A stretch of 64,000 nucleotides of DNA from an uncultured Elusimicrobia bacterium. GTDB lineage: Bacteria > Elusimicrobiota > Elusimicrobia > 2-01-FULL-59-12. Each line of letters opens with the position of its first letter. Within the stretch, counting starts at the first letter, position 1. Shown piece after piece: positions 1 to 64,000 of the stretch. The translations under genes and the position numbers were made by a program. The notes under the pieces were generated by a model. It did not search any database. It had not been told where the DNA came from and worked only from the letters and a program-made list of their open reading frames with translations. Location of the stretch: assembly GCA_963702895.1 (NCBI GenBank), contig OY969767.1, positions 1,984,001-2,048,000 on the forward strand, read 5' to 3'.

Positions 1-2
1 TG

Positions 3-1304
3 CCCAAGGATGCTTCTTCTCGTGAGGATCCCTTTACGCAACTCGTGGAGAATCTTCGCTCGAGAATGCCCATCGATCAGCACGGCGCTCAGGCTGAACA
101 CCTTCGGCGCGATATTCAAAAGTCGAGTGACGACATGCCGATTGTCCAGCTGGTGGATGCCATTTTCAGACAATCGCTCGCGAAAAAAGCAAGCGATATT
201 CACATTGAGCCTTACACGGACCACGTGGAGGTCCGTTTTCGGGTGGACGGTGTGATGTGTCCTGTGATGACTGTTCCCAAGGATTTTGAGGCCGCTATCA
301 CGTCGCGCATCAAAGTCATGGCCAACCTGGACATCACGGAGACGCGCCAGCCTCAGGATGGGCGCATCATGACTGAAGTGAGCGGTCGCCCCGTGGACCT
401 CCGTATCTCGACCCTCCCTATCGTCCATGGCGAAAAAACAGTGATTCGTATTCTCGACAAAGCCGCCGTCCAGTTCGACCTTAAAAAACTGGGTTTCCCA
501 GACAGAGCCTATCAGCTTTTCACCGAGTCCCTTCAGAAACCCAATGGAATCATTCTTGTCACGGGACCCACAGGGAGTGGAAAATCCACCACCCTGTATA
601 CAGGTCTGACCATCCTGAATGAGCCCGACACCAATATTGTGACCATGGAAGACCCCGTAGAAATTCAGATCCCCCGTGTAAACCAAGTGCAGGTGAACAA
701 CAAAGTCGGTTTGACCTTCGCCAAAGGGTTAAGGTCCATTCTTCGCCAAGATCCTGACGTCATTATGCTGGGCGAGATTCGAGATCAGGAAACAGCTGAA
801 ATCGCTATCCAGGCCGCGCTCACGGGACATCTGGTCCTTTCCACGCTCCATACCAACGATGCCCCCAGTGCGATCACGCGACTGCGCTACATGCGTGTTG
901 AACCTTTTCTGATCAGCGCATCCGTTTTGATGATTATTGCTCAGCGCCTCGTCCGTGTCTTGTGCCCGAATTGCAAGGAACCCTGTGAATTGCCTGGGGC
1001 GACGCGCGAAATGATCGAGAAGGCCAGCGCGTTTTATACTGGCCCGCGGACCTACTTTAAAGCCAAGGGGTGTGATGCCTGCAGTCAGACAGGTTATCGA
1101 GGAAGAAAAGGGATCTATGAGACCTTCAAGATGACCGACAAGTTGCGCGAAATGACGGTCGATCCCAAAAGCAGTCTCGAGGAGATACGAGCGGTCGTCA
1201 GAGATGACGGCATGACGACGCTTTTTGAAGAAGGGGCTATTAACGTCTCCATGGGCCATACCACGGTAGAAGAGATGCTGCGCGTCTGCTCCCTCGATGG
1301 CTAA
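3..1304 (+). CDS. pilB: Type IV pilus / T2SS assembly ATPase (PilB/GspE family), 5' truncated by window edge
   Basis: ASDIHIEP, Walker A GPTGSGKS, LRQDPDVI, TGHLVLSTLHTND, CPNC...CDAC zinc motif; frame is open back to the window start; followed by pilC. Confidence 0.9.
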   Translation, partial: PKDASSREDPFTQLVENLRSRMPIDQHGAQAEHLRRDIQKSSDDMPIVQLVDAIFRQSLAKKASDIHIEPYTDHVEVRFRVDGVMCPVMTVPKDFEAAITSRIKVMANLDITETRQPQDGRIMTEVSGRPVDLRISTLPIVHGEKTVIRILDKAAVQFDLKKLGFPDRAYQLFTESLQKPNGIILVTGPTGSGKSTTLYTGLTILNEPDTNIVTMEDPVEIQIPRVNQVQVNNKVGLTFAKGLRSILRQDPDVIMLGEIRDQETAEIAIQAALTGHLVLSTLHTNDAPSAITRLRYMRVEPFLISASVLMIIAQRLVRVLCPNCKEPCELPGATREMIEKASAFYTGPRTYFKAKGCDACSQTGYRGRKGIYETFKMTDKLREMTVDPKSSLEEIRAVVRDDGMTTLFEEGAINVSMGHTTVEEMLRVCSLDG

Positions 1305-1329
1305 TTAACAAACAGGCCAAGGAAATACT

Positions 1330-2679
1330 TTGCCCAATTTCAACTACATTGCATCCAATAGCTCAGGGGAGACCAAACGGGGCGTCTTCGCTGCGTCCAG
1401 CAAGTCGGAGCTGGCCCAGAAATTGAAAGCGCAGGGGCTCTTTCTTGTTTCCTGCAGGTCCGATGATGAAAAGTCCGCCGCTGCTGGAGCGCCCGATCCG
1501 CGCTCCCTTAAGACAACGCAAACGGCAGCACCTTTAGCGCGCTCCAGCGCGCCAACGCCCTCCAACCATGCGTCGGCCAAGATCCATAGTCTTTTCAGCT
1601 CATTACGGAAGACCGACCCCAGCAAATCCCCAACGAATAGTGTCTCTCTTAAAGAACTGGTCGTGCTGACACGTCAGCTTTCGATCAGTATTAACGCGGG
1701 CATGTCGTTTGTGGAGTCTCTCCAGGGGCTGGTCACCAATACCAAGAACCCCCGTTTGTCCTGGGTCATGAGAAAAGTTCTCAATGATGTGCTCGCGGGC
1801 AAACGATTTTCCGATGCCTTGGCCGCCCATCCGGTCGTGTTCACGCCGGTCTACGTCAGCATGACCGCGGCGGGAGAAGCCGGCGGGTTCATGCCCGAGG
1901 CGCTCAACCGAGTTGCGGAATTCCTTGAGAAAGACATCGAGCTGCAATCTAAAATTAAGTCAGCCATGATTTATCCGGTCGTGATCGGAATTGTTGCAAC
2001 CTTGGTCGTTACGGGCATGATGCTCTTTATCGTACCCACTTTCATCAAGGTCTTTCAGGATATGAATGCGCCACTGCCCGGCCCCACTCGGGCCTTAATT
2101 GCGACCAGCAACTTTACGCGAAATGGGGGATTTCTCTTGCCGTTCGTGTTTGTCGCCTTATTCTTCTACATGAAGCGTCTTCGAAAAACGAACGAGGCGT
2201 TCCGGGCCTTTTGGGATGAGAGGGTATTAGGAGTCCCCGTGTTTGGCAAACTCATCACGCTTGAAATCATCACCCGGTTTATTCGCACACTTGCGAGTCT
2301 CGTTTCCAACGGCGTCGTCGCCTTACAAGCCATCGGTGTGGCGAGACAAGTCGTTGAAAACCGCACCATTGAGCGCGTGGTCGACGAGATTTTTACTAGC
2401 ATTCAACAAGGCAATGGCATTTCGCCTGTCCTCTATCGAAGCAAGCACTTTCCAGTTCTGGTCGCCAATATGGTCTCGACAGGCGAGAAAACGGGCGCCA
2501 TTCCGGAGGTCCTCAATAAGATGGCAGACTACTATGATGCTGAAGTCTCAGCGGCCGTCGGCGGCCTGCTGGCCCTGCTGGAACCCCTTCTCATTGTGGT
2601 CATGGCGAGCATCGTAGGATTTGTCATCCTTGGCCTCATGTTGCCGGTTCTCACGATGTCCAGTCTGGTTGGAAATTAG
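1330..2679 (+). CDS. pilC: Type IV pilus / T2SS inner-membrane platform protein (PilC/GspF)
   Basis: Two T2SSF repeats (GEAGG...SAMIYP; GEKTG...LLEP), TM segments, follows pilB. Confidence 0.9.
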   Translation: MPNFNYIASNSSGETKRGVFAASSKSELAQKLKAQGLFLVSCRSDDEKSAAAGAPDPRSLKTTQTAAPLARSSAPTPSNHASAKIHSLFSSLRKTDPSKSPTNSVSLKELVVLTRQLSISINAGMSFVESLQGLVTNTKNPRLSWVMRKVLNDVLAGKRFSDALAAHPVVFTPVYVSMTAAGEAGGFMPEALNRVAEFLEKDIELQSKIKSAMIYPVVIGIVATLVVTGMMLFIVPTFIKVFQDMNAPLPGPTRALIATSNFTRNGGFLLPFVFVALFFYMKRLRKTNEAFRAFWDERVLGVPVFGKLITLEIITRFIRTLASLVSNGVVALQAIGVARQVVENRTIERVVDEIFTSIQQGNGISPVLYRSKHFPVLVANMVSTGEKTGAIPEVLNKMADYYDAEVSAAVGGLLALLEPLLIVVMASIVGFVILGLMLPVLTMSSLVGN

Positions 2680-2733
2680 CCCCCTTAGAAAATCCTTGTA
2701 TTCCCGTTCTTTATAGGCTATTAAACGAGAGCT

Positions 2734-3120
2734 ATGAGGGTCCTCGTTGTAGAAGACGATCCAGATATCCAGGTCATTCTCAAAATGGTCCTCACCCGCC
2801 TGGGAAAGTGTGATGTTGTGATGACTTACCAGGGGAATGAGGTCCTTCCCCTCGCCAAAACCCAAAAACCTGATCTCATCCTTCTGGACGTGATGCTGCC
2901 CGATAAAAGTGGGCTTGAGATCTGTTCAGAGCTCAAACTCGATGCGGCGACCCAATCAATTCCCGTGATCTTTTTAACCGCACGGGCTTTGCCTATGGAT
3001 ATCAAAGAGGCTCTCACGCGTGGTGCTGTCGGCTATCTTGCGAAGCCCTTTGATCCGATGACGCTGGTCAAACAAATCAATGAACTACTATCTCCGCTGG
3101 GCACTTCGATAGGAGCATGA
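2734..3120 (+). CDS. Single-domain response regulator
   Basis: VVEDD, PDLILLDVMLP, IFLTA, YLAKPF receiver motifs. Confidence 0.9.
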   Translation: MRVLVVEDDPDIQVILKMVLTRLGKCDVVMTYQGNEVLPLAKTQKPDLILLDVMLPDKSGLEICSELKLDAATQSIPVIFLTARALPMDIKEALTRGAVGYLAKPFDPMTLVKQINELLSPLGTSIGA

Positions 3121-3782
3121 CGATGGAAAAGAATCAAATCAGCTTCGAACAGATCCTCAATGCGACATTGAGCATGCTTCGACAAACCTGGAACACCACA
3201 ACCTGTCTTTTCTTTCAGATCGATGATGCCGGCAACCTGCGAATACGGGGGGGCGATGGCCTGAAGGCGGAAGATGTTGTTACGGTTACGCTCGACTCCT
3301 CTCGGGGAGCCGCGAGCCGATGTTGTGCTGAAAATAAGATCATCGAAGTCCATGATCTCGCCGAGCTCGGACCCTTGGAAACACCTTTAAGATCCCTCGC
3401 TAAAAAGAATGAGAAATTTATCTTGGCCCCTGTTTCGGGCGAGGCCCGCGTGATTGGCATCTTGTTCCTCGGTCCGTTCCCCCACGATGCCGACCTTCAC
3501 AAGCGGGAAGCCGAACTACGCTCTGCCGGCGCCCTCTGTGCGGTTCTCTCGGCCCATTGGCGCCTCTATGAATGGATGGAAAGTATCGTCCCGCAGCTCA
3601 ATCATTCCCTGCGCACGCCTCTGACAGCCATCCAGGGATCCATCGGGATGGTGCTCGGTGGCGTCTTTGGACAGGTCGGGCATGAAGTGAAAGAAATGCT
3701 GGAGATGGCCCAGAAAGGCTGCGAACGCACTGTCCGCACCATTGAAGATTACCTCAACAGTCAGACTCCGTCGAAAGACTAG
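3117..3782 (+). CDS. GAF-like + HisKA (phosphoacceptor) protein with no ATPase domain
   Basis: H-box NHSLRTPLTAI near the C-terminus; stop codon before any HATPase_c; overlaps upstream RR by 4 nt. Confidence 0.7.
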   Translation: MTMEKNQISFEQILNATLSMLRQTWNTTTCLFFQIDDAGNLRIRGGDGLKAEDVVTVTLDSSRGAASRCCAENKIIEVHDLAELGPLETPLRSLAKKNEKFILAPVSGEARVIGILFLGPFPHDADLHKREAELRSAGALCAVLSAHWRLYEWMESIVPQLNHSLRTPLTAIQGSIGMVLGGVFGQVGHEVKEMLEMAQKGCERTVRTIEDYLNSQTPSKD

Positions 3783-3785
3783 TTT

Positions 3786-4148
3786 TTATACGAATGGTTG
3801 AAGCTTGGGCCAGGCCCGGTCCCAATCGATGGGCTTAAGTAAATAGGCGCGGGCTCCCGAAGCGTACCCCTTCTCAACATCGGCCACCTTGTCAGAAGCC
3901 GTCAGCATGACCAAGGGTATTTCACTCGTCGCTTTGTTGGCTTTGAGATTGCGCAACAACGTAAATCCATCGACACCTGGCATCGCCACATCCGAGATAA
4001 TGAGGTCTGGTTTATTCTTTTCAGCCCAGAAATAGGCTTTCTCAGGATCGGTCATGGTGATGACCTTGAGACCTTTGATCATGAGAAATTTCTCAACAAC
4101 CTTCAGAATAAAGGGGTCGTCATCAATAGCCAGGACAGTTTTGGGCAT
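3786..4148 (-). CDS. Single-domain response regulator
   Basis: AIDDD, PDLIISDVAMP, YLLKP. Confidence 0.9.
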   Translation of the reverse strand: MPKTVLAIDDDPFILKVVEKFLMIKGLKVITMTDPEKAYFWAEKNKPDLIISDVAMPGVDGFTLLRNLKANKATSEIPLVMLTASDKVADVEKGYASGARAYLLKPIDWDRAWPKLQPFV

Positions 4149-4531
4149 CAGGCACTCTTTTGAAGCAACGGTTCTAACTTAGGCCAGGCCGTATCCCAGT
4201 CAAAAGGTTTGAGCAGGTAAGCGCGTGCTCCCACGGTGTAGCCTTTCTCGACGTCCGTGACTTTGTCGCTGCCCGTCAGCAGGACCAGCGGTATGCTGGA
4301 TGTGATCTTGTTGTGCTTAAGGCCGGAGAAGAGAGTGAATCCGTCCAGCGCTGGCATGGCAACATCAGAAATGATCAGATCGGGCCTCTCCCGTTCAGCC
4401 ATCGTATAGGCCGTTTCAGGATCTGTCGTCTGAAGTACTCGAAAACCCTTCGATTGAAGCACCCGTGAGACCAGATCGATCAGATAGGGGTCATCATCCA
4501 CAACGAGTATCGTTTGTTGCGTCTTTTCCAT
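4148..4531 (-). CDS. Single-domain response regulator (paralog of 3786-4148)
   Basis: VVDDD, PDLIISDVAMP, YLLKPFDWD; start set at MEKTQQ. Confidence 0.85.
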   Translation of the reverse strand: MEKTQQTILVVDDDPYLIDLVSRVLQSKGFRVLQTTDPETAYTMAERERPDLIISDVAMPALDGFTLFSGLKHNKITSSIPLVLLTGSDKVTDVEKGYTVGARAYLLKPFDWDTAWPKLEPLLQKSA

Positions 4532-4668
4532 AGGATTCGTACTTTCTACGCCATATTTATCTCCTCCTCCCTGAAATTTCAAGAGATATTCTTGAACATG
4601 AAGAAAGTTGAGAATTCCCTGAGAATACCCTTGAAAATGCTCAATTTTCAGTCTAAATTTGCATTGGC

Positions 4669-5373
4669 ATGATTGATAGCTCCCTACAAACAAAAGTCAC
4701 GAAAGTTCTGATCGTTGAAGACGAGCCTGGCCAAATGCAATTGACCCGACAGGCGTTGGAGAGCCACGGCACGTTTCATTTGAGTTTTGCCCAATCAGCC
4801 CAGGAAGCTTTTCAAAAACTCACACAAGAGATCCCGGATCTGATTCTAATGGACCTGGGACTCCCGGATGGCGATGGCCTCGATGTGACAAGGCGCCTCA
4901 GAGAAGAGGAGCGTACGAGATGGGTCCCCGTGATCATCTTGACCGGCAGGTCCACGGTGGTAGATAAAATCACCGGGTTAGAAGTCGGGGCCGATGATTA
5001 CCTCACGAAACCTTTTGACCCGGGCGAACTCGTGGCTCGTGTGAGAGCTGTCCTGCGACGCAAACAGTCCCTCGGGCCTGTCACCGATTTTGAGAGCAAT
5101 GGATTTAAGATCAGCGCCGATCGACGCCAGGTGTGGCTCAACAACAACGCCGTGGCCATGACCCCCAAGGAATTTGATCTCTTATTGATGATGGTTTCCA
5201 AACGCGGGGCTGTGATTACCCGAGAGGAGATTGGACAAGTCATCTGGGGAAAATCGGCGGAGGAGTCCGCCCGAACGCTGGACACCCACATTTGGCGCTT
5301 ACGTTCGAAACTGGGTGATTTCGCTGACCGGATTGAGACGGTCGGCAAGAACGGGTACCGCTTTACCTCTTAA
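4669..5373 (+). CDS. OmpR/PhoB-family DNA-binding response regulator
   Basis: Receiver (GADDYLTKPF) + winged helix (TPKEFDLL...RTLDTHIWRLRSKL...IETVGKNGYRF). Confidence 0.9.
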   Translation: MIDSSLQTKVTKVLIVEDEPGQMQLTRQALESHGTFHLSFAQSAQEAFQKLTQEIPDLILMDLGLPDGDGLDVTRRLREEERTRWVPVIILTGRSTVVDKITGLEVGADDYLTKPFDPGELVARVRAVLRRKQSLGPVTDFESNGFKISADRRQVWLNNNAVAMTPKEFDLLLMMVSKRGAVITREEIGQVIWGKSAEESARTLDTHIWRLRSKLGDFADRIETVGKNGYRFTS

Positions 5374-6736
5374 GCTTCCTTTTCGCAAACGCCAAAGCCT
5401 CTTTCACCGATCGAACTTTCCCTTCCGCTTGAGCGTCCTGAATGGTCCCTAAGAGTTGACCGATCAGCGGCCCGGGTTTGAGGCGAAGGGCCTTCATGAG
5501 TCGATGCCCGTCGACGAGCTTTTCTGGGAGGATCTTGGAGCGCTCAAGAAAATAGCTATCCAAGAGCCGCAGCCCCATTTTTTCAACGGGATCGCGTCCT
5601 TTCCCCCAGAGCGAGCGGCGTAAATAGGTGTAGTGATCGGCAAGCGAGAGAAGCACCATCCCCACACCGTCCTCACCCAGATCCCGAAAAAAACGCGACA
5701 CGGCCTTGTCCGTAATCCTCGGAGCGGCAGCGAGGCTTCCCGCCCGCATATGATGCCGCACCCACAACCCCAAAAGATGCACTTCTTGCCGGCTCAGTCT
5801 GAGCCGATGGCCCAGTTTCATGACGAGATCCGCCCCAACCTGTTCATGCTCGAAAAAACGAAGCCTGCCTTTGATCATTTTTGCGGTCGCTGGTTTCCCA
5901 ATATCATGGAGAAAAGCCGCCCATTTGAGCCAGGCGACTCGCGGGTAGCCCCCCACAAGGGTCTGCACATAGGCCGCGATCTCCGGACGACGGTTGCGGG
6001 TCAGGATCCATTCAAGATTGGCGACGGTCTCGACGGAATGGCGGAGCACGCCTCCCGTTCCGTAATAGCGCACGGCCGTTCTTCGACAGGCATCCATTTC
6101 AGGAAATACGTGCGAAAGCAGGCCCGTTTGATCCATCAGCTTCAGGACCTGGCATGTCGCGGGCTGTTTCCAGAACCGCAAGAGCTCTTCACGGATTCTT
6201 TCCGCAGAAACCCTGTCCAGCCCTTCACGATGTTTCCGGATCCACTGGAGTGTACGCGCTTCAATTTTAAAGTTCAACTGAACCGCGAACCGGAAAGCCC
6301 GCAAAGTCCGCAAAGGGTCCTCCAGGAAGGCTCGCTCGGAAACACCACGGATGAGCTTTCGCTGGAGGTCGCGCTGGCCACCAAAGGGATCCAGGAGCGG
6401 TCCATCCGGAAAGAGGCGGGCCATGGCGTTGATCGAAAAATCGCGTCTTCGGAGGTCCCTTTCAATCGATTGACCCTGGAGCTCCGCGAAATCGAGCGTT
6501 TGATGATCAGAGAGGACCACCCGATAGATCCGGTTCTGCTCATCCAGGACGATAAACTTCGCCCGCAGCGCCTGCGCGACCTGGAGGGCCAGCGGACGGG
6601 CCTTCCGGCACGCAAAATCCCAATCTTGGCATGCCAAACCGAGTAAGCTGTCTCGAACGGGGCCGCCGACAAACCACAGGGGCTCTCGACGACGTCGGAC
6701 GACGCTCAGGAGAGCCTCATGAAGAAGAGGGTTCAC
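5363..6736 (-). CDS. cca: CCA-adding tRNA nucleotidyltransferase / poly(A) polymerase family with HD domain
   Basis: VGGPVRD, DWD, DLRRRDFSINAMA, EDPLRTLRAFRF, LHDIGKP. Confidence 0.85.
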   Translation of the reverse strand: MNPLLHEALLSVVRRRREPLWFVGGPVRDSLLGLACQDWDFACRKARPLALQVAQALRAKFIVLDEQNRIYRVVLSDHQTLDFAELQGQSIERDLRRRDFSINAMARLFPDGPLLDPFGGQRDLQRKLIRGVSERAFLEDPLRTLRAFRFAVQLNFKIEARTLQWIRKHREGLDRVSAERIREELLRFWKQPATCQVLKLMDQTGLLSHVFPEMDACRRTAVRYYGTGGVLRHSVETVANLEWILTRNRRPEIAAYVQTLVGGYPRVAWLKWAAFLHDIGKPATAKMIKGRLRFFEHEQVGADLVMKLGHRLRLSRQEVHLLGLWVRHHMRAGSLAAAPRITDKAVSRFFRDLGEDGVGMVLLSLADHYTYLRRSLWGKGRDPVEKMGLRLLDSYFLERSKILPEKLVDGHRLMKALRLKPGPLIGQLLGTIQDAQAEGKVRSVKEALAFAKRKLKR

Positions 6737-8310
6737 GACTGGCGGAGCTCTCTCTTTAAAATCTTACCGAGGGTGTTCTTGGGAAGTTCTTTTCTGATCT
6801 CAAGATCCTTGGGACATTTGTAGGTGGCAAGCTTCGAGCGACAAAGTTTAAGCAGTTCCTGACGATCGGCTTGTGCGCCCTCTTTCAAGGTCACAAAAGC
6901 CCGAATGATCTCATCCCCTGATTTATCCGGTATACCGACCACCGCCGCCTCTTGTACGGCGGGGTGCGCCTGGAGGAGGTCTTCGATTTCTTTCGGATAG
7001 ACATTAAGCCCTTTGGAGATAATCAAATCCTTTTTGCGGTCCGAAATATAGAGATAGCCCCCCGTGTCAACATAACCGAGATCGCCTGTGCGCAACCATC
7101 GGTGTTCCCGGTCTAAAAAGGCCTCCTGGCTCGCGGCTTCTTGGCGAAAGTATCCTTTCATGACATTCTCGCCCTGGACACAGATCTCCCCCACCTCTCC
7201 TGTGGGGAGATCCTCTCCAGAGTCGCCCAGAATACGTATCTGAATACCCGGAAGCGCCTGACCGATGGAGCCGGGGACACGTTTGGTTTCGGGATTCAGG
7301 GTCACGACGGGACTCGCTTCCGTGAGGCCGTATCCCTCCAGCAGCGGCACACCGAATTTCTTTTCAAATTTCTGCTGGACAGCAATCGGCAGGGCCGAGG
7401 CTCCAGCAATACAGAGGCGCAGCGGATTGATCCACCGCATGGGCCACCAAAAAGGAACACGAAGAAGGGCGGCATAGATGGGCGGCACCGCCACAAAAAT
7501 GCTCACTTGTTCTTGAAAGATCTGCTTGATGACGTCGCTAAAAGGGTGGAGAGACTCGGAGATCACGATCTTGCAGCCAAGATAAAGCGGGATAATCACA
7601 CAAACCGTCCAAGCGAAAGTATGAAACATGGGAAGCAGGCAGAAAAAGTTATCCTGGCGGCTCAGCGATGGAACCATGCCCAAGCACTGTTCAGCATTGG
7701 CGAGGAAATTACGATGCGACAGCATGACCCCCTTCGGTTTGCCGGTGGTGCCGGAGGTGTAGATGAGCACGGCGACTTCGTCAGAACCGCGCGAGGAGGG
7801 CCGAAACAGGAGGGACGTGTCCATCGAGGCGAATGCGTCGCTGTCTGACATCAATGCATCGAAGGAATGGACTCCTGTGCTGGACTCCTCATTTCCTTTT
7901 TCTCGTCCGTCACCTCGCATCCCTGTCACGATGATATCGCGCAACTTCGGGAGCTTTTTTTTCGCCTCCAGGACATTCTTCAGAAAGGCTGGCTGCGTCA
8001 TGACCCCAACCACTCCCGCGTCCTCAAAGATATAGGAGATTTCGTCCGCCTTGAGAAGGAAATTGACGGGGACGACCTTTGCTCCCAGCCGCATGAGCGC
8101 GAAAAACGCGATGACAAACTCGGTCGAATTCTTGGTGACAAGCCCATACGCATCACCCGCCCGGATCCCCCGTGAAGCCAAAATCAGCGCCCAACGCTCA
8201 ATTTTCTTCTGGAGTTCCCCGTAGGGGGTGACACGACCCTGAAAGACGAGCGCTTTGGCCTTGGGTCGTTCCTTGGCCTGTTTTTCGATGAGTTCGTGGA
8301 GCATTACCAT
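6733..8310 (-). CDS. fadD: Long-chain fatty acid--CoA ligase
   Basis: YTSGTTGKPKG, EGYGLTEASP, TGDLG, PKNTLGKILK. Confidence 0.85.
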   Translation of the reverse strand: MVMLHELIEKQAKERPKAKALVFQGRVTPYGELQKKIERWALILASRGIRAGDAYGLVTKNSTEFVIAFFALMRLGAKVVPVNFLLKADEISYIFEDAGVVGVMTQPAFLKNVLEAKKKLPKLRDIIVTGMRGDGREKGNEESSTGVHSFDALMSDSDAFASMDTSLLFRPSSRGSDEVAVLIYTSGTTGKPKGVMLSHRNFLANAEQCLGMVPSLSRQDNFFCLLPMFHTFAWTVCVIIPLYLGCKIVISESLHPFSDVIKQIFQEQVSIFVAVPPIYAALLRVPFWWPMRWINPLRLCIAGASALPIAVQQKFEKKFGVPLLEGYGLTEASPVVTLNPETKRVPGSIGQALPGIQIRILGDSGEDLPTGEVGEICVQGENVMKGYFRQEAASQEAFLDREHRWLRTGDLGYVDTGGYLYISDRKKDLIISKGLNVYPKEIEDLLQAHPAVQEAAVVGIPDKSGDEIIRAFVTLKEGAQADRQELLKLCRSKLATYKCPKDLEIRKELPKNTLGKILKRELRQS

Positions 8311-9173
8311 GGGAACTTGGGAATGGCCTCCACGAGAGCCTTCGTGTAGGGATGCTGAGGGATCGCCAGGACGCTCGCCACAGCTCCTTGCTCCACGACC
8401 CTCCCCTCTTTCAGGACGATGATACGGTCCGCGAAGGCGTGCGCGACGGCGAGATCGTGTGTGATGAAAAAGACCGTTAACCCGAAGTCTTGACGAAGTT
8501 GACCAAACAACTCAAGGATTTGCGCCTGCGTGGTGACATCCAGCGCTGAAAGGGGCTCGTCTGCAACGAGGAGTTCAGGCTTCATGGCCAGAGCACGAGC
8601 GATGGCGATCCGTTGGCGTTGTCCGCCGGAGAATTGGAAGGGATAATGCGTCAAAGCCTCTCCCGAGAGTCCCACCGACTCCAGGAGTTCTCGGCACCGT
8701 TCTGCAACGCCATCCCGGCCAGAGTCGGCGCCCCCGGTTGCAAGGGGGACGGCCTTCGCCGCCATGACACCAGACGTGAGGCGCAAAACCTCGCCTAATT
8801 GCGTACCAATCGAGAGCTTGGGATTGAGTGACGCATAGGGATCTTGAAAGATCATCTGGATTTTTTGTGCACGCTCCAGACGTGTCCATGAATCGGTGGA
8901 CTCTCCTTTCCAGAGGAGAGATCCGGCATCCATGGCAAGCAAACCCGTCAGGATCTTGGCCAAAGTCGACTTGCCGCACCCGGACCCTCCGACCAAAGCC
9001 ACATTCTCTCCGGTGTGAACCTCGAAGGACACGTCGGATAAGGCCTGAACCAGACCGATGGGAGTGCGAAAAATCCCCCCCTCCACAGGGTAGGCCTTGG
9101 ACACCCCGCGCACCTCCAAGAGCAAATTAGAGTCGCGTGGCGGCACGGTTGAAGGATTCTGCCAATTCAGCAC
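8304..9173 (-). CDS. Dipeptide/oligopeptide ABC ATPase (DppF/OppF-like); start uncertain
   Basis: GGSGCGKS, FQDPYASLNP, FSGGQRQR, ADEP, HPYT. Confidence 0.9.
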   Translation of the reverse strand: MLNWQNPSTVPPRDSNLLLEVRGVSKAYPVEGGIFRTPIGLVQALSDVSFEVHTGENVALVGGSGCGKSTLAKILTGLLAMDAGSLLWKGESTDSWTRLERAQKIQMIFQDPYASLNPKLSIGTQLGEVLRLTSGVMAAKAVPLATGGADSGRDGVAERCRELLESVGLSGEALTHYPFQFSGGQRQRIAIARALAMKPELLVADEPLSALDVTTQAQILELFGQLRQDFGLTVFFITHDLAVAHAFADRIIVLKEGRVVEQGAVASVLAIPQHPYTKALVEAIPKFPW

Positions 9174-9456
9174 AGGCTTTTCGAACGAAACCAGGTTCCA
9201 AGCGTCCAGGTCGATAGAGTTCCTGTTGGGTCGAGCGTGTGTAGAGAGGCTTCAAGCATCGTGCCACCGAAGCCGGAAGCGGCAGCGTTTCGAGAACCCC
9301 CATAAGCTCACGCGCCCTCTCATAACAACGACGTACATTTCCCTCATGAGCGTGACGGTTCGAGGCGCGACCGAATTCTGAGGCGACCATGAGCGCAATG
9401 GCGGCTGCCCCTTTTTGAACGAGGTGAAGACGTGTGATGCCGGGGTGGGCTTTCAT
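9127..9456 (-). CDS. Hypothetical helical protein coupled to the DUF5674-like gene
   Basis: 4-nt overlap with upstream gene; motif LMVASEFGRA...CYERAREL. Confidence 0.6.
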   Translation of the reverse strand: MKAHPGITRLHLVQKGAAAIALMVASEFGRASNRHAHEGNVRRCYERARELMGVLETLPLPASVARCLKPLYTRSTQQELYRPGRLEPGFVRKACAELAESFNRAATRL

Positions 9457-9809
9457 CGGGCAGACTCAAAGTAATGAAGGGCGATCTCCCGGACAGAACG
9501 CCGCAGCGCTTCAGACTGGACTTCTTGTGAAGGATTTCCATCCGAGGGGCGCAGATTAATCATGGAGGTATATTCAAGACGGCTTTCCGAGCGGTCTTGC
9601 CAATAGTAGTTGCCTCCCCACAGGTCCGATTGCTCTGAACCGTCCTGCAAAAGGAGCAGTTCTTCATCGCTGTGCAGCCCACCGCCAGCCGCCATGATTT
9701 TCCGTTTGAGGTCGACGACAAATTTGATCATATCGCCAAATTCATCCTGAGCCAACCGTTCAATCCTGTTCACGGAAAGGGGGGCTCGAAAGATCTCGGG
9801 ATCGGTCAT
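9453..9809 (-). CDS. DUF5674-like protein
   Basis: MIKFVVDL...GGGLHSDEE...GSEQSDLWGGN...SMINLRP pattern recalled for this family. Confidence 0.65.
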   Translation of the reverse strand: MTDPEIFRAPLSVNRIERLAQDEFGDMIKFVVDLKRKIMAAGGGLHSDEELLLLQDGSEQSDLWGGNYYWQDRSESRLEYTSMINLRPSDGNPSQEVQSEALRRSVREIALHYFESAR

Positions 9810-9825
9810 AATTGATTATACCTGC

Positions 9826-10608
9826 TCAGGGAAGGTGTCCTCGAACCAGGGGTGGAAGGGCCGAAAGGAGGGCCCGGGTGTACGGATGTTGGGGTGATTG
9901 GAAGGTGTCATGCGAAAGTCCCTCTTCAACAATACGTCCTTCGCTCATCACCGCCACTTTCGACGTGTACGTTGCCACCAGGCCCAGGTTGTGTGAAATA
10001 AAAAGGATCGCCATTTTCAGTTCCTTCTGCAATCGGAAGAGCAATTCCAGAATATCCTTTTGAACGAGGACGTCCAGAGCGGTCGTCGGCTCATCGGCCA
10101 GGATGAGATCTGGCTTCAACAGGAGCGCCATGGCGATCATCACCCGCTGGCGCTGGCCGCCGGAGAGCTGGTGGGGGTAGGCCTGCATCACACGGAGGGG
10201 GTCTAACTGGACGCGGACGAGCGCCTCCTCCGCCTGCTGAGGGTTGATTCCCCCCATCTCAAGCATTTGCTCCCTGATTCGCATCACCGGATTGAGGGAG
10301 GTAAAGGGGTCCTGGAAGATCATACCGATACGCCGGCCACGCACGGACTGGATCACTTTTTCTGAAACGGAGAGCAGGTCTTGGCCGTGCAGAAGGATGC
10401 GGCCAGACACGATACGGCCCTCTTGGGGCCGTATCAGTCGTAAAACAGCCTGGGCAACCGTGCTTTTACCGGAGCCAGATTCTCCGACAAGGCCGACGGT
10501 CTCTCCTGGATTGACCGTGAGCGAGAAATTCCTCACCGCATGGACAGTTTTGCCCTTTCGAAAATAGTCCACCGATAAATTCTCGATCGCCAAGACGCTC
10601 GAGCTCAT
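9826..10608 (-). CDS. Dipeptide/oligopeptide ABC ATPase (DppD/OppD-like)
   Basis: [30 protein letters not shown]. Confidence 0.92.
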
Positions 10609-11432
10609 GGTCGAGGATCCAACACGTCACGCAATCCCTCGCCCAGCAGATTAAAGGCAAGCACCGTGACGAGGATCGCCATCGCTGGAAAAAGAGAAAG
10701 CCACCAAGCCATATGGAGATAATCCCTGCCGATCGTCAAAATATTCCCCCAAGAAGGCGCCGGGGGTTGAACCCCAAGCCCGAGGAAAGACAGGGCCGAC
10801 TCGGTGAGGATGGCCCCTGCAACACCTAGGGTCGCGCTCACCAGGACCGGCGCGACCACATTGGGGAGGAGATGGACAAAAAGAAGCCGACCACGGCCGA
10901 CACCGGCGATTCTGACGGCCTGCATGTAGTCCCGTTCACGAATGGACAGACATTCTCCTCGCACCAGTCGCGCAAGCCCAGGCCAGGAGGTCAAGCCAAT
11001 CACCGCCATCACGTTGTAGATATGGGGACCGAGGAAGGCCAGCACAGCCAGAATCAGGAAGATGGTCGGGATCGAAAGCATGATATCGACCAGGCGCATG
11101 ATCGCACTATCCAGCTTTCCGCCGAAATACCCCGCGCACAGACCCAGTGTGACGCCAATGAGAAGTTGAAGGCCCACCGCGACAAACCCAACCGAGAGCG
11201 AGATCCTGGCGCCCATCATCAGCCGCGAAAAAACATCGCGGCCCAAATCATCCGTCCCCATCCAATGGTCCCAGGAAGGCGCTTGAAGCCTGGATAAGAG
11301 GCTCTGGACATTCGGATCATGTGGACGCACCCAGGGGGCAATGAGCGCACAAGCCGTCAGGAAAAGAACAAGACCGAGCCCGAGCATGGCGAGTCGATTG
11401 GATTGAAGCCGATCCAGGTAAATGCGTATCAT
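10605..11432 (-). CDS. Peptide ABC permease (DppC/OppC-like)
   Basis: GTDDLGRDVFSR, ESALSFLGLG, GEGLRDVLDPR. Confidence 0.92.
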   Translation of the reverse strand: MIRIYLDRLQSNRLAMLGLGLVLFLTACALIAPWVRPHDPNVQSLLSRLQAPSWDHWMGTDDLGRDVFSRLMMGARISLSVGFVAVGLQLLIGVTLGLCAGYFGGKLDSAIMRLVDIMLSIPTIFLILAVLAFLGPHIYNVMAVIGLTSWPGLARLVRGECLSIRERDYMQAVRIAGVGRGRLLFVHLLPNVVAPVLVSATLGVAGAILTESALSFLGLGVQPPAPSWGNILTIGRDYLHMAWWLSLFPAMAILVTVLAFNLLGEGLRDVLDPRP

Positions 11433-12400
11433 CGGTACCGGATCCTTGGGTCAGCATAAGCGTAGAGAAGATCGGCCAGGAAGTTGCCCAAAACGGTCAG
11501 ACCGGCAGAGATGACGGTAATCGCCATGATCAGGTTATAGTCCCGCGTCATGATGGCTTCATAGCCCAGGCGTCCCATACCCGGATAGGCAAAGATGGTT
11601 TCAATGATGACCCCGCCACCGATCAAATCCGGGAGCATGAGGCCGAGGAGCGTGATCAGAGGAATCAGGGCATTGCGCAGGGCATGGACACCGAAGACCC
11701 TCCAAAAACCAAGGCCGCGCGCCTGGGCGGCGCGAATAAAGTCTTGATGGATCACCTCCAGCATGCTCGATCTCATGTAGCGTGATAACCCCGCAAGCGA
11801 CGTCAACCCCAACACGAGCGTCGGAAGAACAAGATGATGGAGCACGTCCAACGTCTTCATCCACAAGGGAACAGGCGCCCAACTGAGTGAGGAAAGGCCT
11901 GAAATGGGCAGCCAACCAAGCTCCAAGCCAAAGACGATCATGGCGAGCAGCGCGACAGCATACGTGGGCACCGAAAACCCGAGAAACACGAAGATTGTCA
12001 TACAGCGGTCAAAGAGAGACCGGGCCTTAATCGCGGCAAAAAAACCGATCGGGATGGCGAGGAGGACCATCAGCAGAATCGACAGGGTATTCAAGAGAAG
12101 CGTCGCGGGAAGTCGCTCCATGATCTTCTGTATGACCGGGCGGTTATCCTTCAAGGAGACGCCAAAATCAAGTTTCGCAAGGCGAACGAGCCACCGGCCA
12201 TACTGCACAAGGATCGGTTGGTCGAGGCCCAGATCTTTGCGAATTCTCTCCTTAACTTCCGGTGTGACTTTGGGATTTAAATCCGCGATTTGGTCGATCG
12301 GCCCGCCAGGAGCCAGCTGCATCAAAAAGAAGCTGATGAGCGAAATCCCAACCAACGTCGGGATCAGATGGAGCGAACGCTGCCAGATGTACTTAACCAC
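11429..12400 (-). CDS. Peptide ABC permease (DppB/OppB-like)
   Basis: LDFGVS, HALRNALIP, IETIF, DLLYAYADPRIR. Confidence 0.92.
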   Translation of the reverse strand: MVKYIWQRSLHLIPTLVGISLISFFLMQLAPGGPIDQIADLNPKVTPEVKERIRKDLGLDQPILVQYGRWLVRLAKLDFGVSLKDNRPVIQKIMERLPATLLLNTLSILLMVLLAIPIGFFAAIKARSLFDRCMTIFVFLGFSVPTYAVALLAMIVFGLELGWLPISGLSSLSWAPVPLWMKTLDVLHHLVLPTLVLGLTSLAGLSRYMRSSMLEVIHQDFIRAAQARGLGFWRVFGVHALRNALIPLITLLGLMLPDLIGGGVIIETIFAYPGMGRLGYEAIMTRDYNLIMAITVISAGLTVLGNFLADLLYAYADPRIRYR

Positions 12401-12409
12401 ACAGGCCTC

Positions 12410-13996
12410 TCATGGCACTCTCACGCTATAGCGCTGCTCACGCTCCGGAACCCACCACTCCCGGAAATTCCATCCTAGCCCCAGGGGCGCCACCTCGGGA
12501 CCACGAAATCGCTTATGAATCGCGAGGAGCTCATCCGGACCATAGAGGAAAATGTACGGCAGGTCCTCAGCGATTCGTTTGTGGATCTTGTGATAGAGCG
12601 CGCGGCGCTTCTGGAGATCGAAAGTTTCACGAGCTTCCACAAGCCAACGATCGACCTCGGGGCTCTCGTAACCACAGAAGTTATATTGACCTTCCTTTTG
12701 TTGGGAGGAATGCCACATCGCATAGTTGTCCGGGTCACGCCCCAACTGCCAGCCCAGGACAATCGCCTCGAAGTTTTTCTTGTCGATATACTGATGAATC
12801 AAGGTCGACCACTCCATGATGCGGATGGACACATCAATCCCGACTTTCTTCAGATGATCTTGAATGACGACCGCACAGAGCTCCCGAACTTTGTTGCCCT
12901 GGTTGGTCATGAGCGTAAAGGCGAAGGGCTTTCCATGTTTCATGAGACGACCTGTGGCGTCCGGCTTCCATCCGCATTCGGCCAAAAGAGCCTTGGCGCG
13001 CGCAGGATCAAAGGGCAAAGGCTGCACAGCGTTGTTATAGGCCCACGAAGAAACGGGAAAGGGACCTGAAAGGGGCTGTCCGAGTCCTAACACAATCCCC
13101 TCCACCATGCTCTGTCGATCCATGGCGTAGGCCAGCGCTTGGCGCACGCGCTTGTCTCTAAACAAGTCGTTTTTCAGATTGAACCCGAAGTAGATGTATT
13201 TGAATGCCGGATAGCGGTACCGGGTGTGATGCTCAAAGATGGCATCGTACGCTTTAAATTGATCCGGCGTCAGCGAGATGGCATCAATGGACTGGTTGCG
13301 CATCTCCATGAACTGTACGGAAGAGTCCGGAATAATGCGATAGACATAGCGTTGCAGGTAGGGTCTTCCTTCAAAGTAATCGGGATTCGCTTCAAGGAGG
13401 ATGTGCTGGTCGGTTTTCCACTCCTTAAACTTGTAGGGCCCGGTCCCAATGGGTCGACGATTAGCGGGATGGGTATTGAGGTCTGTCGTCCCATAGACAT
13501 GTCGTGGAAGTATCCCCATCCCCCAGGAAGCGAGGCTGGGCGCAAAGACCTTTTTGTAGAGGACGCGGACCGTATAGGGATCGGGCACACGCAATTGAGC
13601 GATGTCCTCATAGTCGCTTACGAAAGGCGTATGGACTTGAGGGTCCCTCAACTTCTGGTAGGTAAAAAGCACATCGTCTGCTGTGAATGGCTTTCCATCA
13701 TGCCAGCGCACCCCCTTGCGGAGATGAAACGTGATCTCGAGTCCTCCTCGGCCGATCTCCCAAGATTCGGCAAGATCGCCAACCAGCTGGATGTTTTGAT
13801 CGTATTTGACCAGACCGTTGAAGACGAGCCCGACGATATTATTAGAGGCGCTGTCCGAAGACAGGACAGGATTCAGGATACTGGCATCGCCAAGGGAAGA
13901 ATCGACGTAGGCGTCGCCGTAGACCCCTTCTCCCGCCGTAAGGTGGGGGAAGGTCAGGAGGAGGGCGCAAGCAACAACCAGGAGTTTTGCCCTCAC
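12410..13996 (-). CDS. Peptide ABC substrate-binding protein (family 5)
   Basis: Signal peptide after GTG 13996; LRKGVRWHDGKPFTADDV, PIGTGPY. Confidence 0.88.
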   Translation of the reverse strand: MRAKLLVVACALLLTFPHLTAGEGVYGDAYVDSSLGDASILNPVLSSDSASNNIVGLVFNGLVKYDQNIQLVGDLAESWEIGRGGLEITFHLRKGVRWHDGKPFTADDVLFTYQKLRDPQVHTPFVSDYEDIAQLRVPDPYTVRVLYKKVFAPSLASWGMGILPRHVYGTTDLNTHPANRRPIGTGPYKFKEWKTDQHILLEANPDYFEGRPYLQRYVYRIIPDSSVQFMEMRNQSIDAISLTPDQFKAYDAIFEHHTRYRYPAFKYIYFGFNLKNDLFRDKRVRQALAYAMDRQSMVEGIVLGLGQPLSGPFPVSSWAYNNAVQPLPFDPARAKALLAECGWKPDATGRLMKHGKPFAFTLMTNQGNKVRELCAVVIQDHLKKVGIDVSIRIMEWSTLIHQYIDKKNFEAIVLGWQLGRDPDNYAMWHSSQQKEGQYNFCGYESPEVDRWLVEARETFDLQKRRALYHKIHKRIAEDLPYIFLYGPDELLAIHKRFRGPEVAPLGLGWNFREWWVPEREQRYSVRVP

Positions 13997-14052
13997 CCAT
14001 GACTGGCGCGCCCTCTGCCGCCTTCCGCCGGGAGAAGGGAAGAGGAGGCCGC

Positions 14053-15294
14053 TCACTTCGGGACCACTTTCACAGTCACCCGCGGCTTGCCGAGGATTTT
14101 TCGTAAGAGCTCCCGTACCGCGAGGGCTGAAACGGAATCCATGGACCTGAGAAATTCGTCCCCGTAATCCTCCCCCCGGCCGAGGAATTCCCACCAAGCG
14201 TTGTACCACCCTTGGCGACGGCGGCTTTGGCGATCCATCAAAAACGCGCCACGAATCATGGCTTTGGCCTGCCGCAGTTCTCCATCGCGCGGACCTTGTT
14301 CCGCGAGGGCCTCGAGGAGCTCGAAGAGCCTCTTGGAGGCGAGTAAGAGTCTTTCCGCAGGCAGTCCAAGATAGATCACCCACTGACTTAAGTCGAGGCG
14401 TGACGGATAAAACGAGGACACCTCATAGGCGAGGCCAAGCTCCTCGCGGAGGACCATAAAAAGCCGAGAGCTCATGCCACCACCGAGAATCGTATTCAAG
14501 ACTTTGAGCGCGAGCTGGTCCTGATCGAACGCGGTGGGCGCTTGCCAGCCGGTCATGAGATACGCTTGTTTAAAAGAGGACTTGACCTCTTCTGTTCGTG
14601 ACTTGGGGAGAGGTCTGACGCTTGGCATCGGTTCGTGTGCGGAGTCTCTCGGGGGCGCATGCCGCCAGGTCTCGACCGTCCTGTGAAGGAGACCCCGCAT
14701 GAAAGCGGGTGGATGCGGAGCCACCATGGAAAGGATGGCTCCCATGGAATGGTGCTTTGTTTTATTCCAGGCTTTAAAATCCATGCGCCCGAAGCGGGCA
14801 ACCGTTTGGGCCCTGCCTTCAAGGGGCCGGCCGTAAGGGTGGTCACCATAGAGCGCCTGGTTCAAACGATCGTGAGCGAGTTGAAAGATGGCGTCTTTGC
14901 GGGTATCGAGCGCAGCGAGGACGTGGGATTTCTCTTTGATGATTTCTTCCTGGGGAAACGATGGTTCCCGAAGCACCTCCGTCATCAGACCCAGGGCGCG
15001 TTGGGCCTCGGAAGCCGGCACGACAAAGCCAATTTCAGCGTAGTCTTCGTGTCCTTGGGTGCCCATCGAAGCCCCGACTGATTCCATCACGCGTGCGATG
15101 GCCCTGGCACTGCGCTTTCGGGTGCCCTGCATCAAGAGATCCAAGGTCATACTGGAAAGCCCCGCCTCCGAACGGGACTCCGCTCGACTGCCAGCGCCCA
15201 GAAGGAGGGTCGCGGTCGCCAAAGGAAAACGATGGTCCCGCTGATAGAGGACTTTTAAACCGCTCGGCAGTATCCAGCGCTCGAGCCGCTTCAT
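14053..15294 (-). CDS. M16 peptidase family subunit lacking HXXEH
   Basis: M16 features LGGGMSSRLF...REELGLAY; no zinc motif. Confidence 0.85.
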   Translation of the reverse strand: MKRLERWILPSGLKVLYQRDHRFPLATATLLLGAGSRAESRSEAGLSSMTLDLLMQGTRKRSARAIARVMESVGASMGTQGHEDYAEIGFVVPASEAQRALGLMTEVLREPSFPQEEIIKEKSHVLAALDTRKDAIFQLAHDRLNQALYGDHPYGRPLEGRAQTVARFGRMDFKAWNKTKHHSMGAILSMVAPHPPAFMRGLLHRTVETWRHAPPRDSAHEPMPSVRPLPKSRTEEVKSSFKQAYLMTGWQAPTAFDQDQLALKVLNTILGGGMSSRLFMVLREELGLAYEVSSFYPSRLDLSQWVIYLGLPAERLLLASKRLFELLEALAEQGPRDGELRQAKAMIRGAFLMDRQSRRRQGWYNAWWEFLGRGEDYGDEFLRSMDSVSALAVRELLRKILGKPRVTVKVVPK

Positions 15295-16526
15295 GGTTCC
15301 ACCACGGCACTGGAGAGCTCTTGTAAAAAGTAGCGGTCAATGACACGCTCCAGTTCCGCCGCCTCGAGAGAAAGAATCCGAGGCAAATATTGTCGAAGTC
15401 GTTCGAGATGTCCTTCCAGAGCGTAAGCACCGATGACGGAGGCCTGGTTGTGGAATGTTTCATACCCTTGCAGCCAAGAGGTTTGCATGAGGTTTTTGGC
15501 CCGTTGAATTTCCTCTTCCGAGGGGACGCGCTTTTTGAGTCCGGTGAGCACCTGCCTGAGCGCCGGCCCCACTTTCGGCCTCTTTTGGATATCCGACTCC
15601 GTGAAGACAGCAAAGATGCCGAGGCCTTCCTGCGTGATATTGGAACTTCCGACGGACCACACGAGCTCCTTCTCCTCGCGCAGCGTATGGACAAGACGGC
15701 TGTTCCGGCCATCGCCCAGCATGACCGACAAAAGATCCAGCGCCTCCTGATCGGCGTGAGACGCCGGCGGAGTCGGAAAACCAAAGACAGCATAGGCTTG
15801 GCGAACGGATTGGGTCAGCCTTTTGTGCACCGGACTTGGATGTGTGAGCGGCTGTGGCCGCGGAGGGCGGCGCCCCCCTTTGGATAACGATCCCATCTCT
15901 CGCGCCAGCAAACGGAGGATCTCTTTCGATTGAAAATCCCCCACGATGACCATCACGGTGTTGGCCGCCGTGTAATGCGTCTCGTAAAAACGACGTACGG
16001 TCTGGGCCGTAAACGTTGAAACGGTCTCTTCAGAGCCAATCACAGGTCGCGCGTGAGCAGGGTCTGCGAAGAGGGCTTGTTGGAGGAGTTCCCAAGCCAT
16101 GGTTTCCGCATCGTCATGACGGCGCTTCATCTCCTCCAGGATGACCAGGCGCTCGCGCTCCCACTCCTTGGGCTCAAGCGTTGCCCGACAGAGAAGCTCG
16201 GCCATCAAATGAACGGCACGGGACACCCCTGAAGAGGGGACATCGATGTAATAGTGCGTGTACTCTTTGGAGGTTTCGGCGTTGAGCGCGCCGCCCTGGG
16301 CCTCCACCCAACGAGAGATTTCGGAAGGGGCGCGGCGGGCGGTCCCTTTAAAGACCATATGCTCCAGGACATGAGCGAGCCCCGCCTCCGATTCTGCTTC
16401 ATCCACGGAACCGACACGGACCCAGGACTGAACAGACGTAAGCGGCCAACTGTGGTCCTCTTTGAGAAGGACGCGCAGACCGTTGGGCAGCTGGTGGGGA
16501 GTAACGCGCTCGAGAGGCCGGAACAA
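15291..16526 (-). CDS. M16 zinc metallopeptidase, catalytic subunit
   Basis: GLAHVLEHMVFKGT (HXXEH), NAETS. Confidence 0.9.
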   Translation of the reverse strand: MFRPLERVTPHQLPNGLRVLLKEDHSWPLTSVQSWVRVGSVDEAESEAGLAHVLEHMVFKGTARRAPSEISRWVEAQGGALNAETSKEYTHYYIDVPSSGVSRAVHLMAELLCRATLEPKEWERERLVILEEMKRRHDDAETMAWELLQQALFADPAHARPVIGSEETVSTFTAQTVRRFYETHYTAANTVMVIVGDFQSKEILRLLAREMGSLSKGGRRPPRPQPLTHPSPVHKRLTQSVRQAYAVFGFPTPPASHADQEALDLLSVMLGDGRNSRLVHTLREEKELVWSVGSSNITQEGLGIFAVFTESDIQKRPKVGPALRQVLTGLKKRVPSEEEIQRAKNLMQTSWLQGYETFHNQASVIGAYALEGHLERLRQYLPRILSLEAAELERVIDRYFLQELSSAVVEP

Positions 16527-16531
16527 ATGCT

Positions 16532-16765
16532 TCAGATGGCGGTGGTAACCAGTGTTTCCGTTGAGGAAACACCTGGAATAGCGCGGATTTTGCCGACCAC
16601 CACACTGGTCATAGTCGGAAGGTCCGCCGCCTCGATGTCCGCCACAAGGTCCCAGCGACCGAATACGGCTGACAAATGGGAGACACCTTTGACTTCTTTA
16701 AGCTTCGCCATCGTGAGCTTTTCCCGGCCTGAGGCTAGACGAATCAGCACAAGTCCTGTAACCAT
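16532..16765 (-). CDS. Lrp/AsnC ligand-binding-domain-only protein
   Basis: 77 aa; VFGRWDLVA...IRAIPGVSSTETL. Confidence 0.75.
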   Translation of the reverse strand: MVTGLVLIRLASGREKLTMAKLKEVKGVSHLSAVFGRWDLVADIEAADLPTMTSVVVGKIRAIPGVSSTETLVTTAI

Positions 16766-17113
16766 TTATAGAGCCCCCCTCTTTCGTTGAGCTGAGCGAT
16801 ACGCATCGACCATACCATAGATCCATAAGACGCTGAGGAGCGCCTGGAAGGCAGCCAAGACTTTGCCATTTTTGGAGCTGATTTGCCCCGCCGCGTTCAT
16901 CATCAACTGCTGGAGTGCTTGAGGATCGACACTGGTGATATCCGCAGGGATGAACGGTTGCAAAGTCTTGTAGTACCAGACGCCCGCAACGATCAAAACG
17001 GCGAGGCTCGCGACAATGAGAAGAACGCCCTTTCGATAGTCCTTATTATAAAGTTGGCCCACGCCTGGCCCGAGGAGAAAACAAAGAAGAACAGGGATAA
17101 TGACGGATGCCAT
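16766..17113 (-). CDS. Small membrane protein
   Basis: PGVGQLYN...KG, WIYGMVDAY, three hydrophobic segments; TAGAAT 7 nt upstream. Confidence 0.7.
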   Translation of the reverse strand: MASVIIPVLLCFLLGPGVGQLYNKDYRKGVLLIVASLAVLIVAGVWYYKTLQPFIPADITSVDPQALQQLMMNAAGQISSKNGKVLAAFQALLSVLWIYGMVDAYRSAQRKRGAL

Positions 17114-17173
17114 GGCGGCTATTCTAACTTAAAAGACATATCGAAGTGCGGTGCCCGAATCGAAAGAAACACC

Positions 17174-17238
17174 TGCCCTCAGCCAGAATGGTCCGCCACA
17201 CAACAGGCGGACGCCCGACTGGCGTGTGTCGGGCGAAC
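17174..17238 (-). repeat. Duplicated tRNA-Arg(CCG) 3' end with a hairpin doublet in the T-loop
   Basis: 17174-17189 matches 17252-17267 at 15/16; two hairpins at 17191-17234; CGAAC then resumes. Confidence 0.7.
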
Positions 17239-17251
17239 CTGTACCAAAACT

Positions 17252-17323
17252 TGCCCTCGGCCAGAATCGAACTGGCATCCTCAGCTCCGGAGGCTGGTAC
17301 ACTATCCGTTGTGCTACGAGGGC
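17252..17323 (-). tRNA. tRNA-Arg(CCG), CCA not encoded
   Basis: GCCCTCGTAGCACAACGGATAGTGTACCAGCCT-CCG-GAGCTGAGGATGCCAGTTCGATTCTGGCCGAGGGCA folds as a cloverleaf. Confidence 0.93.
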
Positions 17324-17329
17324 AAAAAG

Positions 17330-20002
17330 TTAACGGGATTTCACAGCCAAATGCTTCAGAATCTCTTCGACTTCCGCGAGCGTCTTGTCGAGCGCGGCGA
17401 CATCCTTTCCCCCGCCTTGCGCGAAGTCCGGGCGGCCGCCCCCAGAACCGGAAATCCGGGTCGCGATTTCCCGAGCGATGTGGCCGGCGTTCCAGCCGCG
17501 CTCCGTGAGCGCTTTCTGAACCGACACGACAAAGCTGACCTTCTCGTCCGTCACACAGGCCAGCACCACCACACCCGCCGCAGAGCTGTCCTTTAAACGG
17601 TCCGCGACTTCTCGAAGATGTTTGTCATCGACACCCTCCAGACGCTTGCTGATGAGCTGCGTCCCCGCGATGGGAATGGCACTCTTGGCGATATCGTCAA
17701 ACTGTGACCTTACGACACTGGATTTCAATGATTCGATTTCTTTCTGGAGGGTCTTTTCCTGTGCGAGCATTTTCTCCAACCGGGTGGGAAGGTCTTCCGG
17801 CGTCGTTTTCAGGCTCTCCGCCACGGTTTGCAGCTGTTCTTCCATTCGGCGAACCGTTTTGACCGCTGCCAGGCCCGCCACCGCCTCCAGGCGCCGCACC
17901 CCCGCGGAAACGGGAGACTGACTGATGATTTTAAAGAGTCCGATTTTTCCTGTCTCGTCGACATGGGTCCCACCACAGAGCTCCAAGCTCCAGGCTTGCT
18001 CCGGCTGCTTACAGTCATACTTGGAAACCATGATGGCGCGAACGTTTTCCCCATATTTTTCGCCGAAGAGCATCATCGCCCCGACTTTGTGGGCCTCCTC
18101 TTTGGTCATCAGGCATTCTTGAATGGGAATGTTGTTCAAAATCTGCCGGTTGATGATGTCTTCAACCCGTTCACGCTCCTCGCGCGAAAGTGGTGCTGTG
18201 TGATTAAAGTCAAAACGCAACCGATCCGGCGCGACGAGAGATCCCGCCTGTGTCACGTGCGGGCCAAGGACCTCCCTGAGCGCCTTATGAAGCATGTGTG
18301 TGGCGGTGTGGTGTCGCCGGGTGGCATCACGTTTTTCGCGATTCACTTTCGCCGTGATGCTATCCCCCGCTTTGAGAACTCCGCGCTTGACGTTCACATG
18401 GTGCACAATCATGGCCTCGACCGGCGTTTGCGTGTCCACGACCTCCACCAGGGTCGTGGCTGATTCAAGCGTTCCCGTGTCCCCGACCTGGCCGCCGCCT
18501 TCGGGATAGAAGGTCGTCTGATCCAAGACCACCTCACCTTCTTCACCACTTTTGAGCTCCTCCACCCAGCCGGCCGGCTTATGGCGATAGATGGGCCCAA
18601 TCACTTTGGCTTCAAGGTCCAAATGCCAATAGCCCTGAAAAGAAGAGCCTGTGCTTTTTAGCTTCGCTTTCCAGTCGTGATAGAGGTCAACATTTTGCGC
18701 GCCGGAACCTTTCCAGCCCTGTCTGGCAAGTTCCACGGCCTGGGCCTGCGCCTTCTTAAATCCTTCTTCATCGACGCCAAAGCCCATGCCCACCACCATT
18801 TCCTTGGTGAGCTCAAACGGGAAACCGTAGGTATCGTAGAGATGGAAGACATCTTTGCCGGGAAGAGTCTTGACGTTTTGCGCTTTGGAAACTGAAATCA
18901 GTTCCTCGAGCTTGCGAGTCCCGGTATCGAGCGTCTCAAGAAACTTTTGCTCTTCGATCTTAACGATGGAAGCGATCGTTTGAAGTCGCTGGAGCGTGTC
19001 AGGGTAGGCCTGCTTCATGAGCTCGACCACGCTCCCGGAGAGCTTGTAAAGAAAGGGCTCCTGGATACCCAGGGTCTTCCCGGCGCGAACGGCTTGGCGC
19101 AGGAGCCTGCGCAGCACATAACCGCGTCCTTCATTGGAGGGCAAAATACCATCTGAAATCATGAACGTGACCGCGCGTGCGTGATCAGAAATCCTTCGGA
19201 ACGCCACCTGATGGGTCTGGACTTTCGGGTCTTTGTCACTGATCTGGCCAAGGTCTTTAAAGAGGGGTTGGAAAGCATCGGTCTCAAAAGGGCTTGCGAC
19301 GCCCTGGGAAAGGAGCGAGAGCCTCTCAAGGCCCATGCCGGTGTCGATATTTTTTCTGGGAAGTGGGGTGAGCTTGCCCCCTGCAGAGCGGTCGAACTGC
19401 GTGAACACGAGGTTCCAGACTTCGAGGTACCTTTCACAGTCACAGGCCGGGCTACAGGCGGCTTTGCCGCAGCTCCACTCCTTGCCACGGTCCCATAGGA
19501 TTTCCGAGCAGGGACCGCAGGGTCCGGTAGGCCCCATGGTCCAGAAATTGGTGTCATCGTCCATCCTGAAAATTCTTTCCCCGGGAACAAGTTTCTTCCA
19601 AATGTCCGCTGCCTCGTCGTCGCTTTTATGAACGGAAACAACCAAGCGGTCCGCGGGCAGGCCCATGGTCTTCGTGAGGAATTCCCATCCCCAACCGATC
19701 GAGTCGTTCTTAAAGTAATCACCGAAGGAGAAGTTGCCCAGCATCTCAAAGAAGGTGAGGTGTCGTAGCGTCGTGCCAACACGCTCAATGTCGGAGGTGC
19801 GAAGGCATTTTTGGCAGGAAGCGGCACGTCGGTAGGGACTGCTGTCCGGATTTTGGAAGCCAGGTTTAAACTGCACCATCCCCGCGCTCGTAAAGAGGAG
19901 CGTGGGATCCGTGGAAGGAACTAACGAGTCAGAGGCGACAACTTTGTGGCTACGTCCCTCAAAAAACTGGAGGAACGACTGACGAATGTCGGCTAGCTTC
20001 AT
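17330..20002 (-). CDS. alaS: Alanine--tRNA ligase
   Basis: DPTLLFTSAGMVQFK, FFEMLGNFSFGDYFK, HTATH, ELCGGTH, GGGRPDFAQGG. Confidence 0.97.
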   Translation of the reverse strand: MKLADIRQSFLQFFEGRSHKVVASDSLVPSTDPTLLFTSAGMVQFKPGFQNPDSSPYRRAASCQKCLRTSDIERVGTTLRHLTFFEMLGNFSFGDYFKNDSIGWGWEFLTKTMGLPADRLVVSVHKSDDEAADIWKKLVPGERIFRMDDDTNFWTMGPTGPCGPCSEILWDRGKEWSCGKAACSPACDCERYLEVWNLVFTQFDRSAGGKLTPLPRKNIDTGMGLERLSLLSQGVASPFETDAFQPLFKDLGQISDKDPKVQTHQVAFRRISDHARAVTFMISDGILPSNEGRGYVLRRLLRQAVRAGKTLGIQEPFLYKLSGSVVELMKQAYPDTLQRLQTIASIVKIEEQKFLETLDTGTRKLEELISVSKAQNVKTLPGKDVFHLYDTYGFPFELTKEMVVGMGFGVDEEGFKKAQAQAVELARQGWKGSGAQNVDLYHDWKAKLKSTGSSFQGYWHLDLEAKVIGPIYRHKPAGWVEELKSGEEGEVVLDQTTFYPEGGGQVGDTGTLESATTLVEVVDTQTPVEAMIVHHVNVKRGVLKAGDSITAKVNREKRDATRRHHTATHMLHKALREVLGPHVTQAGSLVAPDRLRFDFNHTAPLSREERERVEDIINRQILNNIPIQECLMTKEEAHKVGAMMLFGEKYGENVRAIMVSKYDCKQPEQAWSLELCGGTHVDETGKIGLFKIISQSPVSAGVRRLEAVAGLAAVKTVRRMEEQLQTVAESLKTTPEDLPTRLEKMLAQEKTLQKEIESLKSSVVRSQFDDIAKSAIPIAGTQLISKRLEGVDDKHLREVADRLKDSSAAGVVVLACVTDEKVSFVVSVQKALTERGWNAGHIAREIATRISGSGGGRPDFAQGGGKDVAALDKTLAEVEEILKHLAVKSR

Positions 20003-20451
20003 TCAGTACGACAATCGCACTGACGCAGGGGGGTCTTAAACCAGCGACCATCGGAGGCGCGCATACGCGCGGCCAGCGTGTGACGGCCTTTGGATATATT
20101 GGACCAGTCATACCACCAGAAACCGGAGTTGAGGCGGCAGGGGAGCCATGGGCCCTTGTCGATTGAGATTTCGACTAAATCCGCGCCTCCCACGCCGAGT
20201 CTCACGACGTATTCAGAGGAGGAAAAATTCTCTGACTGAGTCGGGAAATCAATCCAGATGAAAGGCGGCTCCGGCGCTCGGTAGGGATTGGGTTCCTGAG
20301 TGAAAAGGATTTCGACAGGGACGCGAGAGCGTACGGTTGAAGCCTTCGACGTCGTAGACGAACGGGCAGAGGAAACTGTTTTTTTTGCAGCTTTCTTTTT
20401 CGAGACCTGCTCATTGCCTGAAACGACGATCGAATTATTGGATATTGCCAT
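19999..20451 (-). CDS. Hypothetical protein, Lys/Ser-rich N-terminus and Trp-rich Ig-like C-terminus
   Basis: Strong SD GAGGAGG before ATG 20451; 4-nt overlap with alaS. Confidence 0.65.
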   Translation of the reverse strand: MAISNNSIVVSGNEQVSKKKAAKKTVSSARSSTTSKASTVRSRVPVEILFTQEPNPYRAPEPPFIWIDFPTQSENFSSSEYVVRLGVGGADLVEISIDKGPWLPCRLNSGFWWYDWSNISKGRHTLAARMRASDGRWFKTPLRQCDCRTE

Positions 20452-20495
20452 AGGTGTCCTCCTCTTGATCCGCTGTTTTTGAGTTTCTGCGGCCA

Positions 20496-22115
20496 TTATA
20501 GCACCGCCGCTGTGTCACGCTGCTGGGCATTGCGAAAGATCCTGTAATCCAATTGCGGGAAGATGTTGTCCCGTCGCTCCATCTCGGCGAGGGAGCCCTC
20601 ATGGATATCCCCACGCCGAATTTGCTCGTTGAGCTTAAGGAAACGATAGAGATGGTCGCGTGTGCGCTTGTTGGCATAGGAGGAAGCCGTTCCCACCGTC
20701 ATCAAGAAAGCCCAATCTGAGGATTGGGCAAGATAGAGCTCTCGAGCCGCTTGATTAAGCGCGCGCTCCCGGACTTCAGAGGCGGTTGGATTCTGCTCCG
20801 CCAGCTCAATCATGAGTTCAGAGGCCTTGTGGAGATGACGGTAAATCCAGTCGTTAGCGCCGTTGAGCCAGACTTCGTGATAACCCTTGTCACCCCACGA
20901 TGACATTTCGGGCTGAATAATCTGATTATTGGGGTTTTCCGCGAGATACTCGCTCGGCGTAACCAGGCGTAGGTCTTTCTGGTCGTAATGGATTTTCCGG
21001 AAAAGGAATTCCAGAAAGTCAGGCCCTTCATACCACCAGTGACCAAAGAGCTCCGCATCGTACATGGCGACCACAATGGGTTTCTTCTGGAGAAGCCCAC
21101 TTAAGTGTTCCACCTGTTTCTGGCGGTTAAACATGAAATTTCCGGCATGCTGTGCGGCAATTTCAAGCGCCTCGTGAGGGTTGTAGGGCTCCTTGGCATG
21201 CAGGGGTACCTTGCCCGTGATTTTGTAGTACTTTAGGCCTACATTGCGCCGCACCCCATCGGCATGGAGGTAGGGCTTCATGTATTCGTAATCGAGATCA
21301 TATCCGACGTCACGGTAGAACTCCCGATAACGCCAATCACCAGGATAACCGGTATCACCAGACCAAACTTGATGGGCAGATTCCATATCTCGTCCGAAGG
21401 CCGCCACACCCGAGGGGCAGTAGACCGGTGCATAAACACCATATTGGGGACGAGGGGTCCCAAAAAGGAGCCCATGGGACTCCATAAAAAAGAATCGGAT
21501 GCCCTGCTCTTGGAGGAGGATATCGTCCCCGATGTTGTAGGCACATTCGGGAAGCCACATGCCGCGCGGACGCCTGCCGAAGTAGCGCTGGTAATCGTCT
21601 GTCGCAAGGCGAACTTGGGCTCGCGCCGCTTGACGCTGATTCATTAACGGCAAATACCCATGCGTCGCGGCGCAGGTAATGATTTCCAGCATCCCTTGGT
21701 CCTGGAACTGGCGGAACGCCAGCAAGAGGTTCCCCCTGTACCAGTCCTCATAGATCTGCCTGCAGCGTTTGAGTTTGCGCTCATACATCTGAGCTGAGCT
21801 ATGGTAAGCCGGCATCTCACGGGTCCGGTGGACTTCTCGCTCTGATAACTCGATTAAGCGGGAAAGATAGCGTCTGAAGCGCGACTGAAGCAGTGGATCC
21901 GACATCATGGCGCACAGGGGCGGGGTCAGCGACATGGTGAGGCGGAAATGGACACGTTCGGTCGCTAGCCGCGACATCATGTCCAAGAGCGGCAGATAGG
22001 TTTCGGTGACCGCCTCGAAGAACCAGTCTTCCTCGAGAAAATCATCATACTCCGGATGGCGCACAAAGGGCAGGTGCGCGTGGAGCACAAGAGCGAAGTA
22101 ACCTTTTTCCGTCAT
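20496..22115 (-). CDS. GH57 1,4-alpha-glucan branching enzyme (DUF1957)
   Basis: LHAHLPFV, ETYLPLL, WLPECAY, YDAELFGHWWYEG, AQSSDWAF. Confidence 0.9.
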   Translation of the reverse strand: MTEKGYFALVLHAHLPFVRHPEYDDFLEEDWFFEAVTETYLPLLDMMSRLATERVHFRLTMSLTPPLCAMMSDPLLQSRFRRYLSRLIELSEREVHRTREMPAYHSSAQMYERKLKRCRQIYEDWYRGNLLLAFRQFQDQGMLEIITCAATHGYLPLMNQRQAARAQVRLATDDYQRYFGRRPRGMWLPECAYNIGDDILLQEQGIRFFFMESHGLLFGTPRPQYGVYAPVYCPSGVAAFGRDMESAHQVWSGDTGYPGDWRYREFYRDVGYDLDYEYMKPYLHADGVRRNVGLKYYKITGKVPLHAKEPYNPHEALEIAAQHAGNFMFNRQKQVEHLSGLLQKKPIVVAMYDAELFGHWWYEGPDFLEFLFRKIHYDQKDLRLVTPSEYLAENPNNQIIQPEMSSWGDKGYHEVWLNGANDWIYRHLHKASELMIELAEQNPTASEVRERALNQAARELYLAQSSDWAFLMTVGTASSYANKRTRDHLYRFLKLNEQIRRGDIHEGSLAEMERRDNIFPQLDYRIFRNAQQRDTAAVL

Positions 22116-22813
22116 GACTTAGGCTCCTGCAAGCGCCAAGAGGAAAGGGAAGAGGAAGAAACGGACCCAAATCCAGCAGAAACAGATCCGGAGAACACCG
22201 ATCGCAGGTATTCCCATCGTAATTCCATTCCCTTCACAACCTCCCCACCAGAAGCTCCTTTGGAGCTCCCCACGCCCAAGGCCATCATGGCCATTCTCTC
22301 CCAAATGCGTGTATCAAGGCCAACGGACATCCATTGGCTGTCGATACGATCCGAAACCCGCCCCCTGGGCTGGCGAATGATGTTGGAACGGAAGAGCACG
22401 ACAAATTTGCCATCTGGCCAGCGAAGCCCCAAGTCCACGACATAGAAATGCCCGGCTTGCGGCACTTGCACATACCACTGGCGGGCAAACTTTTGCAGGT
22501 CCACGTCAAAAGAGGAGCAACTGTCGAGCGGGGTATGGGGGGATTCCCCCAAGTCATACACACGCAGGACCAGTGTGGCCACTTCCCAGCAGTTTCTGCC
22601 GTGTTCAAGGCGCACGGCTTCCGCTTTTTCAGGTGTGATTTCCCAGTAGCCAAAAAACCAGTAGGGGTCCCGTGTCATGATCACAAGACGATTGTCACCG
22701 TAGCCCTCGGGGAGGATGGCGCCATTCTCGAAGGACTGTTCGGGCCCACCGGGCTCAAACTTCCCTCGTTCGACATCTTGCTCCGAATGATGATGCGTAT
22801 GACTATTCGCCAT
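22112..22813 (-). CDS. DUF4912 domain protein
   Basis: LPEGYG...RDPYW..YWE...LRVYD...WY...RSN; Ser-rich tail; next to GH57. Confidence 0.8.
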   Translation of the reverse strand: MANSHTHHHSEQDVERGKFEPGGPEQSFENGAILPEGYGDNRLVIMTRDPYWFFGYWEITPEKAEAVRLEHGRNCWEVATLVLRVYDLGESPHTPLDSCSSFDVDLQKFARQWYVQVPQAGHFYVVDLGLRWPDGKFVVLFRSNIIRQPRGRVSDRIDSQWMSVGLDTRIWERMAMMALGVGSSKGASGGEVVKGMELRWEYLRSVFSGSVSAGFGSVSSSSLSSWRLQEPKS

Positions 22814-22975
22814 AAAGGCTAATCCTTTAAGCTAACACTGGGTAACATCTCTGGGCTAATTGACAAGGGCAGGCACTCGACCTAGTCGAGTCCTATCTAA
22901 CCAAAATCATTCCAAGTGAGTCAAGGAGTGTTTTTGTGGATTTATCGCATTAAAACCGAAAAAGCCTGCAAACAT

Positions 22976-23992
22976 TTAGATCGTACGTCCGACAGCCAAC
23001 GCGACGGCACGTAGCTCTCCCATGAGTTTTGCAAACTGATCCGGCAACAGAGACTGCGGGCCGTCCGAGAGAGCCTCCTCCGGCTTGGGGTGCACTTCAA
23101 GAATCAGCCCGTCGGCTCCGACCGCCACAGAAGCTTTGGCCAGCGCCGGGATGTATTCACGAATTCCTACGCCATGCGAGGGATCGACGATGATGGGCAA
23201 GTGGGTCAGGTGCCGGAGTACAGGCACCGCGTTCAGGTCGAGCGTGAAGCGGGTCGCTGTCTCAAAAGTGCGTATGCCGCGCTCACAAAGGATGACGTTG
23301 TAGTTGCCGTTGGCCATGATGTACTCAGCGCTCAGGAGCCATTCCTGGATAGTGGTCGACATTCCCCGCTTGAGCATGACGGGTTTTCTCGTTTTCCCCA
23401 CGACTTTGAGCAGGTCAAAATTCTGTACGTTGCGCGCGCCAATTTGAATGATATCCGCGTATTCTTCCACGAGCTTGACGTCGTTTAAATTCATCACTTC
23501 GGTCACGATGGGCAGGTTGGTTTTCTTCCTGGCCTCAGCGAGAAACCGTAACGCCTTTTCCCCATGTCCCTGAAATGCGTAGGGAGACGTCCTGGGCTTA
23601 AAGGCCCCTCCGCGCAACATATGCGCGCCCGCCTCTTTCACAGCATCGGCCGTAAGCAGAAGGCGCTCTTTCGTATCAACAGAACAAGGGCCCGCCATGA
23701 TAATGACACGCTCTCCGCCAATGGAGACACCGCGGCCCACATCAATGATGGTGTTTTCTTTCTTCAACTCCCGACTGACCAGCTTATAGGGCTTGGAAAT
23801 GGCGGTGATGCTCTCAATCCCTTCCATCGCCTCAAAAGCATCACGTGTGCGGATCGCGTTTTCACCGATCACGCCAATAATCGTGACTTCCTTGCCGTGA
23901 GTCGTGTGAGGGGTAAATCCAAGAACTTTGATTTTCTTGGCGATCGCGTCGATCTGCGATTTGGTCGCGTTGGGCTTGAGCGTTAAAATCAT
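22976..23992 (-). CDS. aroF: DAHP synthase, type I-beta
   Basis: [38 protein letters not shown]. Confidence 0.93.
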
Positions 23993-25116
23993 CGACCTAA
24001 AACCTCCTTGATGGCCCGCAAAAATTGGCGGTTCTCATCGGGCAAACCGTAGCTCACCCGGATACGTTCCGGATAGCCGTATTCGTCCATCGAGCGCACA
24101 ATGATACCACGAGACAGGAGCGATTCGAACACCTCCCGGCCGCGGCGCGGTGAAACGTCCACGAGCACGAAGTTGCAGGCTGAGGGAAGTGTCGAAAGAC
24201 CGAGCCTGGCCAGTCCCGAAAGCACGATCTTACGTTCTTTGACGACATGCTGCACCGCTTTTCGGATGCGTGCTGTATCGGAAAGGCTGGCTTCCGCGCC
24301 CGCCTGAGCCAGAGCGCTCACGTTGAACGGCGGGCGTGCCCGGTCCAACGCCGCGATAATGTCACGATCAGCAAAACTGTATCCCACGCGCAGCCCCGCC
24401 AGGGCGTGCGCTTTTGAAAACGTCCGCAGAACCACAAGGTTTTGATACTCCTTTTGGAGGGAGAGTGTGTCGGGGTAATCGGCAGCGAAAGCCTTGGCGT
24501 ATTCATAGTAGGCTTCGTCCACCACCACCAGAATGGGCATGGCACGACGCGCATTGGCCGCGGCCACTCTCTTGAGGAGCCCGAGGAGTTCCGCTTGGGG
24601 ATTGTACGTCCCAGTCGGGTTGTTCGGATTGGCAATAAAGATCAGTTTGGTGCTCTCACGAACAGCCTCCGCCATGGCGGTCAAATCGTGGGTGTCACAG
24701 CGCATGGGGACCGTGATCACATCGGCTCCCATGAGCTCCGCCGCCATACGGTAACGAATAAAAGCATGATCAGAAACGACAATCGAATCGCCAGGATTTA
24801 AAAACGTCTTGCCCAGAAGTTCGATCAGCTCATCAGAGCCTGCGCCCACCATCACCCGTTCGGGCTCTGTGTTGGCTTGGCGGGCAAGCGCGGCGCGCAG
24901 CGACGTGCTTGCTCCATCAGGATAGAGAAAGAGATTCTTCCCTAGTCTTTGCATGGCAGCCAAGGCTTTGGGCGAAGGTCCTAGGGGATTTTCATTGGAG
25001 GCGAGTTTAATGATGCGTGAAAGTTTTCGCTCACGCTTCACGCTTTCGATAGACCGGCCAGGCAAATAAGGCTCAAAGCCCCGCACTTGGGGGCGGATCA
25101 GCTTGCTTGTATCCAT
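23989..25116 (-). CDS. hisC: Histidinol-phosphate/aromatic aminotransferase
   Basis: [35 protein letters not shown]. Confidence 0.92.
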
Positions 25117-26243
25117 TATTCTCCGCGAGGGTAGGAGCCGAGTATTTTAAGAACCACACACGACCGCTCAAGAATGGCGAGAGCTTTTTGAACCCGGGCT
25201 TCCGAGCGGTGGCCAAGAAAATCGACAAAGAAGATATATTCCCAGGCCTTTTGTCGCGTGGGACGGGACTCGATCTTGGTGAGGTTGAGTCCACCCTTTT
25301 TGAAAGGCACCAGCATGTCGAAAAGCGCACCGGGGCGATCTTTTATCGAAAACATAATGGACGTTTTGTCCCTGCCTGTCGGCTCAGGCTCGGCCGTTCC
25401 AATGACAAGAAAGCGGGTGCTGTTTTGGTGGGAATCCTCAATGCGCGACGCCAGAACCCGCAAACCGTATTGGTCTGCGGCAAGCTTGGAGGCGATCGCG
25501 GCGCTGCCGCGCCGTCGGGCCGCCCGAATCGCCGCCTCGGATGTCGAGGTGGCCTCCTCGATCCGGACCGAGGGCATGTGTTCATCCACCCACATCCGGC
25601 ACTGGGTCAGGGCCTGGTAATGCGAATAAAGGACTTTTATTCGTCCGACGTCCGAGGCGCCACACATCAGGCGCCCGCCAGCCGTGTGGCGGATCCGACG
25701 TCGCACGTCGGACGTAGAACGGCCTAATAAATAGTGATGAATGGGGAGCTCGAGCTCCGCGCAGATGGAGAGCGGAGAGTCAATGAACATATCCAGCGTA
25801 TGGAAGACGCCTCCTCCGAGAGAATTTTCGATAGGCACCACACCAAAATCGGCCCGGCCCTTGTCGACTTCCGTGAAAACATCCGTAATGGTCCGAGCGG
25901 GAAGAAGCGTTGCCCCCCGTCCGAAGCACTGGAGCGCGGCGGCATGCGAAAAGGAGGCTTCTGGCCCAAAATAAGCGACCGCCATTTGTTTCTGAAGATT
26001 TCGGCAGGCATGCACAATTTCACGGAAGAGATTTTCAATCGCCTCATTGGGCAAAGGCCCGGGGTTTTGCGCCTGCAGTTCCTGCAAGAGCTTGCGTTCT
26101 CGCCCGGGGACAAAAATGGATTGGCCCTTCTGGATCTTGAGCGACCCAATCGCTTGGACAAGCTTCGCGCGCTTGGAGAGGAGCCCCAAAAGCGCCTGAT
26201 CCAGTTGGTCAATCTGCTGGCGGAACCGTGGAATGGAATTCAT
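25116..26243 (-). CDS. pheA: Chorismate mutase/prephenate dehydratase with an in-frame hairpin insertion
   Basis: N-terminal CM domain, VVPIENS, NSTRF, ACT domain NLTKIESRP. Confidence 0.93.
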   Translation of the reverse strand: MNSIPRFRQQIDQLDQALLGLLSKRAKLVQAIGSLKIQKGQSIFVPGRERKLLQELQAQNPGPLPNEAIENLFREIVHACRNLQKQMAVAYFGPEASFSHAAALQCFGRGATLLPARTITDVFTEVDKGRADFGVVPIENSLGGGVFHTLDMFIDSPLSICAELELPIHHYLLGRSTSDVRRRIRHTAGGRLMCGASDVGRIKVLYSHYQALTQCRMWVDEHMPSVRIEEATSTSEAAIRAARRRGSAAIASKLAADQYGLRVLASRIEDSHQNSTRFLVIGTAEPEPTGRDKTSIMFSIKDRPGALFDMLVPFKKGGLNLTKIESRPTRQKAWEYIFFVDFLGHRSEARVQKALAILERSCVVLKILGSYPRGE

Positions 26244-26890
26244 CGATGATCTCGCTTCATGATTAAGGATACCTGCCGTTTGGACGTCCCGTCCCGTCTA
26301 TAGGAAAAGAAACGGGACCCGTGCATTGTACATCCCTCAAAGGGTCTTTTGCGCACCCAACGGATGCCCAAACGCTGGGCCTGTGCTTGAAGCTCGCCAG
26401 CAAGGTCGATTCTCCAGTGATGATCCCATCGCGTGCGCGTCCGTGGGAAATGCTGGGCCACGTCCCATCGAACCTTATAACAGCAGGATTGGATATGGGG
26501 CCCCAGCCAAACGACCACATCTTGAGGAGGAACGCCCCAATACCGCTTGATTTGTCTGAGCGCCTGACTGAGAATCCGCTTGGAAATACCACGCCATCCC
26601 GCATGCAACAAGCCAACCACCCGGCCTTGGCAAGCCTGAAGAAATACGGGTACGCAATCCGCTGTAAAAATCGCCAGCGGCTGAGCCGCCCTATCAGTCA
26701 AGAGCCCATCGGCGCCGGGGAATCGGGTCGATCGAGAAAGTTTAGCCACCCGGCGCACCACAGAGCCATGCCGCTGTTCGGCTGTCGCCACTCGGGAAGG
26801 CCAGTGGGCTGATTTTAGGATTTTAGAAAGCACGCCGGGCGATCGGGCATCGCCATGGCGAATTCCCGTTACAAGCGCGACAAAACTCAA
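26240..26890 (-). CDS. pgeF: PgeF/YfiH polyphenol-oxidase-like family protein
   Basis: ADGL, TADCVPV, HAGWRG, GPHI..CCY, FSYRR. Confidence 0.85.
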   Translation of the reverse strand: MSFVALVTGIRHGDARSPGVLSKILKSAHWPSRVATAEQRHGSVVRRVAKLSRSTRFPGADGLLTDRAAQPLAIFTADCVPVFLQACQGRVVGLLHAGWRGISKRILSQALRQIKRYWGVPPQDVVVWLGPHIQSCCYKVRWDVAQHFPRTRTRWDHHWRIDLAGELQAQAQRLGIRWVRKRPFEGCTMHGSRFFSYRRDGTSKRQVSLIMKRDHR

Positions 26891-27984
26891 GTTTGCTGGA
26901 AGGCGCCGCTGTTCTCGTTGCCGGATTGGATGCCGCGTACAGCCATCATGATCTCTTCGGGGTTGGAGGAGGCCTCAAGAGCTGTCTCAAGATTGATCTC
27001 GCCCTTATGGATCAGGCCGACCAAGGCCTGGTGAAAGGTCTGCATGCCATAATAGGAACCTTGTTTCATCACCGTCGTAATTTCAGAGAGGGTGTTTTCA
27101 AGGATGTGTTTACGTATGAGCGGCGTCACGACCATGATCTCGACAGCAGGCACGCGGCCCGATCCGGAGGCATGCGGCAAGAGACGCTGAGAAATGACCC
27201 CTCGCAAACAGTCTCCGAGCTGGAAACGAATCTGGTTTTGTTGATGGGGCGGAAAGATATCGATAATACGATTGACCGTTTGTGAAGCGTCGATCGTATG
27301 AATGGTGGAGAGGACCAAATGGCCTGTCTGAGCAGCGGTCAGAGCAGCGGCCATCGTCTCCAAATCACGCATTTCCCCCAGGAACACCACATCGGGATCT
27401 TGCCGAACAGAGTGCTTGAGAGCTTCGGGGTAGCTGAGCGTATCCTGTTCGAGCTCCCTCTGCGAAAGGATCGACTGTTTGTCTTCATGGATATATTCGA
27501 TCGGATCTTCAATGGTAATGATGTGGCGGCTTCGCGAGGAATTGATGTAATGGATGATCGCGGCCAGTGTGGTTGACTTTCCACTCCCTGTTGTTCCTGT
27601 CACCAGCACCAGGCCTCGGGGCTCATCCGCGATTTTCCTGACCGCGGGTGGAAGCTTGAGTTGTTCAAAGGTCGGAACGGTCATCGGAATGGCACGAAAA
27701 GCAACATTGACCACATTGCGCTGCCGATAAATATTGACGCGAAAACGGCCAAGCTTCTCCACCGATAAAGCGATATCACACTCCATACGCTCTTCAAAAA
27801 GCCGCAGCTGCTTCTCATTGAGAATGCTCTTGATCCACCGATCCACGGTCTCTGAGGGAATGGACTCGGGGGTCCTGAAGGCAAGGTTCCCGTCGACACG
27901 GAATGCGGCCGGCTTATTGGAACGTAAATGGAGGTCCGAGGCCCCTTTTTCCGCCATGATCTGTAAAAGCAAGCGAAGTTCCAT
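26887..27984 (-). CDS. pilT: PilT/PilU-family pilus retraction ATPase
   Basis: ASDLHL, GTTGSGKSTT, TIEDPIE, RQDPDV, GMQTF; start at MELRLL. Confidence 0.85.
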   Translation of the reverse strand: MELRLLLQIMAEKGASDLHLRSNKPAAFRVDGNLAFRTPESIPSETVDRWIKSILNEKQLRLFEERMECDIALSVEKLGRFRVNIYRQRNVVNVAFRAIPMTVPTFEQLKLPPAVRKIADEPRGLVLVTGTTGSGKSTTLAAIIHYINSSRSRHIITIEDPIEYIHEDKQSILSQRELEQDTLSYPEALKHSVRQDPDVVFLGEMRDLETMAAALTAAQTGHLVLSTIHTIDASQTVNRIIDIFPPHQQNQIRFQLGDCLRGVISQRLLPHASGSGRVPAVEIMVVTPLIRKHILENTLSEITTVMKQGSYYGMQTFHQALVGLIHKGEINLETALEASSNPEEIMMAVRGIQSGNENSGAFQQT

Positions 27985-27991
27985 AGAGGAT

Positions 27992-29161
27992 TTAGTTGCG
28001 CAAACGACCCGGGCGAAGGCGAAGGAAGGCTGGACGTTGGAGCTCTTCTTCGGCAGCTTTCTTTTTGAGCGTCCCAATTTCGGTGCTATCCATCAGGGGG
28101 TCCGCGGAATCTCCAGGAGTCGGTCGGGAACCCACGCGACGCTCGTAACCAACGCGCGAGGCTCTGGCGCTCACTTTCTTGCTCATGGCCCCCACGCGCA
28201 CCGCTGGGAAACCGGTCGCGATGACCGTGATCTGAATACGGTCTTCCAAGGACTCATCGAAGGCGTGCCCATAGAAGACATGGGCCTCAGGACAGGCGCT
28301 ATAGATGTAATTCATGGCCTCGCCAACCTCATGCAGGGTGATATCGCGGTTCCCCACGATGTTGGTAATCACCCCTTTGGCGCCATCGATGGAAACATCT
28401 TCGAGAAGAGGATTTTTGACCGCCAGCTGAGCCGCGCGAAGGGCGCGGTCCGGGCCGCGCGCCTCACCGATGCCCATCAGGGCCTCTCCGGCGCCCGTCA
28501 TGACCGTACGCACGTTGGCAAAGTCCATGTTGATCTCGCCGGGGTGGGTGATAACGTTCGAGATCGCCTGCACGGCCTGGCGCAACACGTCGTCGGCGAT
28601 ACGAAAAGCGTCTTCAAAACGCGTCGTGGGCTCGACAATGGACAACAACCGGTCGTTGGGGATGACGATCAGCGTATCACAATATTGTTTAAGCTCCTTG
28701 AGCCCGCTTTCCGCCTGTCCGGACTTCACGCGTCCTTCAAATTGGAAGGGACGTGTGACCACGCCAACCGTTAGGGCCTTGCAGTCCTCTTTCGCAACGC
28801 GTGCGACAAGGGGAGCGCCTCCGGTTCCTGTACCGCCCCCCATCCCGGCCGTCACAAAGACCATATCAGAACCGTAGAGGACCTCTTTGATTTTTTCTGT
28901 GCTTTCCTCTGCGGCCTGTCTTCCGACGCTCGGATTTCCCCCCGCCCCGAGGCCTCGCGTCAAACGCTCGCCGAGCTGGAGCATCAGCGGAGCTTTTGAC
29001 CTGCGTAGGGCTTGTGCATCCGTGTTGGCCGCACAGAATTCGACATGACGCAGACCTGACTCGATCATTCGGTTGACGGCATTGCCTCCGCCGCCACCGA
29101 CTCCGATCACCCGAATGATCGCAGGCTGTTCGCGAACGTCTTCGGCCAGTTTAATGCGCAT
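27992..29161 (-). CDS. ftsZ: Cell division protein FtsZ
   Basis: [34 protein letters not shown]. Confidence 0.97.
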
Positions 29162-30414
29162 CAGAATGTCTCCTCGACCCAATCGCGCACACGCTGGGCA
29201 ATCGATCCGGCACGCGGGGTGCGACGCCGGCCTGTGGTCGCGGTCGCCCACTGCGATTCTCCGCGATAGGGAAAGCCGAGAAGCCCGATCGCCGTGGCGT
29301 AGCTGGGGTGACCGACGATTTCACTCTTGCCGACGACCCCTTGAGGAAGTCCTACGCGGCTCGAAAGCTGCAGAATCTTTTCAGCAGCCAGCTCAATACC
29401 TTTCAGCAGAGAGCCGCCCCCCGTGAGCACCGCACCCCCGGGCACCACCCGGTCGGAATAGCCGGAATCTTGCAACTTCTCAGAGATCATCGTGAAGATT
29501 TCCTCGACGCGGGGCTCGATAATGTCAATGAGGGTGCGCCGGCCGACTTTGCGGAAGGTGCGGCCGTCCATCGCTGTAAAATTGACCTCGCCATCGTTTT
29601 GGTCCAGCAGGCTCGACATGGCGACACCAAAGTTTTCCTTGATCTGCTGCGCCTGCGACAAAGAGGTCCTCAGTCCATAGGCAAGATCACGTGTGATGGA
29701 ATCAGCGCCGATGGAAAGCTTCTCCGTGAAATGGATGCTCCCATCGAAATACACCGCGATATCGGTGGTTTGCCCCCCAATATCAATGAGGAGCGACCCC
29801 AGATCACGCTCTTCCTGCGTGACCACGACCTCCCCTGCCGCCAGAAGCCCGTAAATGGGCTCTGTGACGGAGAAACCGGCCATGTTGATCGCCTTAAAGA
29901 TGTTGCTCAAGTGAGAGCGGGAAGCGGTGACGATTTGCACATCCACCTCCAGCAGAGAGCCTTCCATCCCAACAGGGTTGGGGACGCCTTGCTGCCGGTC
30001 CAGTGTAAAGCCTTGCGGGATCGTGTGGATGATTTCGCGGTCAGAGGAGAGATGAATGGCTTGCGCGCTTTCGATCGCTTTCTCAACGTCATCGGCTGTA
30101 ATTTCTTTGTCTGTGCGAGCGATGTTGAGAGCCCCGTGATTGTTAAAGGTCTGCAGGTGGCCCCCTCGAACGGCGATGGTGACATCTTTCACCATTTCCT
30201 TGGCCGCGTCCTCGGCTTCCTCACATATACGCGTCACAGCACGAGCGGTTTCGTTAATATTGATGACGACCCCACCCTTGAGACCTCCCGGGCAGGCGCT
30301 GCGTGATCCACTTAAGATTTCAATCTGCCCGGTCTGAGCATCCCGCCGACCAATCACACAGGCCACCTGGGCGCTGCCAATGTCGAGGCCTGCGATAATA
30401 TCCGTTTTTGACAT
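29161..30414 (-). CDS. ftsA: Cell division protein FtsA
   Basis: [29 protein letters not shown]. Confidence 0.96.
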
Positions 30415-30449
30415 GATGTCCCCGCCTCTCTAACCCCTAAAAGATGATT

Positions 30450-31274
30450 TCATGGTGAGCGTGACGATTTCGGTAACACTATTATGCGTCCCTGATCGAA
30501 AAAGCGCAAATCCGCCCACGCTGTTCCCCCCGAATGTGCGTGCATATCGTCGAGAACGCGGAGAAGGGCCTGCACTTTTTTGCCGATCGATTCTTTTTCC
30601 GGCTGGCCCCACAAGATGACCGTGCCGGATTTGGTCGTGAGTTCAAGCGCTCCATACATATCCTGTTTGAGCGCGATCACTCTGGACCAGAAGGGGTAGT
30701 AAGAGGCTAATCGCATAAGCCAACGTCCGAGGTCGACGCGTCCCGTCGAAGCTGTAAAGCTTGCTTGAGGAAGATCTTTCCAGGCACCAGGCCTGGCGGG
30801 AAACGACACGCCTTCGCGATCGAACCCCTGGTTGTTCCAGAGGACCAGGGGAACACGAGGTTCGAGTTGGATGAGAACGGAATTCGTACGCCAAGACTTC
30901 GCCAAACGCACCCTTCGCACAGCAACGTACTTACGGCGAAGTTTCTTGTCTAACCAAAAAGGCACGCCGGGAAGCCAGAGGAGAAAGGCATTTTGAGGAA
31001 GCTCGGCCAAAACAGGCAAACCCGCAAGCGCATTCGGAAGAACGACCCGGATTTGGGGCGTATGCTGTCGCACAAACCTGGACAAAATGGAATCTCGGCC
31101 GGCGACCACGCCCACGCCGAAGCCAACAACAAGAGCCACGACGATACTGCGCCGCAAGGCGGTGTGAATACGAAACCGCAGTTGTTCGCGCCGTTTAAAA
31201 CGAAGCGCAACGCGCTGCTTACGAAGCCGACTAGCCACCCGATTCCTCGGCCAGCTTGACGACAAGGGCGTCAA
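30450..31274 (-). CDS. ftsQ: FtsQ/DivIB-like protein; start uncertain
   Basis: Basic N-terminus, one TM, C-terminal DLRF; lies between ddl and ftsA. Confidence 0.7.
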   Translation of the reverse strand: MTPLSSSWPRNRVASRLRKQRVALRFKRREQLRFRIHTALRRSIVVALVVGFGVGVVAGRDSILSRFVRQHTPQIRVVLPNALAGLPVLAELPQNAFLLWLPGVPFWLDKKLRRKYVAVRRVRLAKSWRTNSVLIQLEPRVPLVLWNNQGFDREGVSFPARPGAWKDLPQASFTASTGRVDLGRWLMRLASYYPFWSRVIALKQDMYGALELTTKSGTVILWGQPEKESIGKKVQALLRVLDDMHAHSGGTAWADLRFFDQGRIIVLPKSSRSP

Positions 31275-32154
31275 AATCCAGCCCTGCCGCGCGCGCGGCC
31301 TCAGGCAGGAGCGAGGTCTCGGTCATGCCGGGGATCGTGTTGACTTCCAAAAGACAAGGGCCGCACAGGCGGTCGACAATCATATCGACCCGTGCGGCAC
31401 CTCGCGTGCCGAGCAACCCACAAGCCTTTACCGCCAAGGCTTGGCACCGGGTTTGGACCAGTTCCGAGACACGCGCTGGCACGATATGCCGAGAGCCCCC
31501 GGGAGCGTATTTGGCATGAAAGTCGTAAAAGGACCTGTTGTGCTGCGGCAAAATCTCAATGACGGGCAGCGCCTTCCGACCGAGAACCCCCACCGTGACT
31601 TCTGGCCCCTCCAAGTACGTTTCGACCATGGCCGGTGCGCCATAAGAGAGCGCAAGGCGCAACGCCCGCTTCCACTGCGAGGCCCGCTTGACGATCGAAA
31701 CCCCGACGGCAGATCCTTGTGAGACGGGTTTTAGGACGACCGGTAATGGAAATGGCGAGCGGGGAGTCGGTTTTGAAATCAGGGCGAAGGCCGCGGTTGG
31801 AAGCTTCGCCGCCTGGAAAAGGTCTTTGCTGCGAGCTTTATCCATGGCCATCGCAGAAGCAAGAACGCGTGAACCGGTATAGGGGATCCTGAGCCACTCG
31901 AGCAAGCCCTGGACTTGGCCATCCTCACCGCCAGTCCCATGCAGTGCGATATAGGCAAACTGAATTCGTTTCCTTCTCAGGGATCCAACGAGATCTTGGG
32001 CAGCGTCGATGGCCGCCACCCGAAACCCCTGACGTTTCAGGGAGGCATAGATGGCGCGTCCCGTTTTAAGTGAAATCTCCCGCTCGGTGGAAGTCCCCCC
32101 CATGAGCACGCCGATGCGTTGCTTTTTCAGCCAACTTCTAAAATCCCTCACCAT
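31231..32154 (-). CDS. ddl: D-alanine--D-alanine ligase
   Basis: GGTSTEREISL, LHGTGGEDG, GSAVG, LEVNTIPGMT. Confidence 0.95.
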   Translation of the reverse strand: MVRDFRSWLKKQRIGVLMGGTSTEREISLKTGRAIYASLKRQGFRVAAIDAAQDLVGSLRRKRIQFAYIALHGTGGEDGQVQGLLEWLRIPYTGSRVLASAMAMDKARSKDLFQAAKLPTAAFALISKPTPRSPFPLPVVLKPVSQGSAVGVSIVKRASQWKRALRLALSYGAPAMVETYLEGPEVTVGVLGRKALPVIEILPQHNRSFYDFHAKYAPGGSRHIVPARVSELVQTRCQALAVKACGLLGTRGAARVDMIVDRLCGPCLLEVNTIPGMTETSLLPEAARAAGLDFDALVVKLAEESGG

Positions 32155-33041
32155 GCCCCCACAAGCTTCACTTCAGTCTCCAAACGAACACCGGATTGCT
32201 TTTGGACGGTCTCCTGAATGTGTCGAATAAGGTCATAGACATCCTGGGCCTTTGCTGTTTCATTCGTCACGATAAAATTGGCGTGGCGCTCCGACACCCT
32301 AGCTCCTCCCCTCATCATCCCCTTCAGACCCGCCTTTTCGATCCATTGAGCAGCAGGGCCTTCCGGGGGATTCTTAAAAACGGACCCACAATTAGCTGTC
32401 GTAAGAGGCTGCGTGCGTGTGCGGTATTGGAGCAGCTCATCAAGGCGCTTCATTATAGAAGCCGGCTCGTCGGATTTCAAAATGAGCCTGGCGCCGACCA
32501 CCCACTCCCCTTCTAAATTGGAATGCCGATAAGCGAAATGGCACGCACCCTGGGCGCGTTCCTCAATTTGGTCGTCACGACCGAGAACCTGAACGGACTG
32601 AACGACGTCTCCGATCCAGCCTTCGCGGGTACCCGCGTTCATGACAAGCCCGCCACCGACCGTGCCCGGCACTCCGATCAGGGACTCGACACCGCTCAGA
32701 CCCTTTTCAGCGGCCTGTTTGGCGAGCGTCGGCAACAGAACCCCTGCCCCGACTTGAACCGCCGTCCCGTGAAACTCCATGTTTCGGAAATCTCCCAGCA
32801 AGTGGACCACCAGCCCGCGCACGCCTGCATCCGAAACGAGCAGGTTCGACCCGGCTCCCAGGAAAAAAACGGGGATTCGCTGCGACTGGCTAAAATGCCG
32901 AAGAGCAAGGAGTTCTGCAAGCGTATGCACTTCGGCATAATAATCGGCCGGTCCACCCACGCGGAGGGTGGTGTGCTCAGAGAGGGGTTCCTGAGTCTTT
33001 AGCCCGGGAACGGCGCTACGAAAATCGTCAGCGAGGGACAT
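32148..33041 (-). CDS. murB: UDP-N-acetylenolpyruvoylglucosamine reductase
   Basis: HTTLRVGGPA, GSNLLV, PGTVGG..MNAG, GSVFKNP, HANF. Confidence 0.95.
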   Translation of the reverse strand: MSLADDFRSAVPGLKTQEPLSEHTTLRVGGPADYYAEVHTLAELLALRHFSQSQRIPVFFLGAGSNLLVSDAGVRGLVVHLLGDFRNMEFHGTAVQVGAGVLLPTLAKQAAEKGLSGVESLIGVPGTVGGGLVMNAGTREGWIGDVVQSVQVLGRDDQIEERAQGACHFAYRHSNLEGEWVVGARLILKSDEPASIMKRLDELLQYRTRTQPLTTANCGSVFKNPPEGPAAQWIEKAGLKGMMRGGARVSERHANFIVTNETAKAQDVYDLIRHIQETVQKQSGVRLETEVKLVGAW

Positions 33042-34401
33042 CTACCTTTCCCATCAACTGCTCACCGCACTTCCAGACATCACCGGCACCCAGTGTCAGC
33101 ACGACATCCCCCGGCAAAAGTTCCGCCCGAAACATATCCGCGGCAAAAGGCTTGGGAGCCATGGTCACCTTGGTGTGGACTTGCGGCATGGCTTTTACGA
33201 TCAGATCCGCTGTCACACCCGGAATGGGATCTTCGCCCGCGGGGTAGATGTCCATGACATAGACGCGGTCCGCTTGATCAAAAGAGTGAGCAAACTCGTT
33301 CCACAGCGCTTGGGTGCGGCTGAACCGATGGGGCTGGAACAACACCACGAGGCGCCGCTGGGGATAGCGATCACGAAGGGCGGAAAGGGTCGCACGGATC
33401 TCCGTGGGGTGGTGACCGTAGTCATCGATCACCGTCCAGCCGTCGCGTTCACCTTTCAATTCAAGACGCCGGCCCACTCCTTCAAAGGTCCCGAGACCTT
33501 CCGCAATCTGCTTAAAAGCGATCCCCACCTCAAGCCCTACAGCCACGGCAGCAAGGGCGTTCAGGATGTTGTGGCGCCCGGGCACTTGAAGCCGAACCTT
33601 GCCGAGAGACGTACCCTTTTCCAGGACCTCAAACTCGGAACAACCCTCAGGGAAACAGACGTTGGCGGCCTGGAGCCGGGCCGCCTGACCGAAACCATAG
33701 GTCACGATGCGACGGCTCATGCGCGCCAGATGCGCGCGCACATGCGGATCATCCAGGCACGCGATCACACACCCGTAAAACGGCACGCGCCCCGCGTATT
33801 CCACAAAGGCGTCCGCGATCTTATCGAACGTCCCATAAAAATCGAGATGATCATTGTCGATGTTGGTGATGACCGCCAAGGCCGGCGAAAGTTTAAGGAA
33901 TGAGCCGTCTGATTCGTCCGCTTCGGCCACGAGATACTCACCTTTGCCAAGACGCGCGCCAGAATCGAGATGCTTGAGCCTTCCCCCCACCACCACCGTG
34001 GGATCAAAACCGCCCGCTTGCAGAACGGAGGCAACCATGGAGGTCGTGGTTGTTTTGCCATGCGTGCCGGCAATCGCGATGGTGTACTTGAGACGCGCGA
34101 TCTCCGCGAGCATCTCGATGCGGGGAATGACCGGAATACTTTTGGTTTTGGCCGCCATCACTTCGGGGTTCTGAGAGGAAACGGCCGTCGAGGTCACGAC
34201 GACGTGAGCGCCCTCGATGTTCTGGGGGCGGTGCCCGATGGCAATCAGGACACCCAATTTTTCCAGACGATCGGTGACAGAGGTGGCTTTTAAATCGGAT
34301 CCGGAGACTTTATAGCCCAGGTTGAGGAGCACCTCCGCGATCCCGGACATGCCCGACCCGCCGATCCCGACAAAGTGAATGTGCTGAATTTTCTTAAACA
34401 T
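33028..34401 (-). CDS. murC: UDP-N-acetylmuramate--L-alanine ligase (alternative start 34416)
   Basis: HFVGIGGSGMSG, GTHGKTTT, EADESD, DDYGHHPTE, FQPHR. Confidence 0.96.
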   Translation of the reverse strand: MFKKIQHIHFVGIGGSGMSGIAEVLLNLGYKVSGSDLKATSVTDRLEKLGVLIAIGHRPQNIEGAHVVVTSTAVSSQNPEVMAAKTKSIPVIPRIEMLAEIARLKYTIAIAGTHGKTTTTSMVASVLQAGGFDPTVVVGGRLKHLDSGARLGKGEYLVAEADESDGSFLKLSPALAVITNIDNDHLDFYGTFDKIADAFVEYAGRVPFYGCVIACLDDPHVRAHLARMSRRIVTYGFGQAARLQAANVCFPEGCSEFEVLEKGTSLGKVRLQVPGRHNILNALAAVAVGLEVGIAFKQIAEGLGTFEGVGRRLELKGERDGWTVIDDYGHHPTEIRATLSALRDRYPQRRLVVLFQPHRFSRTQALWNEFAHSFDQADRVYVMDIYPAGEDPIPGVTADLIVKAMPQVHTKVTMAPKPFAADMFRAELLPGDVVLTLGAGDVWKCGEQLMGKVDVPR

Positions 34402-34458
34402 ATTGTTAGCCGCCATCCCGATCCCGGCATGCTGTCTGCGGGGATGAGATCATCACTC

Positions 34459-35649
34459 CTAGACGATCTGTAGTATTGCAAATTTCAAATATTCTGTCTC
34501 TGGCATCGCCAAAAGGATGGGATGGTCCTTGGCTTGCGAGCGCAGCTCCACGAGCCGTATTTGGCGTCCCGCCTTCCTGGCTGCATGACGTAACATTTCG
34601 AGAAAGAGTTCCCGGCTCATGTGGTGAGAGCAAGAAGAGGTGGCCAGGAGCCCTCCTCGAGGCAAAGCCTTCATGGCAAGCGTATTCAGCTTCTCATAGG
34701 CTTTCAGGGCCAAGGGTAAATGCTTTTTCGAACGGGCATAGGCCGGTGGATCAATCGAGATCACGTCAAAGGGTCCGCCCGGATTTTCATGCGCGAGCAG
34801 CGCCAGGGCATCGCCCTCCACGCAGGTGGCGCGCGCCGAGAGCCCGTTGAGTTCCGCATTCGCCTGAGCAAGCTCGAGCGCCGCGTGCGCACTCTCCACG
34901 AAAACAACCTCGCGTGCGCCGGCGCGTCCTGCCGCAATCCCAAAGCCGCCCGAATAAGAGAAAGCGTCCAGCACCCTTCTGCCCGCACAAAAAGCAGCGA
35001 GCGCTTGCCGGTTATCCCGCTGGTCAAAATAAAATCCGGTCTTCTGCCCCGCGAGCGGATCGACCCAAAACTTTCCATTTTCGGTTTCAATCTGAACCCG
35101 GCCCGTGAGTGACCCGTGGACCACGCGGGGCACTTCCATGGCAAGGCCTTCCAGTTCCCGCAGGGAAGAGTCCGCCCGCCAAACAATCGTTTCGACGCGG
35201 AGGACCTTTTGCAGGGCCGCCACGATCCAATCGCGGCACGACTCCATCCCGGCAGCGATCGCTTGAACGACAACGCAGGCCCCAAAACGGTCGACAATCA
35301 GACCAGGCAGCCGGTCTCCTTCACCAAAAATCAGCCGGTAGGCTTGTGTTCCCGGGTAAAGCTTTTCTCTCCAGGTGAGCGCCTCCTGAAAGCGCTTTGC
35401 AAAGAAAGATTCATTGATTTCCTCTTTTTGGCTCGAAAGAATCCGGAATGCTATCAACGCATGAGGATGGTAGAAACCGCGACCCAGAAAGCCGGAGCGC
35501 GCATGAAGAAGGTCCGCGATCATGCCCGCGGAGGCGTTCTCGGGCCGTTTTTCAATTTCATTGGAGAAAGCCCAGAGGTGGCCTGCCAGCAGACGGCCCT
35601 CTTCCTTGGGCTTTAAGACAACGGAAGGTAAATCAGAGATGTGCGTCAA
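34459..35649 (-). CDS. rlmI: RlmI-like SAM-dependent rRNA methyltransferase
   Basis: PUA-like N-terminus (GHLWAFSNE), GQKTGFYFDQR, DPPAY, SSCS. Confidence 0.85.
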   Translation of the reverse strand: MTHISDLPSVVLKPKEEGRLLAGHLWAFSNEIEKRPENASAGMIADLLHARSGFLGRGFYHPHALIAFRILSSQKEEINESFFAKRFQEALTWREKLYPGTQAYRLIFGEGDRLPGLIVDRFGACVVVQAIAAGMESCRDWIVAALQKVLRVETIVWRADSSLRELEGLAMEVPRVVHGSLTGRVQIETENGKFWVDPLAGQKTGFYFDQRDNRQALAAFCAGRRVLDAFSYSGGFGIAAGRAGAREVVFVESAHAALELAQANAELNGLSARATCVEGDALALLAHENPGGPFDVISIDPPAYARSKKHLPLALKAYEKLNTLAMKALPRGGLLATSSCSHHMSRELFLEMLRHAARKAGRQIRLVELRSQAKDHPILLAMPETEYLKFAILQIV

Positions 35650-36166
35650 GCCACTTGCGGACTTGCTGCTTGACCTGCTGATAGTTCGCCTTGGTCAGCA
35701 CGATCGTCTCCGTATCCGAGAGTTTCTTGACCTGATCGGAGAAGGGCTGCGACTCCGCGCGGATCGTGGCGAGCACGGGCTTGGTCGAGGTCAGACATTC
35801 CAGGAGCGTCTGGCGGAAACGCTCAGACATCATTTCCATGGCTCCGATCTCATCGATCACCACCAGGTCCTTGGTCATGAGAGCGAGCTTGAGCGCCGGG
35901 ATGCCGACATTTTCAAGCGCGTTGATGTCCACCCCATATTTGCCCAGCTGGTGAGGACTCTTCATGCCCTTGGTGGCCAAGACGCGTTCCTGCCCGTCAA
36001 AGGTGCGCATCATGAAACCCTTGCGCATGCGCCCCGCAAGAATGTGTTCCGTATAAAACCCTCCGATTCGGTGGCGCTTGGCGAGCGACACTTCACGCAG
36101 AAGCATGGTTTTCCCCACACCGGGGGTCCCTGCGATAAAGAGGTTCTTGGTCACGGTATCGCCCAT
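35633..36166 (-). CDS. NTPase_1 (THEP1-like) P-loop NTPase
   Basis: GTPGVGKT, GGFYTE, RKGF, GKYGVD, VIDEIGAME. Confidence 0.85.
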   Translation of the reverse strand: MGDTVTKNLFIAGTPGVGKTMLLREVSLAKRHRIGGFYTEHILAGRMRKGFMMRTFDGQERVLATKGMKSPHQLGKYGVDINALENVGIPALKLALMTKDLVVIDEIGAMEMMSERFRQTLLECLTSTKPVLATIRAESQPFSDQVKKLSDTETIVLTKANYQQVKQQVRKWLDAHL

Positions 36167-36870
36167 AATCGATGCACTTGAGGAAGAATGCGCACGTCGC
36201 AGAGCTGCCGCGTCGCCAGGGCCCACCAGGACGCCAAGCGCCCCAGAGGAATGGCCTGCACGCGATTCCACGGAGTGGCCGGCTGGAGCACCAGGGGAAT
36301 ATCGCGCCGCACGCCACTGATCAAATCCACGACGTGCCGCAACTCCTCTTCCCTCGTGTTTGCGGTGAGAACCATTTTGGTGAAGATTTTGTTTTCGCCC
36401 ATTCTGAGAAACCATCGATGTGCCTCCCATAAGTCGCGGCCAACCGCGCTTTCCGGCTTGACGTCCATCGCGATCCAGTCGCACCCCTCGACAATGCGTT
36501 CCAACGCCTGGGGCAAGGTACCGTTGGTTTCTAAATAAACTTGGCGTCCCTGCTTGCGGAGTTCGGGGAGCAACTGCTCCAGAAACCCGACTTGCAGGAG
36601 AGGCTCCCCCCCTGTCAGGGAAACCGCTCGGGTCCGCCTCTCGGGATCCAGCTGGGAGATCCGTTCCAAAAGGCTTCTCGGGTCCCACCTGTGGCCCACG
36701 TCCAAAGGGATGCTTTCGGGCGTATCACAGTAATCGCAAACGAGATTACAGCCGCCAAAACGCACAAACAGATGAGGGTCGCCGACACAGATGCCTTCCC
36801 CCTGACGGCTTATAAAAAGATCCAGGACCGGCGCTTCCACATCCACGGCCAAGGCTGTTGCGGCGCTCAC
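36151..36870 (-). CDS. queE: 7-carboxy-7-deazaguanine synthase (radical SAM)
   Basis: QGEG, CNLVCDYCDT, TGGEPLLQ, ETNG, PQVH; GTGA overlap with queD. Confidence 0.9.
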   Translation of the reverse strand: MSAATALAVDVEAPVLDLFISRQGEGICVGDPHLFVRFGGCNLVCDYCDTPESIPLDVGHRWDPRSLLERISQLDPERRTRAVSLTGGEPLLQVGFLEQLLPELRKQGRQVYLETNGTLPQALERIVEGCDWIAMDVKPESAVGRDLWEAHRWFLRMGENKIFTKMVLTANTREEELRHVVDLISGVRRDIPLVLQPATPWNRVQAIPLGRLASWWALATRQLCDVRILPQVHRLWAIP

Positions 36871-37244
36871 TGAATAATCCGGGCGGCCGCTTCCGGGGTC
36901 TCCCAAACCGTCACCGACACCAGTCTCACGCCTGGTTCACGCCAGCGGCGCTTCAGTTCTTGGCTAATGTAGAGGGCGATATTTTCCGCGCTGGGATTTT
37001 CCTTCGTGAAAGGCGGAACCTCGTTTAGATTGCCTAAATCGAACCGCGCAACCGTCGCCCGCAAGGCCTTGCGCAAAGCAACGAAATCCGTGACATATTT
37101 TACCTTGTTTTGAAGTCTTTTTGCCTCCACGACGATTTGGACACGGTAGTTATGCCCGTGGAGCGGCTCGGTTTTCCCATGGTAATGGCGCAGGGCGTGG
37201 GCACTCGAAAAGTGATCCTCGACGATAACCTGATAGCGGATCAT
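36867..37244 (-). CDS. queD: 6-carboxytetrahydropterin synthase
   Basis: FSSAH, LHGHNY, NPSAENIA, VWET. Confidence 0.9.
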   Translation of the reverse strand: MIRYQVIVEDHFSSAHALRHYHGKTEPLHGHNYRVQIVVEAKRLQNKVKYVTDFVALRKALRATVARFDLGNLNEVPPFTKENPSAENIALYISQELKRRWREPGVRLVSVTVWETPEAAARIIQ

Positions 37245-38053
37245 CACCATTGGCTGATGTCAACCCGCCGAACCCCCGGCAGGCCCTGCCCCAAAAAGCG
37301 TTGCCCAATCTTCTCGAACTTTTCCGGGGAGTCACTGACAAAGAACCGCCTCACGGGTGCCCCTGCCTCCGATGTCCCCAGATGAAGGCGATGGAGCTCC
37401 TGGCCGACTTGACGAGCCGTTTCCTCAGCGGAATCAATCAAGCGCACCTGAGGGCCCGCCACCTTCGACAGGAGAGATTTTAAAAGTGGGTAATGGGTGC
37501 AGCCCAGAACCATGGTGTCAATCTGGTTCTTGAGCAAGGGGTCAAGATATTCTTTGACAATCTCAAGCGCAACAGGCTTCTCAAGCCATCCTTCTTCAAC
37601 GAGAGGCACGATCAGCGGACAGGCCTGCCCAAACACATGAGCATCGACTTTGAGCTGGTGGATCGCCTCGGTATAGGCTTGGCTTTCGATGGTGCCTTCC
37701 GTCCCGATGACGCCAATGCGTCCCGTATGCGTGGCGCCCAGCGCGGCCTGAGCTCCCGGCTCGATCACGCCGACGATCGGAATGTCAAAACGGGACCGCA
37801 GGGCCGGCAAAGCGAAGGCGCTCGCTGTATTGCAGGCGACGATAATCATTTTCACTTTCTCCTGCAACAAGAACTGAGCGATCTGGAGAGAAAAGCGGGT
37901 AATCACATCCCTTGATTTGGATCCATAGGGCACACGGGCGGTATCCCCAAAGTAGAGGGTGGACTCCTGCGGCAGCTGCCGGACAACCTCGCGCAACACC
38001 GTCAGTCCTCCAACCCCCGAATCAAAGAGCCCGATGGGCCATAAACGATTCAT
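37244..38053 (-). CDS. murI: Glutamate racemase
   Basis: FDSGVGGLTV, PYG, ACNTAS, LGCTHYP. Confidence 0.96.
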   Translation of the reverse strand: MNRLWPIGLFDSGVGGLTVLREVVRQLPQESTLYFGDTARVPYGSKSRDVITRFSLQIAQFLLQEKVKMIIVACNTASAFALPALRSRFDIPIVGVIEPGAQAALGATHTGRIGVIGTEGTIESQAYTEAIHQLKVDAHVFGQACPLIVPLVEEGWLEKPVALEIVKEYLDPLLKNQIDTMVLGCTHYPLLKSLLSKVAGPQVRLIDSAEETARQVGQELHRLHLGTSEAGAPVRRFFVSDSPEKFEKIGQRFLGQGLPGVRRVDISQW

Positions 38054-39285
38054 GTGCGCTCCTTCTGCTTGCGTACGTCATAAGCGGCAATTCCCGCGGC
38101 AAGCCCTTCCACCATTTTCTTTCTGAAGCTGGATGATTGGAGAAGACGTTCTTCATGACGATTGGAGACAAACGCCATTTCAACGAGTACCGCGGGCATC
38201 TCCGCGCCGCGAAGAACGTAAAAGGCGGCCTGTTTGACCCCCAGGGAAGGGACGGAGAGCCTTTCCGACAGATGCCGATCCAGAAGGGAACCCGCCGCGG
38301 ACGCTTCGTTGATGTTGGCTGTAATCTGAAGAGATCGGAGCACTTGTTTCAACCGACTGGGCGTTGGAAGCTCCTTGCCTTCCAGAGCCAGCACGGCGTT
38401 CTCCAGGCGGGCAACAGCGTCCGCGTGCGAATCCGAAGCGCGTTCGGAAAGAAAATAAACCTCAAAACCTTTACGGCGCGGGGAGGAGGAGGCGTTGCAG
38501 TGCAGGGAAATAAAGAGGTCCGCATGATGCTTGTTGGCGAGGCGCGCGCGTTCTTCAAGTGGGACAAACGAGTCGTCCATGCGCGTCAGAAGCACCTCAT
38601 ACCCATAGGCTTCGCGCAAAGAGTCCGCCAGATCAAGCGCCATGCGGAGGTTAATGTCTTTCTCAAGGGAGCCCTCCGGGCCTATCGCACCGGGGTCCTT
38701 GCCACCGTGTCCCGGATCAATCGCGATGCGCCGAAGGGCCTTGGCTTGCCGGGGAGGATCCACCTTGACGGCCGCTGCGGCTGGAGGACTGGAGATTTTC
38801 AAATTCGCAGAGTTGTTTCGATCAATGGGCCGACGCGAGGCCTCCTGCTCTTCGTCGGAAAGTGGCCCGATGAGCCGCGCCTTAGTCCGTTGAGTAAAAG
38901 TGGGTGACGAAAAGAAGTTGAGCGGGACCCAAAAGCCGTCTTCATTTTTGAGAGCCGGCGCCTCCATCAAGAACTCGCGCCCCGTCAACACAACTTTCGG
39001 CGAATCCGCTGTAAAACGAAAAATTTGTCTCGGAGTGGACAATTGAGCGCTTTTCGATGGAGGGAGGGGTTCAAGACGTCCATTTAAAATCGCGGCGACC
39101 TGGACCAGAAGGACATACGCGGTACCGCTATAGTCCTGGACCCGAAGGAAAGTTCTCCATTCCGGGACGGAATTCGGGGTCGCTTGGGGCCCCTCTTGAA
39201 CAACCGTCACCAACTCTTGGCGGTAGGCACCCTGGACGAAACAGGCCATTCCAAGAAGGAGCATGAAGGCACGAAAAACACACAT
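38050..39285 (-). CDS. N-acetylmuramoyl-L-alanine amidase (Amidase_3)
   Basis: Signal peptide; IDPGHGGKDPGA, EK, SLHCNA, VLVEMAF. Confidence 0.9.
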   Translation of the reverse strand: MCVFRAFMLLLGMACFVQGAYRQELVTVVQEGPQATPNSVPEWRTFLRVQDYSGTAYVLLVQVAAILNGRLEPLPPSKSAQLSTPRQIFRFTADSPKVVLTGREFLMEAPALKNEDGFWVPLNFFSSPTFTQRTKARLIGPLSDEEQEASRRPIDRNNSANLKISSPPAAAAVKVDPPRQAKALRRIAIDPGHGGKDPGAIGPEGSLEKDINLRMALDLADSLREAYGYEVLLTRMDDSFVPLEERARLANKHHADLFISLHCNASSSPRRKGFEVYFLSERASDSHADAVARLENAVLALEGKELPTPSRLKQVLRSLQITANINEASAAGSLLDRHLSERLSVPSLGVKQAAFYVLRGAEMPAVLVEMAFVSNRHEERLLQSSSFRKKMVEGLAAGIAAYDVRKQKERT

Positions 39286-39319
39286 ATCCGTGCAATTTTA
39301 GCATTTCGCTTCGAGGCGG

Positions 39320-42300
39320 CTAACGGAGCTCGATATCGACGCGCAGGTATTGACCGTCGCGAAGCGCGCGCGCTTGACGATCCGGAAGGAACCGGCCCTC
39401 ATGGGTCGTGATGCGACCCTCTTGGGAATGTAATTTGAAACGAATGACTTTTAAACCGCGTCCGGCAAAAGTATCTTGGCGGGAGGGATTGTGATAGACG
39501 ATCCAGGTCTGACTGAAGAGCCGGAAGGCGAAAGTCCCCTTGTCAAAGGACTCGTGAGCGCGTCCGCTAAAAAACCTTCCCGGAAGTGTCGGCTGTGGTT
39601 CAAAGCGAAGAGCGCCGTCCGTACACTTGAAGGGTTCAGCTCCAAGACCCATGAACAGGATCATGCTGAGCCATTCCGCTGTTGAACCGGAGAGCCTGGC
39701 AACAAATCCTGTTCCATGCAGGCGAGCATCCGGGAAGGAACTGGATGCGATAAAAGAGGAATTTTCGAAAGTTGATCGGCCATAGACCGCCGGATTCATA
39801 AAGGCCACAATGCCGTGCTTCATTTCCTGAAAGAATTCCTCGACGAGACCCGCGCGAAGGAGTTCCAGCATAAACTTGTAATGCATATGGAGGAAGATGG
39901 ACTCATTTTCAAGCCACCCTGGTGTGAAGATCTTGTTTCGGCCGATTTCGTAGGTCTCCCGAACCAAGGGAACGTTGAGCTTGTACATCTTCAGTTTTCG
40001 GTCAAAAAGCTCTGAAGCGCGCACGGCTTTATAGATCTTGCGAGCGTGCTGCACGTCACGGGCCAGGCGCATGGCATGCATAGGCCCTTCGAGAAACGGG
40101 CTCAAGGGGATTTGCTTAAAACGCAACGCTTTCACGTGCTGGAGGGGAGCGCCGTCGGCATCATCGGATCGTTGAGGAAGCGGCAGTTTTTCGTATTCCG
40201 TGACCTCGTTGATGAAATATGTAATGCAGAGCCCATCTGCGCCCACGGCCCGGCCCAGACCCGTGGACAGGACTGCGTCCACTTGCTTGAGAAAGGCTTC
40301 GATATCCCCACGTGCAAGGGATTGTTCCTGGCCGCTCACGCCCATCCAGGTCTTTTGGCGGAACCTTTCTTTCAAGGAAGCCAGTGTGTCCCAGGTACGG
40401 TAAAAATCATCCTGTCGCGCAAGCGCAAGCGCTTCTTGCACGGCTTTAAGGAGTTCCGCCACTTCTTCTGCCAGCTGAAGCCTATCGGACTCCATCATGC
40501 AGGCCGGCAAATGGCGTCTCACAAAGGCGATCCAGCGCCTCAATTCGAGGGCTTCATTCACGGAAGAACCCAAGAGCCCCGGCAAGCCGTTGAGCGCGTC
40601 ACACCAGCCCGGTCGGTCTGCTTCCATCTCAATGCCGACCCCAAAGGGGTCCAGGGACGCCGCTTTGATCGCTAAGAGCCCCAGGATTTTCGCCAGCAGG
40701 GTGGTGTGGTAGACAGGACCCGTGCCACCTTTGGTACGCACCTTATGCGGCTCCTCTTTACGCCCGCGTAAGAGGTGGGTCTTTGCCGGATCGCGCCAGA
40801 CCGCGTGCATCTGTCGGACAGCGCCGTCCTGACGCAGCACATATTTTTTCTCGCGCGGCCGCACCGCGTGGTCGTTATCGTAAAAAGTGAAATCGTTTTT
40901 CTCGACCAGCAAGGCCTTCAGTTGATCCGGATAGATCGCAGCAAAACTCTCCAGGTGGTCGAGGTTGTACGTCCAGTGATCGACCCAGAAGCCCTCGCCG
41001 TGCGAAGCGTCCTGGACCCTGGGGGCCGATGCTAATTGTCGCTCCAGTTCCTGGAAGGCTTGCTCGCGGGATGGGGTGCTCTCCAAAAGTTTCTCAAAGA
41101 GCTCGCTCGGCCGCACGTACTTCCCTTTGACAAGGTATCGTTCATACTGGAAGAGCAGTGGATTAAACCCATCGAGCTGAAGCAAATTAAAAAATGTCTC
41201 GACGTTGCTGGATCCCACACCCGCATGGAGGTAAGTCTCTGAACGACGATTCTGATTGACATCGCGGAAACTCCCATTGCCTTGAGAAAAGTAGCTCGGA
41301 GCGACCTCAAAGAAATTGTAATCCCTCTCCATATCCCCGTGTTTCCGGGAATACGCGTGATAGATCTGAGTTTTATTTCCATCCCGGAAGAGGATGGGCT
41401 GACCGCCACGAAGGACGTTGTCGAGGTAGGTCTGCCGGCTATAAGCGTCCAGGGCCGGCGAACCGGTATGAATGGCAAAGGCGTCTGTGATCTGGGACAA
41501 GACCGATGCGTTTTCCTCTCGTTTCAACTCTCCATACTTCGGGCTGGCTTGGACGCGCTGGCGAAAAGCCAGAGCCGCAGGCCAGGCACCCGCCTGACCG
41601 TAATAAGAGAACAGCTTTGCGGACTCACCGGGCTTGATCGAGAGCGGTGTATAGGAAAACGCCGAGGCAAAGCAGGATTCCGTGCGCTGCCCTCGAAAGG
41701 AGAGCGCCCTGCCTGCGGCAAAGACCGTCGGAGTCTGAAAGCTCGTCTCCTGGCCAAAGAGGGTGCCAGGGTCAACCAGGATGTCCAAACTTCGACCTTT
41801 CATGATCGAGAAGGAAAAGAAACCGCCTTCAATCCATTGCACTTCGGGTTTGTCTGAAGGTTCGGTTTTTAACTTGAAAAAAGGAAGTTTCTCATCCACG
41901 TGCGGGACTTCGGCAAAGGCCTCCATCGTCCGGGACATATGCTTGAGGAGGTAGTCGTTGAGACCGAACGGCACGATCTGCGGCAGGCCGTCGACCATTT
42001 CCCCTTGAAAGCTTTGGCCTCTGAGATTGTCCACCTGGACCTCACGCAGAAGCACGGGCAACGCCTCATTCGGCGCATTGAAAAACACCACCCTCACACG
42101 CAGGCCGAAATCCTGGTGGGTCTCTTCGAGCTCGATTTCATGGGGACGAATCGTGAGAGACTGTTTGACCTTGGGACCGGCATTGACCCTAAACGGCTCA
42201 TACAACACCGTTTGAGTGCCTTTTTTAAAACGAACAAACGTCCGAAACCCAAGGAGCGGTGTCATCGCATAAGCCTTATTGGCGGGATAGAACTCAAGCA

Positions 42301-42481
42301 TGGCGCCATTTTTATTGTGCACGCCAAAACTCGAAATACACTGTCCGCGGTTGGTGTAAAACACCCACATCGGCTTGCCAAAAAGGCATGAGATTCCTGG
42401 CAGAAAACTCGAGAAAGGGCGCGCCTGATGATAATCTTCAATGACAAACGCGTTCTGTTGGATGGAATATTTGGGACTCAT
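39320..42481 (-). CDS. Large glycoside phosphorylase, GH161-like (beta-1,3-glucan phosphorylase-related)
   Basis: FSSFLPGI...MWVFY.NRGQ.ISSFG, YSRKHGDMERDYN, FRDVNQNRR, GFWVDHWTYNLD, PGWLENESIFLHM, RLSGSTAE; family assignment from memory. Confidence 0.6.
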   Translation of the reverse strand: MSPKYSIQQNAFVIEDYHQARPFSSFLPGISCLFGKPMWVFYTNRGQCISSFGVHNKNGAMLEFYPANKAYAMTPLLGFRTFVRFKKGTQTVLYEPFRVNAGPKVKQSLTIRPHEIELEETHQDFGLRVRVVFFNAPNEALPVLLREVQVDNLRGQSFQGEMVDGLPQIVPFGLNDYLLKHMSRTMEAFAEVPHVDEKLPFFKLKTEPSDKPEVQWIEGGFFSFSIMKGRSLDILVDPGTLFGQETSFQTPTVFAAGRALSFRGQRTESCFASAFSYTPLSIKPGESAKLFSYYGQAGAWPAALAFRQRVQASPKYGELKREENASVLSQITDAFAIHTGSPALDAYSRQTYLDNVLRGGQPILFRDGNKTQIYHAYSRKHGDMERDYNFFEVAPSYFSQGNGSFRDVNQNRRSETYLHAGVGSSNVETFFNLLQLDGFNPLLFQYERYLVKGKYVRPSELFEKLLESTPSREQAFQELERQLASAPRVQDASHGEGFWVDHWTYNLDHLESFAAIYPDQLKALLVEKNDFTFYDNDHAVRPREKKYVLRQDGAVRQMHAVWRDPAKTHLLRGRKEEPHKVRTKGGTGPVYHTTLLAKILGLLAIKAASLDPFGVGIEMEADRPGWCDALNGLPGLLGSSVNEALELRRWIAFVRRHLPACMMESDRLQLAEEVAELLKAVQEALALARQDDFYRTWDTLASLKERFRQKTWMGVSGQEQSLARGDIEAFLKQVDAVLSTGLGRAVGADGLCITYFINEVTEYEKLPLPQRSDDADGAPLQHVKALRFKQIPLSPFLEGPMHAMRLARDVQHARKIYKAVRASELFDRKLKMYKLNVPLVRETYEIGRNKIFTPGWLENESIFLHMHYKFMLELLRAGLVEEFFQEMKHGIVAFMNPAVYGRSTFENSSFIASSSFPDARLHGTGFVARLSGSTAEWLSMILFMGLGAEPFKCTDGALRFEPQPTLPGRFFSGRAHESFDKGTFAFRLFSQTWIVYHNPSRQDTFAGRGLKVIRFKLHSQEGRITTHEGRFLPDRQARALRDGQYLRVDIELR

Positions 42482-42545
42482 TTTGGGCGCTATTGTACCA
42501 GAAAGTGTCACGACCCCTTATAGAAATGGCCGGGCGATGTCGATG

Positions 42546-44588
42546 CTATCGTGATAGGGAGACGTTGTTTTTCTGTAAGGGAGGATCCGCAGATTCTGCT
42601 CGGGCAGAAGAAGAGGCCCCCAGCTCCTCCTTCAGAACGCGCAGGATTTCACCAACAGACCAAGCCTGAGCAATACAACCTCGCGGATCATGAGGCATAT
42701 CACCATCAAAAACCTCTGAGACTGTTCCCAAGCCTGACTCCCAGAGATGGGTGAGGAGGAGGGCCAGATGGGCGCGGATATGCGAGTGCACTTTCGCCGA
42801 TTTGCCGTAGACCTTTTGATAGGCCGTCAGAAAAGGACCCATCAGCCAAGGCCATACCGTCCCTTGGTGATAGGCCGAGTCTCGGTCCGCGGGTTTCCCC
42901 TTGTAATACGGAAGATACCTCGAGTCTCGGGGATCCAAGGTTCTTAAACCAAAAGGCGTCAAGAGCCTCTCTTCGAGAATGGCCACAATACGCGACGCCC
43001 TATCGGGAGTCACGCTCTCAAAAGGAAGGCTCACGGCGAAAATTTGATTGGGACGAAGACTGGCATCTTTTTCCTGGCCGTTAATGCAATCGTAGAGATA
43101 ACCGCCCTCTTCATACCAGAAATGTTGATTGATCGTAGACCACACTTTTTCGGCAAGCCCCATCCATTTCTTGGCATGGTTCTTCTCACCGAGCCGACCT
43201 CCGATTTGCTCCATGACACGCAGCGCGTTGTACCAGAGGGCTTGAATTTCGATGGCCTTGCCCGCGCGCGGGGTCACGGCACTCTCACCCACTTTCGCAT
43301 CCATCCACGTGAGCGGCGTGCTGGATTGTCCAGAGTAAATGAGACCGTCAAGATCCATATGGATGTGATACCTCGTGCCATTCTGGTAATGCGCAATGAT
43401 CTCCTTCATGACGGTCCAGAGCCTCTCATGGACAAAATCAAAGTCTTTCGTGTAGCGGACATAGTGAAAAACTCCGAGGATAAACCAGAGGCTTGCGTCC
43501 ACAGAATTGTATTCCGGTGTGCCCTCCCGGTCTGGGAAAAGATTCGGCACCAACCCGTCTTTCATCGAACCCGCGTAGGTTTCGAGGATCTCGCGCGCCT
43601 CTGTGAAGCGCCCAGGCGTCAGGAGCAATCCCGGCAGGGCGATCAGGCTGTCCCGGCCCCAGTCTTCAAACCAAGGATAACCGGCGATGATGCTCTTGTG
43701 CCGAGCATGACTCGGGTCCGGGCGGTTCTGGACAATAAATTGGTCAGCCGCCAGGAGGAGGTGATGGGTCACATCATCCGAGGCTTCCCAGCCCACCAGG
43801 AGCGACTGGCGGCGCTTGCGCTCCGCAGACAACAGATAGGAAGCGTCAAAGTAACCAGACCCTTCTGTCGTGATCACTATAACGGCTTCCTGACCCGGCG
43901 TCAGGAGGAATTTGAAATGACCAGGCGACCAACAATCCTCGTGAGCCTCAAGACCGCGTTCCTCTTCGCCTGCGTAGGCGACTTGTCGATACCAATTGAA
44001 GCCCTGCACATACGCCTCGGCATTATGATGGAAGTAAACGCACGGCACACCCGGATAGGGGGTGAAAGAGCAGACGCCCTGAGCGAGCTCCGGTTGAGCG
44101 CTCAATTGTCGGTTTTCTTTGTGCAACGCATGGAAATCACGTCCCGTCAAAAGCGGTCGAAGAATCAACTCCGCGCGAGGTTCATCTTTACGAATTTTAT
44201 AGGTGAGGATCGCGGTGTTTTGACCGTGAATCATCGTGAGCGACTTTTCCAAAATAAGGGGCCCAATCCGATAGGTCCACAAAGGCCAGGGATCGAGGCG
44301 AAAACCCATGAGATTTTCGTGGCCGCGCGGGTGCACGACCCCGGGGTATTGGTGGCAGGATAAATCGTACCGGGCATCGCCCATCACGACCCATTCGTCG
44401 AGGCCGTTGACCAGCATCATGCGCCCGCCTGGCGGGCGCGTCGCGGCGACGAGGAGGCCGTGGTAGCGGCGTGTGTTGCAGTTGATGAGCGTCGAGGAGG
44501 CAAAGCCCCCCAGGCCGTTGGTCTCGAGCCATTCCTTGGACAGCGCTGTCTCAAAATCAGAACAGGTGTCCTTATCGAAGGCGATCAC
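42546..44588 (-). CDS. Glycogen debranching enzyme (amylo-alpha-1,6-glucosidase)
   Basis: EWLETNGLGGFAS, IIAGYPWFEDWGRD, TWMDAK, YHQGTVWPWL, AQAWSVGE. Confidence 0.9.
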   Translation of the reverse strand: MIAFDKDTCSDFETALSKEWLETNGLGGFASSTLINCNTRRYHGLLVAATRPPGGRMMLVNGLDEWVVMGDARYDLSCHQYPGVVHPRGHENLMGFRLDPWPLWTYRIGPLILEKSLTMIHGQNTAILTYKIRKDEPRAELILRPLLTGRDFHALHKENRQLSAQPELAQGVCSFTPYPGVPCVYFHHNAEAYVQGFNWYRQVAYAGEEERGLEAHEDCWSPGHFKFLLTPGQEAVIVITTEGSGYFDASYLLSAERKRRQSLLVGWEASDDVTHHLLLAADQFIVQNRPDPSHARHKSIIAGYPWFEDWGRDSLIALPGLLLTPGRFTEAREILETYAGSMKDGLVPNLFPDREGTPEYNSVDASLWFILGVFHYVRYTKDFDFVHERLWTVMKEIIAHYQNGTRYHIHMDLDGLIYSGQSSTPLTWMDAKVGESAVTPRAGKAIEIQALWYNALRVMEQIGGRLGEKNHAKKWMGLAEKVWSTINQHFWYEEGGYLYDCINGQEKDASLRPNQIFAVSLPFESVTPDRASRIVAILEERLLTPFGLRTLDPRDSRYLPYYKGKPADRDSAYHQGTVWPWLMGPFLTAYQKVYGKSAKVHSHIRAHLALLLTHLWESGLGTVSEVFDGDMPHDPRGCIAQAWSVGEILRVLKEELGASSSARAESADPPLQKNNVSLSR

Positions 44589-44789
44589 CCCGCCACCTCT
44601 TTGTGAAGGTCCACCACTTGTGGACGGTCGCCAGAACCCTGGCGACCTTTCGCTCGCGACGGGAGCGAAAATTCACAAAGAAGTGTTGGGGTCACAGAGG
44701 AAAGTCTACAATAATTTTCTTTCGACGCAAAAAGAGCGGGCCGGCCCGCGAGGGCCGGCCCGCTGCCAACAGCAGCGCGTCGAGGATCG

Positions 44790-45908
44790 TCAGAAGAACA
44801 GGAACCAGTCCGCGCTGATCGTGTTCTGAACCCGCACGGCGGATCCATCATGGCGGACAAAGTAAGCCTGATTGGACCAGTCATGCCGGTATTCACCGCG
44901 CACACCCATATTCGAGGTGAGCATATACTTTTGTGTGAGGGTGATGTCTTTTACGGTCTGGTTGGTTGACCCATCAGCAAAGGCCGTTGCCCCAAACCGA
45001 TTGGCCCCGTGCTGATCCGCCAAAACTTCGAAACGGACGCTGGTCGAAGTCTTCGCCGTCTCGGCAAAAGTCGCCCAGAGGCCTGCGCCAGACCAATGGG
45101 TCGTGCCAGAGGTGTTCGGATCAACCGTTTGCTGGCCCCAATCGAGCTGCCCAGCGAAGCTCAACTTCTCAGTGGCCGCCAACGTGACCACCGTGTCCAA
45201 CGAGAGTCGAGTGGAGTTCGTCGGATCCGGGAGTTCCTTGCCATAGAGGCCCTGGAAGAACCAAGCAACCTTCTTCGTTGGCGTCACAACGGTTTGCCAA
45301 AGAAGAGTCTTGGCCGTATTGTTGTCTGGATTGGTCGTATCCCAGCCATTGACCACACCCAGCGTCGCGTTCACCTTCTCGGAGAAGACATAGTTGGCTT
45401 TGAGCCCCGTATGCGTAACAGGCTCTGCGAACGTGTAGAGCAAGCCTTCCGAGAAGTTCGGATTGCTGACACTGTCGACCAGTTCGTACCCGAAAGGCGT
45501 CACAAACTTTCCACCGATGACCGAGAGTTTCGAAGTCGCGGCATAGGTCAGATACGCTTCCTGGACCCAGAAGTTCGAGCTATTCCCGGAGACAACGGTG
45601 GCATCCTGCCCGGTGCGGAACCGGGTGGTAAAGCCAACTTTGTCTTCACCCACCGGCTTCGCGATTTGCAACAGGAAGGTGTTGAAGTTGAAGCCGTTGG
45701 AATCCGTGTCGAACAGACGCCCGACATTGTTGACTTTGCCGCCACTGCCGTCGGTTGGCTTATTCAGATTGCCAACATAGGATGCTTGAAGATAACCACT
45801 CATCGTAACGGCGTCATACCATTTCGTATCGGCGCAAGTTGCACTTACGGCAAGCGTTCCGACCAGCCCCTGCGAAAGAACCCATCTTGACAACATCCTG
45901 CTTTTCAT
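44790..45908 (-). CDS. Outer-membrane beta-barrel porin
   Basis: Signal peptide, QEAY, GKF.TP.GYE, EYRHD, C-terminal Phe; SD AAGGAGG. Confidence 0.8.
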   Translation of the reverse strand: MKSRMLSRWVLSQGLVGTLAVSATCADTKWYDAVTMSGYLQASYVGNLNKPTDGSGGKVNNVGRLFDTDSNGFNFNTFLLQIAKPVGEDKVGFTTRFRTGQDATVVSGNSSNFWVQEAYLTYAATSKLSVIGGKFVTPFGYELVDSVSNPNFSEGLLYTFAEPVTHTGLKANYVFSEKVNATLGVVNGWDTTNPDNNTAKTLLWQTVVTPTKKVAWFFQGLYGKELPDPTNSTRLSLDTVVTLAATEKLSFAGQLDWGQQTVDPNTSGTTHWSGAGLWATFAETAKTSTSVRFEVLADQHGANRFGATAFADGSTNQTVKDITLTQKYMLTSNMGVRGEYRHDWSNQAYFVRHDGSAVRVQNTISADWFLFF

Positions 45909-45931
45909 TGTGTCCTCCTTTTGATTTCAGG

Positions 45932-46000
45932 AAAAAGCGAAGGCGTTACCACCCACTTCACGAACGCCTGCGTTCGGTTCGACCGGTACTCCTTTGTACC
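45932..46000 (-). promoter_or_regulatory. ANTAR-type tandem hairpins overlapping a terminator-like stem upstream of the porin
   Basis: GGTAC-AAAGGA-GTACC then GAAC-GCAGGC-GTTC, overlapping the AGGCGTT/AACGCCT stem and T-run. Confidence 0.55.
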
Positions 46001-46026
46001 CTCCCCCGCCCATGTGAGCTTGCCAC

Positions 46027-46344
46027 TTAGAAGACGGCCTTAGCCCCTTTTTCTCCTGTCCGTATTCGAACCACTTCATCGACGGGAAGTACCGCGATTT
46101 TCCCGTCGCCAAACTTGCCCTGACGAGTAACTTTTAAAATGGTCGCGATGAGGCGTTCGATTTCGATATCCAGGGCAAAGACTTCAAGCTTCATCTTCGG
46201 CATCAGGATCGCCTTCCCTTTGCCCTGCTGCTTTCCGAAACCTTGAACGGCATAAGCGCTCAGGCCACCCACCCCGGCCTTGGCCAATGCCTTGATGAGA
46301 TCTTCCATAGATGATTCACGCACAAAACATTCAATTTTTTTCAT
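46027..46344 (-). CDS. P-II family nitrogen regulator with shortened T-loop
   Basis: MKKIEC, GFGKQ, PK.KLE, GDGKI, VRIRTGE. Confidence 0.9.
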   Translation of the reverse strand: MKKIECFVRESSMEDLIKALAKAGVGGLSAYAVQGFGKQQGKGKAILMPKMKLEVFALDIEIERLIATILKVTRQGKFGDGKIAVLPVDEVVRIRTGEKGAKAVF

Positions 46345-46361
46345 TTCCACTCCAGAACAAC

Positions 46362-46425
46362 AAAAAAGGCGACCGCCACGATCGTGGCTGCCGCCGTCAT
46401 TGGATGCCTCTACACTTCACTGTGC
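46362..46425 (-). promoter_or_regulatory. ANTAR-type tandem hairpins overlapping an intrinsic terminator upstream of P-II
   Basis: GCAC-AGTGAA-GTGT and CC-AATGAC-GG (A1/G4 hexaloops); second overlaps the GGCGGC...GTCGCC-TTTTTT terminator. Confidence 0.65.
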
Positions 46426-46490
46426 TGGTCGTAACTTTAGCAGATCACGAAAAGATCGGTCAAGAAGTAAATGAAGTAAAATAAGGGACG

Positions 46491-47171
46491 ATGAACAAAG
46501 AATCGGCGTTTATCGAGGCGTTTAGGACCACCCGCATTATCCGACCGCCGACGCATACGATCGCGACGTTCGGGACCACCACGCTGCGCTACGTCCTCTT
46601 ATCCAGGATCGCGGAGCAGCCGGACTTCTGCCGGCTGCGCGAAGGTGAAGTGACGGCCGAACGCCCCAAGATTTTGACACCGGACTTTTGGAAAAAGCGC
46701 TTCGAAGGCTTCGGGGAGGACGAAGCGTATTACGGTGAAGAATTGGCCAAAGCCTATGGCGAGGCGCTGAAAGGTCTTGAATACAGCTTTCGGAACAACC
46801 TCAAAAACACATCGCTCGAGCATGCCTCTCTGCCCGAGGTTTCCGACCGAACGCGGAAAATCATGGAACAGGAAAACGCGCCGCGCACTTCTCTTTTGGA
46901 AGGACCAGACGGTCAGTGGTCGTTATCCATCATGAAATTTATTGTCGATATGAGCCTTCGCTCGTTTCCGATGAACTTTCGGGAACTGGAGGATCGCGGC
47001 CTCTTTGATCCAGGCAAACGACAGGAGAACCGTGAGCGGCTGGAAATCGAGAAGCTCTTTGGGCAGGCGCAGGTGGACCGCTCGAAAGTGAGCGGGCTGG
47101 GCGATTATCTTCGACGTTCAGGTTATTTCAACGATTACGAGGACAGGTTCTTTTCACTGATTCAGCGTTGA
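46491..47171 (+). CDS. Hypothetical protein
   Basis: 226-aa ORF filling the gap; TFG.T..Y, RP.I.TP, FEGF; TAAAAT upstream. Confidence 0.7.
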   Translation: MNKESAFIEAFRTTRIIRPPTHTIATFGTTTLRYVLLSRIAEQPDFCRLREGEVTAERPKILTPDFWKKRFEGFGEDEAYYGEELAKAYGEALKGLEYSFRNNLKNTSLEHASLPEVSDRTRKIMEQENAPRTSLLEGPDGQWSLSIMKFIVDMSLRSFPMNFRELEDRGLFDPGKRQENRERLEIEKLFGQAQVDRSKVSGLGDYLRRSGYFNDYEDRFFSLIQR

Positions 47172-47455
47172 AGTCCCTTGGGCTCTTGGGAGAGCTCGCT
47201 CTCCGGGATGTCGTAGATCTGAACAAGACGGACAACCCCAAAAGGCTGAAGGAGCCTCTGGCTGGCAACACGAATGGTCTCGGGAGATTCTGAAACATCC
47301 AATAAGCGGGCGTTGAGCTCATGGCTTGTCCCGAGGAGCGCCCGAAAGGGGTAAGTCAGCGTCTCGCCCCACGATCCCGGCATCGAGACCACAAAATAGG
47401 CGGCCAGAAAAACGACGAAGGCAAAGCAGAGCGTCAGAAAAAGAGGACGTTTCAC
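47162..47455 (-). CDS. Small membrane-anchored hypothetical protein
   Basis: N-terminal hydrophobic helix; TAGAAT 6 nt upstream of GTG. Confidence 0.5.
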   Translation of the reverse strand: MKRPLFLTLCFAFVVFLAAYFVVSMPGSWGETLTYPFRALLGTSHELNARLLDVSESPETIRVASQRLLQPFGVVRLVQIYDIPESELSQEPKGLQR

Positions 47456-47466
47456 GGAGTTATTCT

Positions 47467-48249
47467 ATGAAAATCTATACCAAAACGGGTGACGATGGCA
47501 ACACGGGGCTCCTTGGGAACGTGCGCGTCGGCAAGGACTCTTCTCGCCTTGAAGCCTGTGGGTCCGTGGATGAGACCAATGCTGCCCTGGGCGTGATCCT
47601 CGCCTTCCTGCCCGAACAAGTGCAGGAAGCCCGAGCATGGCTTGGCGGCATCCAAAGTGATCTTTTCATCCTGGGAACGCTTCTCGCGACCCCGCCTTCC
47701 GACACAAAAAAGCACGCGGAACTGCCCCCCCAGCGTCTCCAGGCGCTGGAGACCCATATCGATCAGATGGAGTCGGAGCTCAAAGAGCTCACGCAATTTG
47801 TTTTGCCGCAAGGCACGCCTGGCGCAAGCTTGGCTCATCTGGCGCGCGCCATCTGTCGGCGCGCCGAGCGACGCGTGGTGAAACTGGCGCGCGAGGAACG
47901 TGTCGACAAAGTGATCCTGGCGTATTTGAACCGCCTCTCTGACTTTTTATTTGTCCTGGCGCGCTGGATCAACGCTCAAGAAGGCGGCGCGGAGGTGAGC
48001 TGGTCATACTCCACAGCCGACGGTGCAAAGACCACGAGCGAAACCGCTCGCCCGGCTGACCGCTTGGGTTCGACTCTCAAGAAGCTTGAGACCGAGAAAG
48101 AAAATCGAAAAACGCTTTTTGAGAAGACGACCTCGCAGATCCAGAAGAAGAAAGAGATCGCCGACAAGCTTTTTCGCCAGAACATCGATCAGATTAACAA
48201 AGAAGGCGGAAAAGTCGAGAAACCCCTCCGAGACTTTGATCTCGAATAA
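47467..48249 (+). CDS. PduO-type cob(I)alamin adenosyltransferase with C-terminal coiled extension
   Basis: MKIYTKTGDDG.T, GSVDE.N, RAICRRAER, YLNRLSDFLF. Confidence 0.9.
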   Translation: MKIYTKTGDDGNTGLLGNVRVGKDSSRLEACGSVDETNAALGVILAFLPEQVQEARAWLGGIQSDLFILGTLLATPPSDTKKHAELPPQRLQALETHIDQMESELKELTQFVLPQGTPGASLAHLARAICRRAERRVVKLAREERVDKVILAYLNRLSDFLFVLARWINAQEGGAEVSWSYSTADGAKTTSETARPADRLGSTLKKLETEKENRKTLFEKTTSQIQKKKEIADKLFRQNIDQINKEGGKVEKPLRDFDLE

Positions 48250-48251
48250 AC

Positions 48252-49025
48252 CTATATTTTGACGATTTGGGGCAGTGGGACTTTGGGTGTGCAGATCACC
48301 AGTTGTCTCTGTTGCACGGCAATCCAAGCTCCCGTCAGTTCAGGAAGCGGCTCTGAGGCGATGACGACGCTGGTGGGCAGTGTCGCGTAATAGAGCGTGT
48401 AGTAGGCGGCTCGATCATCGACCGTTTCCCCCTTCTCCAGGCGCCGGTCCCCGTACTCGCGATAGGCCCAGAGACGTTTGCCATCACTTAAAAAAAAGCT
48501 CAGCGATGTGAAGACGAGTTCCTGCCGGACCTTTTTGAGAATGTCCACCAGCGCGCGTGTCGGGTCAATTTCTGGTTGGATTTGTTCATAGAGCCAGTGG
48601 AAAAATCGTTCACTGTCCGTGCTGCCAAAGGGCTGCGCGGAGATGAGCGGAAACGACCCCACAGCGCCAAAGACGGTGCCGTTGTGGGCGAAGACCCAGT
48701 CCTGGTAGTGGAAGGGATGCGTATTGGCAATCGATCTTTCCCCTTCCGAGGCTTTTCGAAGATGCGTGATGAGGATGGGCGACGATGATTTCACGGCCCG
48801 CGCGGCTGCCTCTTGATAGGCAACATCGCATTCTGCGGCTGATCGCGCATCCCGTCCAAAATAAACCGCGCGACCTGAGCTAAAACCCGAGATCCCCCAC
48901 CCATCGAAATGCCCTGGCGTCATTCCCTTTTTGACGCCACCCTTTTGGCAAAGGGGATAAAAGGAGCTCAGCGCCTGTTCAAGCGGTAAGGGCGGGGGCC
49001 CCGCGATAGCCATCATCCGACACAT
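48252..49025 (-). CDS. Class II glutamine amidotransferase (YafJ/EgtC-like)
   Basis: MCRM, DGWG, HLRKAS, NTHPF, HNG, TDSE. Confidence 0.88.
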   Translation of the reverse strand: MCRMMAIAGPPPLPLEQALSSFYPLCQKGGVKKGMTPGHFDGWGISGFSSGRAVYFGRDARSAAECDVAYQEAAARAVKSSSPILITHLRKASEGERSIANTHPFHYQDWVFAHNGTVFGAVGSFPLISAQPFGSTDSERFFHWLYEQIQPEIDPTRALVDILKKVRQELVFTSLSFFLSDGKRLWAYREYGDRRLEKGETVDDRAAYYTLYYATLPTSVVIASEPLPELTGAWIAVQQRQLVICTPKVPLPQIVKI

Positions 49026-49086
49026 GCGATGTGGAATGAAAGCAAATTCAGCTTGATCCCGGCAACAAGGAAGGTCATACTGGGCT

Positions 49087-49863
49087 ATGCGCGTCCTTCA
49101 AACCTTCTTCTTGTTGGCACTCTGTGGCGCGACCGCCTGGGGTCGCACCGGGCCCGTGATCATCAAAACCTATACGGGCCAGCACCAGGATCACTTCATC
49201 TCCCAGTATGACCGTGTGCGGCTTCTCACACGCCAGGCACAGTTGCAAGCCTCGGCACGACTAGGCCTGCTTCAGTATCGTGAAGGATTCTCCTTTCCAC
49301 TGACGATTCGCTTTGCGGATGGGGCCCCCCAGGGCATCCAGAATGCCGCTGCCTATGTTCGTTTGCTCTCTGGCCCTGAAGGATTTTCTCAGGAACTCGT
49401 GGTGAACCTGGATGCGGCTAGTCAGCTGGACATGGAGTTCGATTCTCTTTTCCTGCACGAGATGACCCATGCCGTCCTGAACGATGCCGTGGGGGGCCAA
49501 GCGGCCACGAAGATCCCTCATTGGGTCCAGGAAGGGTTGGCACAATTGATCTCCGAAGAAGGGATGAACCGGGTCAAGAAAGCAGCGGGAGCTTACAGAA
49601 AATCGCAGGTTAAGGCCCTCCTCTATGACCTGGACGGCCCCTATTCCAGCCACGCCTATCCCCAGTACTATCTGGCCATCGAAGCGATGGAGGCGCGGCA
49701 CAGCATCAACGCCGTTCAGGCTCTGGTGAGGAACCTGATCGAGGGAAAAACCGTGATCGAGTCCGTGGAGGACGCCGCCGGCTGCCCCTGGACAGAATTT
49801 GAGAAGGAAGTTCGTGACTATAGCCTCAAAGTGCTGATCGAGCACGCCCGCCCTGATCTCTAG
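49087..49863 (+). CDS. Exported zincin-type metallopeptidase-like protein
   Basis: Signal peptide, HEMTH, PHWVQEGLA. Confidence 0.75.
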   Translation: MRVLQTFFLLALCGATAWGRTGPVIIKTYTGQHQDHFISQYDRVRLLTRQAQLQASARLGLLQYREGFSFPLTIRFADGAPQGIQNAAAYVRLLSGPEGFSQELVVNLDAASQLDMEFDSLFLHEMTHAVLNDAVGGQAATKIPHWVQEGLAQLISEEGMNRVKKAAGAYRKSQVKALLYDLDGPYSSHAYPQYYLAIEAMEARHSINAVQALVRNLIEGKTVIESVEDAAGCPWTEFEKEVRDYSLKVLIEHARPDL

Positions 49864-49912
49864 TAATAACAAGCGATCCTAAGACGCCTCCCTTTCGTAT
49901 CGGTTAGACCGC

Positions 49913-50510
49913 ATCAGGTTCAGGGTTCTTCCGGGCTCCGATATGCCGATTCCAGCTGTCCTACCTACACCCAGGGAGGGGATCCGTCCTCTTTCTTGCG
50001 CGAGAGGATTTCTGCCGCCGGTTCGGATGGACGAACCCCCCATCCCCCGTCTGCGACGGGGAGTAAGCACGTCCATCCTTCACCGGCCTGGCAAATCCTA
50101 CGCGCAAATCCAGAGGCCGGATCCCCTTATCCAGAATTCATCAGGTCATCACCCCCGCGGAAGCGAGGATTCATCATGCCGAAAGACGGTCCTTTGTCCA
50201 TACTCGATTTTCCCCGGGAAACTTCAGTTAAACCGATTTGGATTTCTCAGACAAAGCGCCTTGTGATGAATGTCTCAAGGCGCTCTTGCCGAGTGGATCG
50301 GCGATCCAAGGAGACAATGGAATTAGTATTCAAGGCAAGAATGATCAGGTTCAGGATTCTGGAGGGCGACTGTGCGGCTTTAGCGACGAGAGTCGGAACG
50401 TTCTGGATGGCGCCAGACGTCATAAAGCCATCCAGGTCCGACTGAGGAGCGATCCAGCCGCCGCGGCTGGAAAAGGCGCACCGGAGCCCGGAAGAATCCT
50501 GAACCTGATC
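49913..50510. other. Highly structured non-coding block bounded by 44-bp imperfect inverted repeats (ncRNA or MITE candidate)
   Basis: 49913-49956 vs 50466-50509 inverted at 38/44; several internal long hairpins. Confidence 0.55.
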
Positions 50511-50580
50511 CGGCCTGGATAAAGCTACGACAATCAGGTTGCCCATGAAAATGGGCGATGGACCGAAGGAGAAGAACCGC

Positions 50581-50586
50581 TATAAT
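50581..50586 (+). promoter_or_regulatory. Putative -10 box of the ssrA promoter
   Basis: TATAAT 20 nt upstream of the mature tmRNA 5' end. Confidence 0.55.
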
Positions 50587-50606
50587 AAGGCGTAGATCTT
50601 TGATTT

Positions 50607-50975
50607 GGGGCTGAATAGGATCGACAGGGTTAGACGGAGCGGATGGTCGCAAGCCGTGGTTGGTCAGACCCACGTTAAAATCCGGCCAAAAACCAACTGG
50701 CGAACCTGAACTCGCCCTCGCTGCCTAAACCGTAGCGAGTCCGGGGCTTTGCTCCGGCGCTCACCCTCGACCTCGCCTGTGGGCGGGGCGTGAGTGTCAT
50801 GATGCAGGCTAGGCCGCCAAGCGCGCCTTCGCGAAACGGCCGAAACGCAGCAAGGCTGGGCCGGGAGAATGCGGTACGCAGCTACCTCCAGGCCGAGACT
50901 CAAGAGCGCACTAAGCTTGTAGTGACGCCGCCAGGCTGATCTTGGACCCGGGTGCAATTCCCGGCAGCTCCACCA
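50607..50975 (+). ncRNA. ssrA: tmRNA; tag peptide (A)GEPELALAA
   Basis: 5' GGGGCTGAATAGGATCGAC; 3' CCGGGTGCAATTCCCGGCAGCTCCACCA with G3:U70; tag frame 50699-50728 ending ALAA-stop. Confidence 0.96.
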
Positions 50976-50989
50976 GTGGTGATAGAGAA

Positions 50990-51023
50990 AAGGCCCTCGG
51001 TCGTTACAGCGACCGAGGGCCTT
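50990..51023. terminator. Hairpin directly downstream of ssrA
   Basis: AAGGCCCTCGGTCG / CGACCGAGGGCCTT 14-bp stem. Confidence 0.7.
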
Positions 51024-51264
51024 CCTTATTGTGCACTGGTGGAGCTGCCTGTCCCCGAAGGTCGCAATTCGTATAGCGACCGGAGTGGGACGGCAGCGAG
51101 ACCGCTATTTACGCTGGTGGAGCTGCCTGTCCCCCGTAGCCTGCTGGCGTCGTGTGCCAGCGCCCAGGCGAAGGGGGGCGGCAGCGAACAGAATGGTTGA
51201 GTGTCAGGTAAAAGCAAAAGTCTTTTTTTCTTACAGACTGTAAGAGATTGGGCAGGCGCGGGTT

Positions 51265-52404
51265 TCATGCGTCTGTGCCTTCGTTGTGAGTCCACTCGAG
51301 AAGTCTCCGTTGCAGGTCTTCTTTGGAGGGCAGGTAGAGCTGGTATCGGGAGGCAAAGATATTGGCGTTCTTCGGTAGCGTCAACCGGACAAGCGCTTCC
51401 TTCTTGCGCTTGCAGAGGAGAATTCCGATGGTGGGGTTTTCGCCGGTTGTTCTGACATGACGGTCAAAATGATTGACATACATCTGCATCTGACCCAGGT
51501 CCTGATGCGTGAGCTTATCGAGCTTTAAATCCACGAGGACATAGCAGCGTAGAAGGCGGTTGTAAAAGACCAAGTCCACGAAAAAATGGTCTTCATCAAA
51601 AGTGAACCGCTTTTGCCGGGCCTCGAACAAAAAACCTTTGCCGAGTTCCAGCAGGAAGTGCTGGAGCTTGTCGATGATGGCGGATTCGAGGTCGCTTTCG
51701 GAATAGGAAGGTTTTTCTTCGAGGCCGAGGAATTCGAGAACAAGGGGTTCTTTCATCAAATCTACGGGACGGCTGACTCTGTGTCCTTCCTCTGCGAGCT
51801 TCCTCATACGTGTTTTGTTTCGGCTGAGGGCAAGGCGTTCGTAGAGACCCGAGCCCAGTTGGCGCTTGAATTCGGGGATCGACCAACCGGATTCCGCGGC
51901 CTCGATCTCGTAGAAGCGGCGCTCTTTCTCGTCTTTGATGCCAAGAAGTGTGACGTAATGCGACCATCCCAAGGTGAAGGGATACGTCAGGACCGAGGGG
52001 TCAGACAGCTTCTGACGTATGAGGTCAGATTTCCTAGAAGGCTTCTCGGAAATGGCGGCGGATTTTTCAGAAGGCTTCTGAAGAATTGGTACGCGATCAC
52101 GCCACAGAAGATAGAACTTGCGCATGTGAGATAGGTTATCTTCAGAAAATCCTCGCCCGAATTCCGATGTCAGGCTGGCAGACAAATGAAGGAGTGTTTC
52201 TGCGCCATAGGCCGCTCGGGCAATGCCCGTCTGCTCGTGCTCCACAATGAGACGGCCGATTTCAAAATTGGTGCGAACCTGCAGGATATTGATGCTGCTG
52301 GCAGCAGCCCGGCGCGCGGCTTGCACCAGAGTGCGGACCCGTTCGATCAGTGGCGAAAGACCGCGGTCGACTCCTGCGACTTTGATGGGTCTGCTTAGCT
52401 CCAT
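51265..52404 (-). CDS. yhcG: DUF1016 / YhcG-family PD-(D/E)XK nuclease-like protein, full length
   Basis: FEIGRLIVE, GRGFS..NL..MR.FY, LGWSHY, YERLALS, ELGKGF, VDLVFY...DLK, GQMQMY. Confidence 0.9.
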   Translation of the reverse strand: MELSRPIKVAGVDRGLSPLIERVRTLVQAARRAAASSINILQVRTNFEIGRLIVEHEQTGIARAAYGAETLLHLSASLTSEFGRGFSEDNLSHMRKFYLLWRDRVPILQKPSEKSAAISEKPSRKSDLIRQKLSDPSVLTYPFTLGWSHYVTLLGIKDEKERRFYEIEAAESGWSIPEFKRQLGSGLYERLALSRNKTRMRKLAEEGHRVSRPVDLMKEPLVLEFLGLEEKPSYSESDLESAIIDKLQHFLLELGKGFLFEARQKRFTFDEDHFFVDLVFYNRLLRCYVLVDLKLDKLTHQDLGQMQMYVNHFDRHVRTTGENPTIGILLCKRKKEALVRLTLPKNANIFASRYQLYLPSKEDLQRRLLEWTHNEGTDA

Positions 52405-52652
52405 ATCCCTTAGATGTAAATCTCGGGAGAATATTCACATTAATTTTTTCTCCGTCGGGGGAGCACATGCCGGGTGTTTGGCGAGGTTGAGGGGGTGGCC
52501 CCCTCTCCGCCACTACACCTTGGCGGATTCGCTAAAGCCTCAGTGGCGCAAAGGAGCACCGGAGCGCGCAGACTACCTCTCGGGCTCCGGCTTCAGCACG
52601 AGAAGCCGAAGGCAACCGGAGTGGGGCGGCTCTCCAACACCCATGATAGAGC

Positions 52653-52691
52653 AAAAGCCGGCATATTCTCAAAAGAGGATATGCCGGCTTT
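52653..52691. terminator. Bidirectional terminator-like hairpin (also 54204-54242 and 55621-55660)
   Basis: AAAGCCGGCATATTCTC / GAGGATATGCCGGCTTT flanked by A and T runs. Confidence 0.7.
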
Positions 52692-52942
52692 CCTTTTTGT
52701 CGGGTGGTGGAGCTGCCTGTCCCCCGTAGCCTGCTGGCGTCGTGTGCCAGCGCCCAGGCGAAGGGGGGCGGCAGCGACCCCCTGTCGGGTGGTGGAGCTG
52801 CCTGCCCCACGAAGCGCGCTAGCGTTGAAGGGGGGGCAGCCGCAAGCGAGTGCCGGGCGGTTCATCGGCCGGACATTTCTGAAAATTCTCCTTCAAAGAT
52901 TCAACATTTTGCTCGAAGATTTAGCAGCTGGCAGGAGAAATC

Positions 52943-53163
52943 GAGCAGCTTCCTCGAAAAGTGAGCAGGTTGGCCTTCCAAAACGAGCAGCTTCAACTGT
53001 AAAAGTGAGCAGCTTCCTCGAAAAGTGAGCAGCTTGGCCTTCCAAAACGAGCAGCTTCAACTGCAAAAGTGAGCAGCTTCCTCGAAAAGTGAGCAGCTTG
53101 GCCTTCCAGAACGAGCAGCTTCAACTGTAAAAGTGAGCAGCTTCCTCAAAAAGTGAGCAGCTT
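52943..53163. repeat. GAGCAGCTT-core tandem array, units 20/22/22 bp (64-bp higher-order repeat)
   Basis: 11 core copies; linkers cycle CCTCGAAAAGT / GGCCTTCCAAAAC / CAACTGTAAAAGT. Confidence 0.9.
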
Positions 53164-53955
53164 TTGCCGGGCCTCGAACAAAAAACCTTTGCCGAGTTCC
53201 AGCAGGAAGTGCTGGAGCTTGTCGATGATGGCGGATTCGAGGTCGCTTTCGGAATAGGAAGGTTTTTCTTCGAGGCCGAGGAATTCGAGAACAAGGGGTT
53301 CTTTCATCAAATCTACGGGACGGCTGACTCTGTGTCCTTCCTCTGCGAGCTTCCTCATACGTGTTTTGTTTCGGCTGAGGGCAAGGCGTTCGTAGAGACC
53401 CGAGCCCAGTTGGCGCTTGAATTCGGGGATCGACCAACCGGATTCCGCGGCCTCGATCTCGTAGAAGCGGCGCTCTTTCTCGTCTTTGATGCCAAGAAGT
53501 GTGACGTAATGCGACCATCCCAAGGTGAAGGGATACGTCAGGACCGAGGGGTCAGACAGCTTCTGACGTATGAGGTCAGATTTCCTAGAAGGCTTCTCGG
53601 AAATGGCGGCGGATTTTTCAGAAGGCTTCTGAAGAATTGGTACGCGATCACGCCACAGAAGATAGAACTTGCGCATGTGAGATAGGTTATCTTCAGAAAA
53701 TCCTCGCCCGAATTCCGATGTCAGGCTGGCAGACAAATGAAGGAGTGTTTCTGCGCCATAGGCCGCTCGGGCAATGCCCGTCTGCTCGTGCTCCACAATG
53801 AGACGGCCGATTTCAAAATTGGTGCGAACCTGCAGGATATTGATGCTGCTGGCAGCAGCCCGGCGCGCGGCTTGCACCAGAGTGCGGACCCGTTCGATCA
53901 GTGGCGAAAGACCGCGGTCGACTCCTGCGACTTTGATGGGTCTGCTTAGCTCCAT
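53146..53955 (-). pseudogene. Truncated DUF1016/YhcG copy 2 lacking the nuclease active site
   Basis: Identical protein to copy 1 up to ARQK, then LLTF-stop inside the array. Confidence 0.85.
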
Positions 53956-54493
53956 ATCCCTTAGATGTAAATCTCGGGAGAATATTCACATTAATTTTTT
54001 CTCCGTCGGGGGAGCACATGCCGGGTGTTTGGCGAGGTTGAGGGGGTGGCCCCCTCTCCGCCACTACACCTTGGCGGATTCGCTAAAGCCTCAGTGGCGC
54101 AAAGGAGCACCGGAGCGCGCAGACTACCTCTCGGGCTCCGGCTTCAGCACGAGAAGCCGAAGGCAACCGGAGTGGGGCGGCTCTCCAACACCCATGATAG
54201 AGCAAAAGCCGGCATATTCTCAAAAGAGGATATGCCGGCTTTCCTTTTTGTCGGGTGGTGGAGCTGCCTGTCCCCCGTAGCCTGCTGGCGTCGTGTGCCA
54301 GCGCCCAGGCGAAGGGGGGCGGCAGCGACCCCCTGTCGGGTGGTGGAGCTGCCTGCCCCACGAAGCGCGCTAGCGTTGAAGGGGGGGCAGCCGCAAGCGA
54401 GTGCCGGGCGGTTCATCGGCCGGGCATTTCTGAAAATTCTCCTTCAAAGATTCAACATTTTGCTCGAAGATTTAGCAGCTGGCAGGAGAAATC

Positions 54494-54714
54494 GAGCAGC
54501 TTCCTCGAAAAGTGAGCAGGTTGGCCTTCCAAAACGAGCAGCTTCAACTGTAAAAGTGAGCAGCTTCCTCGAAAAGTGAGCAGCTTGGCCTTCCAAAACG
54601 AGCAGCTTCAACTGCAAAAGTGAGCAGCTTCCTCGAAAAGTGAGCAGCTTGGCCTTCCAGAACGAGCAGCTTCAACTGTAAAAGTGAGCAGCTTCCTCAA
54701 AAAGTGAGCAGCTT
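54494..54714. repeat. Second copy of the GAGCAGCTT array
   Basis: Same as 52943-53163 shifted by 1551 bp. Confidence 0.9.
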
Positions 54715-55506
54715 TTGCCGGGCCTCGAACAAAAAGCCTTTGCCGAGTTCCAGCAGGAAGTGCTGGAGCTTGTCGATGATGGCGGATTCGAGGTCGCTTT
54801 CGGAATAGGAAGGTTTTTCTTCGAGGCCGAGGAATTCGAGAACAAGGGGTTCTTTCATCAAATCTACGGGACGGCTGACTCGGTGTCCTTCCTCTGCGAG
54901 CTTCCTCATACGTGTTTTGTTTCGGCTGAGGGCAAGGCGTTCGTAGAGACCCGAGCTCAGTTGGCGCTTGAATTCGGGGATCGACCAATCAGATTCCGCG
55001 GCCTCGATCTCGTAGAAGCGGCGCTCTTTTTCGTCTTCGATGCCAAGAAGCGTGACGTAATGCGACCATCCCAAGGTGAAGGGATACGACAGGACCGATG
55101 GGTCAGACGGCTTCTGACGAATGAGGTCAGATTTCCTAGAAGGCTTCTCGGAAATGGCGGCGGATTTTTCAGAAGGCTTCTGAAGAATTGGTACGCGATC
55201 CCGCCACAAAAGATAGAACTTGCGCATATGGGACAGGTTTACCGCGGAGAATCCCCTCCCGAACTCCGCTGTCAGGCTGGCAGACAAATGAAGGAGTGTT
55301 TCTGCGCCATAGGCCGCTCGGGCAATGCCCGTCTGCTCGTTCTCCACAATGAGACGGCCGATTTCAAAATTGGTGCGAACCTGCAGGAGATTGATGCTGC
55401 TGGCAGCAGCCCGGCGCGCGGCTTGCACCAGAGTGCGAACCCGTTCGATCAGTGGCGAAAGACCGCGGTCGACTCCTGCGACTTTGATGGGTCTGCTTAG
55501 CTCCAT
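54697..55506 (-). pseudogene. Truncated, slightly diverged DUF1016/YhcG copy 3
   Basis: Same truncation point; substitutions such as SAVNL vs SEDNL. Confidence 0.85.
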
Positions 55507-55794
55507 ATCCCTTAGATGCAAAACTCGGGAGAATATTCACATTAATTTTTTCTCCGTCGGGGGAGCACATGCCGGGTGTTTGGCGGGGTTGAGGGGGTGT
55601 CCCCCTCTCCGCGATAGAGCAAAAGCCGGCATATTCTCGTATGAGGATATGCCGGCTTTTCTTTTTGTCGGGTGGTGGAGCTGCCTGTCCCTCAACGCGC
55701 GACGAGCGCGATCGAGATACAACAGCCGTGAAACGAGAGCGTGGAGAGGCGGAATCTCCTGTTTTCGAGAGGGAACGTTACCGAGTGCCTCGAC

Positions 55795-56166
55795 TCATTC
55801 GCCGAGTACGGATGCAGGACAACGATAGACCGTACCTGTTAGTGTGACATTCGTTTGTGACGAATGTCCCGTACCTTCATTGACAGAGCCCGTTTGTCCA
55901 GCACGGTTGGTGAGCAGGACGATGACATTCCCACCCATTTCGGTTGCTTTATTTTTAAGACGATTACGAGCACCAGTTTCTAAATTAGCATTGCTCGTCC
56001 AGGGCCCTGTGAAGAAATTCCCCTGGTTGCCAGTGGCTTCGCCAAGATACTTGCATCCCTTAGGTTCTGATTGCAGAAAACGCACCGTCTGCGCTTCTGG
56101 TTTCAAGGGAACCGCTGCACATCCAGAAAGAACCGCGATCACCGACAGAATTAGGAATGCCCTCAT
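55795..56166 (-). CDS. DUF4156-like lipoprotein
   Basis: Lipobox LSGC, CKYLG, GARN.LKN.A..MGGN, VYRCP; SD AAGGAGG. Confidence 0.75.
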   Translation of the reverse strand: MRAFLILSVIAVLSGCAAVPLKPEAQTVRFLQSEPKGCKYLGEATGNQGNFFTGPWTSNANLETGARNRLKNKATEMGGNVIVLLTNRAGQTGSVNEGTGHSSQTNVTLTGTVYRCPASVLGE

Positions 56167-56358
56167 AAAAATCCTCCTTAGGACTTGAACCTGTAAACTT
56201 CAGCTCCGCATACGAATCAGTGCGACGTTAGCAAACTTATGAACTACGGTCTAGATGTAAGTCAAAGCCACACATGTGCCCGGCAGGCCCTCGCCTTCGG
56301 ATTCGTCACTGAAAAGAAGAAGCCCCGTGTGTGCCCGCGCCCGCCACTACAACGCGGC

Positions 56359-56443
56359 GGGCGTCCGCCCCGAGCACGCTTCGCGTGTAGGGGCAGCCCT
56401 AACAGCTCGCTTCAGCGAGCTGTCCGGGCGCCAACGCTGGAGT
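56359..56443. repeat. 85-bp branched palindromic element, direct repeat with 58329-58413
   Basis: 83/85 identical; two inner hairpins closed by GGCGTCC/GGGCGCC. Confidence 0.9.
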
Positions 56444-56595
56444 CCTTGGTTAGACGATTTTAGAACTTGCCTAGTCCGTGGGCCTCCGATGGCCATTGCA
56501 GAGAAAGCTTTTCCTGGAGCGACGCTTGTTGAAACAGATTAAAGCGTGCTATTGAGAGCGGGTGGGAAGAAATCCATTAGAACACCGATCTTTAA

Positions 56596-57840
56596 TCATT
56601 CAACCGTCACAACCTTCCACAACAGTTCCTGCCCCTTCATCGCGCCGTAAGCCAACGTCTTGCCATCCGGGCTAAAAGTGAGGCTTCCCACCCAATCAAA
56701 GGGCGCAAGTTTTCTTTCATTCACCACCACATGATGTTGTCCCGTCTTCTTATCTTCAGCTATGTAGGCAAGCTGCTTGCCATCCGAGCTATAAACGAGG
56801 TCCCTCGTGGCGTCGCATTCCTTCCCTTCTTTGCCGTTTGCAACAACAACAACTCTTCCTTTCCGCTTCGCCGCATAGGCGATCTCTTTGCTGTCCGGAC
56901 TAAAAACGTAGGATGCCAAATAATTATCATAGGTTTCCAATATCATATCGTCGACAACAAGACAGGGTTTTGCCTTCATCACGAGGTATGCGATGCGTTT
57001 CCCGTCGGGAGAGAAAAGAGGGTGGAAAACATTTGTAAAACTCTTCCCGGGCCTCCCATCGCGCACCATGAAACATTCGCCTTTGGCTCTGCAGGCCGGA
57101 TAGGCCACGTGTTGACCATCGGGACTGAAGCCAATGAAGGAGACGTCATAAAAAGCCTCTCCTCTCTGATTATTGATCACAGCAAACCAGAGTCCTTTCT
57201 CCTTTGCTGTATACGCTGTTGTCCTGCCGTCCGGACTGAACCGATAGCCTTTAACGGCGTCGAACCCTCCGCTTCGTTTCCCGTCCAATACGAGAAACCA
57301 GCGCGGGCCCTTTTTGGCTGGATATGCCAAACGGGTGCCGTCCGGACTGAAAAAGGGGTCACCTACTTCATCGAAAGCTTCTTGCGGTTTCTCATTAACA
57401 ACGACGAACCAATGACGACCCTTCCTGGCCGTATAAGCCAGTCTCGTGCCATCCGGACTGAAAATGGGGTCACCTACTTCATCGAAAGCTTCTTGCGGTT
57501 TCTCATTAACAACGACGAACCGATGACGACCCTTCCTGGCCGTATAAGCCAGTCTCGTGCCATCCGGGCTGAACACGGTGCCGTGTCCAGCCTTCACGAA
57601 ACCGCCCTTCCGCTCACCAATAAAGACGATCTGGTTATCAAGGGCATCCCATCCGCGCCTCCAGGCCTCCGATGCATGGCATGCCACGTGTTTCCCATCA
57701 GGAGTAAATACTGGCCAAAGAGCGACATAGTCGGACGGGATAGTAGCCAAGAGCCTCTCCTGATATAGACTTTCTTCAAGCCCAAACACTCCCGAGCAAG
57801 AGACAAAGATCAGGGCCGACGTAAGCAATGTGCTTTTCAT
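56596..57840 (-). CDS. Exported beta-propeller protein (TolB/PD40-like FSPDG repeats)
   Basis: About 9 FSPDG..AY repeats; signal peptide; 111-bp near-exact internal duplication. Confidence 0.85.
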   Translation of the reverse strand: MKSTLLTSALIFVSCSGVFGLEESLYQERLLATIPSDYVALWPVFTPDGKHVACHASEAWRRGWDALDNQIVFIGERKGGFVKAGHGTVFSPDGTRLAYTARKGRHRFVVVNEKPQEAFDEVGDPIFSPDGTRLAYTARKGRHWFVVVNEKPQEAFDEVGDPFFSPDGTRLAYPAKKGPRWFLVLDGKRSGGFDAVKGYRFSPDGRTTAYTAKEKGLWFAVINNQRGEAFYDVSFIGFSPDGQHVAYPACRAKGECFMVRDGRPGKSFTNVFHPLFSPDGKRIAYLVMKAKPCLVVDDMILETYDNYLASYVFSPDSKEIAYAAKRKGRVVVVANGKEGKECDATRDLVYSSDGKQLAYIAEDKKTGQHHVVVNERKLAPFDWVGSLTFSPDGKTLAYGAMKGQELLWKVVTVE

Positions 57841-57889
57841 TGGTATCCTCATTTCGACGTTTGATCCATCAAGCGACTTTCAATTACCC

Positions 57890-58156
57890 TTAAAGACGCG
57901 GAAACAAACGATTTTCCAGCCATGAGATAGCATAATAAAGAATGAAAACATTCGTTATATGGCCGAGGGAGAGCAGCGATAGCAGTATTGAATCTGAAAA
58001 ATGGATGGGAATTACAACGAGCAAATAAGGCCATGGCCAAGCAAGAAAGAAAAGACATATGTCTGCCAAAAGGTCTAAGTAGCCCCGCGATAACCATATG
58101 ATCAGTGTCACGAGAGCATACACACAGGTGATGCCAACGGCAAAGATTGATCTCAT
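57890..58156 (-). CDS. Small AT-rich membrane protein
   Basis: 88 aa with three hydrophobic segments. Confidence 0.45.
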   Translation of the reverse strand: MRSIFAVGITCVYALVTLIIWLSRGYLDLLADICLFFLAWPWPYLLVVIPIHFSDSILLSLLSLGHITNVFILYYAISWLENRLFPRL

Positions 58157-58328
58157 GTCTCAAATCACATTCAGCGAGCCAGTGCTCGCTCGGGGAGTTC
58201 CCTTTACGCCATACTCCAGGTTACGTGTGAGATGGTGAAAGCTGGAGTGGCGGACGGGATTTCCCGCCACTGAGTCTTCGTCCGCCACTACGGCTTAGGC
58301 GGATCCGCCAACGTCTTAGTGGCGGAGA

Positions 58329-58413
58329 GGGCGTCCGCCCCGACGACGCTTCGCGTGTAGGGGCAGCCCTAACAGCTCGCTTCAGCGAGCTGTCCGGGCG
58401 CCAACGCTGGAGT
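58329..58413. repeat. Second copy of the 85-bp element
   Basis: See 56359-56443. Confidence 0.9.
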
Positions 58414-58442
58414 GGCGGACGGGATTTGAAGCGAGTGGCGAA

Positions 58443-58634
58443 TGTGCCCGGCGGGATTTGAACTCGCGACCTTCCGCCAGAAGTCTGGCGGACGCTCTAT
58501 CCTGGGAAATAAGTCACCCCTGTGCCCGGCGGGATTTGAACTCGCGACCTCTTCCTTCGCAGGGAAGCGCTCTATCCAGCTGAGCTACGGGCACAGGGGT
58601 GACTCGAATCAACTTACCGCTGAGCTACGGGCAC
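58443..58634 (-). pseudogene. Split pseudo-tRNA-Arg enclosing the intact tRNA
   Basis: 58443-58502 plus 58619-58634 rebuild the tRNA, with the anticodon arm replaced and the D-loop interrupted. Confidence 0.85.
58521..58594 (-). tRNA. tRNA-Arg(GCG), CCA not encoded
   Basis: GTGCCCGTAGCTCAGCTGGATAGAGCGCTTCCCT-GCG-AAGGAAGAGGTCGCGAGTTCAAATCCCGCCGGGCACA cloverleaf. Confidence 0.92.
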
Positions 58635-58652
58635 ATTCGCCACTCGATGATC

Positions 58653-58774
58653 CGCGACCTGTCGCCAGATCCGACACACTTCAGTCGGACCCGCCTGCTT
58701 TGTGGCGGGCGTCTGGCGACCGCTCTATCCAGCTGCCTGCCCGCCAACGTCGTAGTGGCGGGAGCTACGGGCAC
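58653..58774 (-). pseudogene. Partial pseudo-tRNA-Arg (5' portion) with branched hairpin in place of the anticodon arm and a hairpin in the D-arm
   Basis: CGCGACCT [60 nt] CGCTCTATCCAGCTG [27 nt] AGCTACGGGCAC. Confidence 0.85.
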
Positions 58775-58797
58775 ACTAACCGCAAATCTTCTATTGA

Positions 58798-58876
58798 CGT
58801 CACCCCGGCATGTCGTAAGCCGGGGTCTATCATGTTTCGACGGAAATGATGGATCCCGGCGTCCGCCGGGATGACG
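58798..58876. repeat. CGTC-type REP doublet
   Basis: CGTCACCCCGGC...GCCGGGGTCTATCAT...ATGATGGATCCCGGC...GCCGGGATGACG. Confidence 0.75.
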
Positions 58877-58951
58877 GCACAGAAATGTCCACTAACCTCA
58901 GACGACAAAACCGGCCAACAGAAGATTCTTGGTCAGCCAGGAATCGGGTGC

Positions 58952-58960
58952 ATTGTATCA
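58952..58960 (-). promoter_or_regulatory. Putative extended -10 promoter for the tRNA-Arg cluster
   Basis: TGATACAAT on the minus strand. Confidence 0.5.
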
Positions 58961-58981
58961 AACGGTAAGGATTTGCATTGT

Positions 58982-59075
58982 GCGTGATTAAGTGATTGGG
59001 TGATTAGGTGATTCAGGGATGCAATGCCGTAGGCTACTCCCCTAATTACTCAATCACTTAATCACCTAATCACGC
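58982..59075. repeat. Convergent octamer arrays (GTGATTNN x4 / NNAATYAC x4) forming a long hairpin
   Basis: Read directly from the sequence. Confidence 0.8.
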
Positions 59076-59079
59076 CCAA

Positions 59080-59769
59080 CTAAGAAAGCAGGCCGCGCGC
59101 CGTAAGGCCCAAGAGGACCACGGCCATGTTGCCAATGATGAGATGCACCCAAGTGCGTTCTTGGGATCTGTAGAAGGATAAGTAGGCGATCCAACCCAAC
59201 CAACCGAAGGCGAGCAGAAAAAGTGGCCCCGGCAAGAGAAAGAGACTGGCGCCGATGAGGCGCTCGCCGATAAAACGATATTTTTTGTCCCCCATCATCT
59301 CCGAACGACCCCAGAGATCGCTCTCAATAAAATAGATCAGGACCGACACAAAATGTGAAAGGACCACGACGCAAAGCACAGGAAAGATCCACATCGAGAC
59401 CGCCGTCTCGTTGGTCGTGGGCGAGAGCGCCAGGATCATGACGATATGCACCACCTGGTCCCAGAGAAAAAACCCGGTGCTGTCGGGGCTTCCCGTCTCC
59501 TGAATGGACCAGACCCGCCACTCGTCCTCAAGCCAGTGGAAGAGCGTGATCACGGCGATACAAACCCAGCCATTCATCCGGAGGAGCGGCGCGTCCACCC
59601 AGGTTTGTCCGAGATAGGGCCAGCAAAGCGCGTAAGAAACAAGGGGGTGCGTGAGAGTGTGGATCAGCATGCCCAGCCGGCTTTCGCGCTTCCAAGAGGC
59701 GACCTTATTGGTTTGAAGCGTGAAATCAGCCACAAAATGCGCCAGGATGAGGCGCCAGAAGATTTCCAT
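59080..59769 (-). CDS. DUF3307-like membrane protein
   Basis: LAHFVADFTLQ..., H..., FLWDQVVH, ER. Confidence 0.75.
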   Translation of the reverse strand: MEIFWRLILAHFVADFTLQTNKVASWKRESRLGMLIHTLTHPLVSYALCWPYLGQTWVDAPLLRMNGWVCIAVITLFHWLEDEWRVWSIQETGSPDSTGFFLWDQVVHIVMILALSPTTNETAVSMWIFPVLCVVVLSHFVSVLIYFIESDLWGRSEMMGDKKYRFIGERLIGASLFLLPGPLFLLAFGWLGWIAYLSFYRSQERTWVHLIIGNMAVVLLGLTARGLLS

Positions 59770-61814
59770 TATTTGCTTTTCACCTCAAAAACACCATCCC
59801 AATCGTCCGCCGGTGGTGTCTCCATAAACATTTCGGCTCTTTGAATATAGGCCATACTGGCCTTATCTTGTCCCAAGATTTGTGTGACTTCAAGGAATTT
59901 CTTTTTAGCTAAATCGAATTGTTTTTCCGTGAAAAGTTGTATGGCCTCATGGTGAATGGGAAGGGCCTTTTGCCAGACGGGATCAAGCCCCCCTTTCTCC
60001 GCCAGGAGCTCGTAGACCTTCACAGGTTTGGCCTTGCCGGGAACCCGGATCTTGTCCAGAAAGCGCACCTCAAATTGGTCATGGACCATTTCATAAGTAA
60101 ATTCGCTGATCATGATGGAGGAGCCAAAAGCCTTATTGGCCCCTTCCAGGCGCGATCCCAGATTCACATTATCCCCCATCACCGTGAACTGTTTCTTTTG
60201 GGCGGACCCCATATAGCCCGCCGCCATGATCCCGGTGTTGATGCCGATCCGCGCGCCGAGCGCCACAATGCCACCCCTCTTTTTAAGATCTTCGTTCAAA
60301 TCCTTCAGGCGCTTAGCGCTGCCAAGCGCGCAGCGACACGCGCGCTCGGCGTGGTCGGGCTGTTTGAGCAGTCCATTCCAGAACGCCATGATGCCGTCGC
60401 CCATGTACTTGTCGACGTAGCCGCCGTTTTCAAAGATCACGTCCGTCATCGACGTAAGATAGTGATTGAGCAAGTCCACCAACTCTTCCGGTTGAAGCCT
60501 CTCCGAAATCGAGGTGAAGCCCGCCAAATCCGAAAAAAACACGGTCATCTCGCGGCGCTCCCCTGTTTTTTTCAAGATCTCCGGGTTCTCCATAAGAACG
60601 TCAAGAAGTTCGCCAGAGACTTGCTGGCTGAAAAACGATTTCACCAGGCGCTTCTCGCGTTCCTCCGTAAAGAATCGATAAATGACAATGGCGCCATACG
60701 AGGTGAGAAGTGTCAGAAGAGGCCCCGCCATGTCCATGACGACTTGCCGGCTCGTAAAGAGCCATTGCGCGTATCCGACGAAGGCCGCTCCCGCCAAAAG
60801 CGCCCACAGAGCCCCCGCCCACGCCGATGCTCGAACAAGAAGCAGTCCCGCCAAAAGCGCGAACATCGCGATCCCCACATAGGTCCATTTCACTTTTTCC
60901 AGGCGGAGTGCGTTGAGCCTCAGCAGGTTGTCAATGACGTTGGCGTGGAACTCCACGCCAGGCATGAAACTGGAAGTTGGCGTCGGATAATGGTCAAAGG
61001 TTCCTGTGGCGCTTGAGCCGACCAGCAGCACTTTCCCCGCCAGGTTCTTCGCCGGAAACTGGCCGCGGAGCACATCCGCGTAGGGGATGTAGGGAAACGT
61101 ATAGTCTTTCCCCACAAAATTTAAAAGCATACGGCCCTTCTCGTCACGCGGCACCAGGCGCAGGACCTCACTCGGTTCCTTGCCCAAATAGAGCGCCGCG
61201 GCTTCCACCGATAGGAGCGCGATCTCTTGGCCTTGGACAGTGACTTGTCCACGGGCACTGCGAAGCACACCATCTTCATCGATAAAGGCGTTGACGTAGC
61301 CGGCCCTCCCGATCGCGTCCAGGAGGGCGGAGAAAGGGAGTTGAACCTGAACGATTTCATCTCCCTCGCTTTGGAAAAAGTAGGAATGGACCACCCAGGG
61401 ATATCGCTGGGTGGCGCGAACCAGCATGCGGTCCCCCACCGTATCCAACGAGAAGGGCTCAAGGAAGAGTACATCAAAGGCGAGAGCCTTGGGAGGATTC
61501 TTGGCAAGGCGATCGATCAGATTCGCATGGATGCGCCGTGGCCATGGCCACTGATGAAGTTCTTTGAGAGATTTTTCATCGATCGCGATGATGGCGACGT
61601 CCGGGTGGGGTTTTCGATCCCCTTGAATCTTAAATCGCCAATCGAGACAGGCCCACTCCAGGCGCTGCATGAGATAGGCAGCGTTGTAATCGGCAGGATG
61701 TTTGTGGGTTGCCTCCGCCTTGAGAAAGTAATGCTCGCGGCGCGCTTCCAGGAAAGCCCAGAAGGCAGCGACGACGAGCGCTAGAAGAAGACTTATCCAG
61801 TGACTTTTTCGCAT
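59769..61814 (-). CDS. CHASE2-domain adenylate/guanylate cyclase
   Basis: IDEKSL..WPWPR, DEDGVLR, PGVEFHA; FSDLAGFT, DKYMGDGIMAFW, GDNVNLGSRLEG. Confidence 0.92.
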   Translation of the reverse strand: MRKSHWISLLLALVVAAFWAFLEARREHYFLKAEATHKHPADYNAAYLMQRLEWACLDWRFKIQGDRKPHPDVAIIAIDEKSLKELHQWPWPRRIHANLIDRLAKNPPKALAFDVLFLEPFSLDTVGDRMLVRATQRYPWVVHSYFFQSEGDEIVQVQLPFSALLDAIGRAGYVNAFIDEDGVLRSARGQVTVQGQEIALLSVEAAALYLGKEPSEVLRLVPRDEKGRMLLNFVGKDYTFPYIPYADVLRGQFPAKNLAGKVLLVGSSATGTFDHYPTPTSSFMPGVEFHANVIDNLLRLNALRLEKVKWTYVGIAMFALLAGLLLVRASAWAGALWALLAGAAFVGYAQWLFTSRQVVMDMAGPLLTLLTSYGAIVIYRFFTEEREKRLVKSFFSQQVSGELLDVLMENPEILKKTGERREMTVFFSDLAGFTSISERLQPEELVDLLNHYLTSMTDVIFENGGYVDKYMGDGIMAFWNGLLKQPDHAERACRCALGSAKRLKDLNEDLKKRGGIVALGARIGINTGIMAAGYMGSAQKKQFTVMGDNVNLGSRLEGANKAFGSSIMISEFTYEMVHDQFEVRFLDKIRVPGKAKPVKVYELLAEKGGLDPVWQKALPIHHEAIQLFTEKQFDLAKKKFLEVTQILGQDKASMAYIQRAEMFMETPPADDWDGVFEVKSK

Positions 61815-61844
61815 CTTTATAGTTTAAGACTTACGCTGCATTGC

Positions 61845-61913
61845 GGTCACCCCGGTGAAAACCGGGGTCCATCATTATTCAAGTGATGGATTCCGGCTTT
61901 CGCCGGAATGACG
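61845..61913. repeat. CGTC-type REP doublet
   Basis: GTCACCCCGGTGAAAACCGGGGTCCATCA...TGATGGATTCCGGCTTTCGCCGGAATGACG. Confidence 0.8.
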
Positions 61914-61930
61914 ATCGGTTTTCGCAAGTT

Positions 61931-63217
61931 TTACGCTGTCTCTAAGGAATAAAGATGCGAGATTAAGAGCGATTTTTCAATGGTTTTTTGTGTTCCGGTG
62001 GAAAAAGTTTTGAACGTCACCTTGCCTTGCTTGACTTCGTCTTCGCCTAGAATGACCGCGTGACCGGCGCCGATCCGGTCCGCGATCGTGAGTTGAGCGC
62101 TCAGTTTCTTCTCAAAGAAGCCTCCATCGAACCTGATGTCTCTGGCCGCAAGCGTCTTGTCCTGCCGAAGCTGTTCAAGGAGAACGAACGCTTCCTGGGA
62201 AGCTTTCTCCCCCATCGCCGCCACAAATATGATGTCCCGGCGTCCCGGCGTCCCGGCGTCTTTCCCTCCAGCCGCCTGCATCGCCTGAATCGCTCGCTCC
62301 ACCCCCATCGCAAACCCAAGCGCCGGCACATCAGGTCCCCCCAGCTCTTGAACCAATTGGTCGTACCGGCCACCGGCCGCCAACGCGTCTTGAGCACCCA
62401 GCACCGAAGTCGTCACTTCGAAAATCGTGCGACTGTAGTAATCGAGCCCTCGCACCAGTCCAGGCACAACCTCAAAGGCGACCCGGGCTGCTTGGAGATA
62501 TCGTACGACGTCGTCAAAATGTGTCCGGCAAGGCGCGCACCAGAACTTGTCGATCGTCGGCGCGTCTTGGAGCTTCGGGCCATCCACTTTGCAATCCAGG
62601 GCTCGGAGTGGGTTCTTGTCGTAGCGCGTCTGGCAGTCCTCACAAAGCGTAGAGAGTTTGCTCTTCAAATACGCTCGCAGGGCCTGTAAATAGGGGGGAC
62701 GGCATTGCGCGTCGCCGAGGCTGTTGATCTTAAGACGCGCGTCCTGGATGCCGACACCCAGGAAGAGCTTCTCGATCAGGCTCAAGAGCTCCGCATCAGC
62801 GACGGGAGAGGCATTGGCAAAATACTCCGCGCCAATCTGCCAAAACTCCCGGTAGCGCCCCGCCTGGGGACGCTCGGCGCGGAACATTGGCCCTATGTAA
62901 AACAGCTTGCAAAATGGAGCATTTTGAGATAAATGATGCTCGATTAAAGCCCGCACGACGCCGGCGGTCCCTTCCGGTCTTAGCGCGAGCTTGCGGCCGC
63001 CGCGGTCCTCGAAAACGTACATCTCCTTTTGTACGACATCGGTGGTTTCACCGAGGGACCTTTGAAAGAGATCGACGGACTCAAAGGTGGGCGTGCGAAT
63101 TTCTTGGTAGCCGTAGCATTTGAAAAGGTCCCGCGCGTGGACCTCGAGGCGCTCAAACTGAGCGGCATCTTGCGGGAGGATATCCTTGGTGCCACGAATC
63201 GCTTGGTACTTGGGCAT
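61931..63217 (-). CDS. hisS: Histidine--tRNA ligase
   Basis: RGTKD, LRPEGTA, FRAERPQAGRYR, LVRGLDYY, GGRYD, GFAMGVER. Confidence 0.97.
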   Translation of the reverse strand: MPKYQAIRGTKDILPQDAAQFERLEVHARDLFKCYGYQEIRTPTFESVDLFQRSLGETTDVVQKEMYVFEDRGGRKLALRPEGTAGVVRALIEHHLSQNAPFCKLFYIGPMFRAERPQAGRYREFWQIGAEYFANASPVADAELLSLIEKLFLGVGIQDARLKINSLGDAQCRPPYLQALRAYLKSKLSTLCEDCQTRYDKNPLRALDCKVDGPKLQDAPTIDKFWCAPCRTHFDDVVRYLQAARVAFEVVPGLVRGLDYYSRTIFEVTTSVLGAQDALAAGGRYDQLVQELGGPDVPALGFAMGVERAIQAMQAAGGKDAGTPGRRDIIFVAAMGEKASQEAFVLLEQLRQDKTLAARDIRFDGGFFEKKLSAQLTIADRIGAGHAVILGEDEVKQGKVTFKTFSTGTQKTIEKSLLISHLYSLETA

Positions 63218-63320
63218 GGTGAGATTATAGACAAAGTGGAGAATATCTTGAATTTATTCCACGAACTTGGAGCAGTAATTTGAGCATTGATGCTCGACTG
63301 AAGAGTCTTGTCTTTTTTGC

Positions 63321-63483
63321 CGTCATACCGGCGAACGCCGGTATCCATCATTTCCATCGGAGCATGATAGACCCCGTCCGCCACACGGCAGGGCGGACGG
63401 CCCCCGCCAAACTTCCGGCGAGGCCTCGCCAGCCGTGTGGCGGGCGCCGGATGTGTGGAGGGCCGGCTTTCGCCGGGGTGACG
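63321..63483. repeat. CGTC-type REP doublet interrupted by a hairpin cassette
   Basis: CGTCATACCGGCGAACGCCGGTATCCATCAT...ATAGACCCCG [insert] CGGCTTTCGCCGGGGTGACG. Confidence 0.75.
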
Positions 63484-63511
63484 CCCAAATTGAATATTTT
63501 TGGCTAAGCCC

Positions 63512-64000
63512 ATGGATTCTCAAATCAAAACAGATGGACTCTTTTTCTTAAGGCGGAACTCGCTCTTTGGTCAATTGGGCGATGATGTCCTGGAGGAGCT
63601 CGTCGCCAAACTCCGAGTTGTCCAAATGGAAAAAGGGAGAGTGATCCTTCAAGCGGAGGAGCCTTGCGACATTCTCTATCTCATCCGCAACGGACACGTC
63701 AGAATCTCGTCCAAGGCCAGCGTCACGGACAACGAAAAAACTCTCGATTACCTGGGCCGGGGCGACGCGCTGGGTGAACTCTCCCTTCTCACAGGAGAGC
63801 CTCAGGTTTTCCAGGTCATCACCGCGACGCCCTGCGAGTTTCTCACGCTCTCAAAATCTGACTTTGACGATGTTCTGGAACACCACCCGCTCGTCGGGAT
63901 GCAGCTCTCACGAGCGCTGTCCAAACGCCTTGCCGTGTCCATTAACCCTCGGGAGGAGAAGCCCAGCCAGCCTCAGGTGATTTCTCTGGTTGCCGCGCTG
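63512..64000 (+). CDS. Cyclic nucleotide-binding domain protein, 3' truncated by window edge
   Basis: Translated by hand: SLFGQL...LYLIRNGHV...LGRGDALGELSLLTGEP...ATPCEFLTLSKSDF; not in the supplied ORF track. Confidence 0.85.
   Translation, partial: MDSQIKTDGLFFLRRNSLFGQLGDDVLEELVAKLRVVQMEKGRVILQAEEPCDILYLIRNGHVRISSKASVTDNEKTLDYLGRGDALGELSLLTGEPQVFQVITATPCEFLTLSKSDFDDVLEHHPLVGMQLSRALSKRLAVSINPREEKPSQPQVISLVAAL

What the first reader, a model, noticed from the sequence alone, without database searches (positions are those of the whole stretch)
58432..58774. Nested tRNA-Arg locus: an intact tRNA inside a split copy of itself, with anticodon arms replaced by hairpins at identical boundaries
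Seen: the intact tRNA-Arg(GCG) (58521-58594) lies within a 116-nt insert (58503-58618) that interrupts the D-loop of an outer copy of the same tRNA (58443-58502 + 58619-58634). A perfect 12-bp inverted repeat closes the outer copy (58432-58443 / 58635-58646). In the outer copy the 17-nt anticodon arm is replaced by TCCGCCAG-AAGT-CTGGCGGA. A third partial copy (58653-58774) has the arm replaced at the same two boundaries (after CGCGACCT, before CGCTCTATCC) by a 60-nt branched structure, and carries a 27-nt hairpin in the D-arm. An extended -10 at 58952-58960 could transcribe the whole cluster. Inference: two different replacements at the same boundaries are hard to explain by random decay. They suggest a structure-guided insertion/exchange process or selected tRNA-scaffolded RNAs (for example decoys for anticodon nucleases or integrases). 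I know of no described system like this.
Basis: partly seen in the sequence, partly recalled or inferred. Interest (0 to 1): 0.85.

Follow-up and report, generated by a model that had tools for sequence, protein, structure and literature searches.

The report
tRNA-Arg gene nested in its own wreckage
One working arginine tRNA gene sits inside broken older copies of itself, whose anticodon arm has been swapped for a conserved DNA palindrome; this is most likely the scar of a small, apparently undescribed nuclease element that lives in tRNA genes of many bacterial phyla.

Summary
An intact tRNA-Arg(GCG) (58521-58594, minus strand) lies in the D-loop of an outer copy, and a third partial copy lies upstream. 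All tRNA-derived stretches are identical to the intact gene.

The two arm replacements are not unrelated. Both belong to one palindrome family (NNCGCCAGA..TCTGGCGNN). The same palindrome fills the same position (after base 26, before base 44) in 9 crippled copies at 6 tRNA loci of this genome. It also does so in a sister genus and in several other phyla.

Outside the window it is tied to an ~80-residue GIY-YIG nuclease gene:
- 52 of 82 hairpin-type matches carry the gene, against 0 of 51 controls.
- 6 of 10 GIY-YIG hits in this genome lie within 350 nt of a tRNA gene.
- The orthologous Arg locus of the sister genus keeps a remnant of the gene.

The window copy has no ORF, so I read it as a relic of serial cassette invasion that was later colonised by other hairpin repeats. 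The decoy-RNA idea is untested. I found no paper on this cassette. The scan has noted the family before on other DNA.

The parts
58521..58594 (-). Intact tRNA-Arg(GCG), the only functional copy. No CCA is encoded.
   Evidence: ARAGORN; Rfam RF00005, 68.1 bits. It is 100% identical to the gene of G006 and G010 and 97% identical to that of G008.
58595..58604 (-). 5' leader half of the inner clamp (AGTCACCCCT). It pairs with the trailer at 58512-58520 and extends the acceptor stem to 17 bp.
   Evidence: the repeat finder I10; fold.
58512..58520 (-). 3' trailer half of the inner clamp (GGGGTGACT).
   Evidence: the repeat finder I10.
58619..58635 (-). Outer copy B, 5' piece: tRNA positions 1-16 plus base -1. 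It ends in the D-loop.
   Evidence: 17 of 17 identical to the intact gene; painted map.
58443..58502 (-). Outer copy B, 3' piece: positions 18-26, a 20-nt palindrome in place of the anticodon arm (58473-58492), then positions 44-73.
   Evidence: D4, 30 nt at 100%; exact-anchor census; fold.
58636..58646 (-). Outer clamp, leader half (CGAGTGGCGAA, then T at 58635).
   Evidence: the repeat finder I4, 19 bp perfect.
58432..58442 (-). Outer clamp, trailer half (TTCGCCACTCG).
   Evidence: the repeat finder I4.
58653..58775 (-). Copy A: positions 1-13, a 26/27-nt REP-type hairpin in the D-arm (58736-58762), positions 13-26, the palindrome GTCGCCAGAC..ATCTGGCGAC holding a nested double hairpin (58661-58720), then positions 44-51. 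It has no T-loop and no 3' end.
   Evidence: It aligns with the upstream crippled copy of G006.
58798..58826 (+). Ssn-related (NTS-like) hairpin repeat CGTCACCCCGGC..GCCGGGGT, one of a convergent pair.
   Evidence: It matches the published SRM search pattern (pattern from PMC11893778).
58853..58876 (-). The second, convergent NTS-like hairpin (CGTCATCCCGGCGGACGCCGGGAT).
   Evidence: Family of 166 copies in the genome; fold of the pair.
58952..58960 (-). TGATACAAT, a likely extended -10 for the locus. It now lies about 357 nt upstream of the mature 5' end.
   Evidence: Sequence. GATACAAT lies 28 nt upstream of the G007 ortholog. The two-hexamer scan did not find it.
58238..58430 (-). Downstream debris: two T-arm remnants (TTCAAATCCCG / AAATCCCG fused to TCCGCCACTCCAGC) at 58403-58430 and 58238-58262; a REP doublet at 58281-58326; an 85-nt repeat at 58329-58413.
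   Evidence: the repeat finder D8, D1, I5; motif counts.

Best explanation
The locus holds one working tRNA-Arg(GCG) gene surrounded by crippled earlier copies of itself. I read the crippled copies as the product of a small selfish cassette that resides in tRNA genes.

The cassette consists of an ~80-residue single-domain GIY-YIG nuclease gene, a conserved GC palindrome (GTCGCC..GGCGAC) and a spare copy or part-copy of the tRNA. Wherever it is found, one tRNA copy stays intact. The displaced copy carries the palindrome exactly where the anticodon arm was, between bases 26 and 44.

In this window the nuclease gene has been lost and at least two rounds are stacked:
- Copy A keeps the ancestral 5' end and lies behind the old promoter.
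- Copy B, with its own leader-trailer clamp, was probably the working gene of the previous round.
- The present gene, with a new clamp, sits in B's D-loop.

Afterwards other hairpin repeats of this genome settled in apical loops of the dead copies: the D-arm of A and the centre of A's palindrome.

Shown: the anatomy, the recurrence at identical boundaries, and the statistical link to GIY-YIG genes.

Inferred: the nuclease (by analogy with SsnA and SegB) cuts tRNA-gene DNA, perhaps as an extruded single-stranded hairpin, and repair copies the cassette and duplicates tRNA segments. The order of the rounds is also inferred.
For: (1) The same palindrome family sits at exactly 26|44 in 9 crippled copies at 6 tRNA loci of this genome: Ala-TGC, Ala-CGC twice, Ala-GGC, Pro-TGG twice, Thr-GGT, Arg-GCG twice. 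Eight begin GTCGCC and one begins TCCGCC. GGCGACAGGTC occurs 7 times in 2.72 Mb, and all 7 are in such copies.

(2) The sister genus G006 has, at the orthologous locus:
- an upstream 5' copy with GTCGCCGCGGCGAC at the same boundaries;
- the intact gene;
- a decayed GIY-YIG C-terminus (tblastn E 1.9e-9);
- a downstream 3' copy with the same palindrome.
G008 and G010 have the intact gene only. G007 has a displaced 3' piece only.

(3) In one genome per species, the pattern GGCGACAGGTCGNNRGTTC gave 133 matches in 118 loci. Of these, 82 are hairpin-type. Of the 82, 52 have a same-strand GIY-YIG ORF in the locus, and in 41 it ends 40 nt or less before the palindrome. Of the 51 other matches, 0 have such an ORF. 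The record titles name Verrucomicrobiota, Planctomycetota, Patescibacteria, Dehalococcoidia and Elusimicrobiota.

(4) In G000, 6 of 10 Pfam GIY-YIG hits lie 22-343 nt from a tRNA gene. About 0.14 would be expected from the share of the genome that close to tRNA genes (my arithmetic). Each sits between an intact tRNA and a partial copy.

(5) Among relatives, 7 of 24 small GIY-YIG loci examined have a tRNA within 250 nt. The Ala-GGC and Gln-TTG cassettes recur in other genera.

(6) Most tRNA genes of G000 have partial copies in the same orientation. The 5' pieces are mostly upstream and the 3' pieces mostly downstream, and the breakpoints fall in loops.

(7) Published analogues:
- Ssn single-domain GIY-YIG nucleases cut ssDNA next to their hairpin repeats, which flank the gene (PMC11893778; outline, abstract and passages read).
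- SegB is tRNA-linked and drives segmental amplification of tRNA segments (PMC13096335; abstract and section 10 read).
Against: - No GIY-YIG ORF or remnant is detectable in window 57500-59600. The best tblastn E is 0.027, and that match is the translation of an NTS-like hairpin. The link for this locus therefore rests on the ortholog and on analogy.
- 30 of 82 hairpin-type matches elsewhere also lack an ORF. The palindrome can persist, or perhaps arise, without the gene.
- 18 of 25 members of the 20-nt palindrome family in G000 lie more than 400 nt from any tRNA, so the palindrome is not exclusive to tRNA genes.
- My pattern fixed GGCGAC, so the apparent invariance of the palindrome across phyla is partly built in.
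- The Ala-GGC and Gln-TTG cassettes look vertically inherited, which fits a resident element better than an actively homing one.
- No cleavage activity or target is known for this subfamily. NCBIfam has no model for it; only a weak 20-23 bit match to the group I intron endonuclease model was found.
- The perfect identity of all tRNA-derived stretches is not explained by simple old debris.
Confidence: 0.62

Rival explanations
1. Hairpin repeats alone did it. The genome's palindromic repeat families (REP/REPIN-like doublets and 20-nt palindromes) target loops of tRNA-gene DNA. Replication slippage or unequal recombination around them produced the partial duplications. The GIY-YIG genes are bystanders that share a taste for tRNA loci.
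For: - The genome holds 89 CCGCCA..TGGCGG hairpins, 25 members of the 20-nt palindrome family and 166 NTS-like hairpins.
- Double hairpins of 45-47 nt sit right after GGTTC in the T-loop of many displaced copies.
- A doublet sits in the loop of copy A's palindrome.
- This locus and 30 of 82 hairpin-type matches elsewhere have no ORF.
- Earlier notes of this scan report the same repeats in the RNase P RNA gene and in a riboswitch (not tested here).
Against: - No clear REP-associated transposase was found. Pfam Y1_Tnp gives a single match of 23.3 bits.
- The palindrome-at-26|44 design occurs in phyla that need not share these repeat families. There it abuts a GIY-YIG ORF in 41 of 82 cases, against 0 of 51 controls.
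- Slippage does not explain why an intact copy is always preserved, or why pieces are ordered with 5' parts upstream and 3' parts downstream.
Confidence: 0.17
2. The crippled copies are selected RNA parts: tRNA-like modules in the long pre-tRNA leader and trailer. They could serve as decoys for anticodon nucleases, as RNase P/Z processing handles, or as regulators.
For: - All tRNA-derived stretches in A and B are identical to the working gene.
- The palindrome stems differ by paired changes that keep pairing (GT..AC versus TC..GA).
- Copy A is conserved between two genera.
- The likely promoter lies upstream of all copies, so they should be transcribed.
- In a relative, one RNA-library contig (270 nt, depth 2) joins the intact tRNA to a downstream palindrome-bearing copy.
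Against: - The copies are truncated at different places and lack acceptor partners or a T-arm (A) or are split (B).
- Rfam at gathering score reports only the intact gene.
- They have no anticodon, so they cannot mimic a substrate of an anticodon nuclease in the loop itself.
- The palindromes are DNA repeats also found away from tRNAs.
- Perfect Watson-Crick palindromes without G-U pairs suggest templated DNA events rather than RNA selection.
- DNA can be present in RNA libraries, and contigs do not show a transcript (tool caveat).
Confidence: 0.12
3. The fragments are att-site remnants of integrase-mediated islands or prophages that once sat in the tRNA gene.
For: tRNA gene fragments from integration of mobile elements are common in prokaryotes (PMC9897764; passages read).
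Against: - No integrase lies nearby. The 9 ORFs tested around the locus gave PD40, DUF3307, CHASE2 cyclase, HisRS, DUF1016/YhcG and DUF4156, or nothing.
- The copies lie 18-40 nt apart.
- 5' pieces occur upstream, which integrase duplication of a 3' part does not produce.
- A palindrome replaces the anticodon arm.
Confidence: 0.03
4. Assembly artefact in a repeat-rich region.
For: The three same-genus draft genomes lack an assembled copy of this tRNA (0 of 3; completeness 73-89%). This shows that the region is hard to assemble.
Against: - The genome is a single closed-looking contig.
- An identical 151-nt contig in run X1 spans B's 5' piece and copy A.
- The same architecture is found in independent assemblies (G006, the X2 and X16 relatives, other phyla).
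Confidence: 0.02

Closest known systems
Ssn family: SsnA of Neisseria meningitidis with NTS/SRM hairpin repeats (Chenal et al. 2025, PMC11893778; outline, abstract and passages read)
   Same: - A single-domain GIY-YIG protein of under 100 residues is tied to a short hairpin-forming DNA repeat next to its gene.
- The repeat spreads to many copies.
- This genome also carries the canonical type: two genes flanked by NTS-like hairpins and 147 matches to the published SRM pattern, one of them in this locus.
   Different: - The paper does not mention tRNA (0 occurrences).
- The tRNA-linked proteins end in YLKTGxGRxEL rather than the IKxWxRxWKxxLI-type tail of the canonical genes here.
- Their palindrome (GTCGCC..GGCGAC) is not an SRM.
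- It sits at a fixed structural position inside a tRNA copy.
- CDD family membership (cd10448) was not tested.
SegB of phage T4/T6, a free-standing GIY-YIG homing endonuclease in tRNA gene clusters (PMC2330249, abstract in the search listing; PMC13096335, abstract and section 10 read)
   Same: - A GIY-YIG nuclease gene lies beside tRNA genes.
- It cuts in the tRNA region.
- It drives tandem segmental amplification of tRNA-containing segments. This resembles the 82-bp (six units) and 120-bp (five or six units) arrays behind tRNA-Gln and tRNA-Val here.
   Different: - SegB is a phage protein; from recall, it has an added DNA-binding part.
- With SegB the amplified tRNAs stay intact.
- SegB has no palindrome in place of the anticodon arm and no crippled nested copies.
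REP / BIME / REPIN repeats with RAYT transposases of proteobacteria (named from recall; also compared in PMC11893778)
   Same: Short extragenic palindromes, often in inverted doublets, in many copies.
   Different: - No convincing RAYT here (23.3 bits).
- The insertions sit inside RNA-gene copies at loop positions.
- One palindrome takes the place of a whole stem-loop.
tRNA gene fragments at the ends of integrated islands and prophages (PMC9897764, passages read)
   Same: One complete and one partial tRNA copy in the same orientation.
   Different: - Those elements are kilobases long and need an integrase.
- They duplicate only the 3' part.
- Here the pieces are tens of bases apart and include 5' parts and palindromes.
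The 178-bp repeats behind E. coli tyrT that begin with the tRNA 3' end
   Same: Tandem units that each start with the last bases of the tRNA.
   Different: No nuclease gene, no hairpin in the T-loop and no anticodon-arm palindrome are known there.

Membership tests
tRNA (Rfam RF00005) | Cloverleaf that reaches the gathering score | tested here: met
   Met for 58521-58594 (68.1 bits against a threshold of 29). Copies A and B are not reported at gathering score, so they are not members.
tRNA-resident mini GIY-YIG / palindrome cassette (operational definition; no paper found) | An intact tRNA gene next to a partial copy of the same tRNA in the same orientation | tested here: met
tRNA-resident mini GIY-YIG / palindrome cassette (operational definition; no paper found) | A GC palindrome of the GTCGCC..GGCGAC family exactly between tRNA positions 26 and 44 of the partial copy | tested here: met
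   Copy A has GTCGCC..GGCGAC and copy B has TCCGCC..GGCGGA.
tRNA-resident mini GIY-YIG / palindrome cassette (operational definition; no paper found) | An ~80-residue GIY-YIG ORF between the intact and the partial copy | tested here: not met
   There is no ORF or remnant in window 57500-59600. A remnant is present at the ortholog of G006 (E 1.9e-9). The window copy is therefore at most a relic.
Ssn / NTS system (PMC11893778) | Hairpin repeats that match the SRM search pattern, in many copies | tested here: met
   147 matches in the genome, one at window 58798. No shuffle control was run.
Ssn / NTS system (PMC11893778) | A single-domain GIY-YIG gene of the cd10448 clade flanked by the repeats | tested here: inconclusive
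   Two such-looking genes at C1:543339 and C1:554279 are flanked by NTS-like hairpins. CDD assignment is not available, and none lies in the window.
Ssn / NTS system (PMC11893778) | Site-specific cutting of single-stranded DNA near the hairpin | not testable with these tools
   Needs enzyme assays.
SegB-type free-standing homing endonuclease | A GIY-YIG gene co-located with tRNA genes | tested here: met
   Met for the genome: 6 of 10 hits lie within 350 nt of a tRNA. Not met in the window.
SegB-type free-standing homing endonuclease | A two-part protein (nuclease plus DNA-binding region) and proven homing | tested here: not met
   The ORFs here are 72-86 residues and single-domain. Homing was not tested. 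The two-part SegB architecture is recalled.
Integrase-borne island att remnant | A tyrosine or serine integrase nearby, and only 3' tRNA parts duplicated | tested here: not met
   The 9 ORFs tested around the locus include no integrase. 5' pieces are present upstream.
REP/RAYT (REPIN) | A Y1 (IS200/IS605-like) RAYT gene in the genome | tested here: inconclusive
   One match at 23.3 bits, E 1.1e-4, covering 55 of 121 profile positions.

The most novel reading that the evidence does not exclude
tRNA genes of this lineage are serially renewed by a structure-guided hairpin-exchange system.
- A mini GIY-YIG nuclease reads the cloverleaf that tRNA-gene DNA forms when single-stranded.
- It swaps the anticodon hairpin for its own palindrome and installs a fresh tRNA copy clamped by a newly templated leader-trailer inverted repeat.
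- The same loop-seeking chemistry explains why other hairpin repeats land in T-loops, D-loops and palindrome centres.
- The crippled copies, still transcribed in the pre-tRNA leader, may be kept for immunity against re-cutting or for processing.
Probability: 0.25. Interest if true: 0.85.

Novelty: new variant of a known kind. Interest (0 to 1): 0.66.

Why it matters
If the reading holds, there is a widespread and very small selfish element, in at least five phyla by record titles, that lives inside tRNA genes without killing them. It would do so by a design not found in the papers searched: keep one intact copy and plug the other with a fixed palindrome at the anticodon arm.

It would matter in four ways:
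- It would explain many 'pseudo-tRNA' calls in genomes of uncultured bacteria.
- It would give the uncharacterised tRNA-linked GIY-YIG subfamily a testable target.
- It would link the newly described ssDNA hairpin nucleases (Ssn) to gene-structure-specific insertion.
- This window adds a stacked, ORF-less case that records several successive rounds, in a complete genome where 15 of 48 tRNA genes carry leader-trailer clamps.

Tried and rejected
- Metagenome scan with GGATAGAGCGNNCGCC (analysed). The 120 loci were almost all ordinary tRNA-Arg genes whose anticodon stem starts NNCGCC.
- Reads. Only contigs were available and no run held half of the words. Parts of the stretch without cover (58230-58515, 58932-58990) say nothing. 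The RNA runs mostly carried other organisms' tRNA-Arg.
- RAYT search: one weak match, not followed further.
- NCBIfam: no specific family for the small nucleases.
- Rfam at E 0.01 or better on 15 cassette loci: tRNA only, no described RNA family for the crippled copies.
- Anchor searches for arm replacement with mismatches or short anchors drowned in chance hits (4263 and thousands). They were replaced by exact anchors plus a terminal-inverted-repeat filter (18 of 8084 anchor pairs kept, 7 of them palindrome-bearing tRNA copies).
- The T-loop anchor search is also noisy (116 hits, many by chance). I use it only qualitatively.
- The two-hexamer promoter scan found nothing.
The intended search was.
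- I considered that copy B is the positional ortholog of G006's intact gene, because the clamps are similar (AGTGG..CCACT). MAFFT instead aligned intact to intact. This stays open.
- Supplementary files of the papers were not read.
Full report
**1. What is there**

The window lies at 1984001-2048000 of a single 2.72-Mb contig with 57% G+C. Record titles place a same-family relative in the Elusimicrobia. Locus L215, identical in sequence to the G006 locus, is titled 'uncultured Elusimicrobia sp.'.

ARAGORN and Rfam find one tRNA-Arg(GCG) at 58521-58594 on the minus strand. Read on that strand, the region runs in this order:
- TGATACAAT (58960-58952);
- a convergent pair of NTS-like hairpins (58876-58798);
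- copy A (58775-58653);
- an 18-nt spacer whose last 12 nt are the leader arm of the outer clamp;
- the 5' piece of copy B (58634-58619);
- 24 nt, ending in the inner clamp;
- the intact gene;
- 18 nt, beginning with the inner clamp;
- the 3' piece of copy B (58502-58443);
- the other half of the outer clamp;
- T-arm remnants mixed with palindromic repeats, down to about 58238.

Every tRNA-derived stretch of A and B is identical to the intact gene (D4, D5, D13). The two clamps are perfect inverted repeats of 19 and 17 bp that prolong the acceptor stem (I4, I10).

**2. The hairpins belong to genome-wide families**

- The motif CCGCCA-N(4-12)-TGGCGG occurs at 89 places, often as inverted doublets, and many lie beside tRNA genes.
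- The family NNCGCCAGR..YCTGGCGNN has 25 members, 7 of them within 400 nt of a tRNA gene. The replacement in copy B and the outer stem of the one in copy A belong to it.
- A third family, GTCA(T/C)CCCGG..CCGGG(A/G)T, has 166 copies. The published Ssn-related search pattern gives 147 matches, one of them at 58798 (pattern read in PMC11893778).
- The 60-nt 'branched structure' of copy A is the 20-nt palindrome with a double hairpin inserted at its centre. A relative in DNA run X2 has copy A's 5' part unchanged but carries the plain GTCGCCAGACGTCTGGCGAC.

**3. The same boundaries recur**

I searched with exact anchors taken from each of the 48 tRNAs (6 nt before and 5 nt after the anticodon arm) and required a terminal inverted repeat of at least 5 in the insert. 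This kept 18 of 8084 anchor pairs. Seven of the 18 are palindrome-bearing tRNA copies: Ala-TGC, Arg-GCG A and B, Pro-TGG twice, Ala-GGC and Thr-GGT. Two more, on either side of tRNA-Ala(CGC), have an extra doublet in the left anchor.

That makes nine copies at six loci, all with the palindrome between positions 26 and 44. GGCGACAGGTC occurs seven times in the genome, always in such copies.

They are also not two unrelated replacements.

**4. Relatives**

Of 10 other genomes of the family, 3 have this tRNA at E 1e-18 or better. The three same-genus drafts (73-89% complete) do not.
- G008 and G010 have the gene alone.
- G007, whose gene is 81% identical, has in addition a displaced 3' piece (positions 44-76) with a double hairpin in the T-loop.
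- G006 has an upstream 5' copy with GTCGCCGCGGCGAC at 26|44, then the intact gene, 190 nt, and a downstream 3' copy with the same palindrome and a T-loop doublet.

MAFFT aligns copy A with G006's upstream copy and B's 3' piece with G006's downstream copy. The 190 nt of G006 encode SSRAEAVRRERYLKTGIGRQELDKLLR*, the C-terminus of a small GIY-YIG protein (tblastn E 1.9e-9 to 5e-4 against eight such ORFs). Nothing comparable remains in the window.

**5. The nuclease link**

I scanned one genome per species with GGCGACAGGTCGNNRGTTC.
- 82 matches are preceded by the complementary arm (hairpin-type).
- Of these, 52 have a same-strand ORF matching a GIY-YIG profile I built from seven tRNA-linked ORFs, and in 41 the ORF ends 40 nt or less before the palindrome.
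- Of the 51 non-hairpin matches, which are chance hits in coding sequence, none has such an ORF.

Typical layout in Verrucomicrobiota and Planctomycetota:
- an intact tRNA-Pro;
- 3-25 nt of spacer;
- a ~78-residue ORF whose stop lies in the TAGAGCG of the D-stem;
- GTCGCCGCGGCGAC;
- tRNA positions 44-76.

In G000 itself, 10 Pfam GIY-YIG hits include one inside a 447-residue ORF (probably UvrC, not checked), three not near tRNAs, and six that lie 22-343 nt from a tRNA gene. Each of the six is wedged between an intact tRNA and a partial copy, including one with a stop codon in the 16S-23S spacer. In the ten relatives, 7 of 24 small GIY-YIG loci examined have a tRNA within 250 nt. The Ala-GGC and Gln-TTG cassettes recur in other genera.

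**6. Reading**

The simplest account is serial occupation of the tRNA-Arg gene by this cassette, followed by loss of the ORF and colonisation of the dead copies by other hairpin repeats.
- Copy A keeps the ancestral 5' end. The promoter-like TGATACAAT upstream has its counterpart 28 nt before the G007 gene. In G006 an extended -10-like TGCTAAAAT precedes the upstream crippled copy, not the intact gene.
- Copy B has its own clamp, so it looks like a former working gene. Its clamp resembles that of G006's intact gene in its outer part (AGTGG..CCACT). That point is an inference.

How the cassette acts is inferred from two published systems. SsnA-type single-domain GIY-YIG nucleases bind and cut single-stranded DNA beside their own hairpin repeat, and the repeats flank the gene like the ends of an insertion sequence (PMC11893778). 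SegB sits among phage tRNA genes and drives tandem amplification of tRNA segments (PMC13096335).

Not shown: the target, the cut, the origin of the palindrome, and why it occupies the place of a whole stem-loop rather than a loop.

**7. What does not fit neatly**

- The tRNA-derived parts of the dead copies are perfectly conserved. This calls for recent origin, gene conversion or selection.
- Palindrome stems differ by paired changes.
- 30 of 82 hairpin-type matches elsewhere, and this one, lack the ORF.
- The cassettes at Ala-GGC and Gln-TTG seem inherited vertically.
- My cross-phylum pattern fixed one arm of the palindrome, so its invariance is overstated.

**8. Literature**

Five full-text searches found no paper describing a GIY-YIG gene plus palindrome inside duplicated bacterial tRNA genes.
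- The Ssn paper never mentions tRNA.
- The GIY-YIG phylogenomic survey mentions tRNA only for a TrmH fusion (PMC1564403).
- The paper on prokaryotic tRNA gene fragments attributes them to integration and CRISPR and has no hit for GIY, endonuclease or hairpin (PMC9897764).

Subscription journals are not covered, so this is 'not found in the library searched'.

**9. Earlier notes of this scan**

Earlier notes describe the same cassette family on other genomes, and the T-loop arrays and invaded RNA genes in this genome. I reached the GIY-YIG link from my own scan before reading them. They gave me the lead to the Ssn paper.

**10. Verdict**

- The locus is an ORF-less, multi-layer relic of a tRNA-resident nuclease/palindrome cassette. 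That is a new variant within the known world of GIY-YIG selfish elements and hairpin repeats.

Noticed in passing
whole genome G000 (for example window 58512-58604; C1:1180629 tRNA-Leu(GAG)): 15 of 48 tRNA genes have 6-15 nt of perfect leader-trailer complementarity directly outside the acceptor stem, each with a different sequence. These genes mostly lack an encoded CCA. Orthologs of tRNA-Arg(GCG) in G006, G007 and G008 have clamps of other sequence, and G010 has none. A possible scar of fold-back synthesis or a processing signal.
   Followed up: partly
whole genome G000: There is no tRNA-Arg(ACG). The arginine set is GCG, CCG, TCG, TCT and CCT. From recall, bacteria normally read CGN with ACG (inosine), so this may go with loss of TadA. 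Not checked.
   Followed up: no
G000 C1:2455000-2455640 and C1:1171040-1171830: There are tandem arrays behind tRNA-Gln(CTG) (82-bp units, six of them, each a T-arm split after GGTTC by a double hairpin plus the 3' end and trailer) and behind tRNA-Val(GAC) (120-bp units, five or six, each starting with the last 17 nt of the tRNA).
   Followed up: partly
G000 C1:580595-580862 (16S-23S spacer): A GIY-YIG pseudogene (one TGA) fills the gap between tRNA-Ile and tRNA-Ala of the rRNA operon. A palindrome-bearing crippled tRNA-Ala follows whose T-stem is that of tRNA-Thr(GGT), so it is a chimera.
   Followed up: partly
window 58329-58413 and 56359-56443: An 85-nt repeat (98% identical) with an internal hairpin CAGCTCGCTGAAGCGAGCTG occurs twice in the window. 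Its family is unknown.
   Followed up: partly
window 58978-59079: An imperfect 42-nt inverted repeat built of GTGATTRR-type 8-mers (repeat finder I1-I3, I7) lies just upstream of the likely promoter. It is the same kind of tandem-unit hairpin that earlier notes report elsewhere in this genome.
   Followed up: no
G000 C1:1666618-1666704: ARAGORN calls an 87-nt tRNA-Glu(TTC) that overlaps the start of the normal tRNA-Glu(TTC) by 3 nt. It is probably a crippled copy with an insert miscalled as a gene.
   Followed up: no
L146 and L177 (Dehalococcoidia MAG, by record title): There are arrays of four and five 108-nt units. Each unit is a tRNA 3' part with GGTCGCAG/GGCGAC in place of the anticodon arm plus a terminator-like hairpin. 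No GIY-YIG ORF lies in the stretch held.
   Followed up: no
run X16 (RNA library), record 9, laid on window 58521-58735: A 270-nt contig of a relative joins an identical tRNA-Arg(GCG), 20 nt of spacer and a downstream copy that starts at position 13 and carries GTCGCCATTCGGCGAC at 26|44. This is another loop variant of the palindrome.
   Followed up: no
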